Shown piece after piece: positions 1-64,000 of a stretch of DNA of 64,000 bases. This DNA is from a virus (Duplodnaviria; Caudoviricetes): IMG/VR virus record IMGVR_UViG_3300014205_000183, one strand, 5' to 3'. The notes below the pieces were generated by a model that saw nothing but the letters and a program-made list of their open reading frames with translations, searched no databases and was not told where the DNA came from. The first letter of the stretch is position 1. The number at the start of each line of letters is the position of its first letter. A program made the position numbers and the translations under genes.

Positions 1-72
1 ATCTCGCACAATAGCGGCGGTCAAATAGGCTACATCAGCATCTGGTTTAACATCTGCGAATATTCTGATCAT
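1..72 (-). CDS. 5' part of a hypothetical protein running off the window edge (MIRIFADVKP...)
   Basis: ATG at 72 preceded by AAGGA; frame open to position 1. Confidence 0.5.
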   Translation of the reverse strand, partial: MIRIFADVKPDADVAYLTAAIVRD

Positions 73-148
73 GTTTCATCCTTATATTAAAAGTGGCAGT
101 GAAGATGAATACCTGCACTGCCACACAAATTACAAAACGATAACCGGA

Positions 149-817
149 TTATACGTTAGCTGGCGCTGCGCCATGCATGCGTGTTACTCGGCCTGCTAAA
201 GTTTTCTTTAGCAGTTTTTCTTCCCGCTTGGCATCCCGCATTTCCAATTCATCAAACCGGCGGTCAAAATCATTAACCTGCTGGTCCTCAATGATGGTGC
301 CTTTCGGATACTTCTGTTTCTCGGGTAATTTGAACGCATCAGCCTGCTCTTCATTAGCAAGCGGAATCAGAGCAAAATTACCATTCAAACCAGTCAGCTT
401 AGAAGCTGCATAACGCAGGCCTTTAGAGCGATTGATTTCCATTGGAGAGTAGAAGTCTGTGAGCCTGATAACTTCACCCGGGTACAGCATAAGTCCTGTA
501 TCTTCTGAGTTAGTTTTCAAGTCAGGGACGATGAGGGCCATCAAGGATTGATTCTGCACCAGGTTGTAACGAGGTTCAACTCGCTGCATCATGGGGTCTG
601 CAATAGTGGCGTTTGGATTACCAGTAGCGGGAACTGCTCGTTCTTCGAGCGATTCTTTGTGTGCTTTTTCTTCTTCTTTTCGAGCCGCAACCTCTGCGGG
701 ACTCAGTATCTTTGTCTTAACTGTGGTCAAATCTTTGTCGGCGGCAGTTATGCCAGCCTTTGTGTCAACATCACCGGCATTTGTGCCAGCGTTTAATTCG
801 GACGACGTACCCTGCAT
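149..817 (-). CDS. hypothetical virion-associated protein downstream of the capsid gene
   Basis: ORF 149..1009; AGGAGG precedes ATG at 817 (MQGTSSE), so the start is revised. Confidence 0.7.
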   Translation of the reverse strand: MQGTSSELNAGTNAGDVDTKAGITAADKDLTTVKTKILSPAEVAARKEEEKAHKESLEERAVPATGNPNATIADPMMQRVEPRYNLVQNQSLMALIVPDLKTNSEDTGLMLYPGEVIRLTDFYSPMEINRSKGLRYAASKLTGLNGNFALIPLANEEQADAFKLPEKQKYPKGTIIEDQQVNDFDRRFDELEMRDAKREEKLLKKTLAGRVTRMHGAAPANV

Positions 818-980
818 TAGAAACCTCCTAAAGTTAAGAAACCCCGTTATTGGGATCTCTCGTGTGAAAAATTCAACACATCCATACAAGATGTGTTTAC
901 TATAAAAAGGGAATCCGAGGAGCCGACAAGCAACCCCTCGAATTGGGGATGTCAATGAACAACTTAATAAAACACGAGAC

Positions 981-1018
981 AAAATAAAGGTGGAGGGGTG
1001 GTTTGCCACCCCTCACCC
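981..1018 (-). terminator. intrinsic terminator after the major capsid gene
   Basis: GGTG-GAGGGGTGG/CCACCCCTC-ACC hairpin followed by TTTATTTT on the minus strand. Confidence 0.6.
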
Positions 1019-1023
1019 CTAAA

Positions 1024-1926
1024 TTAACCTGCTGTGTTAAATGTGCCCTTAGAAACAGCTTTTGCGTTGTGTACGGTCATGCCGAGCAACTCATAGCCTA
1101 CGAATCCAAGAAGCAGATTGTCTGGGTCATCTGCTGGGATAACATCAACATCACGACGGATAGGCATCCAAGCTGTGAACTCAGGTTCCGCAATAATGTA
1201 GAAAGTACCAGAAGTAACCTGATCGTTGATATAAATATCAGCGTCCCAAATTGATCCCAGGTAGCCGCTCTTACGAATTTCTTCACGGGCGACATTGTCA
1301 ACCATGAGATAATCCCAACGACGTACACCCTGGATACCAAACGGTGACATCAGAACAGATTTAACGCGAAGACGATGCTTCTCAACCTCAGTGAAGGCTT
1401 TGGCAAGAGCGTCTTTTGTTAAGTATGTTGTGACAGCGGTTGTTACGTTCAGCTGCTGAGACACTGTCTCAAGAAGACTGAATCCGTAAAGGTCTTCACG
1501 CAGAGCCATGCCCTGTTCAAGACGTTCTTTAACACGCTTCATCACCTGGTAGAGGCGCTTGTAAAGTTCTGCGTATGGAACTTTTGGCTTTACCACGATT
1601 TCGAACTCATCGAGTGTGGTTCTTTCAACCTGTACTTCGATGATACGAGTTGTACCGTTTGCGCCAATCTTGGCGGCGGTAAACTCTTCGATATCGTTGT
1701 CGTAAATCATAGGCATACCATCAGGCCAACCTTCTGTTACGGCAAATTTACGAAAAATCCCGATATAATCGAGATACTTGCGTACTGGGGACGCAAGGTT
1801 AGCAGCAATTTTGGAAAGCCCTGTAGGACTTTTCATCGCAGCCTGGAGATCCGCTTCACGGCGAATCAGTGCGGCTTTGGTAGCTTCCCGCTGCAAGGAA
1901 GAATTTTTCATCGTTCCTGTGGTCAT
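1024..1926 (-). CDS. major capsid protein (HK97 fold)
   Basis: ~300 aa; last gene of a protease-scaffold-decoration-capsid series; LASPVRKYLDY...G.IW.ADI pattern and C-terminal GFVGYELLGMTVHN; GGAG before ATG 1926. Confidence 0.8.
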   Translation of the reverse strand: MTTGTMKNSSLQREATKAALIRREADLQAAMKSPTGLSKIAANLASPVRKYLDYIGIFRKFAVTEGWPDGMPMIYDNDIEEFTAAKIGANGTTRIIEVQVERTTLDEFEIVVKPKVPYAELYKRLYQVMKRVKERLEQGMALREDLYGFSLLETVSQQLNVTTAVTTYLTKDALAKAFTEVEKHRLRVKSVLMSPFGIQGVRRWDYLMVDNVAREEIRKSGYLGSIWDADIYINDQVTSGTFYIIAEPEFTAWMPIRRDVDVIPADDPDNLLLGFVGYELLGMTVHNAKAVSKGTFNTAG

Positions 1927-2084
1927 TTGAGACTCCTTGTTATGTTGTTTGTACAACCTATATTTATGTCCTGCTGTTTTTCAGCTAATGGACTATTAGG
2001 TTCTGATTAATATTTCTGTCCAACCATTTCAAAATTTAACGTGCAGGCAAGCGGCGGGTTAGACCGCTCGCCCACACGGAATTG

Positions 2085-2507
2085 TTAGTTCAAGAACAAG
2101 AGTGTGAGGCTGCTGGTGATGCCACCTGCAACTGCTCCAACTGCAAGAACTCGAGCCTTATCAGTTGCCTGACCAGAGTTAACCCACTCACCTGCAAGGA
2201 TACCAGCGCCTTCGCCAGGTACGAATGTAAGTGCTTCATTGTATGGGTAAGCAGCTTCATTCTTTCCTTTTTCAAGGGTGAAGATACCATTACCGGCATA
2301 GAATGTGACTGGGTCACCACTTGGATCAACATCTGATCCATTGGCATAGATACCTACATAACCGGTATCACTGTAAGCGCGTGCGATTTCGCCTGCGCTG
2401 TTCATTGCACAAGGCATACCACCGGAGTAACCGGACTGGTGTGCAACGATTGATCCAAGAAACTCGCCGTTCTTTACTGTGAACTGTTTGACGCGATTGA
2501 GAGCCAT
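2085..2507 (-). CDS. capsid decoration/cement protein
   Basis: 140 aa, Gly/Ala-rich and beta-rich, immediately upstream of the capsid gene. Confidence 0.6.
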   Translation of the reverse strand: MALNRVKQFTVKNGEFLGSIVAHQSGYSGGMPCAMNSAGEIARAYSDTGYVGIYANGSDVDPSGDPVTFYAGNGIFTLEKGKNEAAYPYNEALTFVPGEGAGILAGEWVNSGQATDKARVLAVGAVAGGITSSLTLLFLN

Positions 2508-2538
2508 GAGAAACCTCCGTTAAATAAATGTTTGTTTG

Positions 2539-4803
2539 TTAATTACAATCTTCAAAAAATGTTCCGTTTTCCAGAGACGCTGAGACAACACCTGGAGTGC
2601 CACCATCAATAATCTCAGACTGCCTTCTTGAAAGTGAAGCCTGGACCTTATTAGCAGTTCTGTTTGCCAGAGTAGGCGTCTGCGCCTTATTAGCTTCCAG
2701 ATTAGCGATCAGTCTTCCAAAGGCTTTAAATTCAGCTTGGGCGTTCCTGTACAGTTCAGCCAATACCGTCTGTTGTTCACCACGCTGTTCTTCGGTTATT
2801 GCACCTACTTTAACGGCACGGTCTGTTAATAATGTGGCCTCAGTAACCGACAGGCGCTCAGCCATTTTACGATTACTTTCAACCAATATAGTTGCTTTTA
2901 ATTCTGCTTTTTTTACCATTGAGAACTGTGGGTCAACCTTCTCCTCTTTAGAAGTAGTGCTGTACCCTTTACCGTTCTGGTCAAGACCTCTGAGTGTTTT
3001 TGACACGTCAGCACTTGCGTCAGGGCGTTTAGTTGTTGCACTGTCTGTTGGACTGTCCGGTGTTTTAGCTGTGGACTTCTTCACCATACTGAACTGAGGA
3101 TCAACCTTTTCATCCTTAGAAGTGGAACCGTATCCCTTACCGTTCTGGTCAAGACCTCTGAGTGTTTTTGACACATCAACGCTTGCATCAGGACGTTTAG
3201 TTGTCGCACTGTCTGTTGGACTGTCTGGAGTCTTGGCAGTAGCTTTCACTTGCTTATTACTACGAGCAACCAATGCCTGGGCTTCAGGTTCTGTCGCACA
3301 TTCAACAATTTCAGTTTCTGAAATTTGAACATTAAACTTACCATTAGGAGCAGGTGCGTAAGTGGTTGTGAAGCTCTTACCAACTGTACCATTATCAGAA
3401 GCAGGTGCTTCTGGAGCTGGTATAGCATCGGGAGCTTTATCTGCTTTAGCATCGGGACCAGGAGCATCACCTTCAGCAGCAGTCTTTTTCTTACCGCTAC
3501 GAACCATCTTTATAGCTGCGCGAACGCGGTCTTCAATAGAAGCACCCTTAAGGTCAGGCATTTCACCTGCTTCAGGTTTTTCAACCTTTTCAGCTTTGTC
3601 ACCTTCAGGTTTTTCAGTTTTCTCTTCTTTGGCTTCGATCTTCTCGACAGCTTCCTCAACTTTTTCAGTTGGGATTTTGATAGTGACATTCTTCTCATCA
3701 GCCTTAACTGTAACGTCTTTTTCAGCAGACTTTTTAACGGATATGATCCTTTTTACAGAATTAGCCATTACAGTCTTTTCGATTCCGGCGACAGATACTT
3801 TAAGACGGGCACCATCAACAGAACTGATGACCCCAATAGAACCGTCAGCAAGCAGTACGCGCTCAGCAGCAGCATATACTGTAGTAGATGCAATTGTGGC
3901 TGTACGATAATTTTTACCTATTGGCTTACGCATAGCTGAAACAGTTTTAACTGGTGTGCTTGCTGCGGCAACCGATTTTGTAGGCATGAGCTTATCAGCC
4001 ATACGCTCTAGGATAGTGGCCTGACGCACATTTGCTGCTTTTTTAGTTGCATCTTTTTCAAGCGCAGCTTTCTTTGTGAGACTCATGGCAGCAGTATATA
4101 ATTTCTTAGCACGAGCACGACGATTGGCGGAAACATCAGGCCCACCTTCATTCATGCCTGGGGCATGACTGTTGATTGGCGCACCTTTTTCTTTTTCTTC
4201 GGTGTTACCAGCCTGTGGAAACTGCGGAGGCATTCCTGGAGCCATACCTTTCTGAGGTGGGCGATTACCAGGCACTGTACCGGAATCCATCACTGGGGCT
4301 TCACCCTCAGCAGCACGTCTGCGGAGAGCAAAACTACGACGAGCAGCTTCACGAGCACGAAGACTTGCAGCCTTCTCAGGTGCTTTGATAGCATCGGTTG
4401 ATGGATAACCTTTTTCAAGTTTTTCAAGTTCAGGAGAAGAAGCAAGTCTACTTACTTCTGTAGCCAGCTTTTTGACATGGTCAATTGCAGCTTGGATCTT
4501 CGTGGCATCTCTACGGATGCTAAATCCTCTGATTGCAGCCTGACGAACACCCTTGTCCGCATCTGCACGAGTAATGAGGTTTTCACTTGCACTTTTGTTT
4601 AAAGCAGCGCGTTTAGCAGTCACCTGCTGACCAGCTTTAACATTTGCGGCTTTGAGTTGAAACAACTCAGCAGCGGCTGAACCAAGTGTGCTTTTAATTT
4701 CACGAACCTGCATAGATGACAACCGGGTTTTGCGCGTCCGGGCGGCATCAATAAGGCGTCCGACCTTGTCTAGGCCTGACATAAGTAATTTCTTATCAAC
4801 CAT
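2539..4803 (-). CDS. head scaffolding/core protein
   Basis: Lies between protease and decoration/capsid genes; low-complexity and coiled-coil; many K/R-x-A motifs. Confidence 0.6.
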   Translation of the reverse strand: MVDKKLLMSGLDKVGRLIDAARTRKTRLSSMQVREIKSTLGSAAAELFQLKAANVKAGQQVTAKRAALNKSASENLITRADADKGVRQAAIRGFSIRRDATKIQAAIDHVKKLATEVSRLASSPELEKLEKGYPSTDAIKAPEKAASLRAREAARRSFALRRRAAEGEAPVMDSGTVPGNRPPQKGMAPGMPPQFPQAGNTEEKEKGAPINSHAPGMNEGGPDVSANRRARAKKLYTAAMSLTKKAALEKDATKKAANVRQATILERMADKLMPTKSVAAASTPVKTVSAMRKPIGKNYRTATIASTTVYAAAERVLLADGSIGVISSVDGARLKVSVAGIEKTVMANSVKRIISVKKSAEKDVTVKADEKNVTIKIPTEKVEEAVEKIEAKEEKTEKPEGDKAEKVEKPEAGEMPDLKGASIEDRVRAAIKMVRSGKKKTAAEGDAPGPDAKADKAPDAIPAPEAPASDNGTVGKSFTTTYAPAPNGKFNVQISETEIVECATEPEAQALVARSNKQVKATAKTPDSPTDSATTKRPDASVDVSKTLRGLDQNGKGYGSTSKDEKVDPQFSMVKKSTAKTPDSPTDSATTKRPDASADVSKTLRGLDQNGKGYSTTSKEEKVDPQFSMVKKAELKATILVESNRKMAERLSVTEATLLTDRAVKVGAITEEQRGEQQTVLAELYRNAQAEFKAFGRLIANLEANKAQTPTLANRTANKVQASLSRRQSEIIDGGTPGVVSASLENGTFFEDCN
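2911..3238 (-). repeat. two-copy 56-aa (168-bp period) tandem repeat in the scaffold
   Basis: AKTPDSPTDSATTKRPDAS.DVSKTLRGLDQNGKGY..TSK.EKVDPQFSMVKK occurs twice with synonymous DNA differences. Confidence 0.95.
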
Positions 4804-4842
4804 GTTGACTCCTTAAGATTTGGTTTTTTGTATACATATATA

Positions 4843-6168
4843 TTAGCGAGCCACACTGGCCGCCCGTTCTTCCGTTTTAGCGCCTTCAAATTGGTTGCTG
4901 TCTGCCCGATTCTCATAATCCATATCTTCAGCAAATTCCTTAACTTCAATAATATCCTGCCGCATAATATCGACAGGTTCATCTAGCCCATCAATGGCAA
5001 CCACTAAGCTCCCATCCTCATGCTCTTCAACAACCACAGCATCAACTTCATCCTCTTCATATTTGATAAGGATGATGGTGCCTTCGGGAGTATCTCCAGG
5101 GGCATTCTGCTCAGCAATGTGCTCTTGGATAGCCTCTTTTTTCTCGTTAATAAACTCATCTCGATTCTGCTCTACATTACCAGGCATTTCACCAATCATG
5201 ACGTACATATCTGGGGTTTTACGAATAGATTGGGAAGGGTTTGGATTTGTCTCAATGTATGCTACTTTGGCAGCTGTTTTCTTCTTACTGGAAAAAACCT
5301 CCAACAACTTAGCATCTTTATCAGCACCCTCGCCACCAGCCTTACCACCAAAACGGAAAGGTAATATGAGACTATCTTCAAAGAAACCACAACCACGGTT
5401 AATTTCAAATGGAATGACGAACATGCCACCGATCTGCATTTGGCGACCTTTGTGAAGTCTAATGCAATCACAAAAATCTTCATGCTCTGGTAACTCACCA
5501 TTGGCAGCGTTACCACAAACAGAACAAACCGCAGATTCCACCATAGTACCCATGCTGGAGTCAGTCACTTCACCAGCTAGAATAGCCCGACATAAACCTC
5601 GAGTATGATCTTCCGCCTGTTCTTTGTTAATAGCCCAGACATTCTCAACCCAACCAGAATTCGCCATATGCTTAGCAACCGCCTCAACTATCTGCCTCTG
5701 ATCGCTGCCTCTTACGAGTTTGCGGTCATTTGCGTAAGAGAGCACTTTGCCAAAGGCTTCTTTATTAGAGGCACAAGTAGCAGTTAAATTATCCAGGAGC
5801 TGATTAAATGGCATTATGGGCAGCCCCAAATCATCCCGAATACCTGGGATGGGGATAAACTCACTGTCCAACACAATACCGATTTGAGTCGTTCCTATAT
5901 GATCAACACTAATAGGCCTACCAATAAAAGAAGGATACGATTTTGCAAGTTCATCGTATTCAAAGGCGTCCCAGTTCTGGTTTGGCCCGTGAATCTCTAA
6001 GGCACTGATAGCTCTGTTTCGTAAATAAATATGGTTTTCAGGGTCCAAGTCAAAGGACTCCATACGATTAGCGGCCTGCTTAACTAAACCACCTTGCCAC
6101 GGACGGACTAAGCCTGCTAGCGTAGAGGAGGTCTTAATAATTTTTGCTGAACCGTAAGCTATTAGCAT
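4843..6168 (-). CDS. prohead (maturation) protease with Zn-ribbon insertion
   Basis: PNQNWDAF...F.GRP..VDH...G...D and DSSMG followed by CSVCG..C.C; position upstream of scaffold and capsid. Confidence 0.7.
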   Translation of the reverse strand: MLIAYGSAKIIKTSSTLAGLVRPWQGGLVKQAANRMESFDLDPENHIYLRNRAISALEIHGPNQNWDAFEYDELAKSYPSFIGRPISVDHIGTTQIGIVLDSEFIPIPGIRDDLGLPIMPFNQLLDNLTATCASNKEAFGKVLSYANDRKLVRGSDQRQIVEAVAKHMANSGWVENVWAINKEQAEDHTRGLCRAILAGEVTDSSMGTMVESAVCSVCGNAANGELPEHEDFCDCIRLHKGRQMQIGGMFVIPFEINRGCGFFEDSLILPFRFGGKAGGEGADKDAKLLEVFSSKKKTAAKVAYIETNPNPSQSIRKTPDMYVMIGEMPGNVEQNRDEFINEKKEAIQEHIAEQNAPGDTPEGTIILIKYEEDEVDAVVVEEHEDGSLVVAIDGLDEPVDIMRQDIIEVKEFAEDMDYENRADSNQFEGAKTEERAASVAR

Positions 6169-6217
6169 AAACTCACTTATTTTTTAAAAAATAACCCAAT
6201 ACCTTAAATTAGGTATA

Positions 6218-6260
6218 TATTCATTAAATGCATTAGATGTTGAACTGGGTTATGGAGTTT
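6218..6260 (-). promoter_or_regulatory. 43-bp exact repeat, copy 1 (candidate late promoter/operator)
   Basis: tattcattaaatgcattagatgttgaactgggttatggagttt is identical at 32485-32527; both copies are intergenic, upstream of head operons. Confidence 0.65.
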
Positions 6261-6286
6261 TTGACTACTGACTCACTTAAAACCGG

Positions 6287-6646
6287 TTAAAACTGGTATG
6301 TATAGCTCAAATTATTCCAAGTTTGGTCATTTGAACGATAGATATTGGCTTGTTCGGCCGCTTCTTCTGCTCTTTTTTTAGCCAACCAGACTTTCAAGGA
6401 ACCTAAAAGGTTGGATAGCTCAAAGTCTCCGAATATAGATGCCAGAGGTGTGGCCACAGTTAAGATGCTTTCTATGGTATCAAATATACCGCTACCAAAG
6501 CCACCAGTAACTGCACGACCAGCCTCTGCGCGTCTAGCCAGTGCTACCCCTAGCTCAAGATGAGCTTTAACCTCTTCACGGGTAGGATTGGCGGTTGCTG
6601 CCAGTGCCTTAGTGCGTAAAGCTGCGGTTTTGAGTAACTGGCGCAT
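6287..6646 (-). CDS. hypothetical protein
   Basis: 119-aa ORF with AAAGGA RBS; KTAA and KKRA motifs. Confidence 0.65.
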   Translation of the reverse strand: MRQLLKTAALRTKALAATANPTREEVKAHLELGVALARRAEAGRAVTGGFGSGIFDTIESILTVATPLASIFGDFELSNLLGSLKVWLAKKRAEEAAEQANIYRSNDQTWNNLSYTYQF

Positions 6647-6648
6647 AC

Positions 6649-6768
6649 TTATTTTCCTTTTTTATCGGTTTTGGTGATAGTCCGACTGGACGTAACCTTT
6701 TTGCCATCTTTGGTCGTCTGCTTGATTTCCGCTGTGATTTTTCCACAACCTGTTTTCACAAAGCTCAT
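6649..6768 (-). CDS. small basic protein (39 aa, MSFVKTGCGK...)
   Basis: GGAGGA RBS; fills the intergenic gap exactly. Confidence 0.5.
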   Translation of the reverse strand: MSFVKTGCGKITAEIKQTTKDGKKVTSSRTITKTDKKGK

Positions 6769-6781
6769 AACATCCTCCTGA

Positions 6782-7045
6782 TTAAGTGAGACTTAAAGAT
6801 TCTTTATCTATATGTTCATCTAGCACTTGATAACCATCTATCTGAGCCAGAATGAACACGCGCAATGCCATTTTATTCAAGTCTGCCATATAAACCCGAT
6901 CGCCGCGGACCTCCAACGGTAACGCCTTACGATCTGAGGCATCTCCCTTCTTATCGATATATCTCAATTCAATAGGGTTGCCGTTTATAATGCACTGATT
7001 CAAGTCAGACAGCAGGTCTCCGGTAGGTTCCCAATCCATAATCAC
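6782..7045 (-). CDS. stand-alone WYL-domain protein
   Basis: I.LRY.DKKG..SDR...P..........D.....LRVF....I WYL pattern. Confidence 0.7.
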   Translation of the reverse strand: MIMDWEPTGDLLSDLNQCIINGNPIELRYIDKKGDASDRKALPLEVRGDRVYMADLNKMALRVFILAQIDGYQVLDEHIDKESLSLT

Positions 7046-7347
7046 CAGTCCTTTTTAGGTTTATAGTTTATGGCTTCCAGAAGTTCACATCGCTTCACCA
7101 GCTTACCGTCTTGTTGAATACGGCCGCGTGGGTGCGCCATGGCCTGCTGAAGTGCCTCTTGTATCTTAAGCTCATCCTCTATCGACAACACTACATGGTC
7201 AGTACATACCTTAACATCGCTATCTAACAAGGTAGAATGCAAGTACGGGCCATCGGTAACTTCAAATGGTTTACCACAGACCGGGCACTCAATCAAATCA
7301 ATTTGGCGACACTTCACAGGATCGCCTGTATAGATTATGGTTGGCAT
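7042..7347 (-). CDS. hypothetical Zn-finger protein
   Basis: CPVCG...C..H; start revised to MPTII at 7347 to remove overlap with the upstream gene. Confidence 0.55.
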   Translation of the reverse strand: MPTIIYTGDPVKCRQIDLIECPVCGKPFEVTDGPYLHSTLLDSDVKVCTDHVVLSIEDELKIQEALQQAMAHPRGRIQQDGKLVKRCELLEAINYKPKKDW

Positions 7348-7348
7348 T

Positions 7349-8824
7349 TTATGAATTAATATTTTTAAATTCATCCACCAATTCATCACGCAAGGCATTG
7401 ATTGAACCGATGAATGTGTAAACCAAAAGCCCTTTTTCTTTTGGAAGTAAAGAGACAAGTTCCCTGATATTGCTTTCAAGTTGATTTACATTTGCTAAAA
7501 TTTCATCCGCCTTTTCACGTGCAGTATTTGCGGTAATTTTCTTTGTAGCCATGGTGCCATCCATAAAACTTGTTATCGGTTTATCACTTATTTCGTATGC
7601 TAATATATTATCACTTTTTAACTTAGCAGCTGCATAAGATATTTTGCCTTTTGTTTTTTGAAAGCTCTTAAAAAAGTCTGTCACAAATGCAGTTGAATTA
7701 GCTATTGTAAAATCCGCAATTTTCTTCGCAGACATGGTGCTACCCATAGAACTTGTTATTTGTTTTTTAATAATCTTCATAATCTCCGGCAAGGCAGCAT
7801 CAAAACCGCCAATTGCATTCTCACTGGAAGTTTGTAATAACTCTTTGAAAACCTTCTTAACCGCAGCCTCATCTCTGACTGGCTCATTATGAATCACAGT
7901 ATCAATAAGCTCTTGGTAAGAAACACCATCTATTAGATAGTCGTCTGCATTCCAAGGCATGATGGCTGCTTTTTTAGTTGCACCGGGATCAGCCAACAAA
8001 GGCATTACCGATACTTCAAGAAGAGACTGAAGCTCTGCTGCGGTATCTTTAAGAGGACTGAACAGCCCTTTAATTGTCTTCCACAAATCAGACAACCAAC
8101 TACCAATATCAGCTTGAATCTTTTTAGACTCTACTTTCTTCGGTAACTCTTCCTTAACCTGCTTACGTATAGTTTTAGCAGGTTCCCAACTTACGAGCTT
8201 ACGTTTAATTTCTTTCTTGGCAGTCTCAGTTTGTTTTACAGCCTGGTCAACTAAATCGGTAACACTCTTCACCAGCTCAGGTGCCAGCAGCTTATTCATT
8301 GCCTGGGTAAGTATTTCCAATCGTTCCTTATCGGAAACGGTGGTTGCTTTCACTTCATCGTAGATGGCATATACCCTCTGCTCATACTCCAACAGTATCT
8401 TCTTACTCTCCCCATAAGACTCAGAAACCTCCAGCAGCTCTCGCTGGATCTCGGCAGCAGCTCGCTCGCTCAAACCCTTTAGCTGTGTCTTGGATTCTTC
8501 GTACCCTTTTTCCGCTTTAAGAGCATTTATCTTTGCATCAGTTTCAGTGCGTAAATGGGTGAAGTCTTCATCCAATTTTTTAATCTTGTCTGTGGTTGTA
8601 GCTAATTGCTCCGCAATAGGCTTCATTCTGCGTAGGTCTCCCGCAGGCTTTAACGAGTACTGCTCAAGAGGTAAATCCTTTGGTTTGGTCTTATACTCTT
8701 GATAAGGAAGTAAAGGAGCGTCTTCCGTTACAGTAGTTTTAGGCGTGTTAGATATGGATTCTCCACTGTCAACAGCAATCGTGGTAAGCAGTGCTTTTTT
8801 AATTATTTGAATATCAGTGAGCAT
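7349..8824 (-). CDS. coiled-coil putative internal head protein
   Basis: 491 aa; KKIQA, KKAA, KKIA and KKITA linkers. Confidence 0.65.
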   Translation of the reverse strand: MLTDIQIIKKALLTTIAVDSGESISNTPKTTVTEDAPLLPYQEYKTKPKDLPLEQYSLKPAGDLRRMKPIAEQLATTTDKIKKLDEDFTHLRTETDAKINALKAEKGYEESKTQLKGLSERAAAEIQRELLEVSESYGESKKILLEYEQRVYAIYDEVKATTVSDKERLEILTQAMNKLLAPELVKSVTDLVDQAVKQTETAKKEIKRKLVSWEPAKTIRKQVKEELPKKVESKKIQADIGSWLSDLWKTIKGLFSPLKDTAAELQSLLEVSVMPLLADPGATKKAAIMPWNADDYLIDGVSYQELIDTVIHNEPVRDEAAVKKVFKELLQTSSENAIGGFDAALPEIMKIIKKQITSSMGSTMSAKKIADFTIANSTAFVTDFFKSFQKTKGKISYAAAKLKSDNILAYEISDKPITSFMDGTMATKKITANTAREKADEILANVNQLESNIRELVSLLPKEKGLLVYTFIGSINALRDELVDEFKNINS

Positions 8825-8839
8825 ACATTATATCCTTTC

Positions 8840-10771
8840 TTATTTACTCTCAAGAGAATGTGGGGCGATATTGCCATGATCACTCATGTGCCAAACACCA
8901 GGCCAGAACTGCTGAGACTCCATGCGGGCAAGGATGAAATCCTCGGCATCATCCATCGAATTAAATTCACCTAAGAATCTGCCACCAACTTCGGATACGG
9001 AAGTCTTACTTCCCAGGGAACCACTATCAGATATCATGTAGTCGCCGTCAACAGGTTCTTCTAGGAGGTCGTCTTCGATCTCAGGGTCATCCTCATATTC
9101 ATCGGCAGCGCGTTTCTTTTTTGCTGCATTCTTCCCCGCAGCCAATTTATCTGCCTTGGACATGGCTTCCTCAAGTGTAGCAGCGTGTCCCACAACTTCA
9201 GAAGCAGCATCTTCTATGTCAAACTTATCCGCAAACCCCTCTGGAAGAGGATCGATACGGTAGTTGGTTCGAGAGTTTAATAAGGTGCCGTCATCTTCTT
9301 CTAACCAATCTGAATTAGCGGCTTTGGCAAGTGCCTTCTTGCTGCCCTGCTTATCAGTAAGGTAGTCTGGGTCTTCTTCCAAGATACCTGAATGAAACTT
9401 TATATAATATTTACCATCAGTTGATTTTGCGCCATCACGAGAATCTTTAAACATTACATCAGGATAGTCAGATCCGTCCACATATGGCTCGATTACTTTA
9501 TCTGTCTTAGCATCTACAAGAGCCAGGCCGTAGCCCTGACCTTCCCAGTCAGCAATCAAATCAAATATTGATATAGGTTTTGCGGAAGTTGTTTTCTTAT
9601 TGGCGTATGTGCCTAGCAGTTGCTCTTTAAGCCATTCCCGCATGTCGTCGGCAGTGCTGAATGATTCTAGTTCAACACCATCCAAGTCTGTTACAAAGAA
9701 AGCCTCGGGGTCATCTTCAAATTTAGTATGGTGGAATAAAACATAATCCCCAAGCAGTAAACCCGTCTCGTCTTCCATCATCGCAAAGAGATCGCCATGA
9801 CCATCAAAAATATCGTCAATCATGCGTTCGGTATTAGCTGCTTGTTTTTTAGTCAACTTACCCGACTTTTTAACAGGTGCGAGACCATCTGCCAGACTCA
9901 TTGCACCATCCAGTGTATTGGCATGACCTATAAGTCCTTCCTCGTCATTCTTAATTTGAAAACGAGAGTTCCAAGGGGCATCATCATCTTCCTCAATCTT
10001 GAAATGCGTGCGAGTGTTCACCATCAAGTCAGCAGCTTCTGGCACCCATTCTGATACCAATGCAGTCACCTGCTTACCAGCTGTCTTACTCTTCGGCATA
10101 TTCTGTGTTACTTCATCCTGTGGAGTGACAATCTGCTTTGGTTTAATAGCCTCGCTGATATTGTCATTAAATGTAATAAGGATACCATCGGCTTCAACCT
10201 CTTTAGCAAGGTCTTGAAGAAGTTCCAGATCTTCCTGACGAACCAGGATATCAACACATACTCGGTCAGGGTCAATAGTATAACGGCGGACTTCCCGATA
10301 ACGAATATCAGCCTCAGCCAATACCGCAAGTACGCTGGTGTAGCTTTCGTTAGTCTGACCAGCTTTTGTTTCTATGGTTAAACGGTAGCCATAACCATCA
10401 TAGATAGTCGCCATCTTAGCAGCATTGCGTTTAAAGTCCTTACCGGAGAACTGGTCGTCACCAGTTCCCAGCCACTGGTAAACAGCATCAGATAGCTGCT
10501 TATTGGGTAGCTGCGCCACATGCAGTGCGGATTGCGGTTTGGTGAAGTCGTTACTCCAGGACATATACACATGAGTACTGTCAATAGGTTTGATGTAATA
10601 AGTGTCACCATCCATAGTAAATTCTTTTACTTCAGTAGGTGTGTTCTTATCAGACCTCTTCTCAAAGAAACCCTGTTGAAGTCTGGCCAACGCCGTAGGA
10701 GCTGATGCTGCTGCCAGAGTTCTTAAGTTTTCTGTTTCAAATTCACTGCCGGGGGTTCGCATACCACGCAT
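8840..10771 (-). CDS. modular acidic putative internal head polyprotein
   Basis: Acidic modules separated by KRNAA, KSKTAG, KKQAA, KKTTSA, AKAA and KKRAA; one module duplicated. Confidence 0.7.
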   Translation of the reverse strand: MRGMRTPGSEFETENLRTLAAASAPTALARLQQGFFEKRSDKNTPTEVKEFTMDGDTYYIKPIDSTHVYMSWSNDFTKPQSALHVAQLPNKQLSDAVYQWLGTGDDQFSGKDFKRNAAKMATIYDGYGYRLTIETKAGQTNESYTSVLAVLAEADIRYREVRRYTIDPDRVCVDILVRQEDLELLQDLAKEVEADGILITFNDNISEAIKPKQIVTPQDEVTQNMPKSKTAGKQVTALVSEWVPEAADLMVNTRTHFKIEEDDDAPWNSRFQIKNDEEGLIGHANTLDGAMSLADGLAPVKKSGKLTKKQAANTERMIDDIFDGHGDLFAMMEDETGLLLGDYVLFHHTKFEDDPEAFFVTDLDGVELESFSTADDMREWLKEQLLGTYANKKTTSAKPISIFDLIADWEGQGYGLALVDAKTDKVIEPYVDGSDYPDVMFKDSRDGAKSTDGKYYIKFHSGILEEDPDYLTDKQGSKKALAKAANSDWLEEDDGTLLNSRTNYRIDPLPEGFADKFDIEDAASEVVGHAATLEEAMSKADKLAAGKNAAKKKRAADEYEDDPEIEDDLLEEPVDGDYMISDSGSLGSKTSVSEVGGRFLGEFNSMDDAEDFILARMESQQFWPGVWHMSDHGNIAPHSLESK

Positions 10772-10785
10772 GAGCCGCTCCTTTT

Positions 10786-10968
10786 TTATTTTTCCTTTTG
10801 AGTTCTATCAGCAAAGAAATCTGGGTGCTGGTCGCCTACCGGTTGATTATTCATCGGCACCCGTAAATCATAATTCAAATCCAAACCACCTATGTCCGCC
10901 CCAATTTGCTCAGGGCTGCCATTGGCCAGTACGCTCTTAATATTGCTTATAGCATACTGAATGTTCAT
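10786..10968 (-). CDS. hypothetical protein
   Basis: 60-aa ORF tightly packed in the operon. Confidence 0.5.
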   Translation of the reverse strand: MNIQYAISNIKSVLANGSPEQIGADIGGLDLNYDLRVPMNNQPVGDQHPDFFADRTQKEK

Positions 10969-10970
10969 TA

Positions 10971-13877
10971 TTAACCTTTGTGCACTTTCTTGATTTTAGT
11001 ACCTTGATCACATGCTTCCAATTTCCAATTACGACCGCCGTGAATATCAAAATCGTAGTTGCCGAGTCGAGCGGCTTTCTTAGCTAAACGTCTACGAGTA
11101 GCTATGATTGTATCATCTTCCTTTTCACCTTCGACCATCATGCCGTTAGTGAGATCGGTAGCTGCAATTTTCTGAGCCAGCCGAGAAGCTGTTGTATTAG
11201 GTGCTCCTTGTAAATCAACAATAAGTTTTTCCAGAATCTTTTCCCGGATTTCTAAATACGTTTTTTCAGGATACCAGTTATCAAACGCAATTCTAGGATT
11301 TACAGAAGAGTCCCCATCATCGCCAAGACCGATCTTCCAATCTTCGAAATTGTAGAATATCCAACTATCTGATATGTCAGCTGGACCTTCTTGCCCTCCA
11401 GCAACACTTTCATCAGCCTCTGGGAATGTCAAATCCACATAACCAGAAATATGCTCCGCATCCTTCCAATTATTTGTTTGTATTGATATGTCATTCACGG
11501 TCATACCTGAAAACTCGCCAGCGATATCTTCGTCAGATTTATAGGGTCCGGTAGTCCCAACAGCCAATGCCCGGAGCTTAGCAGCTAATCGAGAAGACCG
11601 ACGCTTGATATCAACGACACTGTCGTCAATAATAGGGTCACCTTCAGTAACACCATTGGCGGCCAAGGCTTCTGTTATTTTTTTCTGTACTGCGGAGGTA
11701 GATTGCGAATATTTGCGTTTATTCACATGCATAACTCCGGCAGTATCTCTTAATGCCATGATGGTGGCATAATGCATCAATGCCCAACTCCCATCAGGCT
11801 GCTTCGAGATCTTTAGATTGGGTGTACCCCAGGTAGGTAGCTTATCTTTCGGAAAACTATCAGTCACAAAAAGGTTGATAACATCATCGTTAGTAGCTGC
11901 CTGTTTATCAAGACCGCTGAGTTTTTTAGCCAGCCGTGCAGCCTGTGTATCCAAATTACCAAGTTTCATATCCAACTCCCTTTCAGTTATTTGAGATTCT
12001 CCAACATCTGCTGCCTCTGGTTGTGTATTTAACATTTCATTATGTCCGCGAACAAATACACTAAACTTCCCTCCATTACCACTATATTTATTAAGTGGAC
12101 GGCCGTCAAAATCAGTAAAGCCTAGCTCAGTGAGTTTATTCTGCAATTCGGGTGTCCAACTCATAACCGGATTTTGAAGCCGCCAGGTTCCGCGCATACT
12201 GCCGTCCGCAATATATTTCACCCGGGCGTCTACCCCATTACTTAATAAAAACTCCTGCATCTTCTGATTCTCAGGTCTACGTTTAGCGGTGACAATGGCA
12301 GCGAGACGCTCGACACCCGTACTTTTAATGAGGTCACCAAAAATAGCAGAATACTTAGAACTGAAGATGGCAATATTGTCGGCGCGTCCGGCCTTTTCAG
12401 ATTCAGCTGGGTGACCGTCTTCGAGTGTCTTGATGTTGCCATCAGCCGCTGGAGTATTCGGGGCACTGGTCAAGCCCTTAGTAGGTGTGCGATCAACAGG
12501 CACAGTATTATTGTCTAGGGTGCCAAGTTCCGCGGCTGTTTTCTTTGTTGTCTTAACAAACTTACCTGCGCTAGTATACAAGGCGTCAAACTCTTTGAAA
12601 GACAACCTCACGAGTGATCCGAGCTTAGTGACCCGCAGTAAGGCACTTGGGCAACCCGCTTCTATATTCAAGGAAGTATATTTAGTAAGTTTCTTGTCAC
12701 CATCGATTTTACTGATAGACTCTTCATAGCGAACACCATAAGCCTGTGTCGGTTCGGCCTTGTCCAGATCCATATCCGCGGTAGGCCGCTTCTCCAAGAT
12801 GTACACTTTCTTTTCGAGGTCTACATCTTTAATGGTAATCATGTCTAATTCAGGAGCCTGCTTGGCATCTACCGGGACCAAGATGTCGCCTAAGCGATAT
12901 TTGGTTTCAAAATCATTAGGATGTCCGGCTGTTTTCTTTGCAGCTTCGACGCCAGGCTCTTGAGTATTGAAGTCACTCAACAAACTCCAGGCTGTGTCAC
13001 GCAAGCTATCACCAAAGCTCTCCAGGTATAGTCCGTGACTGCTGACACCCTTAGATTCCATAAAAGTCTCAACTTCGGTGTCATCTTCTGGAGATACACC
13101 ATGACCCTGGGAAACCAAAGCTAGATCAGACCAGACAGCCGGAAATTCCTTAACCAATTCTGCCACGGTGAGCTTGCCTTCCCACTTTTCATCAATGGCC
13201 GCGATAAGCTCCTGCCCTACTTTTTTTATTTCTTCATCAGGCATCTTGATGCCTGCGTCAGTTAACATGCTGGGAATGTACTCTGTAAGCTCCTGTTGTG
13301 ATGCGTTGTATCCTAGCTTCTCATTAACGCCTGCTAAATCAGACTCTTCACCCTCCTCATATGCACTCTCAAGCACAGAACCAACAGCATCTACAAATAG
13401 GATTTGACCCATATCATACGCGGTATCGCCAGTATCAGCGGCAGTCTTAACTGAGCTGTCTTTTTTAGATTCAAATTTACCACCCATGTTCTGGTAAACG
13501 GTATTCACGGTTGCCCATTCTTTATCTCCAAAGTCGGCCTTGGCTTTGCCGCTGCTCTTGGCCACGGCTTCCTCTGCCTTTTTCCACTTAGATTCATCAA
13601 CTTTACCCGGGGCATAAGTTTCAAATGCTGCCTTTTTTGGTTTTTTCTTTTTAGACTTATATGCCCAGGCATTATGCGCCGTGAGCTTATCTTTAGCAGC
13701 CAAGAAGCGTGCTTGCTTTTCTGTGAAGCCGTCTACCGCAGCTACAATTTGATCAAAATCAGCATACAGGCGTTTACCGCTTGTTAGCTTAATATTAGCC
13801 TTGGTTCCAACAACGGACAGTACACGCCCCTGTTGACCGTTCCACATCGTGACAAGTTGATTATGTTTAACTTCCAT
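10971..13877 (-). CDS. modular putative internal head polyprotein (includes a ChaB-like segment)
   Basis: 968 aa; KKAA, VKTAA, AKKTAG, KKTAA and DKQAA linkers; DE..W.KA....WA.V..VY..MGG ChaB-like helix pair. Confidence 0.7.
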   Translation of the reverse strand: MEVKHNQLVTMWNGQQGRVLSVVGTKANIKLTSGKRLYADFDQIVAAVDGFTEKQARFLAAKDKLTAHNAWAYKSKKKKPKKAAFETYAPGKVDESKWKKAEEAVAKSSGKAKADFGDKEWATVNTVYQNMGGKFESKKDSSVKTAADTGDTAYDMGQILFVDAVGSVLESAYEEGEESDLAGVNEKLGYNASQQELTEYIPSMLTDAGIKMPDEEIKKVGQELIAAIDEKWEGKLTVAELVKEFPAVWSDLALVSQGHGVSPEDDTEVETFMESKGVSSHGLYLESFGDSLRDTAWSLLSDFNTQEPGVEAAKKTAGHPNDFETKYRLGDILVPVDAKQAPELDMITIKDVDLEKKVYILEKRPTADMDLDKAEPTQAYGVRYEESISKIDGDKKLTKYTSLNIEAGCPSALLRVTKLGSLVRLSFKEFDALYTSAGKFVKTTKKTAAELGTLDNNTVPVDRTPTKGLTSAPNTPAADGNIKTLEDGHPAESEKAGRADNIAIFSSKYSAIFGDLIKSTGVERLAAIVTAKRRPENQKMQEFLLSNGVDARVKYIADGSMRGTWRLQNPVMSWTPELQNKLTELGFTDFDGRPLNKYSGNGGKFSVFVRGHNEMLNTQPEAADVGESQITERELDMKLGNLDTQAARLAKKLSGLDKQAATNDDVINLFVTDSFPKDKLPTWGTPNLKISKQPDGSWALMHYATIMALRDTAGVMHVNKRKYSQSTSAVQKKITEALAANGVTEGDPIIDDSVVDIKRRSSRLAAKLRALAVGTTGPYKSDEDIAGEFSGMTVNDISIQTNNWKDAEHISGYVDLTFPEADESVAGGQEGPADISDSWIFYNFEDWKIGLGDDGDSSVNPRIAFDNWYPEKTYLEIREKILEKLIVDLQGAPNTTASRLAQKIAATDLTNGMMVEGEKEDDTIIATRRRLAKKAARLGNYDFDIHGGRNWKLEACDQGTKIKKVHKG

Positions 13878-13912
13878 GACCGCCCTCGCTTAGTATATTT
13901 GTTTAAAAATAG

Positions 13913-15055
13913 TTACTTCTTATCTGTTGTTCCAAAGTCAAAATTCTTTAATTCATCCGCTAATTCCAAATCATTAGTAGCCCCACTGTCAATTCCACGT
14001 CTAGCCATCTCTTGCCGGAGAATAGGATTGATACGATGTTGCGGGTTGCGCAACAGCTCACTGCTCTGCTTACGACTACCTAATCTGTATTTTTTAATAG
14101 AATTAAGAGTGGTATTTAGGTAGCTACCTAATTTTTCTTTAGACCCGGACCACATCAAACGAGAACCTTTATGCACGGTAGACATACCAGTGGCTTCAAT
14201 AGCAGGTATATAAGTGCCCCCACCTAGTTGAGCAATTCGAGCTGTTAAGCCAGATGCCTTCTGCATAATGGATTCATCTTCATTTTTAGCAGATACGACG
14301 CTGCGAGCGAATGACCGGCGCTCTAAAGAAGCAGCTGTGGCTTCACCTGGAGCCTCTGCGGGAGTGGCTGCTTCACCTGCGGGTGCCGCGGCAGCATCAG
14401 GGCCTCCTGCAAGATTACCTTCGTCTACAATCTCTTCTTCGCCTGCCCCATCCATCAGGGCACCGCCACCCATATCACCACCAATATCGCCCCCGTCAGA
14501 GGGTTCAGCACCGGGTGCAAATGCAGGCTCACCTTCTGGTTCTGGCGGAGTCGCGTCTTCTTGTGCAGCGGCCTCGGCCTGTCCTTCCATCACGGTCTGC
14601 TCTATATTAGTATAGCTGTCCACAAGTAGGTCAAATCCTGACTCATATTGCGATTTAATCAAATCCACCTTATTTTCATCGAAGTCATCCGGTGCAGACC
14701 AGCCATTTTCGGTATCGTAAACATTGGTCACGAGTGCCTCTGATTCAGATATAGCCTTGTCACCCATAAACACTTTAAACTGCATTGTCAGCTGGCCATC
14801 CTTATTGGCCTCTTCTTTAACTAGAGAGAACTTACGCCCATCACGCTCCTCTTCCCGAAGCACCTCTGCCGCAGCACGGCGAACAAGTCCTGCCCGTCTC
14901 AACATATCATAAGGAACATCGTAACTTTCACCATTGTCTAAGGTAACAGCTGCATGAAGAGAACCTGTGCGAATAACGGTGCCTTTGCCAAGCAAATCAT
15001 CGCCATCAACCACCTCCACTACTTGCCCCGGATTATACTCTTCATAAGGTTTCAT
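13913..15055 (-). CDS. putative internal head protein with N-terminal SH3/KOW-like domain
   Basis: Y.PGQVVEV...G.GTV...V.LDNG pattern; RRAAA linker; acidic low-complexity middle. Confidence 0.6.
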   Translation of the reverse strand: MKPYEEYNPGQVVEVVDGDDLLGKGTVIRTGSLHAAVTLDNGESYDVPYDMLRRAGLVRRAAAEVLREEERDGRKFSLVKEEANKDGQLTMQFKVFMGDKAISESEALVTNVYDTENGWSAPDDFDENKVDLIKSQYESGFDLLVDSYTNIEQTVMEGQAEAAAQEDATPPEPEGEPAFAPGAEPSDGGDIGGDMGGGALMDGAGEEEIVDEGNLAGGPDAAAAPAGEAATPAEAPGEATAASLERRSFARSVVSAKNEDESIMQKASGLTARIAQLGGGTYIPAIEATGMSTVHKGSRLMWSGSKEKLGSYLNTTLNSIKKYRLGSRKQSSELLRNPQHRINPILRQEMARRGIDSGATNDLELADELKNFDFGTTDKK

Positions 15056-15056
15056 A

Positions 15057-15518
15057 TTATAACTCCCAATGTAAATTTGAGACCTGTGTGTTTATTTCTG
15101 TACGGATGTTATTCAGGTCTGTTGCGAATTGTTTTACTGCATCTAAATATTGTTCCGACATCCGAGCACCCTCAAGCAACACGTCGGACAAGGAAACTAA
15201 TGCCTCCAGTGGTTCATTCTGTCCCTCTGGATGAGCGTCCTGGATTCCCTGTGCCGCAGTCTTTAATGATTCAGCATAAGTTCGCAGGGTGTGCAGATAG
15301 TTGCCAACTAAGTCAACCTTAGATAAAAACTGCATACCTGATACCCTGTCTTCCAGGGTATTCTGAAGAAGTATGGCTAAGTCTTCAACCATATCTTTAC
15401 GCTCTTTAGCGGCCTGCTTACCCGCACCTTTAGATGTATGACCTATAATCGGGTCATGTGACTTGGTAGGGTCGAATTTAGGTGCTTGCTTAGTTGCCAC
15501 TAGCAACCTCCGCCGCAA
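15057..15518 (-). CDS. hypothetical helical protein
   Basis: 153 aa; overlaps the portal 3' end; KQA motifs. Confidence 0.6.
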   Translation of the reverse strand: MRRRLLVATKQAPKFDPTKSHDPIIGHTSKGAGKQAAKERKDMVEDLAILLQNTLEDRVSGMQFLSKVDLVGNYLHTLRTYAESLKTAAQGIQDAHPEGQNEPLEALVSLSDVLLEGARMSEQYLDAVKQFATDLNNIRTEINTQVSNLHWEL

Positions 15519-18500
15519 CCTCGGCTAATGTGCGTTCATGTTTTTGTTTAGGAGGCTCTACAGGTTTGTCTATGAGTGCGTTCTTCTGAGATATTTTACG
15601 ACCCTTGTAATTTTTACCTACCAGAGTCTTATTAACCATCCGTTTATTCTGGGTGTCTGAGAGAACATCAAATACTCTCTCAGTGGATTCTGACTTTTTT
15701 CCTGCCTCAAGTTTCAAACTTTCAGCCATTGGGTCTCTTGCAGCCGGGTCACCACCCTTCTCTACTTTACCCTTGTTAATCTGTGTCTGAATAGGGTCAG
15801 CTTTTGCCTCAGGTAACTTGGTGAGATCTGGAACTTTTGCAACATCCAATATACCGGCACCCAGCGGTTTTAATGATAATAATTTTGAATATGCACCACC
15901 CTTAGAGGCGGCCTTCTTAGTCTGTGGGGTGGCGGCTTCACCACGGCGAGCTTTTGTGGAAACGGGTTGGTTCTGTTTAGGTATGAATGGCTGACCAATC
16001 ATAGTCTCATCTGTATTAGCACCAGATATTTTCTTACGCCCTTCGATTGCCACGGGGTCAAATACACTGGCTTGTTCAGAATAGAGATAGCTACGCACCT
16101 CTTCATAATCGAGATCCAGAGACTCTGTTAATATTTTCATAGGCAAGCGACCGGTGGCCACCATGCTACTGATGATTGATTTAATAGAACCATCATCTAA
16201 CAGATTGGATTTAGAACGCCAATCAATAGTAGGAATAATGAGACGGTTAGTCTCCTCATTTCCTGTACGAACACCATGGGCTAGATCAGCCGCTTTACGT
16301 TTATAAAACTTATTGGCGTACGCCACAGGAGCAAATATTTTCTGATAAAGATACCGCTCAACTTTTGCCCTGATAGGGATGTATCTTGACATCATGGCGC
16401 GGAAGGCTACACTGGCGGTATTACCTTGAATGGTAACCAGACCATTACGCCGAGTTATAAACAAGTGGTTAGGAACCTCGAAGCAATAAACACGACCTTT
16501 GTAATCTTCGCGATAAATAGTTTTTATACCTTTACCTAAACGCTTGGCTTCCAAGGTTGGGAACTTCCCAGAATCTGCATCAGACCATTGAACATAATAT
16601 CTACGATTATGTTTCTCAGGAACCTTCTTATCTGCGGTCAATCGAGGTACATTGCCTAGTTTGTACACGATCTCAAATACGTCATCAATGAGTGTTTTTG
16701 ATGTGGAGCAGTAAGTGTAATATTGTTTGTCAGTTTGTTTTTTCGTAGTGGCAGCGCGACGACTCCCGTCCCCATCCACCAAGGCGCTTAAAAGAATACT
16801 GAGATACGGAGTAGGAAGATTTTTAATCCACTTAGGTAGTTTCTTGTTGAGACAACCCTTGCCAAAATTAGCATTAAAATAAGCAACTCTCTCTTTGCCT
16901 GAAATTCCAAAAGAGTCCTTGTACACATTAAAACCAAATTTAACACAAATATCTTTAATGTGCTTATAATGTGCTGAGGTATGCATTTGACGAATGCCTA
17001 CAACCTGGGTACGCTCTGCTGCACTTTCAGCAGTCCAACCTTCGGATACATAGTAACCTACGAGAGTACACCAGTCTGCCAAGGTAACATTTGCACCAAA
17101 CAGCCGCTTTACTTCCGCAGGAACATCTTGCTGTGCTCCCGCCCACTTAACCTGAGATCTAAACTCTGCTCTTGGGCCAACCTCATCTGCCCGCATAATC
17201 TTCCAGGCACCATCTTTACCCTTATTCCATCTGGTTCGAGTATACATGCGATGATTAGGTGTAACCATACAATCTATTTTGCCGGTTTTAAAATGAACCA
17301 TTTTTCCATCCCGAGCACTGTCATAGTCATATATATGCTTGCTCATGGGGAGATGGTATTCAAGCTGCTCGTTAACCGGATTGAATGTGGCAATTTTATC
17401 TTCATCCGTAATATCATCAATTTTCTTAAACCCATTATCAGTCAAAGTCTCTGTATTCTCATCATAGCAAGCGAAGTTGGGGCCGTCCCCCGTGGTCATT
17501 GCTTTATTGGAAAACAGTGCTGTCAAGATTTCACTTTCAATCTGCTGATATTCTTGATTTATGGGAAGCAACTTACCATTGAGGCCTACAGCCTCCACAG
17601 CTACTGCATAGTGAGTAATGATGGTGAACATGGGATCATTATTAGCGCTGACGAGTAGATCGCGGAATGACGATAAATCCTCCTCGGTTGGCATATAGCC
17701 TCCCGTTGCTAGATCACCAGCCTGCCCGAGCTTCCATAACCATTTAGGATTGATGTGCCCGTCTGCAATAACATAGTTCGCTTCTGCCAGCTTATCACGA
17801 TACAGCAGCGATTTTAAGCAGCGCAATACAATAGACGTACCGCGAAGATCTGCCCATCTAATTTTATTACGAATCATGTATGTGCTGAAGTTAGATAACA
17901 ACAATCTCTTATTCTGTCGCACTGCTGCCACGAAGTCATCATCGAGATAAGTGCGGAGCCGCTTAGTCACATAGTCGTCTGATTTAACCAGGTTAATCAG
18001 CATTGGGTCGGGTTCAAGTTCGTAAAATTCTACATCATCCCCCTCATCGGAGTGTAGTAGATAATGTCCCTTAACGTAAACGTAGTTGTTATCGAGAAAG
18101 GTGAGGTCTGTAAAACAATTATAATTATCATTCCAAAATGCAAATGGAATAACTTCACCATATGTGAAGAACTGTCGTAGCAACTCTACACATTTAAGAT
18201 GCAACTCCATAGACTCCGTCATGTCTTCATAAAATTGTGCGATTTTTGGGTCTTCGACACCTCGGAGAGCAAATCTGCTAAGAGGTATCTCAGCATGGGC
18301 ATCCAGCAGGTTACCAACCAAACCATTCCATTTTTTGTAATAAGTAATCCACTGATTAAGCAATCTATTAGGCTCACCTGTGGAGGCATCGCTCTCAGGC
18401 ATGTAGAAATTAGATTGATTAAGCAGCGGCGACCGGATGGCCGGGTTGGCCGTCTGAATGTCTGCGGCTAATTTACGAAACTTACCTATATCCCCCTGCT

Positions 18501-18642
18501 GATTGCCCGCGAATCGACTAAGCATAGTCATACCAGGAGCCGTACCGCCCGTTAAGGGTGTATTACGGCTATCAAAACTCTCACGTATACTACGTGCATG
18601 AACACTTACCGGTCTTCCTTGAGAATCCAAAATCGGACCCAT
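15490..18642 (-). CDS. portal protein (intein-containing)
   Basis: ~700-aa extein with portal-like FFTYGE, RGTSIV..CLK.L...DKL and IPTIDW segments; head-module context. Confidence 0.75.
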   Translation of the reverse strand: MGPILDSQGRPVSVHARSIRESFDSRNTPLTGGTAPGMTMLSRFAGNQQGDIGKFRKLAADIQTANPAIRSPLLNQSNFYMPESDASTGEPNRLLNQWITYYKKWNGLVGNLLDAHAEIPLSRFALRGVEDPKIAQFYEDMTESMELHLKCVELLRQFFTYGEVIPFAFWNDNYNCFTDLTFLDNNYVYVKGHYLLHSDEGDDVEFYELEPDPMLINLVKSDDYVTKRLRTYLDDDFVAAVRQNKRLLLSNFSTYMIRNKIRWADLRGTSIVLRCLKSLLYRDKLAEANYVIADGHINPKWLWKLGQAGDLATGGYMPTEEDLSSFRDLLVSANNDPMFTIITHYAVAVEAVGLNGKLLPINQEYQQIESEILTALFSNKAMTTGDGPNFACYDENTETLTDNGFKKIDDITDEDKIATFNPVNEQLEYHLPMSKHIYDYDSARDGKMVHFKTGKIDCMVTPNHRMYTRTRWNKGKDGAWKIMRADEVGPRAEFRSQVKWAGAQQDVPAEVKRLFGANVTLADWCTLVGYYVSEGWTAESAAERTQVVGIRQMHTSAHYKHIKDICVKFGFNVYKDSFGISGKERVAYFNANFGKGCLNKKLPKWIKNLPTPYLSILLSALVDGDGSRRAATTKKQTDKQYYTYCSTSKTLIDDVFEIVYKLGNVPRLTADKKVPEKHNRRYYVQWSDADSGKFPTLEAKRLGKGIKTIYREDYKGRVYCFEVPNHLFITRRNGLVTIQGNTASVAFRAMMSRYIPIRAKVERYLYQKIFAPVAYANKFYKRKAADLAHGVRTGNEETNRLIIPTIDWRSKSNLLDDGSIKSIISSMVATGRLPMKILTESLDLDYEEVRSYLYSEQASVFDPVAIEGRKKISGANTDETMIGQPFIPKQNQPVSTKARRGEAATPQTKKAASKGGAYSKLLSLKPLGAGILDVAKVPDLTKLPEAKADPIQTQINKGKVEKGGDPAARDPMAESLKLEAGKKSESTERVFDVLSDTQNKRMVNKTLVGKNYKGRKISQKNALIDKPVEPPKQKHERTLAEVAAEVASGN
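16420..17469 (-). mobile_element. intein with LAGLIDADG homing endonuclease, 350 aa
   Basis: NFA|CYDENTETLT start, block B VTPNHRM, LVGYYVSEG and LSALVDGDG motifs, VYCFEVPNH..., end IQGN|T. Confidence 0.92.
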
Positions 18643-18688
18643 GTGTTACCCTCGTTGTTAAATCAGATCATCCTATTTACTTCTTTAT

Positions 18689-20776
18689 CTAGTTCTCTCT
18701 AAAATACACAAAACCACTTGGGGTTGTGTCATAGTTTCCATCATAAGAACTCATAAAATGAACCCAACCGTCCTCGCTGATAGCTGCGTCTGCCGCGTCA
18801 CTAACATCAAGACTGACAAGGCCTGACTTAAGAAAGTCTGCTTCGGTATAAATCCCTTGGTCATGTACAAAATACTGCACAGGGTCGGCCAACGCTTCAT
18901 AAACCTCATCGTAAGCCTTCTCTGTCAGCTTTTCTCGCATTGTATCATAATTATATGTTGTCTTAGCTGTCTCCAGGTCAGACTGTAACTCTTCAAGCTG
19001 CGCCGTGAGTGTCTCAATAGTTTCAGGATCTTGCTCATTAGCTAGAATACCTTCAGCAGTTGATATCTGCATTTCCAAGTCAGAAACCCCATCTGCGTCA
19101 TCAACAGGTAGCTCGGAATCCACCTCGCGAGCATATGCTTCTTCAAGCTCACTGTCCCCCATGTCACTGTATCGGTTGTCGGATTCTTCACCTGCAAGAA
19201 TGCGGCGGTCAGTATCCGACATTGTCATATAATTCTGGAGCCAGCTTTGGGTAAACATCTCGGGTTCGTTGTTAAGCATATCTGTCACACGTTCGAGAGC
19301 GACTGCTTCCGCAGCATCTTCGTCTTCAAAAACACGCCAAGTCTTGCTACCTACAGAGACATCAAAACTACCATCTGAGTCTTCATTAACAGCAATATCG
19401 TCAACAGGGATGTCTAAAACAGAAGCCATTTCAGTTTGAACAGTATCCGCATCATACCCTACTGGCATACCTTCTTCAGAAGGCGCATCACCTTCAGCGG
19501 CAGTCTTGCCTAGGTTGTTGATGGCCGCCATTACAGCCATTTCCTCACTACTCTTACGTGTAGCCACTTTACCAATGTTGTTGATAGCAGCCATTACCGC
19601 TGCTTCTTCTGACTTGATATTCTGATTCATTTTTATCTCCTGTTCTTCGTGTGTGGTTGATTCCCGGCCTTTAAGATCATCATCTGCGCCAATACCCATT
19701 TCACGCTCGACTGGGTCTGCCAATTTATTCATAGTATAGTTAAGAGGTACTTTAGCTGGGATTCTATCAGCCACCTTCTTACCGGCGCTGATAGCTTTCC
19801 ATACAAAAGATAGAAGGCGATCAAGAGGGATGGTGTCAAACTTAGCTTGTCCAGCGGGGCTGAGTGCCTCATATACTGTCTTCATTGCTGAAGCTGTATA
19901 AGCATCCAGGGCGGAGCCTTCAAGTTTTTTGAGCTTGCCTTTATCATTATAGATTCCATTTTCAAGCACGTCATAAACGACCTGCATGCGTGTGGACGCC
20001 ACTGGGGCAGCTGCCTCCCCATCTGCGTTTTTAACAACTCCGCAGAACCTCAAAAGGGCTGCGTCAGTCATGAGATTCGGCTGAGCCATGGTAACTCCAT
20101 TATTTGATTGTTTACAACTTAAAGATAACTTATTGTCCGTAATTTCCAACTTAGCTTTTGCTAATTTTTCAAGATGTCCACTTTTACGTAATGCTTTAAA
20201 AACCTGATTACCAACAGAGTACTCTCCACCGACTGATAAACCTTCGGAACGTTGCTGCCGCAGCTTATTGCTAATGACTTCTAATTTCTCTACATCTGCA
20301 CCAGCAACAGCCTGGTCAATATCAAACATTAGCTGTTCTGCTTTTTTGTTAACAGTCGCGGTATCAATTACAGGAGTAGATTTCACAGGTAACTTTACCC
20401 ACTCATTATGCAGCAGGCTGTAAATGCCCGGAGCATAGTGTGGTTCAGCGGCGTCCTGTGCATATAACTCCACTGGCTGACCTTTTACAAATATGTGGTG
20501 CTGGTCATTCCACAATGCCTTCTTGGCCAGCATGTAATTCTTAATCATACGTTGATCCGCACCTAGTGCATTGAAATCAAATACTACATGCAGGTCAATG
20601 TCGGAAGCAGGCGTCCAATTGTAGCCCGCCATAGAACCAGTCAGAATAATATCAGTTGGTTCTTCAGCAATATCCAGCGATAACCAAAATCTATTGGCGA
20701 TAGCCAATAGTCGCTGCTGCACTTCAGGCAGCAGCGTAATCCCCTGCCAAATGCGCTGGTTAAGTTGGTCTTGCAT
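18689..20776 (-). CDS. Pol-beta-superfamily nucleotidyltransferase fused to acidic modules
   Basis: DIILTGS..GYNW...SDIDLH and VELYAQD in the first ~220 aa; C-terminal part has KKVAD and GKTAA linkers. Confidence 0.8.
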   Translation of the reverse strand: MQDQLNQRIWQGITLLPEVQQRLLAIANRFWLSLDIAEEPTDIILTGSMAGYNWTPASDIDLHVVFDFNALGADQRMIKNYMLAKKALWNDQHHIFVKGQPVELYAQDAAEPHYAPGIYSLLHNEWVKLPVKSTPVIDTATVNKKAEQLMFDIDQAVAGADVEKLEVISNKLRQQRSEGLSVGGEYSVGNQVFKALRKSGHLEKLAKAKLEITDNKLSLSCKQSNNGVTMAQPNLMTDAALLRFCGVVKNADGEAAAPVASTRMQVVYDVLENGIYNDKGKLKKLEGSALDAYTASAMKTVYEALSPAGQAKFDTIPLDRLLSFVWKAISAGKKVADRIPAKVPLNYTMNKLADPVEREMGIGADDDLKGRESTTHEEQEIKMNQNIKSEEAAVMAAINNIGKVATRKSSEEMAVMAAINNLGKTAAEGDAPSEEGMPVGYDADTVQTEMASVLDIPVDDIAVNEDSDGSFDVSVGSKTWRVFEDEDAAEAVALERVTDMLNNEPEMFTQSWLQNYMTMSDTDRRILAGEESDNRYSDMGDSELEEAYAREVDSELPVDDADGVSDLEMQISTAEGILANEQDPETIETLTAQLEELQSDLETAKTTYNYDTMREKLTEKAYDEVYEALADPVQYFVHDQGIYTEADFLKSGLVSLDVSDAADAAISEDGWVHFMSSYDGNYDTTPSGFVYFREN

Positions 20777-23437
20777 TTAGTTGAGCATATCCTTTTTAGC
20801 ATGACGAGTAATGTATGCGACCAATGCACGGCGGTCATCATTATGCCAAGCTGTTGCCATTCCAGATAGTGCTGCCTGTTTAGGCATACCCCAAACATCT
20901 TCAGCAAAACCCGCAAAGTCTTTCAGAGAGGCAAAAGAGGTGGCCTTACCAGTTAGATATTCATCCACTATAACGCCTGCAACGGTCTCATTAACGCCCG
21001 TGAAGTTACGACCACCATCAAGCAGGTCATAAGCACTACCATCATCACCTTCACCACCCACAGCACTAGCGAGTGTTTCTGTATTGGCCAGAAGAGAGCT
21101 GATAGCACTGATGCGGCTGCCGAACAAACCTTCGACCTCTTGTTCGACGGGTTCTTCTTCAGCCACAAAATCTTCAACCGGGTCAGATTCCTCTGTAGGT
21201 TCTTTATAGTCTTTAAGTTTGAGTATCAGATCGACAATCTCACTGGCTTTTTCACCTGTGGTCTGGTCTGGTGCAGTACCTACCAATGCCGTTACCTGGA
21301 CGCGGTCATTTTCTGTCCAAATTTCTGCCAGAGGTTTATACTCTTTAGTCATTACTATGTAAGACCCATCCTCATATTCGACATGTAGTTCAGTCGGATG
21401 CTCAGCCTCTATATAGGTGAGAACCTCATCGATTACTCTATCTGCATCATTATTATCGACGTTAGAATCCATGAAGTGTCCTAGAGGAGTCTCATGTGTC
21501 GGGTTACCAAATGTGGTTGGATTAGCATCAGGTGCTTCTTTGGAATTAGCAGGCTCATCTTGTCCAGCTGTTTTAGAAGCGTCAACTGAGATACCCATAT
21601 CATCAGGGCTTTCGTAACTTGCACCACTCCATGTAACTCCTTGTTCAGCGGCAAGCTCTTTACCCGTGATTTCGCAAAATTCTCTCATTCGATCTTTACC
21701 AACACCTTCTTCTGCGGAAACAAAAGTCTGTGACTCAGCAGGACTATTACCCCCTGTATACAGCGGTGCCTCGCCACCAGTTTCCCAAATCTCATACTGC
21801 AATTCATTATAAACTCCGTATAAAGAGTTAGTATCTTGTCCAGCTGTTTTTGTTGTGGTTTTAAATTGAAGAACAAATTCTTCAATGAATTTTTCTGCAT
21901 CAGCTGGAGACGCTATCTCCGCGTATTTAGCTTCTGCGGAGTCAAACCATTCAGTTACCATTTGATATACTTCAAATTTACCTTTAACCTCAGAATCTGT
22001 GCTCAATTTATTAATCAAGTCACTCCGGGATGCGGCACCCTCATTGTTAACAAGTTGGCCAGCAATCCAGTAAGTTATTTCTGGTACAGTATTGTCGTCT
22101 TGACTGGCTGTCTTTGTTGTGTCAGAGGGGTTATTAAATTGTTTTGCAATAGCTTCCTCGGCTACAGCCAAATTTGCCCAATCATCAACAGTCATCACTA
22201 ATTTCTTAGCAATATGTTTCAGTTTCTTGGCTGTCGCAGGATCTACCTCGTCAAGACCAACATCGTACTTATGAAGAATACCCTCGACGGCTACTGCACC
22301 CTCATAACGGTCAGCATGTTGTTTCTCAAAGCCTTTGTTATATTTGCCAGCTTTGACAGCGGCAGTTGTTGATTCCTCATCGAGACCAACATCATCTTTT
22401 CCATACATGGCAATGTAGACAGAAAATTCAGAATTCTGCTCCTCAAACCAATGCCATATTTCTTCCCGATTAGTCCCAACTTCAAAATCTAAAAACGGCA
22501 CTTCAATGTTATCATCTTCATCAGTAGGAATATCACCCAGCTCAATCCAAAGTTGTTCCAGCTCTTCCATAGATTTGCCAGCCGTTTTCTTTGCTGCACT
22601 AACCGCGGGAACATCCGCTACTGGTGCTTTAGGTGCTTTCTTTTCCAGTTTCTGCATGCCGTAAACATAAGCATCGTTTAGTAAAGCAGCCAACCCTGCA
22701 TCATCCCAACGTTCAGTGCTACCATGGTTACCCGTCTCTAATTCAACCAGATCACCATTTGACTTATTAAAAGAAGCGAAATAACCACTGGTAGGCCAGT
22801 GGAGGCCAGGCCAACGCTGTGCCCAATTGCGTATTTGATTGCTGGTAAGCCGAACACCAACCTCGGAACCCTTATCATAAATGCGAGCACCTGAAAGAGC
22901 AGCAGCGCCAGCAGGATCACCCTCTCCAGTTGCTGTTTTCTTGGATGCTCCTTTACCGGCAGGTGCAGATTCTTCCTCCTCTGGAACAGCGTCTTCATCA
23001 GCAACTCCTTCAGTGCCTTCTGGTTTGGTTGGGGCTTGTGGTGTAGGAGTGACGGGTTTAGTACCTGTGCCACTGGCATCACCAGAAGTAGCGCCCACGT
23101 CTGCGGGTGCGGGTTCAAGCGCGATATAATATTCCCCCTTCTCTAAATCAGTAGGGTAAACTACAAACTCTTCATCTGCGGGCTTAGATTTTTCATTTGG
23201 GTTTTCAGGTGATACAAAAATACCATAGAACTTATCCTGGAAAGTTTGGGTAACCTTGACCAGGTTGATGGCTTTAAATAAGATACTCTCATGGACAAGC
23301 AGCTGCCCTGGCTGGACTTCGTCTATACTCGTCATAACCTTACCTCTACGGTAGTTACCAGTGCCAGTACCTGCGGCTGTGCGCTTAAAGATACCACCAC
23401 GAGTCTGGATGCGTTTTGTGTTCAATATGTGAGCCAT
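20777..23437 (-). CDS. modular acidic putative internal head polyprotein
   Basis: 886 aa; KRTAA, ASKKTAT, AKKTAG, TKTAS, TKTAG and ASKTAG linkers. Confidence 0.7.
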   Translation of the reverse strand: MAHILNTKRIQTRGGIFKRTAAGTGTGNYRRGKVMTSIDEVQPGQLLVHESILFKAINLVKVTQTFQDKFYGIFVSPENPNEKSKPADEEFVVYPTDLEKGEYYIALEPAPADVGATSGDASGTGTKPVTPTPQAPTKPEGTEGVADEDAVPEEEESAPAGKGASKKTATGEGDPAGAAALSGARIYDKGSEVGVRLTSNQIRNWAQRWPGLHWPTSGYFASFNKSNGDLVELETGNHGSTERWDDAGLAALLNDAYVYGMQKLEKKAPKAPVADVPAVSAAKKTAGKSMEELEQLWIELGDIPTDEDDNIEVPFLDFEVGTNREEIWHWFEEQNSEFSVYIAMYGKDDVGLDEESTTAAVKAGKYNKGFEKQHADRYEGAVAVEGILHKYDVGLDEVDPATAKKLKHIAKKLVMTVDDWANLAVAEEAIAKQFNNPSDTTKTASQDDNTVPEITYWIAGQLVNNEGAASRSDLINKLSTDSEVKGKFEVYQMVTEWFDSAEAKYAEIASPADAEKFIEEFVLQFKTTTKTAGQDTNSLYGVYNELQYEIWETGGEAPLYTGGNSPAESQTFVSAEEGVGKDRMREFCEITGKELAAEQGVTWSGASYESPDDMGISVDASKTAGQDEPANSKEAPDANPTTFGNPTHETPLGHFMDSNVDNNDADRVIDEVLTYIEAEHPTELHVEYEDGSYIVMTKEYKPLAEIWTENDRVQVTALVGTAPDQTTGEKASEIVDLILKLKDYKEPTEESDPVEDFVAEEEPVEQEVEGLFGSRISAISSLLANTETLASAVGGEGDDGSAYDLLDGGRNFTGVNETVAGVIVDEYLTGKATSFASLKDFAGFAEDVWGMPKQAALSGMATAWHNDDRRALVAYITRHAKKDMLN

Positions 23438-23481
23438 CGATTAATCTCCTTCTGATACGATTTAACTATCCAGCACTATAA

Positions 23482-24405
23482 TTACTCTTGTGTTGTAAAT
23501 AAATTTGTTTGACCTTGTTCTTCTCGATACTGACGATCAGCTGCATAAATACTATCCATAAAATCGTCAGAAGGTAAAGAGTCAGAGTTGTTCAGCAGCA
23601 TGCCGTATTCAACTAAAAGGGAAAGCTCTTTTGCTGCTTGAGCAGTATCAGCTTTTGAATCACCTGTGGCTTCATACCCCAAAAGTATATACCCTTGGTC
23701 TTCAGACGGTGTGCCTGTTAAGGTAAGCAAAAAGGTATCAAAAGCATCTGAAGAATAAAGTACCCAGTCTTTATTGTCCATAGCGCCGTAACCACGGCCA
23801 ATACGTATCAACATTCCCTCATTGGTCTCAATATATTCTAAACCATCATTACCTTGGAATTCGCCACTCTGGTAAGGACCCACACCACCCGTGCCCAAGT
23901 AATCTCCCAGTTCAATACCAGCCGCCACAAGTGCTGCTTCTGTTTCTTCTTGCGAAAACTCATCATTCTCTTCCCGTAGTTGTGCATTAAGCTGTGTAAG
24001 CCAATCTGGAGATGATGGCTCTCCGCATAACAGTGTTAAAAGATTGTAGGTGTCAAACGAATTGTAAGCACTTACACTTGCGGGTTCTACAACACCATCT
24101 TGTGCACGGAATTCAACACTGGTACTATCTGGCTCATATGACCCTAGACCCGGTTTATAGTCGCTACTGAAACGACCAGAACCATCTTCAAAATCAATAT
24201 GCCCATCCAGGTCATCTATAGCGGCGACGGAATCTCCACCCCACAACGCCTTAACAACCGCTAGACCGTCAATAACTGTTTTAGCAACAGTCATGTCTGC
24301 TTCAGATAGAGCAGCTGTACGGCTCATGAACATACCTTCTCTAAGCGGCGCTGCCGCAGCAAGATAAGCTGCTCGGCTGGATATAATCTTATCATGTGTT
24401 TTCAT
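23482..24405 (-). CDS. acidic protein with basic leader ending in SRTAA
   Basis: GAGGA before MKTHDK (24405); highly acidic body. Confidence 0.65.
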   Translation of the reverse strand: MKTHDKIISSRAAYLAAAAPLREGMFMSRTAALSEADMTVAKTVIDGLAVVKALWGGDSVAAIDDLDGHIDFEDGSGRFSSDYKPGLGSYEPDSTSVEFRAQDGVVEPASVSAYNSFDTYNLLTLLCGEPSSPDWLTQLNAQLREENDEFSQEETEAALVAAGIELGDYLGTGGVGPYQSGEFQGNDGLEYIETNEGMLIRIGRGYGAMDNKDWVLYSSDAFDTFLLTLTGTPSEDQGYILLGYEATGDSKADTAQAAKELSLLVEYGMLLNNSDSLPSDDFMDSIYAADRQYREEQGQTNLFTTQE

Positions 24406-24422
24406 GCAATTCCTCAATTTAA

Positions 24423-24677
24423 TTAATAGTGTTGATTCGGTACTGCCTTCGGCTGAACACATAGCGCGGCTTTAATTACCCTAATAGCTGACTTAGCTTC
24501 AAGATTCTCATTCATAGCGTTCCACAAGATGCCGACTATTTTCAGCATGACATCCGGTGCCGCACCTATCGGGAGGTGTTCTGCAAGATAAGGTGTTTCC
24601 CGCAAAAACGTCCCCACCAGTTCTTGTAATTCAGATGACACTTGATTTTTATCAAGATCTGATTTGCGAGTCTGCAT
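24423..24677 (-). CDS. hypothetical protein
   Basis: 84-aa ORF coupled to the upstream stop; AAGGAG RBS. Confidence 0.55.
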   Translation of the reverse strand: MQTRKSDLDKNQVSSELQELVGTFLRETPYLAEHLPIGAAPDVMLKIVGILWNAMNENLEAKSAIRVIKAALCVQPKAVPNQHY

Positions 24678-27600
24678 TACCTAGCTCCTTTTTTCTTAGA
24701 AGCCTGTGCTGCGCCAGAAACTACGTCAAAGAATTCTGGGCTGTATTGCTCATCACGCTCGTCGCCGTCTTCGTCCTTAAATGTAATGATATATATCAGT
24801 TCACTGCCGTTATAGCTATGGTCGGATATCTCACCTTCTTTACCAATATCCTGGTTTCCCCATCCAAAATCAGATTGCGCATTAGGCTTTACTTTTGTAC
24901 CATTGGCTAAGACTTTGTAGGGACGCAGGGTTCTGAATTCACCCATAGGAGCGTCATGGTGACTGATTTTGACTTCGATAACACCACCAGGGAATTCCCG
25001 AGCGTCAAAAGAAAAATCCTGAGTACCCGGGAACATCTTGAAGAAATCATCGGAACCTTCGATCTTCATGACGGCATCGCCGGACCGCTGCTGCCAGCCC
25101 ATAGCCCGTCCTTCAACTTCCCAAAGACCTTCATTTTCGAATTGCTCATTAAGGCGAGAAAAAGCCTCATCAAGATCGATCTTCGTGTCATCAAGAGCTA
25201 TTTGGTATGCATCAATGTCATCTTCGGCCAACTCTTTGGCCTTGGCTTCAATGTCCTCGTCTGACGCCCCGGCTTCCATGTCATACTGTTCCGGGTCTTC
25301 TTTTATCAGTTCCTGAAAAAATTCGACTTGGCTCGTATATACGTCGGAATCACTGTATGAGGCAAGGAACTGGCCCTGGTCTTCAGCCGCCTGTTTCTTC
25401 TTACTTTTTAGCGGGCGTTTGGTGCTGACGGCCGTGCGATGACCATTCTTCGACGCAACCATGCTTGGCGCACCCGCGAAGGTACCCAAAATCATAGCAA
25501 CTGAATCGATAGTCGCGGCATCTGCACCTTGCAGCTCCGCTTCAACAGTACCATATACATCCTGCTCAATTCCCTCATCACCTGCAAGCATAGCCAAGAG
25601 GCCCGCGGCTGAATCAGCGGCCGTGGGGTCGTTACCGTACCGGCTATCCCGCATTAGGATATTCAAAATCCGACCATATAAGGCATCTTTTGAATTAGCA
25701 CGTTTATTGGCGGAACCCGCACGTGCTACCGTTGGCCGAAGTGACCTCCGGGTTGCTTGCTTACGGGAAGTCTTGGCGGCTTCTTTATTTGTGGTGTCCT
25801 CACCAAAAGCCTCTAAGACAAAGTTGTAATTGGTTGGTGCACCATGATTCTCAGCAAAAGTACCCCAATTGCCCTGACTGATAGCATCTATGGCACCTTC
25901 AGCAAGATCAACTGCTCGTGCAGCTTTCAATGCTTGTTCCCGCGAATCAACCTGTAAACCAAATTCGGCTAGACCCTCTTCATTACTGAAGTTAATCACT
26001 GTACCAAATTTACCAAATGTCTTAACAGCAACATCCTCTGTCATATCAGGGGATGCCTCTAGCAGAATAATGCCAAGAGTGTACGGTGCAGCAGCAGTCT
26101 TCTTGGAGGCCTCAACACCAACAATCGGAACATAGCTATCGGGGTTAGCCGCACGGTCTGCTTTCAGCATATCCACTATGCCCTTGATTGATTTCTCACC
26201 TCGCAAGGTATTCATGCGAGGCTTACCATTCATCAAAATGTTTGCTTTCTCTTCTTCTGGCAAATCACTGTGAATGATGGCCGACACACCCATGATTGAT
26301 TTATTCCCATTCGTGGTTGGTAGCTTATTTTGCCCACCCATGATATCAGCGAGGATACCAGCAGTCTTCTTACTGGACTCAACTTTCACCCCTGCGGTGT
26401 CCACGTCAAGTATTTGCGCAACGGCCATAGCGTCATCCCGCATAGCCAAGAATCCCTCTCTACCTTCGGGTGTAGATGTATCCCACGTACCATCCATACC
26501 CTCGGTACAAGAATTTTTAAGGCCATTGATTAAACTTAAAGCGGTCTCATCAGTTTCAGCAAATTTCTCAATGCCTTCTAATAAGGTATACATATCTAAA
26601 AAACCATCTCGACCTGCATCTGAAGAAGTATCCCACTCGCCTGTGTAACCCTCAACACAGGAGTTGATGAAGGCTACTAAGTCAGACTTGAGGTCAGATG
26701 TTCCCTCCGCAGCAGTTTTCACCGCTTTGCGCGTCTTTAAACCCGCGTCTGTCTGAAAATCAGGTTCATCTCCTTCGGTGGAGTCATCAGAATCCCAACC
26801 GTAAAACAATTCATAAGAGCCATCATTTTCATTATGTCCAAAATAAAAGCTACCATTATCATAAGGTGCAGCAACTTTCTCGCTGCGGTTCAGCTGGTCT
26901 GCCAGTTTGTTCGCAACACTATCAATAGTATCCCATGAAAGTTCGTCCCCGATAATCAAGTCTTCATCTTCCGTTCCTAATGCGGAAGGAGACTTAGCAG
27001 TGCTGCCCGCAGCCTTAAGTTCGGCAACCAACTCATCAAAAATACCAAAAAACTTGGCTACCTGGACTGGCTGGTAAATGCCATTAGCACCACTAGATAT
27101 GGTATCAACTATAATTTCATAACGACCCGGTTCCCGCTCCAGGTCAGATAAGTTGTAAGACTTTATCTGCTTGAGTGTCTCTTCGCCTAAACCTGGTTTG
27201 TACATTTTAGAAATATCAACATCGTAAGCAGCTTTCACAGCCTTAGAGCTGCGGGTTTTGCTTTGGCCGCCTTTGGGTTTAAAACCGGCGGAGCTGATGG
27301 CGTTGATAAGTTCGGAAGCATCTACATCTTCGCCTTTTACCGTGATCTCACCACCAAGTTCAGGATTACGTTCGCCAATCAGTATATAATGACTGGTTTC
27401 AGAACCTTTCTCATATATGAATGTAGTTGGTGCAACATCCTCATCTTTTGGTAAATCAGATTTCTTCGGATTTTGAATCTCTTCTGTAGACCCATCTGCC
27501 AAAGTCAACACCAAAGTGCATTCCTCAAACACATGATCTGCTGGGAGTTGAAAATAATCTCCAGGAGTGGCGGAGAGAGTATCGCCGTCGGGAGAGATTA

Positions 27601-30600
27601 ACTTAACTCGGCGATATTTCTTGGTCTCCGGTTTGTCTGTTCGGGTTCCGCTGGTGAACACCTCGTCAATCCAGAATTTGTCAACACCAGGGACATTCAG
27701 GTACACCCCTTGATATTTGTCAAATTCCTTGTGTGTCGCGCCGGTGAATCCGGCGTCGGTCAGTTGTTCAACAACTTTGTCGTACATCTCAATATCATAA
27801 TCCTGATCGGCTTCGCCCGTGGCTTTCACATCTTTACCAGCCTTGATTATGCGACGGTCAAACTTGGCTTTTAAAGCCCGGAGTTTAGAGCCATGTTTAT
27901 TAGGATCACGTTCGCCCGGAGCATGAAACATATCAAGCTGCCCCTGGTCTTCACGAACTTGGTGCATGTCAACGCCTGCATCTTCTGGACTACCGATGGC
28001 GCCATCGTTGCTCTTTACGTCCTCAATAAAGCTATCGCGCTCAAGTCCCTGGGGAACCATGAACGCCAGGTTAGAAAAAATACCGGCCAAACTGTCAGCC
28101 GTGCCGTTAAGGCGGCCTTCGTTGCTGTAGTATGGAATATCGCTATCCTGCTCAGCCCAGAAGCCAAAGCTACTACCGTCATCGAAATTCACGGTAAACG
28201 TGATGCTGCCACTGATAAGTTCCATAAAGGACTGACCAAATCTATCAAAGGCCGCATCTTCCGACTCATTGTTATCCTGGTTAAAGAAATAAGTAAGACC
28301 ATAGTTACCACGGACATCGCCACCCTGGTGAACCAGCGCATAACCGTACCACAGTTCATCGTTGCCCTGACAAACACCAAATTGACAAGTAGGTCCAAGG
28401 TACGACCAGTTATAAGTGTTTTCGCTCTTGCCCCTGATTTCTGGCCAGCCGTTACTGGCCACCAGATTGAGTTTCTTGGCCTTGGCCGAACCTTCTTTAA
28501 AGTCCGCTTGCTGGGCAATCATGTTCTCAAACTCTTTTTTAGCCTCTTCCCAGTTGTCCAGGTCAAGGGTTATTCCGGCTTCACTGAGAGTCATAATCTG
28601 GGATGTGCTTTCCACGTGCTCGGCCCAGGTTCCAAGGTCTTCGCCATCGGCCTTTACTTTCTTGGAACTATGTACATATTTACTATCCAAGTTGGCCAGG
28701 AACTCATCAACCTTAGATTCCAGTGTTGCCATGTCGTTAAATGCAAACTCTTCTTCCTTGATAATATTCTCACCGGATTCATGGTGGTATCCAAAGTCTG
28801 TATTCACGGCGTATCGCATGTACAGTGAGTGTGTGTCTGGATTATCACTGTGACCATTGCCCGGAGCATAATACTGAGCTTTTATGATGAACATAACAGT
28901 ATCTTCGCCGTCGCCGCGCTCCATCTCTGACAACTCTTCTGCTTCAGAGGAGTACCCCGCGTTATACAACTCATTGTAGTAAATGTTCTCTACCCCTAGT
29001 TTTTCTACAAGCTCAGGATATTTTTTAATAAATTCTTCCTTAGCATATGTGTAGTTTGACTCCTGGGCTGCGTCAATATCCTTCTGTGCTTCCACATTAG
29101 GAACAGTTGTTCCTGACCCTGTAAGATATTCTACAGTAGTAAAACCATCAACCTGCACACCACCATCTGTAAACGGAATAAAACCATCACGACTTGCGTG
29201 CTCTATTTCTTTAGTCTCGACCTCACCAGCGTTAGTAAGTTCATAGTCGTCCGCGATCGTGTTGAATGCATCAAGCAGTTTCTCATCCAGCATATCCTTG
29301 ATGGCATCATAAGAAACATCACTATCACCGGTATCGTCAGCGGTTTCAGAATCATCAGCCGCTTTGACAGCCTTTGACCCTGTCTTGACTTCATCGTTGC
29401 CAGAAGTAAAGATGGTCTCACCTTTCTCGAGCAACTCTTCCATGGCGTTGCTTACTGCGTAGTTCGGATACCACCAAACCTTACCCTCGGAGGAGATATT
29501 TCCTTCATCATCCGGCAGCATATCATATCCAATAATAGGAGCGGAAGTCAGGGCACCAATGTCCTCCGGTTGTACCATACCCCAAGAACTGTTAGCAAAA
29601 ATGTCTTCAAGTAAATCGGGCATGATATAATTCTCATCCTTGCTTTTTTCAAGCATGGCCGGAAGTTCTTCACGACCAAGGTCTGTAACCTTTATGGAGA
29701 GATCACCGTTAGGTAGTTCTGTAAGAGATGCGTATGTACCTTCTTCAGATAATGCAGCAGTTTTCTTAGAAGCACTAACTTCATTTTTCTGGTCTGCATC
29801 AGCACCGATGGGTGTCTGTCCAGCAAGCGGGAGAATCTCAGCTGTTTTCGCAGCGGCTGTCTTATTATTATCGCAGGCCTCAACAACAGCATTAACAGTA
29901 GCTTCATCAGCATTCTGTAATAAAGACCCAACTAAATCAGTCAGCTCCTGTTCCCCATCCCATTCCTCAAGAGCGTATCCGATTTCAGCAGCTATATTGC
30001 CGCTAGTGCCTTGATCTTTGTAATAGGAATCCTTATTAAGGATAGTCTTGATGGTGTCAACAACGGGCAGCTGCGAGGCGGTTTTCTTATCTGTATCAAC
30101 TTCCGCATCTGCATCTTTAACCATATCAGAGGCTGTAACACCTCTCAGTAGATTGTTTACATCACGGTCTGCATGAACGGCACTGCCGACGCGCTGCTTA
30201 GCGGCTTTGTGACGGAACATGTCATCCTCAGCCAGACTACCGAGGTGTGCCTGAAGGCCTTCGGCGGACATGGGGAACTTCTGACCTGTGCTGATGATGA
30301 ATTCTTTTCCAATATCAATTGACCCGTTAACGAGTGTTAACGGAATAGTGATGTTGCTTGTACGTTTGTAGCTTGGGCTAGCAACTCGACAATTCCACTC
30401 CACAGAACCTGCTGTAGCCTGTCCCTCGCCATCAATTGCACTAACAGTAACCTTGTTAAGACTGGAGCGGTCCAAATAAGCAGCACCTTTCACTGTCTTC
30501 ATAAAATCACTGATAACACCTGCGGAGGCGTTCAAAATACTGTCATAGTTTGCAAGGTTTCCCAGTACAGGAGCCTGGTCTTTAACGACGCCAACCGGGT

Positions 30601-31348
30601 TGTAGCTCGGAATATCAGTTGGCTGGTAAAGTAGCTCGTCTGGTTCATGGAAGTCATCTTCAGTTGCTATGGATTCACGATCAATGGCAAATTGCATACG
30701 TTCAACATCATCTGATGAATATACTGTGCCATCTTTTGCTTTAAGTGTGCCGTTTGGGTAGGCTTCATCAACAATGATACTTACTACTTCATGCGAGAGC
30801 GGACAGATACCATGCAGAACTTGACCTTTAGCAAACTCCTGTGGCTCGTACATCTGCGGTTCAACGAAAGATGGACTGAGTTCCATAATCTCATTATTCA
30901 TGGGGATGAGCATCATGTAATCACCACCATACATATTCTGAGGCATAGCATATCGCACGCCTGCCGCCATTTTTTCAACATCCATAGAAGCCACACCTAC
31001 TAAACCAGCGGCAACCACATCCTTGGTTCCCGTAATAGTATGCACCACTTTATCCGTGTTATCCTTGGAAGCCCTTATTTCAAGTTTGAAATGCTGACCG
31101 AGTTTCTCATGGATAGCTGCTCGTACTTCTGCACCAGAGCTGGGGAATTGATGTAGATTAAGACCATCAACAGCTGCTTCAACTTCTTGGAGGTTGTGTG
31201 CTATCTTTCTGGTTGATCCACATTTGACTTCAAATTTACCAGATTTAACAGCCCACACCTGTAAACCATTATCGTTATAAAGTTCAGTGTATGCAGCGGA
31301 TGCCCGGCGAATATTTTCGGCCTGGACTTTAAGTACGGACTTTGCCAT
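24677..31348 (-). CDS. giant (~2220 aa) modular acidic putative internal head polyprotein
   Basis: More than 10 basic linkers (DKKTAS, ASKKTAA, KAVKAA, SSKKVKAD, KAVKTAA, SSKKTAG, ASKKTAAA, KKQAA) between acidic domains; AAGGAG before MAKSVLK. Confidence 0.75.
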   Translation of the reverse strand: MAKSVLKVQAENIRRASAAYTELYNDNGLQVWAVKSGKFEVKCGSTRKIAHNLQEVEAAVDGLNLHQFPSSGAEVRAAIHEKLGQHFKLEIRASKDNTDKVVHTITGTKDVVAAGLVGVASMDVEKMAAGVRYAMPQNMYGGDYMMLIPMNNEIMELSPSFVEPQMYEPQEFAKGQVLHGICPLSHEVVSIIVDEAYPNGTLKAKDGTVYSSDDVERMQFAIDRESIATEDDFHEPDELLYQPTDIPSYNPVGVVKDQAPVLGNLANYDSILNASAGVISDFMKTVKGAAYLDRSSLNKVTVSAIDGEGQATAGSVEWNCRVASPSYKRTSNITIPLTLVNGSIDIGKEFIISTGQKFPMSAEGLQAHLGSLAEDDMFRHKAAKQRVGSAVHADRDVNNLLRGVTASDMVKDADAEVDTDKKTASQLPVVDTIKTILNKDSYYKDQGTSGNIAAEIGYALEEWDGEQELTDLVGSLLQNADEATVNAVVEACDNNKTAAAKTAEILPLAGQTPIGADADQKNEVSASKKTAALSEEGTYASLTELPNGDLSIKVTDLGREELPAMLEKSKDENYIMPDLLEDIFANSSWGMVQPEDIGALTSAPIIGYDMLPDDEGNISSEGKVWWYPNYAVSNAMEELLEKGETIFTSGNDEVKTGSKAVKAADDSETADDTGDSDVSYDAIKDMLDEKLLDAFNTIADDYELTNAGEVETKEIEHASRDGFIPFTDGGVQVDGFTTVEYLTGSGTTVPNVEAQKDIDAAQESNYTYAKEEFIKKYPELVEKLGVENIYYNELYNAGYSSEAEELSEMERGDGEDTVMFIIKAQYYAPGNGHSDNPDTHSLYMRYAVNTDFGYHHESGENIIKEEEFAFNDMATLESKVDEFLANLDSKYVHSSKKVKADGEDLGTWAEHVESTSQIMTLSEAGITLDLDNWEEAKKEFENMIAQQADFKEGSAKAKKLNLVASNGWPEIRGKSENTYNWSYLGPTCQFGVCQGNDELWYGYALVHQGGDVRGNYGLTYFFNQDNNESEDAAFDRFGQSFMELISGSITFTVNFDDGSSFGFWAEQDSDIPYYSNEGRLNGTADSLAGIFSNLAFMVPQGLERDSFIEDVKSNDGAIGSPEDAGVDMHQVREDQGQLDMFHAPGERDPNKHGSKLRALKAKFDRRIIKAGKDVKATGEADQDYDIEMYDKVVEQLTDAGFTGATHKEFDKYQGVYLNVPGVDKFWIDEVFTSGTRTDKPETKKYRRVKLISPDGDTLSATPGDYFQLPADHVFEECTLVLTLADGSTEEIQNPKKSDLPKDEDVAPTTFIYEKGSETSHYILIGERNPELGGEITVKGEDVDASELINAISSAGFKPKGGQSKTRSSKAVKAAYDVDISKMYKPGLGEETLKQIKSYNLSDLEREPGRYEIIVDTISSGANGIYQPVQVAKFFGIFDELVAELKAAGSTAKSPSALGTEDEDLIIGDELSWDTIDSVANKLADQLNRSEKVAAPYDNGSFYFGHNENDGSYELFYGWDSDDSTEGDEPDFQTDAGLKTRKAVKTAAEGTSDLKSDLVAFINSCVEGYTGEWDTSSDAGRDGFLDMYTLLEGIEKFAETDETALSLINGLKNSCTEGMDGTWDTSTPEGREGFLAMRDDAMAVAQILDVDTAGVKVESSKKTAGILADIMGGQNKLPTTNGNKSIMGVSAIIHSDLPEEEKANILMNGKPRMNTLRGEKSIKGIVDMLKADRAANPDSYVPIVGVEASKKTAAAPYTLGIILLEASPDMTEDVAVKTFGKFGTVINFSNEEGLAEFGLQVDSREQALKAARAVDLAEGAIDAISQGNWGTFAENHGAPTNYNFVLEAFGEDTTNKEAAKTSRKQATRRSLRPTVARAGSANKRANSKDALYGRILNILMRDSRYGNDPTAADSAAGLLAMLAGDEGIEQDVYGTVEAELQGADAATIDSVAMILGTFAGAPSMVASKNGHRTAVSTKRPLKSKKKQAAEDQGQFLASYSDSDVYTSQVEFFQELIKEDPEQYDMEAGASDEDIEAKAKELAEDDIDAYQIALDDTKIDLDEAFSRLNEQFENEGLWEVEGRAMGWQQRSGDAVMKIEGSDDFFKMFPGTQDFSFDAREFPGGVIEVKISHHDAPMGEFRTLRPYKVLANGTKVKPNAQSDFGWGNQDIGKEGEISDHSYNGSELIYIITFKDEDGDERDEQYSPEFFDVVSGAAQASKKKGAR

Positions 31349-31382
31349 GTGAAACTCCTTATGGAATACGATCAAAATTAAA

Positions 31383-31850
31383 TTACAGAACTATGTATTC
31401 GTTGCCCCCAAGCAAGCTGTCAAACTCCAATGAGGACAGAGTCTCAATGACCTCTCCTTCGTCGGATGATAATTCAACCAACTTACCTGCATTTGTTCTA
31501 CGGAAATTGAGAGTATCGCCTGTTTCTCTTAACGCAATCTTGCCTGCACGTTTAACGCCGGCCTCGCGGACAGGATTGGTGAATTCAGCAGCACGGGAAA
31601 CATCGGAGGCATCAATGCCAAACATGGCCCGAACACCCTCAGACGCCAGGCGTGGATTCTCAGCCATAAGCCTGTCACTTCCTTCTTCAATTTCTTCAGA
31701 GTTTACACCATCGAGCAGGGTGTCGAGTGCCTCTTCTTCATCGAATGTGGGTACTTCGAGTTCTTCGATAATCACACGGCCACCAATTTTACGGGCCTGA
31801 GTGAGAGCTGGTTTCATAGTGAGAGATTTCTCAAAACTTGTATCTGACAT
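31383..31850 (-). CDS. acidic hypothetical protein
   Basis: AAGGAG before MSDTSFE. Confidence 0.6.
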   Translation of the reverse strand: MSDTSFEKSLTMKPALTQARKIGGRVIIEELEVPTFDEEEALDTLLDGVNSEEIEEGSDRLMAENPRLASEGVRAMFGIDASDVSRAAEFTNPVREAGVKRAGKIALRETGDTLNFRRTNAGKLVELSSDEGEVIETLSSLEFDSLLGGNEYIVL

Positions 31851-31863
31851 ATTGACTCCTTGG

Positions 31864-32454
31864 TTACAGTCCTGTACTACCGCCAACACGACAACGTCCA
31901 GTCTTGGCATTAATTACTAAGGTTAAACGACCTGCGTGATAATCTTCGATGGATTCTTTAGAAATGCAAAGCAATTCATAGACTGCTTCGTAGTCCTCGG
32001 TATCGAAAGTCTTACCCACTGCCGCTGAACCTGCATCTTGCTTAAAAGTGGGGTCATTAAACACACTCTTATCGATGGCCGCCATGCGGGTGGTGCCCAC
32101 AGCTTTTGCAAACTTGGCTGCTTCGATTTTCTTGTTAATTATTTTCAAAGAATCTCCGGTGAAATCTTCGAAAGTGGTGCGTTCATCCCAGTGTGTGATA
32201 ATCCGACTATCTGGGTGTTGGCGAGGCTCGTGTCGTAAAACAGACACTAAATAATTCTCATACAAATCCTGAAAAAACTCGTCCACATCAAACATTGCCC
32301 GAACTCGATTCATCTTGGCGACCACTGACTCACCCATATCATAAACCGATTTACCCGACCTCTGCATTTGAAACTCAGCATCCGGTGCGGACTGGACAAT
32401 AGGTGTCCCCGTACCTTTAGCTGCAAACAGCTCATCCTTTTGTTTTTCGCTCAC
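31864..32454 (-). CDS. hypothetical protein, first gene of the internal-protein/portal operon
   Basis: GGAGG before GTG; downstream of the 43-bp repeat. Confidence 0.65.
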   Translation of the reverse strand: MSEKQKDELFAAKGTGTPIVQSAPDAEFQMQRSGKSVYDMGESVVAKMNRVRAMFDVDEFFQDLYENYLVSVLRHEPRQHPDSRIITHWDERTTFEDFTGDSLKIINKKIEAAKFAKAVGTTRMAAIDKSVFNDPTFKQDAGSAAVGKTFDTEDYEAVYELLCISKESIEDYHAGRLTLVINAKTGRCRVGGSTGL

Positions 32455-32484
32455 AGGACCTCCAATTAAATATAATTATACCTG

Positions 32485-32527
32485 TATTCATTAAATGCAT
32501 TAGATGTTGAACTGGGTTATGGAGTTT
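32485..32527 (-). promoter_or_regulatory. 43-bp exact repeat, copy 2 (candidate late promoter/operator)
   Basis: Identical to 6218-6260. Confidence 0.65.
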
Positions 32528-32568
32528 CCAACTAATGAGATGCAGCTTTCGCGGGCTTTAGAAAACTT

Positions 32569-32823
32569 TTAGTGTTTGCGTTTGCTATTTTTTATAAATT
32601 TTTCATTTTGCTTGCGTGCCTGCCGTCGCTGTTCATGGTTCATGAATGGGTGCAATTCAGGAGTAACCTCAAATTGTGGAATCTCCGGTAAGGAAATTCC
32701 GTAATCTTTTAACTGATCAGCAGTCAGTAGGATAGCTGAGTCACCGCGTAGTCGATTCAAAATTAATTCAGTCTGAAGGTCAAAAGTATCATCACCAATG
32801 ATAGCTATCTTAGCTCGCGTCAT
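32569..32823 (-). CDS. hypothetical protein
   Basis: 84 aa; ATGA overlap with the terminase stop. Confidence 0.55.
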   Translation of the reverse strand: MTRAKIAIIGDDTFDLQTELILNRLRGDSAILLTADQLKDYGISLPEIPQFEVTPELHPFMNHEQRRQARKQNEKFIKNSKRKH

Positions 32824-34937
32824 AAGCGCACTCCACGAGGAAATTTAGAACCACCACCGTTTTGTGGTTGCCGTTGCACCTGAGTTGTCCGGGGTCGAAC
32901 CATATTAGACTGCCCACCACCCCTGGACATAGGTGATAACGCTCGGAACATGTCTGAATGGTCTCTTATGGCGGCTTTCTGCCCCTGCATACCGGGCTGT
33001 GACCATGGGTTAGTACCTGCTGAGTGTGCGGCCGACCCTGCGTTTAAACCACCTCCGACACCCAATCCGCCTATAGATATGCTTGAAGGTGCCCTGCCCG
33101 CTCTTAAAAACGTGTTAGGGGCTAGATTGCCCAACAACAAGGCGGTAACACCACACCAGGTATCTGCAATATCCTTCTTATGTTTGGTGGAACCGGTTGT
33201 AGCGTTTCCTGTCCTAGTGCGGCTTAAGTGTTTTACTTGTTCCACACCTTTAACAACTTGCGGACACCATGGGGCAATAAATCTGTTAGAATAGATAATC
33301 CCCTTAAAAAACTCATAATCTCCGCCGGATAAGTTATGCTTATCGCATACAATACCTGCGGTACGCAGGTCAAACAAGCCTGTACCACTGTTCCATTGAT
33401 CCCAGAATGCAACCTTTAACGTAATATATCGACGCATATCCGTACAACAGGTGGTCATACTTCCAATATCCACGATACGACGCATAGTCGGGTCTGGTTC
33501 CCATACGATGGTGTCATCTATGACAACTGCTGCCACTTCTCGCTTCTCCGCACCTTCAATAAGTGTGACAGACTCCAGATGCCCAATAGTTAATGCAGCA
33601 TCACACATGGTATCTGCGGCATCCATCCAGGCTACATAATCTACATTGGCACTAGGCGGTCTATTTATACCCACAATCTTCTTGCGGACATAGGTGACCT
33701 TATTACCTTTGCCATCCAGCGAATCAATGTAGCTTGTCTCAACCTTGAATAGTGGCTGACGGTCTTTAAACGCCACAGCATCGATCTTGTCAGTGTACTC
33801 GAAGAACGGTCCGCCTACTGCTGGTGGTCGTAACAAGTAGAAGCATTTAGCCTTTTCCGGGTGCTGATTAAAAAAGTCTTCGTCTAGCTCTGCGGGTACA
33901 TCAAACCACTCTGGAAGCTCGACGGTACCTGCATTAAACCTAAATGTTTTACCACTATAAAAACGTTTCGGTTTAACATCCCACTGGAAACCACGAGAGA
34001 AAAATATTTTGCTATTTGGTTTCTGAGACTCTTTTTCCAGGTCGAACATAATATCATCGTCTTGTCGAGGAAAGCTGATAGCCAGCCCGAGGCCAGCCAA
34101 CTTCTTAGTATTACGAGACGACTGAGATGTTCTAAGTGTACTTAAAATAGTCTCTGCTAAACGACGTTCGCTTTCCGACACCCAGGCGGATATTTCATCA
34201 CAAATAAAGAACACAATGTTATATCCTTCAAAGGAGCCAGGATCTCCAGAGTTTTCAGCAAATGCACGAATATTTTTATAAGGCCATTCCGCCGCACGGG
34301 TACCAATTTTACAGGCAGGAAAAGTGCGGCCATTATAACGGTAGCGGCGACCCTCGTCTGTAACATTGAACTTTGTGAGCATCCATTCCCACTTAAGGAG
34401 ACGAGCGCGAAACTTGGTAAAGTATACACGTTCAGCCTGCATACCTTTCTTACCCACATTCAAAATATCGCAAGGCTCACCAGGAGCAAAACCAAAGAAA
34501 TCTTGAGGGTCTTTGAGGCAGAGAAGAATATGAACAATGTAAGCCTGTAATAAAGAACAGACGAGATCTTTCCCAGAGCCTTTAGCCCAAAGTAAACCGC
34601 CAAATGTAAACTTACGAACTTCAGGGTCAAACATCTTAAGAGGGTCATCTCCCAGAATAGCAAGACAGTCATGGTATTGCTTTTTAGATAGAGCACCATC
34701 AACGTCAGATGCTTTCCAATCACTCGGTAGCATCTTCATATGATCATTAGATTCGCAGAAGACTTTAAAATTTACAGGGTCATAATCCCAGTCCGGGTGT
34801 ACAGACTTACCGGAAACTACATTAGTGCTATCTAAAGGTTGAGCACCTACAGCCTTAGCCACATCTGCCGGCAAATATATGCCATGCACCTTTTCAAACG
34901 CCGCAGATAAATCAGCTAACCCTCTGTTGTAAACCAC
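32820..34937 (-). CDS. terL: terminase large subunit
   Basis: Walker A-like WAKGSGKD, Walker B FFICDE, motif III ISFP, nuclease acidic residues WMDAA / DQWNS / KDIAD. Confidence 0.85.
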   Translation of the reverse strand: MVYNRGLADLSAAFEKVHGIYLPADVAKAVGAQPLDSTNVVSGKSVHPDWDYDPVNFKVFCESNDHMKMLPSDWKASDVDGALSKKQYHDCLAILGDDPLKMFDPEVRKFTFGGLLWAKGSGKDLVCSLLQAYIVHILLCLKDPQDFFGFAPGEPCDILNVGKKGMQAERVYFTKFRARLLKWEWMLTKFNVTDEGRRYRYNGRTFPACKIGTRAAEWPYKNIRAFAENSGDPGSFEGYNIVFFICDEISAWVSESERRLAETILSTLRTSQSSRNTKKLAGLGLAISFPRQDDDIMFDLEKESQKPNSKIFFSRGFQWDVKPKRFYSGKTFRFNAGTVELPEWFDVPAELDEDFFNQHPEKAKCFYLLRPPAVGGPFFEYTDKIDAVAFKDRQPLFKVETSYIDSLDGKGNKVTYVRKKIVGINRPPSANVDYVAWMDAADTMCDAALTIGHLESVTLIEGAEKREVAAVVIDDTIVWEPDPTMRRIVDIGSMTTCCTDMRRYITLKVAFWDQWNSGTGLFDLRTAGIVCDKHNLSGGDYEFFKGIIYSNRFIAPWCPQVVKGVEQVKHLSRTRTGNATTGSTKHKKDIADTWCGVTALLLGNLAPNTFLRAGRAPSSISIGGLGVGGGLNAGSAAHSAGTNPWSQPGMQGQKAAIRDHSDMFRALSPMSRGGGQSNMVRPRTTQVQRQPQNGGGSKFPRGVRL

Positions 34938-34954
34938 CCATCCCCCAGTATATA

Positions 34955-35545
34955 TTACAGTAAAATACTCTCAATATAAGTTGCAGCATCCACGATCGAA
35001 GGAACTATGGCATCAACCCGATTCTGATGTTCTATCGCACTCTCGGCCACACTCACCATAATGGTATGATGGTCATGCATATCATTCGAGGATTGAAAAG
35101 CCGACCACTGCTTAAGATTGTCAATGCAGTCATCAATAAGCACGTGACCTACAACCAAATGCTTAGGCTTACATAATATGATCCTATCAGGTTCTAGGAA
35201 TGGAAAATGCTCTGCAAAATAAAGTAGCTTACCATGAGCAATTTCATGGTGTCCACTATAGCTGGTTAAAATATAACAATCCAATTTAGGATTCTGTACC
35301 ATCTGCTCCAGAGTCTCTACCGCTCCTGGCAGGGGCTTTAAGCTGGCAAACATACCAGGCTCTTTCATAAGCTCAAAAACCTTAGCACCACATTCCGGCT
35401 TAACATACTTCTCAATCTCTAGCCAATCCCGAAAGATAGCAACCTCCAGATTATCATCGTATCTTTCATTGTAAACTTCACACCAACGACTGGCCAGGTC
35501 TGTAAGAACAGAGTCAGAATCGATTAGTACAATCAGCTTCTCCAT
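34955..35545 (-). CDS. 5'(3')-deoxyribonucleotidase (HAD, NT5C family)
   Basis: LIDSDSVL motif I, P.PGA.E, ILTS, K....LIDD. Confidence 0.85.
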   Translation of the reverse strand: MEKLIVLIDSDSVLTDLASRWCEVYNERYDDNLEVAIFRDWLEIEKYVKPECGAKVFELMKEPGMFASLKPLPGAVETLEQMVQNPKLDCYILTSYSGHHEIAHGKLLYFAEHFPFLEPDRIILCKPKHLVVGHVLIDDCIDNLKQWSAFQSSNDMHDHHTIMVSVAESAIEHQNRVDAIVPSIVDAATYIESILL

Positions 35546-35718
35546 TTATTTTTCCTCTGTGTTTTTAAATTCACATGGGCCTGTTTTCACACATTCCTGA
35601 GCATCCCGACTGTAATTACGTCGCTTACTTTCACAAGCCCCTGTATGATCACATATTGGTGGTTTACCAAATATAGCGTCATAATTTTCAATTGAACGAT
35701 TACTACTAAATATAGACA

Positions 35719-36543
35719 TTACACATCCTTTGATTGAGATAACCACGACTCCAGATTGTCAGTATATTTACGACTATCACAGCGCCGCACGTACTTCACA
35801 ACCAAATCTATAGCAGTATCACGGCCAACTACGGCAGTCAACTGCTTTACTAAATGAAAAATATACTCTTTGGCACGCTCTACTATCATATTTTTAATCG
35901 CGTACCCACCAACAACACTACCACTTATGAGTTGTGCAGGCTGTACTTCCATTCGCACTTTTAAATGCTCTCCTTCAGCAGAGTATGGGACAAGTGTTAC
36001 ATGCTTATCTACAAACTGCGTATCATCATAATAGCATACATGATTCATAGCATCCAACACAATCTTCATTACATTATCCAAGTCCATGTGCCGCTCATCT
36101 TTTAAATGCACCTCTAAGGTTAAAGATAGGTTCTTTCGACGCATAGTGCATGCCTGACAATCTAGGAAGTTTTTACTATTAAAATATCTTTGGCAAGGCC
36201 GTTCTTCACCCCACCATCGACAGCCTAAAAAATTATCCGCCACTGGCCAGCCTTTATCCTGCCAGTACACACCACCACAACTGGGATATGCTAAAAAGAA
36301 ATGTCGTCGAATCCAGGCTTCAAAATCATGTGTACCTTTGGGTGTAAAAACTCTACTATTTCCTTTGTTATCTCGACCAAAGCGCGGACGTTCTTTAGGT
36401 ACTATTTTGCTGACTGACATGAGCTGCATATCTTTATCTCGTTTAACAACTTGCTTACCAAAAACATTCTTAGTCTTCACAGCGAAAGACATGGCAGGTA
36501 CTTCAAATGAAACGCTCGTCAAGCCATTTATAAGGTCAGACAT
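35719..36543 (-). CDS. rusA: RusA-like Holliday junction resolvase with Cys-rich insertion
   Basis: DLDNVMKIVLDAMN..YYDDTQF signature; start probably MSDLING. Confidence 0.75.
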   Translation of the reverse strand: MSDLINGLTSVSFEVPAMSFAVKTKNVFGKQVVKRDKDMQLMSVSKIVPKERPRFGRDNKGNSRVFTPKGTHDFEAWIRRHFFLAYPSCGGVYWQDKGWPVADNFLGCRWWGEERPCQRYFNSKNFLDCQACTMRRKNLSLTLEVHLKDERHMDLDNVMKIVLDAMNHVCYYDDTQFVDKHVTLVPYSAEGEHLKVRMEVQPAQLISGSVVGGYAIKNMIVERAKEYIFHLVKQLTAVVGRDTAIDLVVKYVRRCDSRKYTDNLESWLSQSKDV

Positions 36544-37417
36544 GTGCGGCATCCTTCTTGTGTAAGACCTGGCAGGTGGGACACACATAAGTGTTTCTGC
36601 CCTCGATAAGTATTTTTTGAATTGTATTGCCACACATAACACATTCGGAACCGTCTCGTCCAAAGATGGAATACAAAGCCTCTATAGGCATAGGAGATGT
36701 TAGACAGTAATCATTACGAACACACTCCAAAATACGAGTGTACAAGATTTTAAAAGATTTTATTAATGTAACTGCGCTATGGAATGATAAACTAGTCTCT
36801 ACGCTCAACATTGGATGGATGCCAGATAAAAATAACACTTCAGAAGCAATTTCATTATCAAGCCAGGCTATAACATTGGGGGACATGAGGAATGACTTAA
36901 TACACTTGGAGTCTTTTAAATGACTCAGTTTTGTAGCCTCGGCTATGAGGTACTGTGGGGTAAATCCCACATCCAAAATATCCATTCCCAAATAAGCAAA
37001 CTCCGCAGGCACCTCACCCACTGGGTACACAGTAAACTGCCCACATTCAGCAAAGTCTGCATATATGAAAAACAATGTCTGACTGTCCTGATTTGTAAAA
37101 GTTAGCATACAGCCTATATCAGTATGCCGTAGATCGGAAGGGTACTGGTTATTTGTTACCATGATAGAGGTACGATGGCCCATCTTGAACACCATAGTAC
37201 AAGTTGAAAACGTCAAAACAATGTGCCGCCCCCACCTCCCAATACCCTCTAAGCGCGGAGACATACTTATGCCGCCGATATCAATGACAGGGAAAATGGA
37301 TGCTAAAGTGAATTCATTGTGGTGAGTATATGCATCCGCAGAGTAGAACTCATCAAGAGTCCAGTCTTTTAAAACTAGCAAATCATTCGCTAAAAGGTAT
37401 GCGTTAGCCAGGGTCAT
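36536..37417 (-). CDS. Fpg/Nei-like protein lacking the N-terminal catalytic Pro-Glu
   Basis: R.GR.I, H2TH IKSFLM...SEVLFLSGIHP, Zn finger CVMCG...GRNTYVCPTCQ; N-terminus MTLANA. Confidence 0.75.
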   Translation of the reverse strand: MTLANAYLLANDLLVLKDWTLDEFYSADAYTHHNEFTLASIFPVIDIGGISMSPRLEGIGRWGRHIVLTFSTCTMVFKMGHRTSIMVTNNQYPSDLRHTDIGCMLTFTNQDSQTLFFIYADFAECGQFTVYPVGEVPAEFAYLGMDILDVGFTPQYLIAEATKLSHLKDSKCIKSFLMSPNVIAWLDNEIASEVLFLSGIHPMLSVETSLSFHSAVTLIKSFKILYTRILECVRNDYCLTSPMPIEALYSIFGRDGSECVMCGNTIQKILIEGRNTYVCPTCQVLHKKDAAHV

Positions 37418-37427
37418 TATTATGTAC

Positions 37428-38186
37428 CTACTTCGTTAGTATACCCTTATAAATGTAAGTTAATTTTTTATATTCTCGCAAGACATCGGAAGCATAATCC
37501 TTAACTTGCTTACCTTCATGATATTTAGCTCCACCAATATATCTCTTAAACGCCTCTATAAGTCTTTCCGTTATATCATCCCGACCATTAGTGTAGCATT
37601 CATTAAAATAAGAAGACCCAATATATACATTCAGTGTTGGCTGCCATAAAGTATGATTAGGCGTGTATGGAATCCCCAGCATACGGCAATGTACAATTGC
37701 AGTGCCCGGCATTAATTGCATCAATCCACAAGCACCCACATGTGACTTAGCATCTATCCTAAATCGCGATTCGATATACATGGTGGCAGCTAAAGCCTCC
37801 CAAGGGTAACCAAATTGTTTAGCGTGCTTACGAAACAAATACACATAGTAATCCGCCATAGGCTCTGATAGTCGATATGCCATACACAGTGTTTGAACCG
37901 CGGCATCATGTTCTTGCCCATTTCTCTGCATGGTCTCTATCCTAATGTTAGCTAAAGTCAGATCTTCTCTCGTCTGATATAAATGCCAAGATAACAACCC
38001 TGCGCACCCAATAGAACCATAAAACAATAAAGCAGCCATCCACCAGGAGTAATTGCGGATATCTAATAGCTTAAAAACAGTTAGCAAAAACCATGCAATA
38101 GACAAAATAATAACAGTTATTATCATTATAAAAATTGATAATATGCCATAAACAAAGTCTTTAACTGTGGTTAGTGCCCTTAACAT
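37428..38186 (-). CDS. membrane-anchored lytic transglycosylase (SLT domain)
   Basis: IESRF...GACGLMQLMP..A; N-terminal hydrophobic helices. Confidence 0.85.
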   Translation of the reverse strand: MLRALTTVKDFVYGILSIFIMIITVIILSIAWFLLTVFKLLDIRNYSWWMAALLFYGSIGCAGLLSWHLYQTREDLTLANIRIETMQRNGQEHDAAVQTLCMAYRLSEPMADYYVYLFRKHAKQFGYPWEALAATMYIESRFRIDAKSHVGACGLMQLMPGTAIVHCRMLGIPYTPNHTLWQPTLNVYIGSSYFNECYTNGRDDITERLIEAFKRYIGGAKYHEGKQVKDYASDVLREYKKLTYIYKGILTK

Positions 38187-38914
38187 TTTTCGAGTATGAT
38201 GACGTTGAACCAGTTAGCCAACACTTCCCTAGGAGTATTGGTACGAAAATCTATTACCAAGTCATCTCTGAGTTTAAAACCCGCACCAATAAAAAGCTGA
38301 TCCCACCAAGAACGCTGCTCCATATTGAGGTGGCCAGCCAGCATGAAATGTTCGTATAATCGATGGACATCATTTATTGGCTTAGCTTCTTCTTTTTCAA
38401 AATCAAACACATCCTCTGGAACGTCTACGATAGGGAATTGTAAAAATACCCACTTGCGACTGATCCTCATAAACTCATTGGCTACAATATGAATTTTGGA
38501 CTTACGAATATGTTCAACCATATCACTACAGAAGATCATGTCGTAAGACTCATCAGGTTCGGGAATTCCGGCAGTAACATCTGCCTGGAAAACATGACCC
38601 TTAGCAAAGTTGTGCACAGTATCAACCGCGTATGCTGAGAAATCATAACCCTTAGCCCGGAGGCCAGCACGAAGAGCATAATCAGTGAAACTACCTTGGC
38701 CACAGCCTACATCCAAAACCGAACCCAGTTCACCTTTAAAAGTCTTTAGTAAACCCGTGACTACAGCAAGATTTCCATACCAGTCGGTACCCTTGTAACC
38801 CCAAACTTTCTCTTTACCTGTGCAGCGGTCAACAATACGTTTAGAACCGGTATCAAAGTAATCTCGGTCATAATATTTCTGATCGGTAGGTAACGATCCT
38901 GGTTGTTGTTCCAT
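38180..38914 (-). CDS. class I SAM-dependent methyltransferase
   Basis: VLDVGCGQG motif; YD...CSDMVEHI. Confidence 0.85.
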   Translation of the reverse strand: MEQQPGSLPTDQKYYDRDYFDTGSKRIVDRCTGKEKVWGYKGTDWYGNLAVVTGLLKTFKGELGSVLDVGCGQGSFTDYALRAGLRAKGYDFSAYAVDTVHNFAKGHVFQADVTAGIPEPDESYDMIFCSDMVEHIRKSKIHIVANEFMRISRKWVFLQFPIVDVPEDVFDFEKEEAKPINDVHRLYEHFMLAGHLNMEQRSWWDQLFIGAGFKLRDDLVIDFRTNTPREVLANWFNVIILEKC

Positions 38915-39429
38915 TAGGCCTCCGTCTTTGGTTCGGGTATGAAACTTAGGGATAGTTTATGACCCATCAAAGTACCAGTTGCAAAAAACTCAAGACATAA
39001 TTTTTTAATAAAATCCTGATAGAAATTATCCAGGTGCACATGCTGCACACCAAAATCCATGAAGTCTTTCTGTTCTTGAAACAACTCTATAGACTCTTTA
39101 CCTCGCTGTATTGCAAATACCGCAGCAATGATATCCCGAGTCTCCACCTTGCGCCCAGGACCATCCGTAGGAGGTACAGGAATCAAGAAATCTAGGATAT
39201 GATTAAGGTCGGCATGTAATGCCTCTAAATTGGCATAATGCAGTACTGCTTTAGGATTGAGACAAAAAGCGGGATAGATCGCCATAAAATATACCGTCTC
39301 TGGACCGTGACAATGCACCCCATATGACAAACGGTAATCACAGAAAGAAAATCCGGGGATAAAAATCTCACTGATCGGACGCTCAACATCTTGTGTGATA
39401 GCATCCAATAAATTTGCTGTAGTAAACAT
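38914..39429 (-). CDS. hypothetical protein
   Basis: AAGGAGG before MFTTAN; coupled to neighbours. Confidence 0.55.
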   Translation of the reverse strand: MFTTANLLDAITQDVERPISEIFIPGFSFCDYRLSYGVHCHGPETVYFMAIYPAFCLNPKAVLHYANLEALHADLNHILDFLIPVPPTDGPGRKVETRDIIAAVFAIQRGKESIELFQEQKDFMDFGVQHVHLDNFYQDFIKKLCLEFFATGTLMGHKLSLSFIPEPKTEA

Positions 39430-40235
39430 TATGGCCTCCTTATATCTACTAATATCCAACCTGAGATTGGGTGTAAAGTTAACAGTTCATTCATCGCTCT
39501 ACGTACAACAGTCGAAGCCTTCATTAACCCTGCTGGCACCTGCAAACCTCTCTCGTCACGTATCTCTGAATATACTACATAATCTCCCATGAAGATCCCC
39601 CTATCATCTCGGACTTCAAGAAGTTGAACATCATCTACATGGTAAACCACTTCAAAAAAGGCTAAAAAATCAAGGCAGTCATAAGCATAATAGCCGAGGT
39701 CGGACGTGTATATGACTTGAGGAACCTCATGTGACAGCTCTATAGCTTTGGCCAACGGTTCGGAAGCATCCACATTATAAACCTCTTTAGCTATCCGCAC
39801 AAATATATCCCTAACTGCATCATTATTATTATCTAGCATGTTGGCAATTGTGTGCTGTAATGCCTGTGACTTTTCCAGTGCTAATGCACTGACATACATA
39901 CATGCTCCAGCATCCAGGTCTGCTATATTAAGATGCTGATTACCAACATCTTTAAAAATCAATGCAGAAGGATGTTCCGTAATAAATTGAGCAATCTCTA
40001 ATCGGTCAGTACCCATACTCATTGCCATAACAGGGATGCCATTCGCAGCTGTGCGAGGATTCCCCGGATAATAGTAAGTATTACATTCTCCCACCTTACT
40101 TCCGACAACCACTCCTAGGTATCCTTCAGATATACGATCGAATAATGGTAATGCCTGAAAATTCTCAAGGTTTTCCTTACAGATAGCAATAACCCTGTCT
40201 AGGGCTTGGTCTTTAGTTTCTAAAAATGTCTCCAT
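39429..40235 (-). CDS. hypothetical protein
   Basis: 268-aa ORF coupled to the ruvA-like gene. Confidence 0.6.
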   Translation of the reverse strand: METFLETKDQALDRVIAICKENLENFQALPLFDRISEGYLGVVVGSKVGECNTYYYPGNPRTAANGIPVMAMSMGTDRLEIAQFITEHPSALIFKDVGNQHLNIADLDAGACMYVSALALEKSQALQHTIANMLDNNNDAVRDIFVRIAKEVYNVDASEPLAKAIELSHEVPQVIYTSDLGYYAYDCLDFLAFFEVVYHVDDVQLLEVRDDRGIFMGDYVVYSEIRDERGLQVPAGLMKASTVVRRAMNELLTLHPISGWILVDIRRP

Positions 40236-40930
40236 TAAAAATCTCCTGAATTTAGTATTTTTAAACCATATTTTATAAGTTGCGCTAACACAGCATTAAA
40301 ATCCCAAACATTATCCTCCAAATTTTGAGTAGGATTAATTATTGCTCTGAGATCCGCCTTCTCAAGCACCACTTTGGCATCTTTCTTGGTATACCCTAAT
40401 TTTATAAGCGCCAATACAGCAGTATTTACAGTCTCATTTATTTTATCCTTTACCTCTTGTGATATTTGGGAGGGATGTGACATGTTTCTAATCTGAATAG
40501 CATTTAAAGTTCCCATATCCCTGGTGGTGCTGTATTTGGGAGCATATTTCTTCTGTAGGTCAAGTACTAATTTATCAGCAGATTTACGACCAATACCCTG
40601 AGCCTCAGCCAGTAGTTCAGCACTCCCATCTGCCAAGTACATCATTATCTTCTCCGGCTCCATAGAAGACATTACTTTTATAGCCTTAGAAGGTCCTATG
40701 TTATCTACTGATATGAAGTCAATAAATAATTGCTTTGCATCTGGGGTGTCAAACCCGTATAGTCTCTGTCCTCGCTCATGCATATGGTGGTGTATATAAA
40801 ACTGGTATGGCTTATCTTCAATAACCTGGTCTGCCATGGGAGTTTCAATCTCGTAACAAACATCATTAACCCAAGCTGTAGCTATGTGGTTAACAACAGT
40901 TACTGATTTTGCTATAAGCCCTGCAATCAT
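40235..40930 (-). CDS. ruvA: RuvA-like Holliday junction binding protein
   Basis: LYGF, HhH motifs V.NIGP.KA and GIGRKSA.KLVLDL, C-terminal AL..LGY...A. Confidence 0.85.
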   Translation of the reverse strand: MIAGLIAKSVTVVNHIATAWVNDVCYEIETPMADQVIEDKPYQFYIHHHMHERGQRLYGFDTPDAKQLFIDFISVDNIGPSKAIKVMSSMEPEKIMMYLADGSAELLAEAQGIGRKSADKLVLDLQKKYAPKYSTTRDMGTLNAIQIRNMSHPSQISQEVKDKINETVNTAVLALIKLGYTKKDAKVVLEKADLRAIINPTQNLEDNVWDFNAVLAQLIKYGLKILNSGDF

Positions 40931-41895
40931 GCGGCCCCCTTTAAAAGACTATCTAAGCCGCCTGGCAGCCCCTCTGGTACGCGCATCTGCCTGGTTAGTT
41001 GTGTGTGCGCCATCAGTTCTGAAGGATCAACCATACCATGGGCACCACATTCTTTACAGTGTGCTATACGATAGTGCTCTTTAAATTCTATCCGTAAAAA
41101 TTCATTTTCAGGTAGCTTATTATTACCCCAAAACTTATTCTGAGTGTTAGAGATGAAAGGCTCCACATCATGAACATGGTCAAATGAGTATGTGTACGGT
41201 ATGTGTCCTGTGGCCAGATTTATAGTAGCAGCATCCGGGTTAAAGAAGCAGCCAAATCCCGCCATATGTGCCCGCATACCGAAATCACAATCTTCCAAGC
41301 CTGATTCCATTCGTGGATCAAACCCATTAATACAATCTGATATTTTTCGAGGAAACCCTAAATTACCTGTGTAAGTTATACCGACTGCCCGATATGGCCG
41401 AGAAATGACAGTATTATTACGTACAGCACGATGGTCCATGCCAATATATGGTGTATACTGCTCCAGAATATCAATAAATGGAGTGGCAACTAAAGTCGGC
41501 AAGTCGTCAATCTGCTTCTCAAGACGAAACATGTTGCCGGCACTTAAGCAACCTTGTGATATAATTTCTAAGTGCTTGGCAACAAAATTAGACTTTACCA
41601 CAGCATAATCATCTACAAAAATAATTACATCCCCAGTGGCACGAGATAGTGCTAGATTACGATTGCGAGTTATATCTCTAAAAAACTTCTGGTCATCCCG
41701 AACATTGGGAACGTGTACAAATGATAACCCTAACTCAGTAGTCAGTGCTTTCATAGTACCTGCGCGGTCTTCATACGCAAAATCAACCAGTACCCATTCT
41801 AACTCACACCCTTGCAGCTGCTGGGCAGAAAACAAGCGGGCTTGAATGTCGGTGTAACCTCTTCTGGCCGTGGTGGTACAGATAGATACTCGCAT
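40927..41895 (-). CDS. glycosyltransferase family 2
   Basis: RN..L..ATGD.I.FVDD; GFD......EDCDFG.R. Confidence 0.85.
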   Translation of the reverse strand: MRVSICTTTARRGYTDIQARLFSAQQLQGCELEWVLVDFAYEDRAGTMKALTTELGLSFVHVPNVRDDQKFFRDITRNRNLALSRATGDVIIFVDDYAVVKSNFVAKHLEIISQGCLSAGNMFRLEKQIDDLPTLVATPFIDILEQYTPYIGMDHRAVRNNTVISRPYRAVGITYTGNLGFPRKISDCINGFDPRMESGLEDCDFGMRAHMAGFGCFFNPDAATINLATGHIPYTYSFDHVHDVEPFISNTQNKFWGNNKLPENEFLRIEFKEHYRIAHCKECGAHGMVDPSELMAHTQLTRQMRVPEGLPGGLDSLLKGAA

Positions 41896-41897
41896 AA

Positions 41898-42965
41898 TTA
41901 CTCCTTCAAAGCATCTGCATAATAAGTATAACCAGTTCCCGCATATAAATTTGTCAATCTCTCTAGTATCTCTCTCTTTATAGGAAATTTAGCAAAAGTC
42001 TTACGACCATCAACGGTGGTAGGAAAAACTTTTCCTTTAAATGCTCTAGTTTGTGTGGTAAAGTTAATGACCTCAATAGAATCTATAACACCTAAACCAC
42101 CACAGTTTTCACAAATGTAATACTTAATACCGTCCATATCTCGATGAGTGTATAAGGTTGCGTGTGTGGTAAGGTTATAATCCCCTGTATGATATTGATT
42201 TACTGTGAAGGGTTGTCGGTCATGATTACATCTGGAGAGGTCTATTGCTAATGGTAGGCTCTCGGTGACACGCATCATGGGTATATGATGGTGTGATATG
42301 TGGTTTATCCATGTTTCTGTAGTGAAAAATAAAACACACCCGGTATGCGATAACCGCATACCTAAATCACCGTCCTCACCACCCGTTCCACCATTGTACC
42401 GTTCATCAAACCCCACAACTTCCTGGAGGTCTGCCCTATGTACACTAGCCCCGTTTGTCCATAGACTTCGAGGGTCCATGTTAAATATGACTTGCTTTTT
42501 CTGTGGATTACGATACTCATCATGCTCAAAAGACTCAGCACCCCAATCTGGCTGATCAGCCCATATTGAATAATCCACAGTATTCCGATGATAATAACAT
42601 ACCTGTCTAGTCGCGACCATGGTTTTTGGTTTACAATATTTAATATGTGTTGCCACAAAATTAGGTGCTGGTTGTTGGTAATCATCAAAGAAGATGATAA
42701 TATCTCCTTCAGAATGTGCCAGGGCTTCATTGCGGTTTGTCGAGTGTGTGAGTTCTGTTACATAACTTAATTGTGGAAGTGGTAGATGTTTGACATTAAG
42801 GTGTAACGCATTTGCCAAACTAGCAATAGCTTCTTTACGTAATGTATAAAGACCGTCTACAATAACTATTTCAAAATCTGAACAGGTTTGCTGAGCTAGG
42901 AGTTTCAACTGCCAATCTAATCCACCTTCACGTACTGTTACTAAGTTAATTGATGCTTTATACAT
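41898..42965 (-). CDS. glycosyltransferase family 2
   Basis: FEIVIVD, RNEAL..S.GD..IFFDD, GFDE...G.GGEDGDLG.R. Confidence 0.88.
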   Translation of the reverse strand: MYKASINLVTVREGGLDWQLKLLAQQTCSDFEIVIVDGLYTLRKEAIASLANALHLNVKHLPLPQLSYVTELTHSTNRNEALAHSEGDIIIFFDDYQQPAPNFVATHIKYCKPKTMVATRQVCYYHRNTVDYSIWADQPDWGAESFEHDEYRNPQKKQVIFNMDPRSLWTNGASVHRADLQEVVGFDERYNGGTGGEDGDLGMRLSHTGCVLFFTTETWINHISHHHIPMMRVTESLPLAIDLSRCNHDRQPFTVNQYHTGDYNLTTHATLYTHRDMDGIKYYICENCGGLGVIDSIEVINFTTQTRAFKGKVFPTTVDGRKTFAKFPIKREILERLTNLYAGTGYTYYADALKE

Positions 42966-43611
42966 TTTTAATATACCAGGCTAGAATTTGATAATTGCCC
43001 ATCAATCTAACCTGATACCCTAAGTCCATTAGAGTCTCAATATTAGGTTGCCCTTTGTAATTCAAATACACATTGTTCGCACATTTCTCCATATTTAAAG
43101 GACCCATGTGATGGGACAGCCCACAGCTTGTAATAAAAGCAGTTTTACGAGTCACCTGTGTCATTTGTTTAGCAATAGCTGCGGAAACATCCTCATCAAC
43201 GTGTTCTAGCGTTTCGCAACACTGCACATGATCAAATGCATTTTGTCCAAATCGTTCCAATACCTTATCAGCCGACAATTCTATACCATCAAAGCCGGGA
43301 GTAACGTTCATGTCACTAATATGTATATCACTGGCAATGCGTGGAGGTAAAAAATTATTAACGTGCTCCCACACGCAAAGCACGCCTGCATTACCGGTGC
43401 CTAAATCAAGCACACCGGTTCCCGAAGGCATAACCCCACCAAATGCAGTAGTAAATAAGGCTGCGTGGGAAGGAGGATACGGAATCACCAGTTCTGGATG
43501 TCGTAAAAATAATTCTCTGGTCTTGTCTTCTCGGACGATAACTTCATCTGCATTATAACAAGTAGTTTTAAGTTCTTGATATACTGCTTCACGGTGTGCT
43601 GCATCAAACAT
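42958..43611 (-). CDS. class I SAM-dependent methyltransferase
   Basis: VLDLGTGNA; FD.V.C.ETLEHV. Confidence 0.75.
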   Translation of the reverse strand: MFDAAHREAVYQELKTTCYNADEVIVREDKTRELFLRHPELVIPYPPSHAALFTTAFGGVMPSGTGVLDLGTGNAGVLCVWEHVNNFLPPRIASDIHISDMNVTPGFDGIELSADKVLERFGQNAFDHVQCCETLEHVDEDVSAAIAKQMTQVTRKTAFITSCGLSHHMGPLNMEKCANNVYLNYKGQPNIETLMDLGYQVRLMGNYQILAWYIKNV

Positions 43612-45322
43612 GTAACGCTCCTTTATTTTCTACTATTGTCCGCCAGGTATCCTGACAGAATTGGGCATAACCTGCCCTAGAATAATCACCCCTACGATCT
43701 GTAGCTACAGGAAACAGCCCTTGTAATGGAACGTGTAATCCTACTTTCTCTTCACAATCTATGATATCATCTGGAACGATACCTCTGGCAATATCTCTAA
43801 TAGCTCGCTTGGTTATAAAATTTTTACCATCAAAATGTATCTTCTGTTCATCTGGCAGCCCGAGTGCTCCTTGGTATACCTCATCATCTAAAAAAGGTGC
43901 ACGTGCCTCAATACCCGCACAACCAGCGGCACGGTCATTCATCTGCACCAGTGATGGTAGAGTAAAGGCTATTTCCATCTGGGTAACAAATTGTAAAACA
44001 GAAATGGCGTTTTTAGCTAACCCGTAAGCAGCACACAACGCCCAAGGAGGAATGACATCTCCGCCCCGTTTAATTAAATGAAGAAAGGCAGATGCCCACA
44101 TAACTCGTTCACCTAAATTCATTTCTATATTAGCAACACCACCATGATAATAGTCCATAAGCGGCTGGTAGCGTGCATACTTGGAACGGAATAGCATATC
44201 CTCATAAAACAACAAGTCTCTAAAATAACCGCAGAATAATTCATCAGCTCCTTGCCCTGTCAATACTGCCTTTACATATTTAGAGGCTTCAGCAGCCAAC
44301 GCAAAATCAGCAATTGGGGATTGCGTAGCCAAGGGACCGTCCGTATAATACACAGTTCGGGCAACGGCTTCTCTAGTAATCTCCGGTTTAACCACGTGAT
44401 GTACAGCACCTATACGTTTGGCGACCTTAGCAGCGAAGGCATACTCTCGCTTCCCAATAGAAGTATTGAAAGCACATGTAAATACGTGCTTCGGTCTAGC
44501 TATGCAGCAAATCAAGGCGGAATCTAATCCGCCAGAAAGATAAGCCCCTATTTCATGATTACCATGATCAGAACGTTCTACGATAGCATTATAGAGCAAA
44601 TCACCAACATTGGCAGTGGTCTGTGGGTTATTCCATTTTTTAAGCTGTTCAAATGCACCTCTAAAAGAAAAACCGTTATCAGTTTTCTTAAACACAACAC
44701 AGTGATTAGCGGGAACAGTAGCTATACCTGGCACCATAGATGAGAGAGGTAAACCTCCCTTTAATGCAGGCATTCCAGCGACATCAAAAACCTGAGTTTC
44801 AAGAAAATCAATATCCGAATATTCTACAGCCGCAACTTCTAAAAAAGGCAATAATGCCTTACTTTCAGAAGAAAAATAGATATGTTTAGTATTCTCATTT
44901 TGATAAAAATACAAAGGTCGTTCACCAAAAAAATCACGACATAGGGTTAATAATTGCTTTTTATTATTCCAATAAGCAAAAGCATATTGGCCATGCAATT
45001 CAGGAAGATATCTTACCCCCTGTACATTAAGGTCTTCCCATAGTAATTGATGTTGTTGAAGTACATGAAAAAGATACTCTGTGTCCGTCTTATACTGTTC
45101 TTTAGGATAACCAAAAAGTTCACCATTAAATAGTAACCAATCACCATCTCTGTGTATAATATCCGCAGTCTGCTCTTGTCCGGTAATAGCTAATCTGGCA
45201 AAACCCAATTCAAAATCCCCATACAAGGCTCTACGCATGTCATCAGGTCCACGATGTCGAACTCGCTTCAGCATCTCCGCAGATGCCCAGCCTTTTTCAG
45301 TTGTGCCAACAATACCGCACAT
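43604..45322 (-). CDS. asnB: asparagine synthetase B-like glutamine amidotransferase
   Basis: MCGI Ntn start, HRGPD, FNGE, RD.FG.RPL, LSGGLDS, GQGADELF.GY, E.RAPFLD. Confidence 0.92.
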   Translation of the reverse strand: MCGIVGTTEKGWASAEMLKRVRHRGPDDMRRALYGDFELGFARLAITGQEQTADIIHRDGDWLLFNGELFGYPKEQYKTDTEYLFHVLQQHQLLWEDLNVQGVRYLPELHGQYAFAYWNNKKQLLTLCRDFFGERPLYFYQNENTKHIYFSSESKALLPFLEVAAVEYSDIDFLETQVFDVAGMPALKGGLPLSSMVPGIATVPANHCVVFKKTDNGFSFRGAFEQLKKWNNPQTTANVGDLLYNAIVERSDHGNHEIGAYLSGGLDSALICCIARPKHVFTCAFNTSIGKREYAFAAKVAKRIGAVHHVVKPEITREAVARTVYYTDGPLATQSPIADFALAAEASKYVKAVLTGQGADELFCGYFRDLLFYEDMLFRSKYARYQPLMDYYHGGVANIEMNLGERVMWASAFLHLIKRGGDVIPPWALCAAYGLAKNAISVLQFVTQMEIAFTLPSLVQMNDRAAGCAGIEARAPFLDDEVYQGALGLPDEQKIHFDGKNFITKRAIRDIARGIVPDDIIDCEEKVGLHVPLQGLFPVATDRRGDYSRAGYAQFCQDTWRTIVENKGALHV

Positions 45323-45326
45323 TTAA

Positions 45327-46325
45327 TTAAATCCCCACTCTATAGGTTGTTCCACGAAACTCATCACGGTCTGCACGAAGATCAAAATGAGCATTAGCCC
45401 GCCAACGAGTAGGAGTCTTCATAATCGCCCATATTCGATACTCCCCTCTTGTAACTTTGATGCCGTTAACCTCACCAATATGACCCCATAAAAATGGGTG
45501 TACGGATTGCATAACCTTATTATCATCACCAAGGTATTCATACACACAACACTGCCTATCTAAGATAGTATGCACCCCATAATTATTGAGGCGCAGGCCG
45601 TAATCACAATCCTGGGGTTCAGGAACGCCATCATAGTCCTCATCATTACCATTGATAGCTAACGAGGCTTCTAGCGACATAGACATATTACGGCCGTAGC
45701 ACCAAGCCCCGGAAACCAACTCATAATCCCCAATCATAATCGGCTTACCACTAGGCTGAGGATAGTTGGCGTATGCCCTCGGGTCGTCAGCAAGCGAAGC
45801 AGAAGTGTCTCTTAAGTTCTGTGTATTATTAGCATCAAAAGAACCTGTGCGACAAAACGCATTGTTTAAATCAAACGGCTCATGCGTAGCCAAGTCTGCA
45901 ACATTGTGCCAATCTTTAAAAGACCATCCGAGACCAACCATGTGGCAGGGGTTACCGTCGTAGGAATAGGTAACCTGGTTACCCTTATAATGTCTATACA
46001 AAAAGTCGGGCTTAAACCAAATATTATCATCTACCCAGACCAGAATATCCCCTTGTGCCTCCATGATACCGCTGTTCCTGGCGTTAGACATGGCAGGCAT
46101 ATTAAAGTCATGATAGATGGACCATTTAGGTTCTATAACTCTAACAGGGAATTTGCCTCCCACAATTCGACGTACAATATTATAATATGTCGGACGGGTA
46201 CGTAATTTCCTATCCACTATGACCCATTCAAAATCAGTAAAAGTTTGATCAACCAGGCATTGCGCCATCTTATCAAGATTGGGGTTATCCCGGCAGGTGC
46301 AAGTTATAACAGATATCTTTGGCAC
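45327..46325 (-). CDS. glycosyltransferase family 2
   Basis: QTFTDFEWVIVD, ARNSGI..A.GD...WVDD, ING.DE.Y....QDCDYGLRL. Confidence 0.88.
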   Translation of the reverse strand: MPKISVITCTCRDNPNLDKMAQCLVDQTFTDFEWVIVDRKLRTRPTYYNIVRRIVGGKFPVRVIEPKWSIYHDFNMPAMSNARNSGIMEAQGDILVWVDDNIWFKPDFLYRHYKGNQVTYSYDGNPCHMVGLGWSFKDWHNVADLATHEPFDLNNAFCRTGSFDANNTQNLRDTSASLADDPRAYANYPQPSGKPIMIGDYELVSGAWCYGRNMSMSLEASLAINGNDEDYDGVPEPQDCDYGLRLNNYGVHTILDRQCCVYEYLGDDNKVMQSVHPFLWGHIGEVNGIKVTRGEYRIWAIMKTPTRWRANAHFDLRADRDEFRGTTYRVGI

Positions 46326-47060
46326 TTATTGTCTCCGAAATAAATTAAGAATCCAAGGTCTGTCACTTGCGGCAAGATGACCATCAAAATCCTCAGCAGC
46401 TACTACAGGTGCAATCGGCTGTGGCTTATTTTCTATCATAACAGGTACTGTTACAATAACAGGCGGCCGCATCTCTAGTGAAAGAGGCACGATCACCCTA
46501 CTACGTGTGGTGGGAGGTAATTTAGCGTAAATACGCTTCCATACCGACTCTAACCCCTCGTTAATTAATATCTGATACAAATCGGATGCTTTGAAACCAT
46601 ATCTATTCTGAGCATGCGGGTACTCTTTAAAGTTAGTCCAATTACCTGCCCACTCCATCCCCAGACTTTTAACAATCTTTCCATATGCTGCCCAATTAAC
46701 TTTTTGAGTTTTGCCTGTTGCATCAATGTATGTGTCTTTCCAACTCCATTGCATACCTATTTTAGTTTGGTCACCATCGGGGACCGCATCGAAGGCTAAT
46801 CCATATGTGTGGAAACCCATACCCGGTTTGGCGTTTGTAACCACCGCCTTAGAATTAGTAACTACCCAAATACCATTTTGCTGTGTACGACCCTGTGAAA
46901 AGCGATCAAGCTGACGCTCCAGGCTTCTATAGGTCTCAAATACATATAAATCAAGCTCAGTCATCTTGCGGGCAGCTTTTGCAACCTGCTCTGCAAATGG
47001 TGGAAATAATGTATCAAGGGAGCGTATAACCGTACTCATTGTAAAGGCCTCCTTATGCAA
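46326..47060 (-). CDS. M15 family L-Ala-D-Glu peptidase (endolysin)
   Basis: YRS..RQ...F.QGRT, H.YGLAFD, WAG.W..F.E.PH. Confidence 0.85.
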   Translation of the reverse strand: MHKEAFTMSTVIRSLDTLFPPFAEQVAKAARKMTELDLYVFETYRSLERQLDRFSQGRTQQNGIWVVTNSKAVVTNAKPGMGFHTYGLAFDAVPDGDQTKIGMQWSWKDTYIDATGKTQKVNWAAYGKIVKSLGMEWAGNWTNFKEYPHAQNRYGFKASDLYQILINEGLESVWKRIYAKLPPTTRSRVIVPLSLEMRPPVIVTVPVMIENKPQPIAPVVAAEDFDGHLAASDRPWILNLFRRQ

Positions 47061-47106
47061 AGGAATATAAATAAAGTATTATGGAATACCAACAAAAAAA
47101 TAAATA

Positions 47107-47442
47107 TTATTCTATTCGATCTGTGTAGTGAAATCCTTGAAATCCCCTATGAGGTATAGGTGTTTTTAAATATACAGGTGGGCATGCCAAAAGTAAATTA
47201 AGACCAAACCACACTCGCCCAGTAACAGCACAAACAGGGTCTTGGATGTATCCTTTAAAAATGTGATAACAAGTAATAAAACCCTGCTCAATAAAGTATA
47301 CTCTATCGCCCACATTTAACTTAGTAGGCTTTTTTGGTACCTTCCAAAATTGCACTACTGCATCTTTAAATTGAGAAACGACTACATCTTCTTTTACTTG
47401 ATTGCCTGTTTCAGATTTTGGAATAGTTACTAGTAAATCCAT
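47107..47442 (-). CDS. ASCH/PUA-like small protein
   Basis: VGDRVYF...G and C-terminal RGFQGF.Y. Confidence 0.45.
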   Translation of the reverse strand: MDLLVTIPKSETGNQVKEDVVVSQFKDAVVQFWKVPKKPTKLNVGDRVYFIEQGFITCYHIFKGYIQDPVCAVTGRVWFGLNLLLACPPVYLKTPIPHRGFQGFHYTDRIE

Positions 47443-48551
47443 TAGTCAACTCCTCCCATAACCCTATTAGAAAACATCATATCTTTTCCCAGATACCCGG
47501 TAGTTACAATATCCATATCTAGGTCCAACGCTGAAGGGCAGAATGTTCGTGTAACATCCGTATGCGTAAGCCCTAATAATCCGCCTAGACTACTATTAAT
47601 CATGAAACGACCTGAAAAACCCATGAGCACCGCAAACTGTGACTCGTAAGCTAAACCTGTCTTCAACATCTCGACATACAGCTTCTTAGACTGAGTATAA
47701 CATTTGAGTATCTCATCCAACAATGCCTCATCTTTGATGTAGATTTCATACTGCTCAGCGTTATTTATACCGAAAAAAGGAGTCCAGATTTGCCGTTGAA
47801 GATTCACCTGGAAAGGTGGATTAGCCTGACGGAAGCTCATGTATGCCTGAAAGTCAGAAACAAATTCATAGGTTAGCGCCTGGCCAAAATCAAGCCCTGA
47901 GCGTAACGCCATATTATCTTCTGAGGCCGGGTTCATATATTCTTTAAGCATATTATCCCACACCTCCTTATCAATAGAAGGTATAAGCAGCCTCAGCTGA
48001 TTCATTGGCTGCATTACCCAGGGATATATCAAATTGGCCAGTAAATATTCAGTATAAAAACCACTATCATTTTGTATAAATGTTGTACGGCCTACATCTC
48101 GCTGCGGTGTATATCCGGCGCACAAACGTTGACCCACCTTCTCTACCGCCTGCATCTGCTTCTTAACTGTTGCCACATCCCAAACATTGCCCGGGACCAG
48201 GGGTTCCAATATTTGATTTGTTACCGGACCGGCTAAGACCTCCAATGTTCGTGCATTAGGAACTACATCCTCTGCAACCATATCAATTTTTAATGCATTT
48301 AGTTGAGTACCTATGGGAAGAAGCGACTGGGCCACCCAAGTAGCAAGCGGATTTTTATGTCCCTGGCTCTCTAAGTGCTCCTTAACTTTGTGGTAAGTCT
48401 GAATAAAAAATGACATGTTATTAGCATAATATTCACCAACCGAGGAGTCCATGATATGCGCTGGGCGTGTAAAATCAGACATAATCAGTTCAGACAACAG
48501 TGTGAGATTGGGATTGATTACAGACGCGCCATCAAGGTCAAGTATGTGCAT
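47442..48551 (-). CDS. divergent tandem-type ThyX-like protein lacking the RHR motif
   Basis: YEFVSDF.AY..F....QRQ..TP..G...ESQFAVLMGF..RF pattern recalls the C-terminal half of double-domain ThyX. Confidence 0.4.
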   Translation of the reverse strand: MHILDLDGASVINPNLTLLSELIMSDFTRPAHIMDSSVGEYYANNMSFFIQTYHKVKEHLESQGHKNPLATWVAQSLLPIGTQLNALKIDMVAEDVVPNARTLEVLAGPVTNQILEPLVPGNVWDVATVKKQMQAVEKVGQRLCAGYTPQRDVGRTTFIQNDSGFYTEYLLANLIYPWVMQPMNQLRLLIPSIDKEVWDNMLKEYMNPASEDNMALRSGLDFGQALTYEFVSDFQAYMSFRQANPPFQVNLQRQIWTPFFGINNAEQYEIYIKDEALLDEILKCYTQSKKLYVEMLKTGLAYESQFAVLMGFSGRFMINSSLGGLLGLTHTDVTRTFCPSALDLDMDIVTTGYLGKDMMFSNRVMGGVD

Positions 48552-48568
48552 AGATTCTCCTATATAAT

Positions 48569-48868
48569 TTAAGTAAGCACTTTCTCCGGCTTAACAGTCG
48601 CTAGTATAAATTCAAATTGATTGTTTCTAACAATATAATCACTAAACCGTGTAACAGACAAACGGTCGGCGTACTGTTCCTCCCCTGCACCCCTATTTAC
48701 AGTAAAGTACCCAATCAAAGAAGGTGACCCTGGAGTAATAATGAATTTATACTTGACAGCATGCTTATCTATAGGCGTTACCCCTTCTAGGCTCCGTATA
48801 CTGGTCGTAGTTTTAAGCAACTGTATAATCGCTTTTGTTAACACCGTTTTTTGATCACGTTGGCGCAA
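48569..48868 (-). CDS. hypothetical protein
   Basis: 99 aa; AGGAG RBS. Confidence 0.55.
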   Translation of the reverse strand: MRQRDQKTVLTKAIIQLLKTTTSIRSLEGVTPIDKHAVKYKFIITPGSPSLIGYFTVNRGAGEEQYADRLSVTRFSDYIVRNNQFEFILATVKPEKVLT

Positions 48869-49113
48869 TCGGATCTCCTATGAGTTCGAAATCCAAATAC
48901 TTTACTTCCTGCCCACACAATACACAACGATCCTCAGCAAGTATTATGAAGGTCTTAGAATCTCGTCGGACCAACAACATACCTGTATAACAAAAAGGGC
49001 ATTCCCGTTTAAAAACAGAATCTGGTGATGAAGGAACCAATGCGCGGTGGTGTATTTCTACTGGTGGCTTATGCATATTTATGCCAGCCAGATTTTTTGT
49101 TTTATTCATGATC

Positions 49114-50070
49114 TTACCGGTTATCCATCTGTGGAACATACGCATAACCTGATAAAACTTGGGAGTAGTTTCCCCAACCGTCATCCGCAATAGCCTGTGT
49201 CCTAATAGCCTCTTCAATATGTCCAAGACTGCTCACCATATAATCTGCGTGATGCACTGCTAAGGCCTCCCGGGTGGCGGGTTTAATATCACCAAACTGA
49301 CCGTGATGGGCTAAAATGCAGTGCCGAATGTGGTTTATGGTTTTGGTATCCACTAAAATGTTTCCTAACACCATAAAATGCGCAATTAATTCCAACGCCA
49401 TTACTGCGTGTGAAACCAAACGTGCTTCTGGGGCGTAGGTCATGTCACCTGTGTATTCCTTGACTTTGCCTATATCGTGATACAAGGCGCAAAAGAATAC
49501 CACGTTCATATCCATACCTTTAGACAACAATAGTTGATTATTAAGGATGGATAGTACCTCCCACGTATGCTTGGCCAAGCCACCGCGTAGAGCTTCATGA
49601 TTCTTCTTAGCCGCCGGAGTAATGGTTAAATGCGGCTCCATATATTCAAACAACATCTGTGATAATTTTAAAATACTTGGGTCAGTGAAAGCGGTGGACC
49701 ACTGTTTTAATTCTATGATATACTTTTGAAGCTCATCTGCGGGAACAGTAGGTAGACATCTATTTTTAAATTCAGATAAATCACTAACATCGGTGATTAT
49801 TCCCATGTGTGTAGCCCATACCTGTATACTACCTTTACTTTCTCCGATAACGCCTATAGCGTGTGCGACATCGCCCGGTTTAAAAACAGGCAGCGTTTTA
49901 TTATTCTCAAATAAAGTCCCCATTACTGGATTTGCCATAATGTCAAATCCTGACCAAGCAAGATATTTAGTTTGATTAGACGCCGTGCGGATAGAGGTGG
50001 TTTGAATATAAACCCAGCCATCAGCAGACGTTGCGACGGGGAGGCCCGAGAGAGCATTAGAATTTAGCAT
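49114..50070 (-). CDS. YhaM/Cbf1-like OB-fold + HD-domain 3'-5' exonuclease
   Basis: PAA...H.A..GGL..H, LYHDIGK..EY, HCILAHHG, P.TREA...H.AD. Confidence 0.85.
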   Translation of the reverse strand: MLNSNALSGLPVATSADGWVYIQTTSIRTASNQTKYLAWSGFDIMANPVMGTLFENNKTLPVFKPGDVAHAIGVIGESKGSIQVWATHMGIITDVSDLSEFKNRCLPTVPADELQKYIIELKQWSTAFTDPSILKLSQMLFEYMEPHLTITPAAKKNHEALRGGLAKHTWEVLSILNNQLLLSKGMDMNVVFFCALYHDIGKVKEYTGDMTYAPEARLVSHAVMALELIAHFMVLGNILVDTKTINHIRHCILAHHGQFGDIKPATREALAVHHADYMVSSLGHIEEAIRTQAIADDGWGNYSQVLSGYAYVPQMDNR

Positions 50071-50152
50071 CAGTTCATCCTTTGTTAACCAGTAATTAAG
50101 ATATATCGTACAAAACCAAAAACCAATAAAAATAAATAATCTAAAACGTTAT

Positions 50153-50506
50153 TTATAATCTGCTATTTATATACGGCCAAACCTCACTACCATAACAAGC
50201 CTCCATAGCAGCCTCAAAGATATACTGACCAGTCTCCTCAACATGCTCGTGATTTTCTATACTCCCAATATATGCCTTACAAAGATCATGTACTTGCGTA
50301 AAATCAGGATTCGAGTGCAGCTCCAGTGTCTTATTAACGGGAACTGGTGGTGCCAATTGCGTATTTTTGCCAATAGCGTTCAAAATCTTTAAAGCAATCT
50401 CCGGGTCTGATTTTATTCTTCCCTCTAACTCCCAGCAGCGGTCACACAACTTCGTGCCCAACATAATTGTAGGCTCACCGCAAATGCGGCAGGGAATAGT
50501 GCTCAT
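50153..50506 (-). CDS. hypothetical Zn-finger protein
   Basis: CRICG...LCDRC. Confidence 0.6.
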   Translation of the reverse strand: MSTIPCRICGEPTIMLGTKLCDRCWELEGRIKSDPEIALKILNAIGKNTQLAPPVPVNKTLELHSNPDFTQVHDLCKAYIGSIENHEHVEETGQYIFEAAMEACYGSEVWPYINSRL

Positions 50507-50817
50507 AGGGTACCGCCTGTTTCTAAAGGTACTGTATTCTCTTCTGGAAGGTCTTCGAACGCACCTTCATTAACAGCCATTAAACTCTTGATTTCTTGAA
50601 TTTGTAGGCTGATAGTTTTCTTGAAAACATCTGGAACAGACTGTGTTGTACCTTCGGGTATTGGAGGTCTGCGATGCGGGTCATCTACTTTAAAATTGAA
50701 TTTAGTTGTGGCATACTTCTCCTCATCACGCATTGACCGCCAGGCAGCCAATACTTTGGATTCATCTGCCACCTTAAACAGATATTTAATATCGCTCTTT
50801 GTATAAATGACTATCAT
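50503..50817 (-). CDS. hypothetical protein
   Basis: GAGG RBS; ATGA overlaps. Confidence 0.55.
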   Translation of the reverse strand: MIVIYTKSDIKYLFKVADESKVLAAWRSMRDEEKYATTKFNFKVDDPHRRPPIPEGTTQSVPDVFKKTISLQIQEIKSLMAVNEGAFEDLPEENTVPLETGGTL

Positions 50818-51005
50818 AACACCTCGCTAACCAATTTAGAAAAAGACTCCGGTTCTACTATGACCTCTTTACCATCTTTTTCCCGCTCCAGAGTTACTAA
50901 TGACCGCCCATGTAACTTCTTTACTTTATAGGTGGTCTTGGCCTTACCGTGGGCTATAAAACGCATACCCTCGGTGTATGCTGTGTGCGTAAGGGTAGAG
51001 GCCAT
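50814..51005 (-). CDS. hypothetical protein
   Basis: GAGGAG RBS; coupled to neighbours. Confidence 0.55.
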   Translation of the reverse strand: MASTLTHTAYTEGMRFIAHGKAKTTYKVKKLHGRSLVTLEREKDGKEVIVEPESFSKLVSEVL

Positions 51006-51544
51006 TAACGGCTCCTCTTACTGTTATAGCTATTGAACGCCTGCTGCTCAGCACGGTCGGCGAGTTCCTTCCTTCTGCGACGTTGCGCCGGGGTCAGCTG
51101 CTCATCCGGTATGGCATCCTCATCATCATGCTTGTCATACCAAGCACCGCCTTTGCCCTTCTTTGGCTTAGAATGACTAGGTGTTACTGGAGCAGGTGCG
51201 GTTGTCTGCGCCTGAACAGGTGAAATCTTCGGCGGTGGCGCCACCATAGAAACCATCTCCGCGGGTGGCAACCCCATAAAACCCTGTTTCAAAGTATGCT
51301 TATCTTCGTATCCCTCAACTGTCAGTACACTATAACTTACATCTATTAGGCCGCTGGTGTCATTAGCGTTACTTTGCAGAGTAAGATAGTGTCGCAGTGT
51401 CGATATAGTCTTGGCTCGGTCTATGCGCACGGTGCCGCTTTCTCGTTTTACTCCCAACATATCTTCCGGGGCCTGGAAGGAACCTTCGACATGCCTCTTA
51501 CCAACCAACACAGCTTTATACCTTATTGTCGCGAAACCATTCAT
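51005..51544 (-). CDS. hypothetical protein
   Basis: 179 aa; AAGGGTGA RBS. Confidence 0.6.
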   Translation of the reverse strand: MNGFATIRYKAVLVGKRHVEGSFQAPEDMLGVKRESGTVRIDRAKTISTLRHYLTLQSNANDTSGLIDVSYSVLTVEGYEDKHTLKQGFMGLPPAEMVSMVAPPPKISPVQAQTTAPAPVTPSHSKPKKGKGGAWYDKHDDEDAIPDEQLTPAQRRRRKELADRAEQQAFNSYNSKRSR

Positions 51545-51888
51545 TTGATCACCCTTCTTTTAAATTGTATGTAATAAACTCGCCCGAGAGTCAGTTTTCA
51601 CAGGGAACCCTCGGACGAGTAACCCAGGGGAGGTAGTCCACCCAGATTTGTTAAAAATTTGAAAACCACAATAATAAACCATCTAATTGTCCTGCCTGTA
51701 TTGATAGACCGAGTACTTGTAAACAAAAAAGAAGTGCAAATCCCCAGGCCATAAAAGCCTCCCTATTACCATCTTGAAAAGATAGCATTAGCCCTAATAT
51801 TATCACAATCAACAATAAAGCATTTATTATAATCTGGTAGTGCATATCAAAGCTCCTAAAGAGGCCGGTATTACCCGGCCACATGTTT

Positions 51889-52818
51889 TTAAAGTGCCAT
51901 TGCAGTTTCAAATGCCAACTGTTTAACATCCGCCCCGTGTCCAAGCAGTACAGAAGAATAGCGACGATCTTCGTCATTACGATTCGTATAATGATCAATA
52001 TATTCTGTAGTGCCATTGAATAAATCCCATGCGCTACCTTGACCATTACCTTTACCGTTCTCAAACAGATTGGTGATATCTACTCGTTTAGCCCCGACCT
52101 TTGGGCGACGAACCTTTCTCGAAACACCATCTATCTCCTGTATCTCAATCGGCTTACCTACAACAGTATCCAGGAATCTTTCAACCATTGCGCGGTCAAG
52201 CTGCTTCTGAGCGAGGTATTGACATTTTTCTTGAAAAGCTACAAAAGTATCCTGAGACATATTAAAGACCTTAACAGCCTCAGAAAAACGCTCAGCCAAC
52301 GTGGTGCCTTTATGCTGAATACGAATCTCATCTTTACGACCCGCCCACATCAAGCGAAACTGATTAGCACACCATGCGCGAAGAGTTCCACTGAATGCCA
52401 ATACTGAACCACCACCATCATGGTGATTAGAAAGATTGATGTATTTATCAACATGGTCGCCTGGGCGTACATCAAAACCGCCATTAATCTTCATCTGAAG
52501 TAAGATATTAGCACCACCATTGAGACAGTAGGCATGCTCATATGTTGCACCATAGCGTTCAACAAGTGTATCTGCAAAGGCAAATGCCTCATGGTTCTGG
52601 AGTGGAGTATACTTGAGACCTACGACGCCAATTACCGCCTGATTATCAGAGCGATAGAGAGCCTTGCGCTGAGGGACAGGCAAACCATTAGTGGTTATTA
52701 ATTCAGACTGTTCCACAGTCCAATTAAGACCAGCAATAGACATTGCCTCCTCTGCCGTTTTAGCTGACTGAAGTGCTGCGTGTACAACCTGAGTCTGAAT
52801 TGTGCTTGGTGTGTTCAT
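51889..52818 (-). CDS. DUF932-family protein
   Basis: AGLNW.V, R.DN...GVVG..Y.PLQN.EAF.F, N.HDG, R..CANQ, G.AW..FN..TEY.DH. Confidence 0.85.
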   Translation of the reverse strand: MNTPSTIQTQVVHAALQSAKTAEEAMSIAGLNWTVEQSELITTNGLPVPQRKALYRSDNQAVIGVVGLKYTPLQNHEAFAFADTLVERYGATYEHAYCLNGGANILLQMKINGGFDVRPGDHVDKYINLSNHHDGGGSVLAFSGTLRAWCANQFRLMWAGRKDEIRIQHKGTTLAERFSEAVKVFNMSQDTFVAFQEKCQYLAQKQLDRAMVERFLDTVVGKPIEIQEIDGVSRKVRRPKVGAKRVDITNLFENGKGNGQGSAWDLFNGTTEYIDHYTNRNDEDRRYSSVLLGHGADVKQLAFETAMAL

Positions 52819-52875
52819 GATACTACCTCCTAAAATGTTTTTGTCGAGCAGACCCTGTATCCGTCCGACAATTAT

Positions 52876-52920
52876 AATATAATGATTCTAAAATTCAAAG
52901 TCAACAAAAAAATATAAAAA
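52876..52920 (-). promoter_or_regulatory. sigma70-like promoter with UP element
   Basis: TTGACT-17 bp-TATATT preceded by a T-rich tract. Confidence 0.7.
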
Positions 52921-53266
52921 TAAGTGACGCTATGGTGATAAGAGTACATAAGCTAGCACGAGATGAAGGTGGCTTGCTATTGTAATACTCTCGCCAATCT
53001 GGGAGATCTGCTGCTCTACAGCTTTTAGGAACATCAACAGTTACATTAAAATGATTCTCAATTTTAACCTGTACCAAGATCTCACCGCTAATCTCATTAG
53101 TCACTGCACGACAAATCACCTTTTGCGTGTTTGGCTTCCTGGTGCTATTTTTTACATACTGAGCATTAACGACGCGCATAACATCCTCGGCACAGTTAGC
53201 GGACTTAAGAGCATCGCGTAAGGCCTCTACATCGCGTAAGGCTTCTGCTTCAATTGCTGCGTTCAT
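52901..53266 (-). CDS. hypothetical protein with C-terminal TM helix
   Basis: AAGGAGG RBS; hydrophobic C-terminus. Confidence 0.6.
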   Translation of the reverse strand: MNAAIEAEALRDVEALRDALKSANCAEDVMRVVNAQYVKNSTRKPNTQKVICRAVTNEISGEILVQVKIENHFNVTVDVPKSCRAADLPDWREYYNSKPPSSRASLCTLITIASLIFIFFC

Positions 53267-53323
53267 CTGTTACCTCCTTAGTTATGCTTGCCAGATAAAC
53301 CCTGTATTCATCCGACACTATAT

Positions 53324-53370
53324 AATTTAATATATAGCATAATAAAAGTCAACATAAAAATAAAAAAATA
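53324..53370 (-). promoter_or_regulatory. sigma70-like promoter with UP element
   Basis: TTGACT-17 bp-TAAATT; same TTTTATGTTGACTTT context as at 61891. Confidence 0.65.
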
Positions 53371-53371
53371 A

Positions 53372-53665
53372 TTATAGTTTATTAACCAATTTCTCTAACA
53401 AAGATAGCCTGCGGGCAACCAGCAGATTCTTGCTCTCCAGGAGCTTAAATAGCTTGCGAACAGTAGATAACTTCAATCGAATAAGGTCGCCTGTATCCGG
53501 CTTATGCAGCACAACAGTCAAATAAGGCGATCTGCCGGTCTTTGAATGCGGGTAGTATAATGTCTCGGCTGTGGCCAGATCCTGCCCCAGATACGCTGTT
53601 ACCTTGTCTGACAGCTGCCTCGTAGCCATTACATTAAAATTCTTTAACCGTACAGGTTTAGGCAT
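53372..53665 (-). CDS. hypothetical protein
   Basis: 97-aa ORF in a tandem small-gene array. Confidence 0.55.
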   Translation of the reverse strand: MPKPVRLKNFNVMATRQLSDKVTAYLGQDLATAETLYYPHSKTGRSPYLTVVLHKPDTGDLIRLKLSTVRKLFKLLESKNLLVARRLSLLEKLVNKL

Positions 53666-53686
53666 TTTAATACCCTTTCTAAAATT

Positions 53687-53962
53687 TTACATTAAAGTTA
53701 TACCATGAGGGCTATTTGTATCATGACATCGATTAGGACAGGTTAAATCTCGTCCGCATGCAGTACATTGTGCGCCGTCTTCCTTATTCACCTGTCGTAC
53801 CTCCCATACTCGGTTAGAGAGGTCATGCATAGTTAGTAGGTCAACTATCCTGCCTAGCACATATTTGTCTGTATACTCGTTAGTAGACTCAATCACCGCC
53901 ATTTTTATCTGGGGGTGCTCTCTCGGACTGTCCTTATTAGAACAAAATAATTCGTAGTTCAT
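53687..53962 (-). CDS. hypothetical Zn-finger protein
   Basis: CTACG...CPNRC. Confidence 0.55.
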   Translation of the reverse strand: MNYELFCSNKDSPREHPQIKMAVIESTNEYTDKYVLGRIVDLLTMHDLSNRVWEVRQVNKEDGAQCTACGRDLTCPNRCHDTNSPHGITLM

Positions 53963-54204
53963 TTAATAGTATCTCCGGGATTATAGGTATCTAACATAGC
54001 GGAGCCAAATAAATTAGCATACACATTATTTGCATCTCGCACATAAAGATGCTCTACGTGATTCTCAGAAGTTGCATGCTTTGCGATAACAATAATTGGG
54101 CGAGTTAAAGAATTTAATTTGACTATGTCCTGCTCCATATCCGAACAACCCTGGCAGCCACTCAAGCAAAATAACATACCTCCGTAAATAACTAACTTTT
54201 TCAT
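53959..54204 (-). CDS. putative lipoprotein
   Basis: MKK + hydrophobic stretch + LSGC lipobox. Confidence 0.6.
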   Translation of the reverse strand: MKKLVIYGGMLFCLSGCQGCSDMEQDIVKLNSLTRPIIVIAKHATSENHVEHLYVRDANNVYANLFGSAMLDTYNPGDTIK

Positions 54205-54396
54205 TCAGTACCCCCAAGAATAATATCTATACAACTATGGTTTGCGTGCTATTCTAAGCCGCCACCAACCTAAACGCACCTGGACACCTAAGAACTTAGT
54301 AACCTGCCCCTTTACAACTGCGCGGTAAAAGTATCCCTCACCCTTAGAGACATCCCACCATATAGTTTCAAATCCAAACCCGCAGTAGTTCATATA

Positions 54397-54651
54397 TTAT
54401 GATTCTTTCTTTTCATCTTGCATTTGTGGGTGTACCTTATCAGGTGTCGCTGTAAAATTTACGGTAACAGAGTATTTTTCTGGAGTATGGGACTCCATTA
54501 TCATATGAGGTTGCAGGTTGTGCGTCACCCCTCTCCTTAAATCCGGCGCCAGACTGCGAGTATCGAGGCAAAGCCGCTCAATACGAACATCCACAAGGTC
54601 AGCCCCTCTGTTCTTTAACAACAAGGCTAGGTCATCTACTCGCATAAGCAT
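54397..54651 (-). CDS. hypothetical protein
   Basis: GGAG RBS; coupled to upstream stop. Confidence 0.5.
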   Translation of the reverse strand: MLMRVDDLALLLKNRGADLVDVRIERLCLDTRSLAPDLRRGVTHNLQPHMIMESHTPEKYSVTVNFTATPDKVHPQMQDEKKES

Positions 54652-54920
54652 TATTTTACTCTCCGCTTCTCACTATTGACTTTATTAGACTTGGTATCCT
54701 TGCGTTTCTTAACTATCTCACATGAATATTCATGCGGAGGTTTAGGCAGTTGAGTAGTCATTATAAAACCATTGGATTCCTTGCCTTTTTCTATTATCTC
54801 AAACATACCATACCAAGCATCCAACCATCTGCACAACAGCGTACCGCTAATCGTCACCAGCCTAAATTCAAATTTATCATCTCCCTCTTTTGCTTTTTTC
54901 TGACATTCAACTAGTGTCAT
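54651..54920 (-). CDS. hypothetical protein
   Basis: GGAGGAG RBS; ATGA overlap. Confidence 0.55.
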   Translation of the reverse strand: MTLVECQKKAKEGDDKFEFRLVTISGTLLCRWLDAWYGMFEIIEKGKESNGFIMTTQLPKPPHEYSCEIVKKRKDTKSNKVNSEKRRVK

Positions 54921-55333
54921 AACTCCTCCCGCAGCTCATAAAAAGTTGGTGGTGCATCTAAATTAAAAATTGAAGGTTCAGGCTCTGTACGGCCCAACAT
55001 ACGAACAAACACTGTTTTGTTAAGTTTACTTGCGCGGTCAATCATATCCTTGGTACCTTTACTACGCCCATCCCACACCGCGATAAGAGCGTCGGCGTAA
55101 TCAGCCATCTGCTGATTGCGCACCGGTCCGGCAAGTTTTCCATGCTTGTTCCACTCAGCAGGAAATCTTTTAACGGGTATCCCAGAGGCAGCTGCCCACT
55201 GTTCACCCAGCGTATCAACACCTCTAGCGCAACCACTGACTACTTCTGTAATATTGAAGTTAGCCGCCTTAATGACAGCACATACTTTTTCATATTCAAT
55301 AACTGTTCGACTACCTGCAATAATAGTTCTCAT
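54917..55333 (-). CDS. SLOG-superfamily (YspA/DUF2493-like) protein
   Basis: IIAGSR, VVSG.ARG.D..GE.WA, AGP.RN..M, WDG.SKGT. Confidence 0.85.
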   Translation of the reverse strand: MRTIIAGSRTVIEYEKVCAVIKAANFNITEVVSGCARGVDTLGEQWAAASGIPVKRFPAEWNKHGKLAGPVRNQQMADYADALIAVWDGRSKGTKDMIDRASKLNKTVFVRMLGRTEPEPSIFNLDAPPTFYELREEL

Positions 55334-55803
55334 TTAGCTAACTCTCCTGCCTTCCATGAATCTATAAGCCGGATTGTTAAAGACATAAGTGCTGCATGTC
55401 GCTCTAGCTGGGCATCCTGTTCTTCTTTAATTCTACTCAATATCCACTGCGATACCTCTTGAAGGTCAGATGGGGTTATATGTGGATTGGGATTTTTTAT
55501 CAACCCAATGATAGGGTTAACCACCCCATGGACTGGCGTTAGCTTCAACGCTTCCAGACGGTCCCACAGCTGCATCCTAGTAAGTATATAGGTTTCAATG
55601 TGCGGTGCCGGGGTCTCGGCTTGCTCAGGTAGTATAGCCGGATAACCTGGCTCTTCCGGTTTATTAGCACAATTACACTCCTCAAGCGGCTCATGCCAAT
55701 TACCATAAGCACAAAGACGTGAATCATTGTACTGCGAATATTGCCTATATTGCCTGGCCGTATCTAATATATCCTGCAACTCTTTTTGAGTCTTCTTACG
55801 CAT
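55330..55803 (-). CDS. hypothetical protein
   Basis: 157 aa; AAGGAG RBS. Confidence 0.55.
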   Translation of the reverse strand: MRKKTQKELQDILDTARQYRQYSQYNDSRLCAYGNWHEPLEECNCANKPEEPGYPAILPEQAETPAPHIETYILTRMQLWDRLEALKLTPVHGVVNPIIGLIKNPNPHITPSDLQEVSQWILSRIKEEQDAQLERHAALMSLTIRLIDSWKAGELAK

Positions 55804-55819
55804 CTGTGCTCCTTATAAA

Positions 55820-56047
55820 TTACATCAGTCCGCCAGGCTTATCAGGTTTCCCCGGATGTCGTTCTTCCCTAATAGTATGTTTAGCTATTGAACTTAATGT
55901 TCCACCAAATACGTTGGCCAACACCCGTAATTCCTCACCATATGTCAACTCTTTACAAGCCTCTATTAATACCCCTTTGATTTTAAACTCTGCTTCCTGT
56001 ACCAAAGATTCTCGATCGTGAATTCGAGGTAGATCACCAAACGCCAT
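55820..56047 (-). CDS. hypothetical protein
   Basis: GAGGAGG RBS. Confidence 0.6.
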   Translation of the reverse strand: MAFGDLPRIHDRESLVQEAEFKIKGVLIEACKELTYGEELRVLANVFGGTLSSIAKHTIREERHPGKPDKPGGLM

Positions 56048-56066
56048 TGTCCCCTCCTCTTTCCTA

Positions 56067-56558
56067 TCAGGTATGTATCTTTGTTTTGCAAGCTAAAACA
56101 TTCTCCAATTCGGAGATGATTGTTTCCGCTCTACGCAGCCTCTTTAGTAACAGCATAAATGAGGCAGAATGTTTAATTTTGTGAAAATTAACCTGATGAA
56201 AATGCTCAATTTCTTTTAATGTACCCTGCTGTATTATTTTTTCATACTCTCGCTGGTCAACTAAGTATCTTTCGGCAGATGTGGGATTAGGAATAACACC
56301 CAGACCTTCACAACGTTCACAAGGCATGCCGTGAGATACATGCGGTTGATCCCCTGTTCCTCTGCACGATGGACATGTTTTTAGTTGTGTTTCAGAATCT
56401 GTGTCTTTTACTTCCATAGAGACTGCACCCAGAAAACCAAAACCCTTTACCGCAGCATCAAACTGTGCTTCTGTTATTTGAACCAAATCAGGTGATGTGT
56501 CAGATAATTGTGCAGTCATAGTTCTTCCCGAGGGGGTTATCAAATTTACTTGCTTCAT
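56067..56558 (-). CDS. protein with DnaJ-type CxxCxGxG zinc finger
   Basis: CPSCRGTG ... CERCEGLG. Confidence 0.7.
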   Translation of the reverse strand: MKQVNLITPSGRTMTAQLSDTSPDLVQITEAQFDAAVKGFGFLGAVSMEVKDTDSETQLKTCPSCRGTGDQPHVSHGMPCERCEGLGVIPNPTSAERYLVDQREYEKIIQQGTLKEIEHFHQVNFHKIKHSASFMLLLKRLRRAETIISELENVLACKTKIHT

Positions 56559-56971
56559 TTATGCCTCCACAACAATAGTTAAAAATCTGCGGGGTTTTAA
56601 GTGGACCCCGCAAGAAACCACCAACAACTTGTACGCTCTTACGAGGCGTGTGCCAGCGAGGCAGTGATAAAATCCACCTTGCATACCCGTGTTGCACCTG
56701 GAGCACGGTACAGGTCGGGGGAGGGTTATAAGCTCCTCCGAAGAAATGCCTTTATTATGAGGCATACGCTGGATATCAATCAGCATTTTATTTTTAAAAC
56801 CCCAGCCGGGCTGCCTATTTCCCGTGAAGCCAGTTATAGACGTCCGCCTTTCAGCGTCGGCCACTGGGGAGTATTTAAAGCAGCCGCCCCCTTGGGTATG
56901 AGCCATTACCCTCAGTACCAAAAACCTTTACAAGAGACTCACTAGTTTTAGCGGCTGCTAATTTTCTCATT

Positions 56972-57151
56972 TTAGTCTATCCGTGTGAATGCGTCAACAA
57001 TATGTGCATCCCTCTCATCGTCATAAGATATCGTGTCATGTAAAGAGGCACGTTCATTTCTCCCACCTGCATCATACCCTGCACTAAACGCAGCCTCCAG
57101 CATAGCTTTTAATTTACTCTCTTCTATTGTGTGTAATTTGGTGGCCGACAT
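56972..57151 (-). CDS. hypothetical protein (59 aa, MSATKLH...)
   Basis: GGGAGG RBS just downstream of the promoter at 57205. Confidence 0.55.
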   Translation of the reverse strand: MSATKLHTIEESKLKAMLEAAFSAGYDAGGRNERASLHDTISYDDERDAHIVDAFTRID

Positions 57152-57176
57152 AATAACCTCCCGTTAAACAGTTATT

Positions 57177-57220
57177 AAAATAAATACTGTAATAATGAAA
57201 GTCAACAAAAAAATAAAATA
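57177..57220 (-). promoter_or_regulatory. sigma70-like promoter with UP element
   Basis: TTGACT-17 bp-TATTTT preceded by a T tract. Confidence 0.65.
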
Positions 57221-57466
57221 TTATTGTAATAGCCCTTTAGCTACTGCATTGTGCACTTCATATGTCCAAGCAATGGCTGCATCCTCAAACTTATTAAAGG
57301 CAGCCTTTCTAACTTCTATAGCTCTGTGAACTGCTGCGTAACATTGTTGCAATTCAGCATCTGTAACAGTGTGTATATTTTGAACAATGCCTTGAGGACT
57401 GCCGCCTATATCACCAAATATAGCACGCCCTTTATTAAATAACTCCTCGAATATCTTATCATTCAT
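57221..57466 (-). CDS. hypothetical protein
   Basis: AAAGGA before MNDKIF. Confidence 0.55.
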   Translation of the reverse strand: MNDKIFEELFNKGRAIFGDIGGSPQGIVQNIHTVTDAELQQCYAAVHRAIEVRKAAFNKFEDAAIAWTYEVHNAVAKGLLQ

Positions 57467-57493
57467 CGCGTGTATCCTTTGATTAGATTCAAT

Positions 57494-57523
57494 AAAAAAC
57501 CCCAACCAAGTATGGCTGGGGTT
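57494..57523 (-). terminator. intrinsic terminator after the Ro60 gene
   Basis: AACCCCAGCC-loop-GGTTGGGGTT followed by a T run. Confidence 0.7.
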
Positions 57524-57533
57524 GTGTTACTTC

Positions 57534-58997
57534 TTATCTGAGATTTTCAACCTCTCTAATATAAGACAAGATACCCTCGCTGAAGCCGCTGATATGGTTC
57601 CAAGTTCCCCTAGGACCTACACCGTGCTCTGCTGAAGCCACGTTAACCATGTAAGCCAGCGGCGTTCTGGCGTTTGGAACTGATGTCCTGGACTGCTCAT
57701 CGGTGAACACTATAAGCCGGTCATAATCCTTCTTCTCTGCTGCGGATACTGCATAGGCGATGTCAGTGCCACCACCGAATACAGCGCCTGCCAAGGCATC
57801 CCGCAAAGCGAATCCTTTGCGTGGTGGCAACAGCAGTAACTCACCCCTATTGCCAAAGCTGTAAATATCTACATCATCACAAACCCATCGCAACACCATG
57901 GCCAACCCGAAGGCAGCCTCGTATCGCATAAGTTCTGACTTATCAGATAGAGGGTCTTTCATCGAACCACTAGTATCTACCAGCAACGCTGTACGACCAG
58001 CCAATTTAACCTGGCTTAATATAGACTTCTCCATAACGGCCTCTAACTCTGGCTCAAAAGCCGGCGCATGCTTGGCTGCGGCGATGAATCTGAATGGCAA
58101 TATCTTGCTAGTCTTCATAGCAAGCAACGCCTCCTTTATTAACGCCCGGTCAACACCTGCCTGCTCCATGTTACGCAAGTTGCGTAACAAGGCCATCCCA
58201 CCAAGCAGCTCCTCCTTTATCAGGCGAGTGAAGGTCTTCTTCTTATCTGCACCTGCACTTAAAGCGGTCTCCCAGGTATCTGGGATAGGTAATACAGCCT
58301 CCTCATAGTTGGTGCATGGCTCACCTGGCTTACGCCGCTTTACTGGCTTCTTAGCCTTCTTGCGAGCCTGTTCAGCCTTCTTTATAGCTGCTGGAGAGGC
58401 ATGGTCGTCACACTTACACCAACAATGCTTACAGAAGTTACCACTAAGGGTCTTGAACAGTCTGTCCTGCTCCTTATCAACTGCCTTTGGTCTAGCCAAA
58501 AACAACACGTCACGCAACTTCACAGCTGCATTGTTGAAGTCCCACTTAGACAGACGCTCAAGATCAAACTTACCGAGACCGGCAGCCAATCCTCGCTTAA
58601 GCTGCTTGGATAGCATCTTGCGGTCACCGTTTACTGACCAGTAAAGGCTTACCAACTCGCCCAGCTCATCTGGGCGCTGAATCACAGCCTCTGCGGTCTT
58701 GGCCACAAACTCAGGATGAAACTTGCACATAGCAACGACAATCATGAGTGGGGCATGCCGCATATGCCACTTTGACCGAACCTCTATAGCCCAATCACTG
58801 GCAAACTGACCAGACACCTTGGCCACTGCATCATATATAGCAGTCTTTATGGTCTTACCATCTACATAGAACTGATCCTCTCCCAGGAAGCAACAGGCAG
58901 TTAGCCGTTGTAGTAGCTGCTCTGGAGTATTTCTGATAGCTACCGCACCCTCGTGGGTGTGTGGAGCTGGGGTTACGATTTTACGATTTGACTTCAT
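57534..58997 (-). CDS. Ro60/Rsr-like TROVE-domain RNA-binding protein with vWA domain
   Basis: THEG, FY.DG, MR..P, QRPDE..E, LRDVLFL..PK, TWET.LS, MALLRNLRN, LPFRF..A, LVDTSGSM (MIDAS), GGTD, FTDEQ. Confidence 0.93.
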   Translation of the reverse strand: MKSNRKIVTPAPHTHEGAVAIRNTPEQLLQRLTACCFLGEDQFYVDGKTIKTAIYDAVAKVSGQFASDWAIEVRSKWHMRHAPLMIVVAMCKFHPEFVAKTAEAVIQRPDELGELVSLYWSVNGDRKMLSKQLKRGLAAGLGKFDLERLSKWDFNNAAVKLRDVLFLARPKAVDKEQDRLFKTLSGNFCKHCWCKCDDHASPAAIKKAEQARKKAKKPVKRRKPGEPCTNYEEAVLPIPDTWETALSAGADKKKTFTRLIKEELLGGMALLRNLRNMEQAGVDRALIKEALLAMKTSKILPFRFIAAAKHAPAFEPELEAVMEKSILSQVKLAGRTALLVDTSGSMKDPLSDKSELMRYEAAFGLAMVLRWVCDDVDIYSFGNRGELLLLPPRKGFALRDALAGAVFGGGTDIAYAVSAAEKKDYDRLIVFTDEQSRTSVPNARTPLAYMVNVASAEHGVGPRGTWNHISGFSEGILSYIREVENLR

Positions 58998-59245
58998 TGG
59001 ATATCCTTTCTTTTATATGAAACAATTCTTTCAAGAGGTTTCTCATCCTCATTAGCGGCTCTAATCGCAGCTGTACACACATATTGACAATGATACATAT
59101 GTACAGAAGCAGTGTCATACAACTCAGCAAATCCGTCTACTGTGCTAGCTAGGGCGTGTTCTGTTATATCTTTGGGTATATGTACTAATCTACGTTCTAA
59201 CTCGTTGTCTGCATTCACTAATAGAATTGTACCTTCGATAGCCAT
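58994..59245 (-). CDS. hypothetical protein translationally coupled to Ro60
   Basis: AGGAGG before MAIEG (59245); ATGA overlap with the Ro60 start; the longer ORF call runs into an RNA gene. Confidence 0.6.
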   Translation of the reverse strand: MAIEGTILLVNADNELERRLVHIPKDITEHALASTVDGFAELYDTASVHMYHCQYVCTAAIRAANEDEKPLERIVSYKRKDIQ

Positions 59246-59270
59246 TACATACCTCCTGTTAAGTACAAAT

Positions 59271-59300
59271 AAAAAAGCCACGGACAATATGTTCGTGGCT
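59271..59300 (-). terminator. intrinsic terminator between the ncRNA array and the Ro60 operon
   Basis: AGCCACGAACA-TAT-TGTCCGTGGCT followed by TTTTT. Confidence 0.7.
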
Positions 59301-59314
59301 AGATTTATAAAGTA

Positions 59315-59448
59315 TTGCGGGTAACGCATGAAACGAGCTTTTTTTGACGGTTGCTCTGCCAACTGAGCTACAGCAGCCTAAGCCGCTGATGGGACTCGAA
59401 CCCATGACCTACTGTGTGGTTGAAGTATTCGTCTCTCCAACACCGCAA
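59315..59448 (-). ncRNA. Y RNA (YrlA-like) 1
   Basis: TTGCG/CGCAA terminal stem; TGTTG..TACTTC; permuted tRNA module (T-arm GGGTTCGAGTCCC, closed acceptor hairpin, D-arm TAGCTCAGTTGGCAGAGC); CGTTACC; adjacent to Ro60. Confidence 0.85.
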
Positions 59449-59455
59449 ATTATAA

Positions 59456-59541
59456 ATCCGGGAACGTTCGACTGCCGTTAGTGGGTTACCCCACGGTCAT
59501 ACCAAAAAAGAATGAAGTAACGGATGTCTATCACCACGGAT
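59456..59541 (-). ncRNA. Y RNA 2 (minimal, no tRNA-like module)
   Basis: ATCCG/CGGAT stem; TGGTG..TACTTC..CGTTCC shared with the other copies. Confidence 0.7.
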
Positions 59542-59557
59542 CATTTTTCTTATTAAT

Positions 59558-59671
59558 AAGTCGGGAACGGGCACTGCACGTTAGCCCTTACCAAATAGGG
59601 CGAGGCATCTGGCGTTAACCAGGTGCACTGGGATTTGAACCTAGAAGTAGGTGCAATAATCACCACGACTT
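59558..59671 (-). ncRNA. Y RNA (YrlA-like) 3
   Basis: AAGTCG/CGACTT stem; TGGTG..TACTTC; T-arm GGTTCAAATCC; closed acceptor; D-arm GCCCTATTTGGTAAGGGC; CGTTCC. Confidence 0.8.
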
Positions 59672-60444
59672 GAATATGTGAAAGAACAAATAGACCAATT
59701 TATAAACCCAGTTAGAGGAAAAATAGAGGTAAAAAATAACCCCTACCGTGGCTGTTGCCAGTACCGCCCTCCAACCAAGCAATTTTTAAGAGTAGCTTGA
59801 GTGTCGGTACCGGTACTAATGATCTGTCCATATGAACAAACCCGTTCTCAGCCCTTGTTCTCTCACTACTCAACGTTTAAGGTTACCTTGATAATATTAG
59901 CTAACATTAATGTGGCCACAAAGAACGTCGAATACCAGGTACTGGTTATGAGCCAGCAGTCCAATATCACCTTTAAGACCTTCTTGCTACCAAAATATTA
60001 TCAAAGAACCAGTTTCTGTGTTCACGGGAGTGTCAGGCATCATCAGTGCAGGATTGAGAGCTACCCGGGCAGAATCGATTCTACTTGACCGGACAATCCT
60101 AACTGCACCCAACACAAGAAACTCCCGAGAACACACAATCAATTTGGAGCCAGACGCCCCCGGTTGATTAGACCGAAGGTTTGCTACGGAATCACCCGTA
60201 TGCTGGCAAGTTTTTACCTCTCTTCGTATCTCTACAGGCAGGAGGAGATCCCGGGAGCTGTTTTACCAGCCGCCACCCACCACCGTATTTTGTTAAATAC
60301 GGAAAATATTTCTCGTCGTAAGAATAAAGAGGCTTGTGGCCCCGCCTGGTCCCCGGCCTTACAACGAAATTTTAAAGGGGGTATATCCTTATCTTTTAGG
60401 GATAAGTGCCCTCGGGTGGAGTCTATATACCCTTTAATTTATAA

Positions 60445-60579
60445 TGCCGGTAACGTGCGAAACACTGACGTGTGCGCTCTACCACTGAGCTACGTTCGGC
60501 ATGAATGGGCCAAACGACAGGATTCGAACCTGTGACCTCACCCTCCAAAAGGGAAGTAAGTGTATCTATCAACACGGCA
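60445..60579 (-). ncRNA. Y RNA (YrlA-like) 4
   Basis: TGCCG/CGGCA stem; TGTTG..TACTTC; T-arm CAGGTTCGAATCCTG; D-arm TAGCTCAGTGGTAGAGC; CGTTACC. Confidence 0.85.
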
Positions 60580-60614
60580 AATTTTATATCAAAGAACAAG
60601 CTAATCTACAAACC

Positions 60615-60740
60615 TCAGCAGAAGTGGGAGTCGAACCCACAGAACCCAGAGAGATAACAGACTCTCTAAGTAACCTCTTTTCGCTTGCCGTTATCGCAGC
60701 TACTCGAAAGCGCGGCTGCCAATTTTCGCCATTCTGCTGA
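60615..60740 (-). ncRNA. tRNA-like RNA with expanded anticodon domain and no CCA
   Basis: TCAGCAGAA/TTCTGCTGA acceptor; D-arm; long variable arm; T-arm GTGGGTTCGACTCCCAC. Confidence 0.65.
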
Positions 60741-61636
60741 TTTCTTTTTAACGATCATAGAGGGGCATGGTCAGCACGGAGGTTTATAAGCCCCTCACCG
60801 CTGAGTATTTAATTCAGCTTCAACCAACTATGCTTGTCCTCTACAATCTACATGTCAAAGTCATGGGTCAGAATTTAGTCAAAAACTTAACCTAAACCCT
60901 AAGTCTCTGCTTCTGTTTGGACTGGCTACCGTCCATGCAAATATGGCGCCCCTACAATAGAGTGACTATTCACAACACTTGCCCTAATGCCTTGCAGTTA
61001 CCCCGGGTGCGGCACCTACTCTAGTGTCATTGCAGCATCTCTTCGCTGCGTAGAGGACTTTTAATAAGTGCTACTAGATCCGGTTGTTGGAGCTGCATTA
61101 GCGCCTAGAGAGGATGTGTTCGCACGGTTTAAAGATTCTCACAAGGTTGGGCAGGTAGTGTCTCCTGCTCTGACTGGTCAAGCCTCTTTATTCTCGGCCC
61201 TTCCCACGTAACCAACGGGTGAGCTTCCGAGTTCATCAACGTGTTTCAACGCTGCACCAACCCTGTCAGAATCCTTAACTCTTTTACAAGTGAGGTTGGC
61301 TAACACGCACTTGTGTCCGAGTTGTTTACCGAGTTCGCTCGGTGGTCCACGGGCAACCCTGCGTTGCTCCTCACTTATTTTTTAAGGGTGTCCTGAACTT
61401 TAGACGAACTGCGTCAAGCAAGCCGGATCGTGACCCCGGATTTCCCTAAGTTTGAAGACACAGCCAAGGGTCGCGCCCTTCTCGACGGTCTCTCACCGCA
61501 AGCCATGCCAAATTTATAAACCAACAGGAGATATATCCATAAGGATATAACAAAGTTACTGGAGCAATTACGCTTCATCACAACGGTAGCGACCTTACGG
61601 TGCGCCCATCCTGTTGATAATTTATTTCAAAGAACA

Positions 61637-61842
61637 AAAATCATATATCGATGGAGTCGAACCACCTAGTCTGCCTACTTACATTTACCTACCGGATTTT
61701 CATGTCCGTTCCAGTGTAGGCCGTGCACCAGTTGTTTAGACCGCACACGTACAGGATTTGAACCCGCAATAAATGTGTGCTTCAACAGCATTTGCAGCTT
61801 ACGAGGCTACTGCGTTCACCATGACGCCCCACATATGATTTT
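61637..61842 (-). ncRNA. ~205-nt tRNA-like RNA with two T-arms
   Basis: AAAATCATAT/ATATGATTTT closing stem; D-arm; anticodon-like arm; T-arms CGGGTTCAAATCCTG and GTGGTTCGACTCCAT. Confidence 0.6.
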
Positions 61843-61867
61843 AAAAGAACATTTTAATTTCCTAAAT

Positions 61868-61915
61868 AACATAAACTATTAAAAATTAAAAGTCAACATA
61901 AAAATAAAAAAAAAT
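61868..61915 (-). promoter_or_regulatory. sigma70-like promoter of the ncRNA operon
   Basis: TTGACT-17 bp-TATGTT with a T-rich UP element; boxA-like GTTCTTT just downstream. Confidence 0.7.
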
Positions 61916-62035
61916 TATCACACTCGGTACGATTATTCTTTACATCTCATTTTTAACACTATATATTAGCAGCATCATCGACCAACGGAGTTTAACCATT
62001 TTGATATCTACTCCGTATATCAAGAAAGGACATGT

Positions 62036-62740
62036 ATGATGCATTCAAATTCTTTTGTCTTAGCTGTCAAGTCGGCGGACAACAAAATCCTTCGTGAAAT
62101 CGGAGGACAGGTTTTCCTCACATTCAATTCAGAGTATTCTCTCCTGCTGAAGAACCTTAACAATGTAAAAAGCTGTTGCACAGTTAGCATTGACGGAACG
62201 GATGTTCTAGGTGGTCACGAGTTGATCGTCGAAGCACATTCCAGTATTGACCTAGAGAGATTTGTGGTAGATGGCAACTTTGGAAGTGGTCGCCGCTTCA
62301 AATTTGTACCACTTACGGACTCTAAGGTACAAGACCCCTCTTCTGCTGAAAATGGTATCGTGGAAGTGCGGTTCTGGAAAGAGAAAGTTATTCAACCTAT
62401 CTTCATAGGGAGTAACTCTCTTCTTCGATCAAGCGGGGTGATCCATCCTAACTCCAGCAGTTGCTTCTATTCAGCTCCTATAGGTACTGCCTGCTGTGAT
62501 AGTATGGCTACTCCAGCGGCTGCGGGGGCTACTGTAGAAGGTGCATATAGCAATCAGCAGTTTGGCAGCGGATACTTCGGAGAAAAAGACGGGGCACCCA
62601 CCGTGCTGCGGCTTAAGTTGGTTGGTCAGGTAGATAAACCACTAACAGTAGAAGCTACTAAAAATAAACACTGCACTAACTGTGGCCGAAAAGCCAAGTT
62701 CAATGATTATTTCTGTGGTGGCTGCGGTAAAGCTCTATAA
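62036..62740 (+). CDS. hypothetical protein with C-terminal zinc ribbon
   Basis: 234 aa; AAAGGA RBS; CTNCG...CGGCG; own terminator; the only convincing plus-strand gene in the window. Confidence 0.8.
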   Translation: MMHSNSFVLAVKSADNKILREIGGQVFLTFNSEYSLLLKNLNNVKSCCTVSIDGTDVLGGHELIVEAHSSIDLERFVVDGNFGSGRRFKFVPLTDSKVQDPSSAENGIVEVRFWKEKVIQPIFIGSNSLLRSSGVIHPNSSSCFYSAPIGTACCDSMATPAAAGATVEGAYSNQQFGSGYFGEKDGAPTVLRLKLVGQVDKPLTVEATKNKHCTNCGRKAKFNDYFCGGCGKAL

Positions 62741-62765
62741 GATCCAGTTACTCGGTCGATGACAG

Positions 62766-62795
62766 CCCGGCTTCCATGGTGGAGGCCGGGTTTTT
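62766..62795 (+). terminator. intrinsic terminator
   Basis: CCCGGCTTCC-ATGGT-GGAGGCCGGG followed by TTTTT. Confidence 0.8.
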
Positions 62796-62802
62796 AATTT
62801 AA

Positions 62803-62925
62803 TGCCGGTAACGTGCGTTTTCGGATGTTTTTTGTTTTACCATTAAACTACACCTTACGGCGTCGGGATTCGAACCCGAATCTTTCTTTAGACAGAAGAA
62901 GTATCCGATAACTATCAACACGGCA
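62803..62925 (-). ncRNA. Y RNA (YrlA-like) 5
   Basis: TGCCG/CGGCA stem; TGTTGATAG..TACTTC; T-arm TCGGGTTCGAATCCCGA; short closed acceptor; D-arm TAGTTTAATGGTAAAAC; CGTTACC. Confidence 0.85.
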
Positions 62926-62929
62926 ATTT

Positions 62930-63018
62930 TGGCGGATGAAGTGAGACTCGAACTCACAACGCCGTCTCTGGCGCTACTGCTTTTCAAGAGCAGCTCCCGT
63001 TCCAGCAGGAACTCATCC
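62930..63018 (-). tRNA. tRNA-Ser(TGA)
   Basis: Anticodon loop CTTGAAA; long variable arm; TTCGA; encoded CCA; atypical D-arm. Confidence 0.85.
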
Positions 63019-63026
63019 ATATATTT

Positions 63027-63103
63027 TGGAGCACCCTCCCGGAATTGCACCGAGGTATTAATCGGGTTGCGACCGACCGCCTTACTGTCTTGGCTAAGAG
63101 TGC
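63027..63103 (-). tRNA. tRNA-Cys(GCA)
   Basis: Loop TCGCAAC; U73 discriminator; CCA; T-loop TGCAA. Confidence 0.8.
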
Positions 63104-63113
63104 ATATAAATTT

Positions 63114-63194
63114 TGGTGCGCTAGGAGGGACTTGCACCCCCACGATTTCTCGGCAGATCCTAAGTCTGCTGCGTCTGCATTCCGCCACAAGCGC
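63114..63194 (-). tRNA. tRNA-Leu(TAG)
   Basis: Loop CTTAGGA; A73; CCA; T-loop TGCAA. Confidence 0.85.
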
Positions 63195-63200
63195 ATAATC

Positions 63201-63277
63201 TGGTATCCTCGGTTGGATTCTAACCAACGACATCCTCTTTAGGAAAGAAGAACTCTGAACAGCTGAGCTACGAGGAT
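63201..63277 (-). tRNA. tRNA-Arg(CCT)
   Basis: Loop TTCCTAA; CCA; T-loop TAGAA. Confidence 0.85.
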
Positions 63278-63278
63278 A

Positions 63279-63355
63279 TGGTGCTTCGAGTCGGACTTAA
63301 ACCGACGGCATCAGCCTTCGGAAAGCTGCGCTCTATTCATCTGAGCTATCGAAGC
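63279..63355 (-). tRNA. tRNA-Arg(CCG)
   Basis: Loop TTCCGAA; CCA; T-loop TTTAA. Confidence 0.88.
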
Positions 63356-63360
63356 CTGTT

Positions 63361-63437
63361 TGGCGTTCATGGAAGGACTTGAACCTTCAGCCTCCTGGTC
63401 CGTAGCCAGGTGCTCTATCCAATTGAGCTACACGAAC
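63361..63437 (-). tRNA. tRNA-Arg(ACG)
   Basis: Loop CTACGGA; canonical arms; CCA. Confidence 0.92.
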
Positions 63438-63443
63438 ATATTT

Positions 63444-63519
63444 TGGCAGGAGAGGCCGGAGTTGAACCGACGACATCCAGCTCCAGAGGCTGGCGTTCTA
63501 CCAACTGAACTACTCTCCA
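63444..63519 (-). tRNA. tRNA-Gln(CTG)
   Basis: Loop CTCTGGA; canonical arms; CCA. Confidence 0.9.
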
Positions 63520-63526
63520 ACGATTT

Positions 63527-63600
63527 TGGCTGAGGTGCATCGACTTGCACGATGATAACAGGCTCCAAAGGCCTGGGTCCTACTATTGAACGACACCCCA
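63527..63600 (-). tRNA. tRNA-Gln(TTG)
   Basis: Loop CTTTGGA; U1:A72; CCA; T-loop TGCAA. Confidence 0.88.
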
Positions 63601-63634
63601 AAATTTTTAAAAGAGCCGGGTGGTTGTCCCCGGC

Positions 63635-64000
63635 TTATGCTTCAAGTTCAACATCCCAATAAACAAAGTCTTTCCAACTCTCGTGCGGCAGGTGCTTAAG
63701 AGCCTGAATCTTCAGGGTTATTTCACGCTCAAGAGAGAGGTCGTACTTCGGCGCCTGGGGTGTGCACCACAAGTGCATTCCAGCTTGTGCCGGCGTTCGG
63801 TTAGCCTTCTTGCCGTTGCAAGCTAAGCAGCAGCATACAAGATTACGCCAATGACTTGTTCCACCCTGGTCACGAGGAACCACGTGGTCCCAGTGCATCT
63901 TCTGGATAGGTAAAAACGTCCGGCAATACTGACAATGCCCCCGGTCACGAATCCACAGATTCTTACGGGACAGCCGCATAACACGGCCACGCTTCTGGAC
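63635..64000 (-). CDS. HNH endonuclease (probably 5'-truncated by the window edge)
   Basis: RD...CQYC, DHVVPR.QGG...W.NLV.CC..CN..K.NRTP. Confidence 0.88.
   Translation of the reverse strand, partial: VQKRGRVMRLSRKNLWIRDRGHCQYCRTFLPIQKMHWDHVVPRDQGGTSHWRNLVCCCLACNGKKANRTPAQAGMHLWCTPQAPKYDLSLEREITLKIQALKHLPHESWKDFVYWDVELEA

Follow-up and report, generated by a model that had tools for sequence, protein, structure and literature searches.

Y RNAs are encoded next to rsr in bacteria and phages, where they are processed from one precursor (Chen et al. 2014, PMC4201824). The phage locus analyzed here resembles these rsr-linked Y RNAs (YrlA/YrlB, Rfam RF02553) in that a TROVE/vWA Ro60 gene again follows directly downstream of an RNA array and shares its strand (PMC4201824). 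Its YrlA-type tRNA mimics are likewise similar to those of Salmonella, Mycobacterium smegmatis, and mycobacteriophages, for which processing from one precursor is described (PMC4201824). Compared with the one or two RNAs described there (PMC4201824), the array is much larger, spanning 2.6 kb and containing four Y RNAs and about 14 other RNAs. Two of its orphan RNAs, here called RNA A and RNA B, share an exact 16-nt complementarity, which a sequence-only reading had proposed to be either a bimolecular RNA pair or a long-range processing stem.

Results

The Ro60-linked RNA array

The window, i.e., the whole 64-kb stretch of DNA that was analyzed, comes from a 132-kb IMG/VR phage record (43% G+C; estimated completeness of 68%), and the same sequence is present on an ENA contig of 236,752 nt (assembly ERZ27247358). 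Its minus strand encodes a 487-aa Ro60/Rsr orthologue (57534 to 58997; Pfam TROVE, E value of 4e-10; vWA_Ro60; VWA_2), for which a protein search returned more than 7000 TROVE homologues. The RNA array of about 2.6 kb (2611 nt) lies just upstream on the minus strand; an 83-amino-acid open reading frame (ORF) (58994 to 59245) is found between the array and the Ro60/Rsr gene, and the region from 59250 to 62035 contains no credible ORF. A promoter-like site (61868 to 61896, minus strand; TTGACT, 17 nt, TATGTT; motif TATGTTGACTTTTA) stands at the array head, and an intrinsic terminator (59271 to 59300, minus strand; an AGCCACG...CGUGGCU hairpin and then U6) closes the RNA operon. Five boxA-like motifs were located by pattern search, one of them, UGUUCUUUGA, at 60589 to 60598 on the minus strand and the other four at 61842 to 61851, 61627 to 61636, 60001 to 60010, and 59679 to 59688. 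We take the UGUUCUUUGA motifs to resemble the boxA antitermination element of Gram-positive rRNA operons.

The array comprises four Y RNAs and about 14 further RNAs, of which two are tRNA-like and about a dozen are orphans; a fifth Y RNA is located upstream of it, beside a tRNA cluster (62930 to 63600, minus strand). One terminal stem (5' SCSGUGKUGAU, 3' CGUUMCC) is common to the five Y RNAs, with 5' motifs at about 59446, 59540, 59669, 60578, and 62924. Tandem Y RNAs 3, 2, and 1 occupy the 3' end of the operon (59316 to 59669, minus strand; YrlA, 45.5 bits at 59327 to 59435), their shared stem motifs lying at 59669, 59540, and 59446 on the 5' side and at 59569, 59466, and 59326 on the 3' side. 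Y RNA 4, a YrlA-type tRNA mimic (60440 to 60582, minus strand; YrlA, 30.9 bits, E value of 4.6e-4 at 60471 to 60541), carries the shared terminal-stem motifs GCCGUGUUGAUAG and CGUUACCGG. This shared stem fits the published picture of rsr-adjacent, coprocessed Y RNAs (PMC4201824).

Within the array, Rfam YrlA-type matches were limited to 59327 to 59435 and 60471 to 60541. At permissive Rfam thresholds, these and weak tRNA matches were the only hits; ribozyme, intron, tmRNA, and known sRNA families were not found in the array, including the region between the two complementary arms. One weak match corresponds to a tRNA-like RNA (60616 to 60738, minus strand; Rfam tRNA, 25.9 bits, E value of 0.007, under the gathering score) in which a 9-bp acceptor stem is combined with a long extra arm and an enlarged anticodon region. 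ARAGORN, run with relaxed settings, gave doubtful intron-containing tRNA calls only. By local folding, the remainder of the array resolves into about a dozen modules, many of them closed by long near-perfect helices.

Predicted folds of the modules RNA A and RNA B

RNA A is an orphan RNA of 149 nt (61130 to 61278, minus strand) with a predicted folding energy of -58.9 kcal/mol (z score of -4.83), a value that none of 200 shuffles equaled. About 20 pairs, two of them G-U, make up its closing helix, which contains one mismatch and encloses a four-hairpin junction. RNA B is an orphan stem-loop of about 59 nt (60311 to 60369, minus strand; -25.4 kcal/mol, z score of -3.05), in which an outer stem of about 12 bp surrounds two small GC hairpins. 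The minus-strand folds suggested for both RNAs by the sequence-only reading were thereby confirmed. Since the plus-strand versions fold much worse (z scores of -2.61 for RNA A and -0.18 for RNA B), we assign the RNAs to the minus strand, the strand of the TROVE gene (57534 to 58997), upstream of which they lie at distances of 1.3 kb (RNA B) and 2.1 kb (RNA A). They share this placement, on the strand of rsr and at a distance of no more than about 2 kb, with Y RNAs of the YrlA/YrlB type.

Neither RNA matched an Rfam family at E values up to 10. At the same threshold, no Rfam match indicated a tRNA-like module (T-arm, acceptor-like stem, or D-arm) in either of them, and a pattern search of 61130 to 61278 and 60311 to 60369 showed that the motif pair of the conserved, Rsr-binding Y RNA terminal stem (5' SCSGUGKUGAU, 3' CGUUMCC in this phage) is absent from both.

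An exact, sharply bounded match of 16 nt

The plus-strand sequence AGAATAAAGAGGCTTG at 60321 to 60336 is the exact reverse complement of 61179 to 61194; the match covers 16 nt, and 842 nt separate the two arms. The exact complementarity reported for these sites was verified by searching the 64-kb window with the 16-mer, allowing up to two mismatches, which returned just two sites, 60321 to 60336 (plus) and 61179 to 61194 (minus). There is no third site at this tolerance in the 132-kb genome record, so the arms are each other's sole partners there. Inspection of the sequence showed that the complementarity is exactly 16 bp: outward, one G-U pair is followed by mismatches on both sides, and inward it stops immediately. 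The ends are thus sharp, with no wobble-tolerant or imperfect extension past 16 bp.

A perfect 16-bp inverted repeat with sharp boundaries and a spacing of 842 bp is what terminal inverted repeats usually look like, and the arms might be a feature of the DNA: the repeats that bound an invertible segment or a small mobile insertion, or a protein-binding site present twice. We consider this highly improbable. The 132-kb record, which is 68% complete, contains no resolvase/invertase or tyrosine recombinase (PF00239, PF00589), the arm flanks TCGTCGTA and CGGCCCTT show no target-site duplication, and an insertion boundary would split the strongly supported RNA A fold that holds arm 1, all of which makes an insertion or inverton unlikely. 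Further copies of the site are absent from the same record.

On the minus strand, arm 1 (61179 to 61194), which is transcribed first, reads AGAAUAAAGAGGCUUG and lies in the multiloop junction of RNA A; its bases 3 to 10 are predicted to be unpaired (P of at least 0.97), and the remainder sits in weak 4- to 5-bp helices. Arm 2 (60321 to 60336, minus strand) reads CAAGCCUCUUUAUUCU and occupies the 3' side of the RNA B inner loop. Local helices are predicted to engage 6 of the 16 bases of arm 1 and 7 of the 16 of arm 2. Between the arms are further orphan structures, the tRNA-like RNA, a boxA-like motif, Y RNA 4, and one hairpin.

Arm 2 also overlaps a weak terminator-like hairpin (GGGGC/GCCUC) with a U-rich tail, and a terminator-like site was flagged at 60343 to 60329. 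An antiterminator role of arm 1 toward this weak RNA B hairpin was judged implausible on kinetic grounds and rejected, since arm 1 is 860 nt upstream and has already been taken up in the RNA A fold. The idea of a split tRNA was also set aside: neither arm adjoins a D-arm or T-arm, and RtcB is missing. Genes for RtcB and RNase III were both absent from the 132-kb record (68% complete).

The architecture of the arms is compatible with a selected RNA-RNA contact, a reading that we regard as possible but doubtful. It would have the single-stranded junction of RNA A (AAUAAAGAGGCUUG) anneal to the 3' loop of RNA B (CAAGCCUCUUUAUU), a 6-nt A-U seed growing to 14 to 16 bp while displacing small local hairpins. 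Such annealing could take place in cis, before the precursor is processed, or in trans between the processed RNAs, and could serve as an sRNA-sponge/antisense pair or as the assembly of a two-piece scaffold, possibly changing the fold or the stability of one partner within the Ro60/Y RNA operon. In its favor, both arms are on the transcribed strand in discrete modules with significant folds, each arm is 55 to 60% unpaired, the unpaired parts face one another, and each site is the only partner of the other in the 132-kb record. Against it, sharp ends and the lack of G-U pairs are typical of a chance exact match.

Chance expectation in the array and in the window

To what extent the match exceeds chance depends on the region considered. 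In 6000 dinucleotide-preserving shuffles of the 2611-nt array, in which inverted pairs at least 250 nt apart were counted, the mean was 5e-4 exact inverted 16-mers per shuffle, a rarity that speaks for a selected contact. The chance of about 1e-3 proposed earlier for a 16-mer inverted match in 2.5 kb was thus upheld by these shuffles. For the whole 64-kb window, about 0.65 exact inverted 16-mer pairs are expected, at least one is found in 42% of shuffles, and one nonpalindromic pair was observed. The window total being as expected, only the location of the pair is remarkable, the probability that both arms of one random pair in the window land in the array being about 0.002. Allowing for other placements that might have been flagged (array versus tRNAs, array versus gene 5' regions, and direct repeats), we estimate that the effective chance is nearer 1e-2 than 5e-4.

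With the 16-mer set aside, the array shows long-range complementarity at, or slightly above, the background level, and exact 14- to 15-mers that the array shares with unrelated coding DNA are about as frequent as chance predicts (e.g., 2796/59645, 15 nt, and 9439/61127, 14 nt). Two other matches within the array were discarded: a second long-range match (60211 to 60224 with 59722 to 59735; 13 of 14 nt) is at chance level, and an 11-mer match (61539 to 61549 with 60382 to 60392) arises from a common palindromic hairpin motif.

Local folds are predicted to prevail over long-range pairing

In the predicted fold of a 1011-nt precursor, the long-range helix has a pair probability of 0.004 to 0.005, and the minimum-energy fold retains both local structures. 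This bears directly on the proposal of a long-range processing helix, in which the arms would pair over 842 nt in the manner of the stems flanking 16S and 23S rRNAs, aided by a boxA-nucleated antitermination complex, and would form an RNase III site for excising a block that carries orphan RNAs, the tRNA-like RNA, and Y RNA 4. In its favor, the arms bracket a block of whole modules, and the five boxA-like motifs together with the long closing helices do suggest rRNA-style antitermination and processing. We nevertheless judge it very unlikely. In the 1011-nt fold the helix has a probability of 0.005, and the local folds win; moreover, arm 1 is shut in by the closing helix of RNA A, which is complete about 860 nt ahead of the transcription of arm 2. 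Typical RNase III stems are longer than 16 bp, and the present 16 bp, without extension, fall below their usual size (about two helical turns, at least 20 bp). Finally, a boxA motif lies inside the loop rather than outside it, and the arms cut through RNA A and RNA B instead of flanking them.

The bimolecular pair proposed by the sequence-only reading fared no better in co-folding, which returned exactly the sum of the separate folds of RNA A and RNA B with no intermolecular pairs, kissing contacts being outside the model of this method. Energies were then considered with accessibility taken into account. The 16-bp duplex is worth -23.4 kcal/mol, and opening costs 7.1 kcal/mol for RNA A and 10.6 kcal/mol for RNA B (ranges of 3.2 to 7.1 and 8.2 to 10.6 kcal/mol, respectively); these costs may be overstated, because structure prediction is unreliable for weak helices of 4 to 5 bp. 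The accessibility-corrected net energy is -5.7 kcal/mol for the 16 bp and -7.4 kcal/mol for the best 14-bp subduplex. The mutually unpaired seed is AAUAAA/UUUAUU, and beyond it weak helices must open.

For a selected contact, these values cut both ways. The net energy is favorable (-5.7 to -7.4 kcal/mol), and among the 153 pairs that 18 modules can form it is nominally unsurpassed. The A-B pair is, however, no outlier, ranking first without being set apart (-7.44 kcal/mol versus -7.32, -6.79, -6.67, -6.60, and -6.59 kcal/mol; median for the 153 pairs, -1.7 kcal/mol), and the competing top pairs lack long complementarity yet reach -7.3, -6.8, -6.7, and -6.6 kcal/mol. Two further points weigh against the contact: the seed is limited to six A-U pairs, and a 16-bp duplex between two closed loops requires both RNAs to be partly melted.

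Comparison with related loci

We gathered Rsr-anchored loci from viral (11, IMG/VR), metagenomic (50), and genomic (4) sources; the best Rsr relatives among 5.8 billion proteins were 61%, 57%, and 55% identical. At the DNA level, what the Rsr-anchored loci share with the array is limited to the tRNA-like Y modules. The closest relative with usable flanks, locus L042 (Rsr 57% identical), keeps the tRNA order, the promoter motif TATGTTGACTTTTA at the array head, the terminator, and the 83-aa ORF. Its array, of about 860 nt, consists of three Y RNAs and two unrelated spacers, and both RNA A and RNA B are missing, which counts against a selected contact, since L042 is the closest array with readable flanks.

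No homologue of RNA A or RNA B was found in 91 fetched loci or in the IMG/VR, metagenome, genome, and phage collections. The array as a whole had no match among 50,697 phage records by distant blastn, a covariance model built from the single RNA A sequence recovered only RNA A itself from 42 sources, and a Y2-type pattern scan of IMG/VR returned nothing. A search for strain variants via neighboring proteins led back to the same sequence only (the ENA contig, a 139-kb JGI contig, and Logan; shown to be 100% identical in one place). Conservation thus provides no evidence for a selected contact.

The exact 16-mer had 26 single matches in IMG/VR, none with both arms and extended similarity. The longest extensions, in L028 (21 nt) and L026 (24 nt at 92%), were taken as chance because they are located in apparent coding sequences. 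In 29 regions upstream of other Rsr loci, the four longest exact inverted repeats measured 14 to 17 nt with arms about 130 to 165 nt apart, the spacing expected of single-RNA terminal stems; no long-range exact inverted repeat was present in these 29 regions.

Discussion

The sequence-only reading was right in its structural description and in its view of the match as rare inside the array. Our analysis brought no independent support for either of the functions that it proposed (bimolecular pair, long-range processing stem). Coincidence is mildly favored by the folding controls and by the missing conservation, and we give close to, though just short of, even credence to the view that the 16-nt match joins two independent modules by accident and has no dedicated role. 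The arms would then be parts of two distinct modules, each folding by itself, within one long minus-strand transcript, which would run from the promoter near 61868 to 61896 to the terminator at 59271 to 59300, with boxA-like motifs punctuating it; both the single precursor and the function of the boxA elements are what we infer from this layout. The modules would probably be freed from the precursor, a host RNase III-type enzyme presumably cutting the long near-perfect closing helices and RNase P acting at the tRNA-like units. The match itself would be the one exact inverted 16-mer expected per 64 kb, fallen by luck inside the RNA array, and the local fold of each arm would largely explain that arm.

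Two observations run counter to coincidence. Both arms have the same transcript orientation and lie, partly single stranded, in discrete well-folding RNAs, as a real contact would look, and the expectation restricted to the array is merely about 5e-4. The specific proposal that two orphan RNAs encoded in the phage Ro60 operon form a dedicated pair, joined by a junction-loop duplex of 14 to 16 nt and working beside the Y RNAs through sponge/antisense control or as a two-piece scaffold, is one that we consider rather unlikely. Nothing that we found refutes a functional contact, however, and overall the match is an even-odds lead. Whatever credence is not taken up by coincidence, contact, processing helix, or DNA element goes to some other explanation.

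If the pairing is real, a phage Ro60 operon would contain RNAs that are cotranscribed with Y RNAs and communicate with one another, which would offer a handle both on the functions of the roughly one dozen orphan RNAs in this unusually large array and on the use of Ro60 by a phage. If it is a coincidence, it shows that one exact inverted 16-mer is to be expected per 64 kb and that accessibility-corrected energies should be compared with those of background pairs before an RNA-RNA pair is called. In either case, the array is of value in combining Y RNAs, tRNA mimics, orphan RNAs, and boxA-like motifs. It is itself a more novel and more valuable object than the 16-nt match, which is a cheap, testable lead within it.

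How does the match compare with known systems? To our knowledge, programmed RNA-RNA pairing inside an rsr/Y RNA locus has not been reported before. In contrast to YrlA/YrlB, RNA A and RNA B have neither a tRNA-like domain nor the terminal stem of the five Y RNAs of this locus, and the portion of the YrlA paper used here (PMC4201824) describes no pairing between RNAs of an rsr locus.

The array is reminiscent of rRNA operons with their processing stems and boxA in its long noncoding transcript, its repeated boxA-like motifs, and a complementarity spanning several mature RNAs. Unlike rRNA processing stems, however, the duplex here spans only 16 bp, is not predicted to form, interrupts folded modules rather than flanking them, and has a boxA motif inside its loop. 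The presence of two RNAs within about 1 kb that share a perfect stretch recalls the pairing of tracrRNA with crRNA or of split-tRNA halves (12- to 25-nt complementarity), but this locus has no cas genes, repeats, arm-adjoining tRNA halves, or RtcB ligase. Pairs of an sRNA and a sponge derived from stable-RNA precursors exist, an example being the 3'ETS-leuZ spacer of a tRNA operon. As in the 3'ETS-leuZ sponge, a piece of a stable-RNA polycistron is complementary here to another small RNA; the difference is that in the phage array both partners come from the same transcript.

Results

Five Y RNAs lie on the minus strand, three in tandem at 59316-59669 and one each at 60440-60582 and 62800-62924. 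All five share terminal-stem motifs recovered by pattern search (5' SCSGUGKUGAU and 3' CGUUMCC, the latter followed by AUUAUAAAU-like tails), and their inner modules differ despite this single terminal stem. The fifth (62800-62924) stands apart from the others, with a tRNA-Ser on one side and a plus-strand ORF on the other. This 234-aa ORF (62036-62740), which carries the hint of a C-terminal zinc ribbon and has a strong terminator after it (62764-62792), separates the tRNA/Y5 cluster from the main RNA array on the opposite strand.

Two further minus-strand RNAs resemble tRNAs. The first, of 207 nt (61636-61842), is closed by a 12-bp stem and contains two T-arm-like hairpins; part of it is read by ARAGORN as a tRNA-Thr(CGU) whose extra arm is long. 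The Rfam tRNA model scores the RNA at 27.6 bits, slightly below the cut-off. In the second (60616-60738), the acceptor stem spans 9 bp, the T-arm is perfect, the extra arm is long, and the anticodon region is enlarged by about 40 bases; relaxed ARAGORN settings return this RNA as a tRNA-Ser with a 32-nt intron.

The second-best among the predicted inter-module contacts pairs GGGGCGUCUGGC in module 60145-60310 with GCCAGAUGCCUC in Y RNA 3 (59552-59672) over 12 bp, at a net energy of -7.3 kcal/mol, and served solely as a background comparison.

Discussion

At the array's head, the AT-rich stretch around the promoter-like site (61881-61918) recurs at three further sites in the phage genome (G000:C1, 85343-85375, 102070-102101, and 114205-114241; 85 to 97% identity), and is probably a shared phage promoter. 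Pattern search also located five minus-strand UGUUCUUUGA motifs (61842-61851, 61627-61636, 60589-60598, 60001-60010, and 59679-59688). Their resemblance to the boxA of Gram-positive rRNA operons suggests that antitermination carries transcription processively past the array's many hairpins, and that the host is perhaps a member of the Bacillota.

The metagenomic relative L042, compared over regions 1022-2121 and 3400-4260, encodes an Rsr 57% identical to that of the window and keeps the tRNA order Gln, Gln, Arg, Arg, Arg, Leu, Cys, Ser, as well as the promoter motif, the terminator, and the 83-aa ORF. Its array begins with GCUCUUUCAA, in the same place as a boxA-like motif here, and a 339-aa ORF on the RNAs' own strand occupies the position of the 234-aa ORF. 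Because the array of L042 is far shorter (860 nt, three Y RNAs), the orphan RNAs are a variable cargo.

Two such orphans of about 130 nt each, on the minus strand (60013-60138 and 59880-60010), are predicted to fold into long hairpins with a rod-like shape, at -53.6 and -40.3 kcal/mol, respectively. Unlike this phage's Y RNAs, they lack the common Y stem; they are reminiscent of the second Y RNAs of the long-hairpin class, YrlB and Yrn2, described in PMC4201824.
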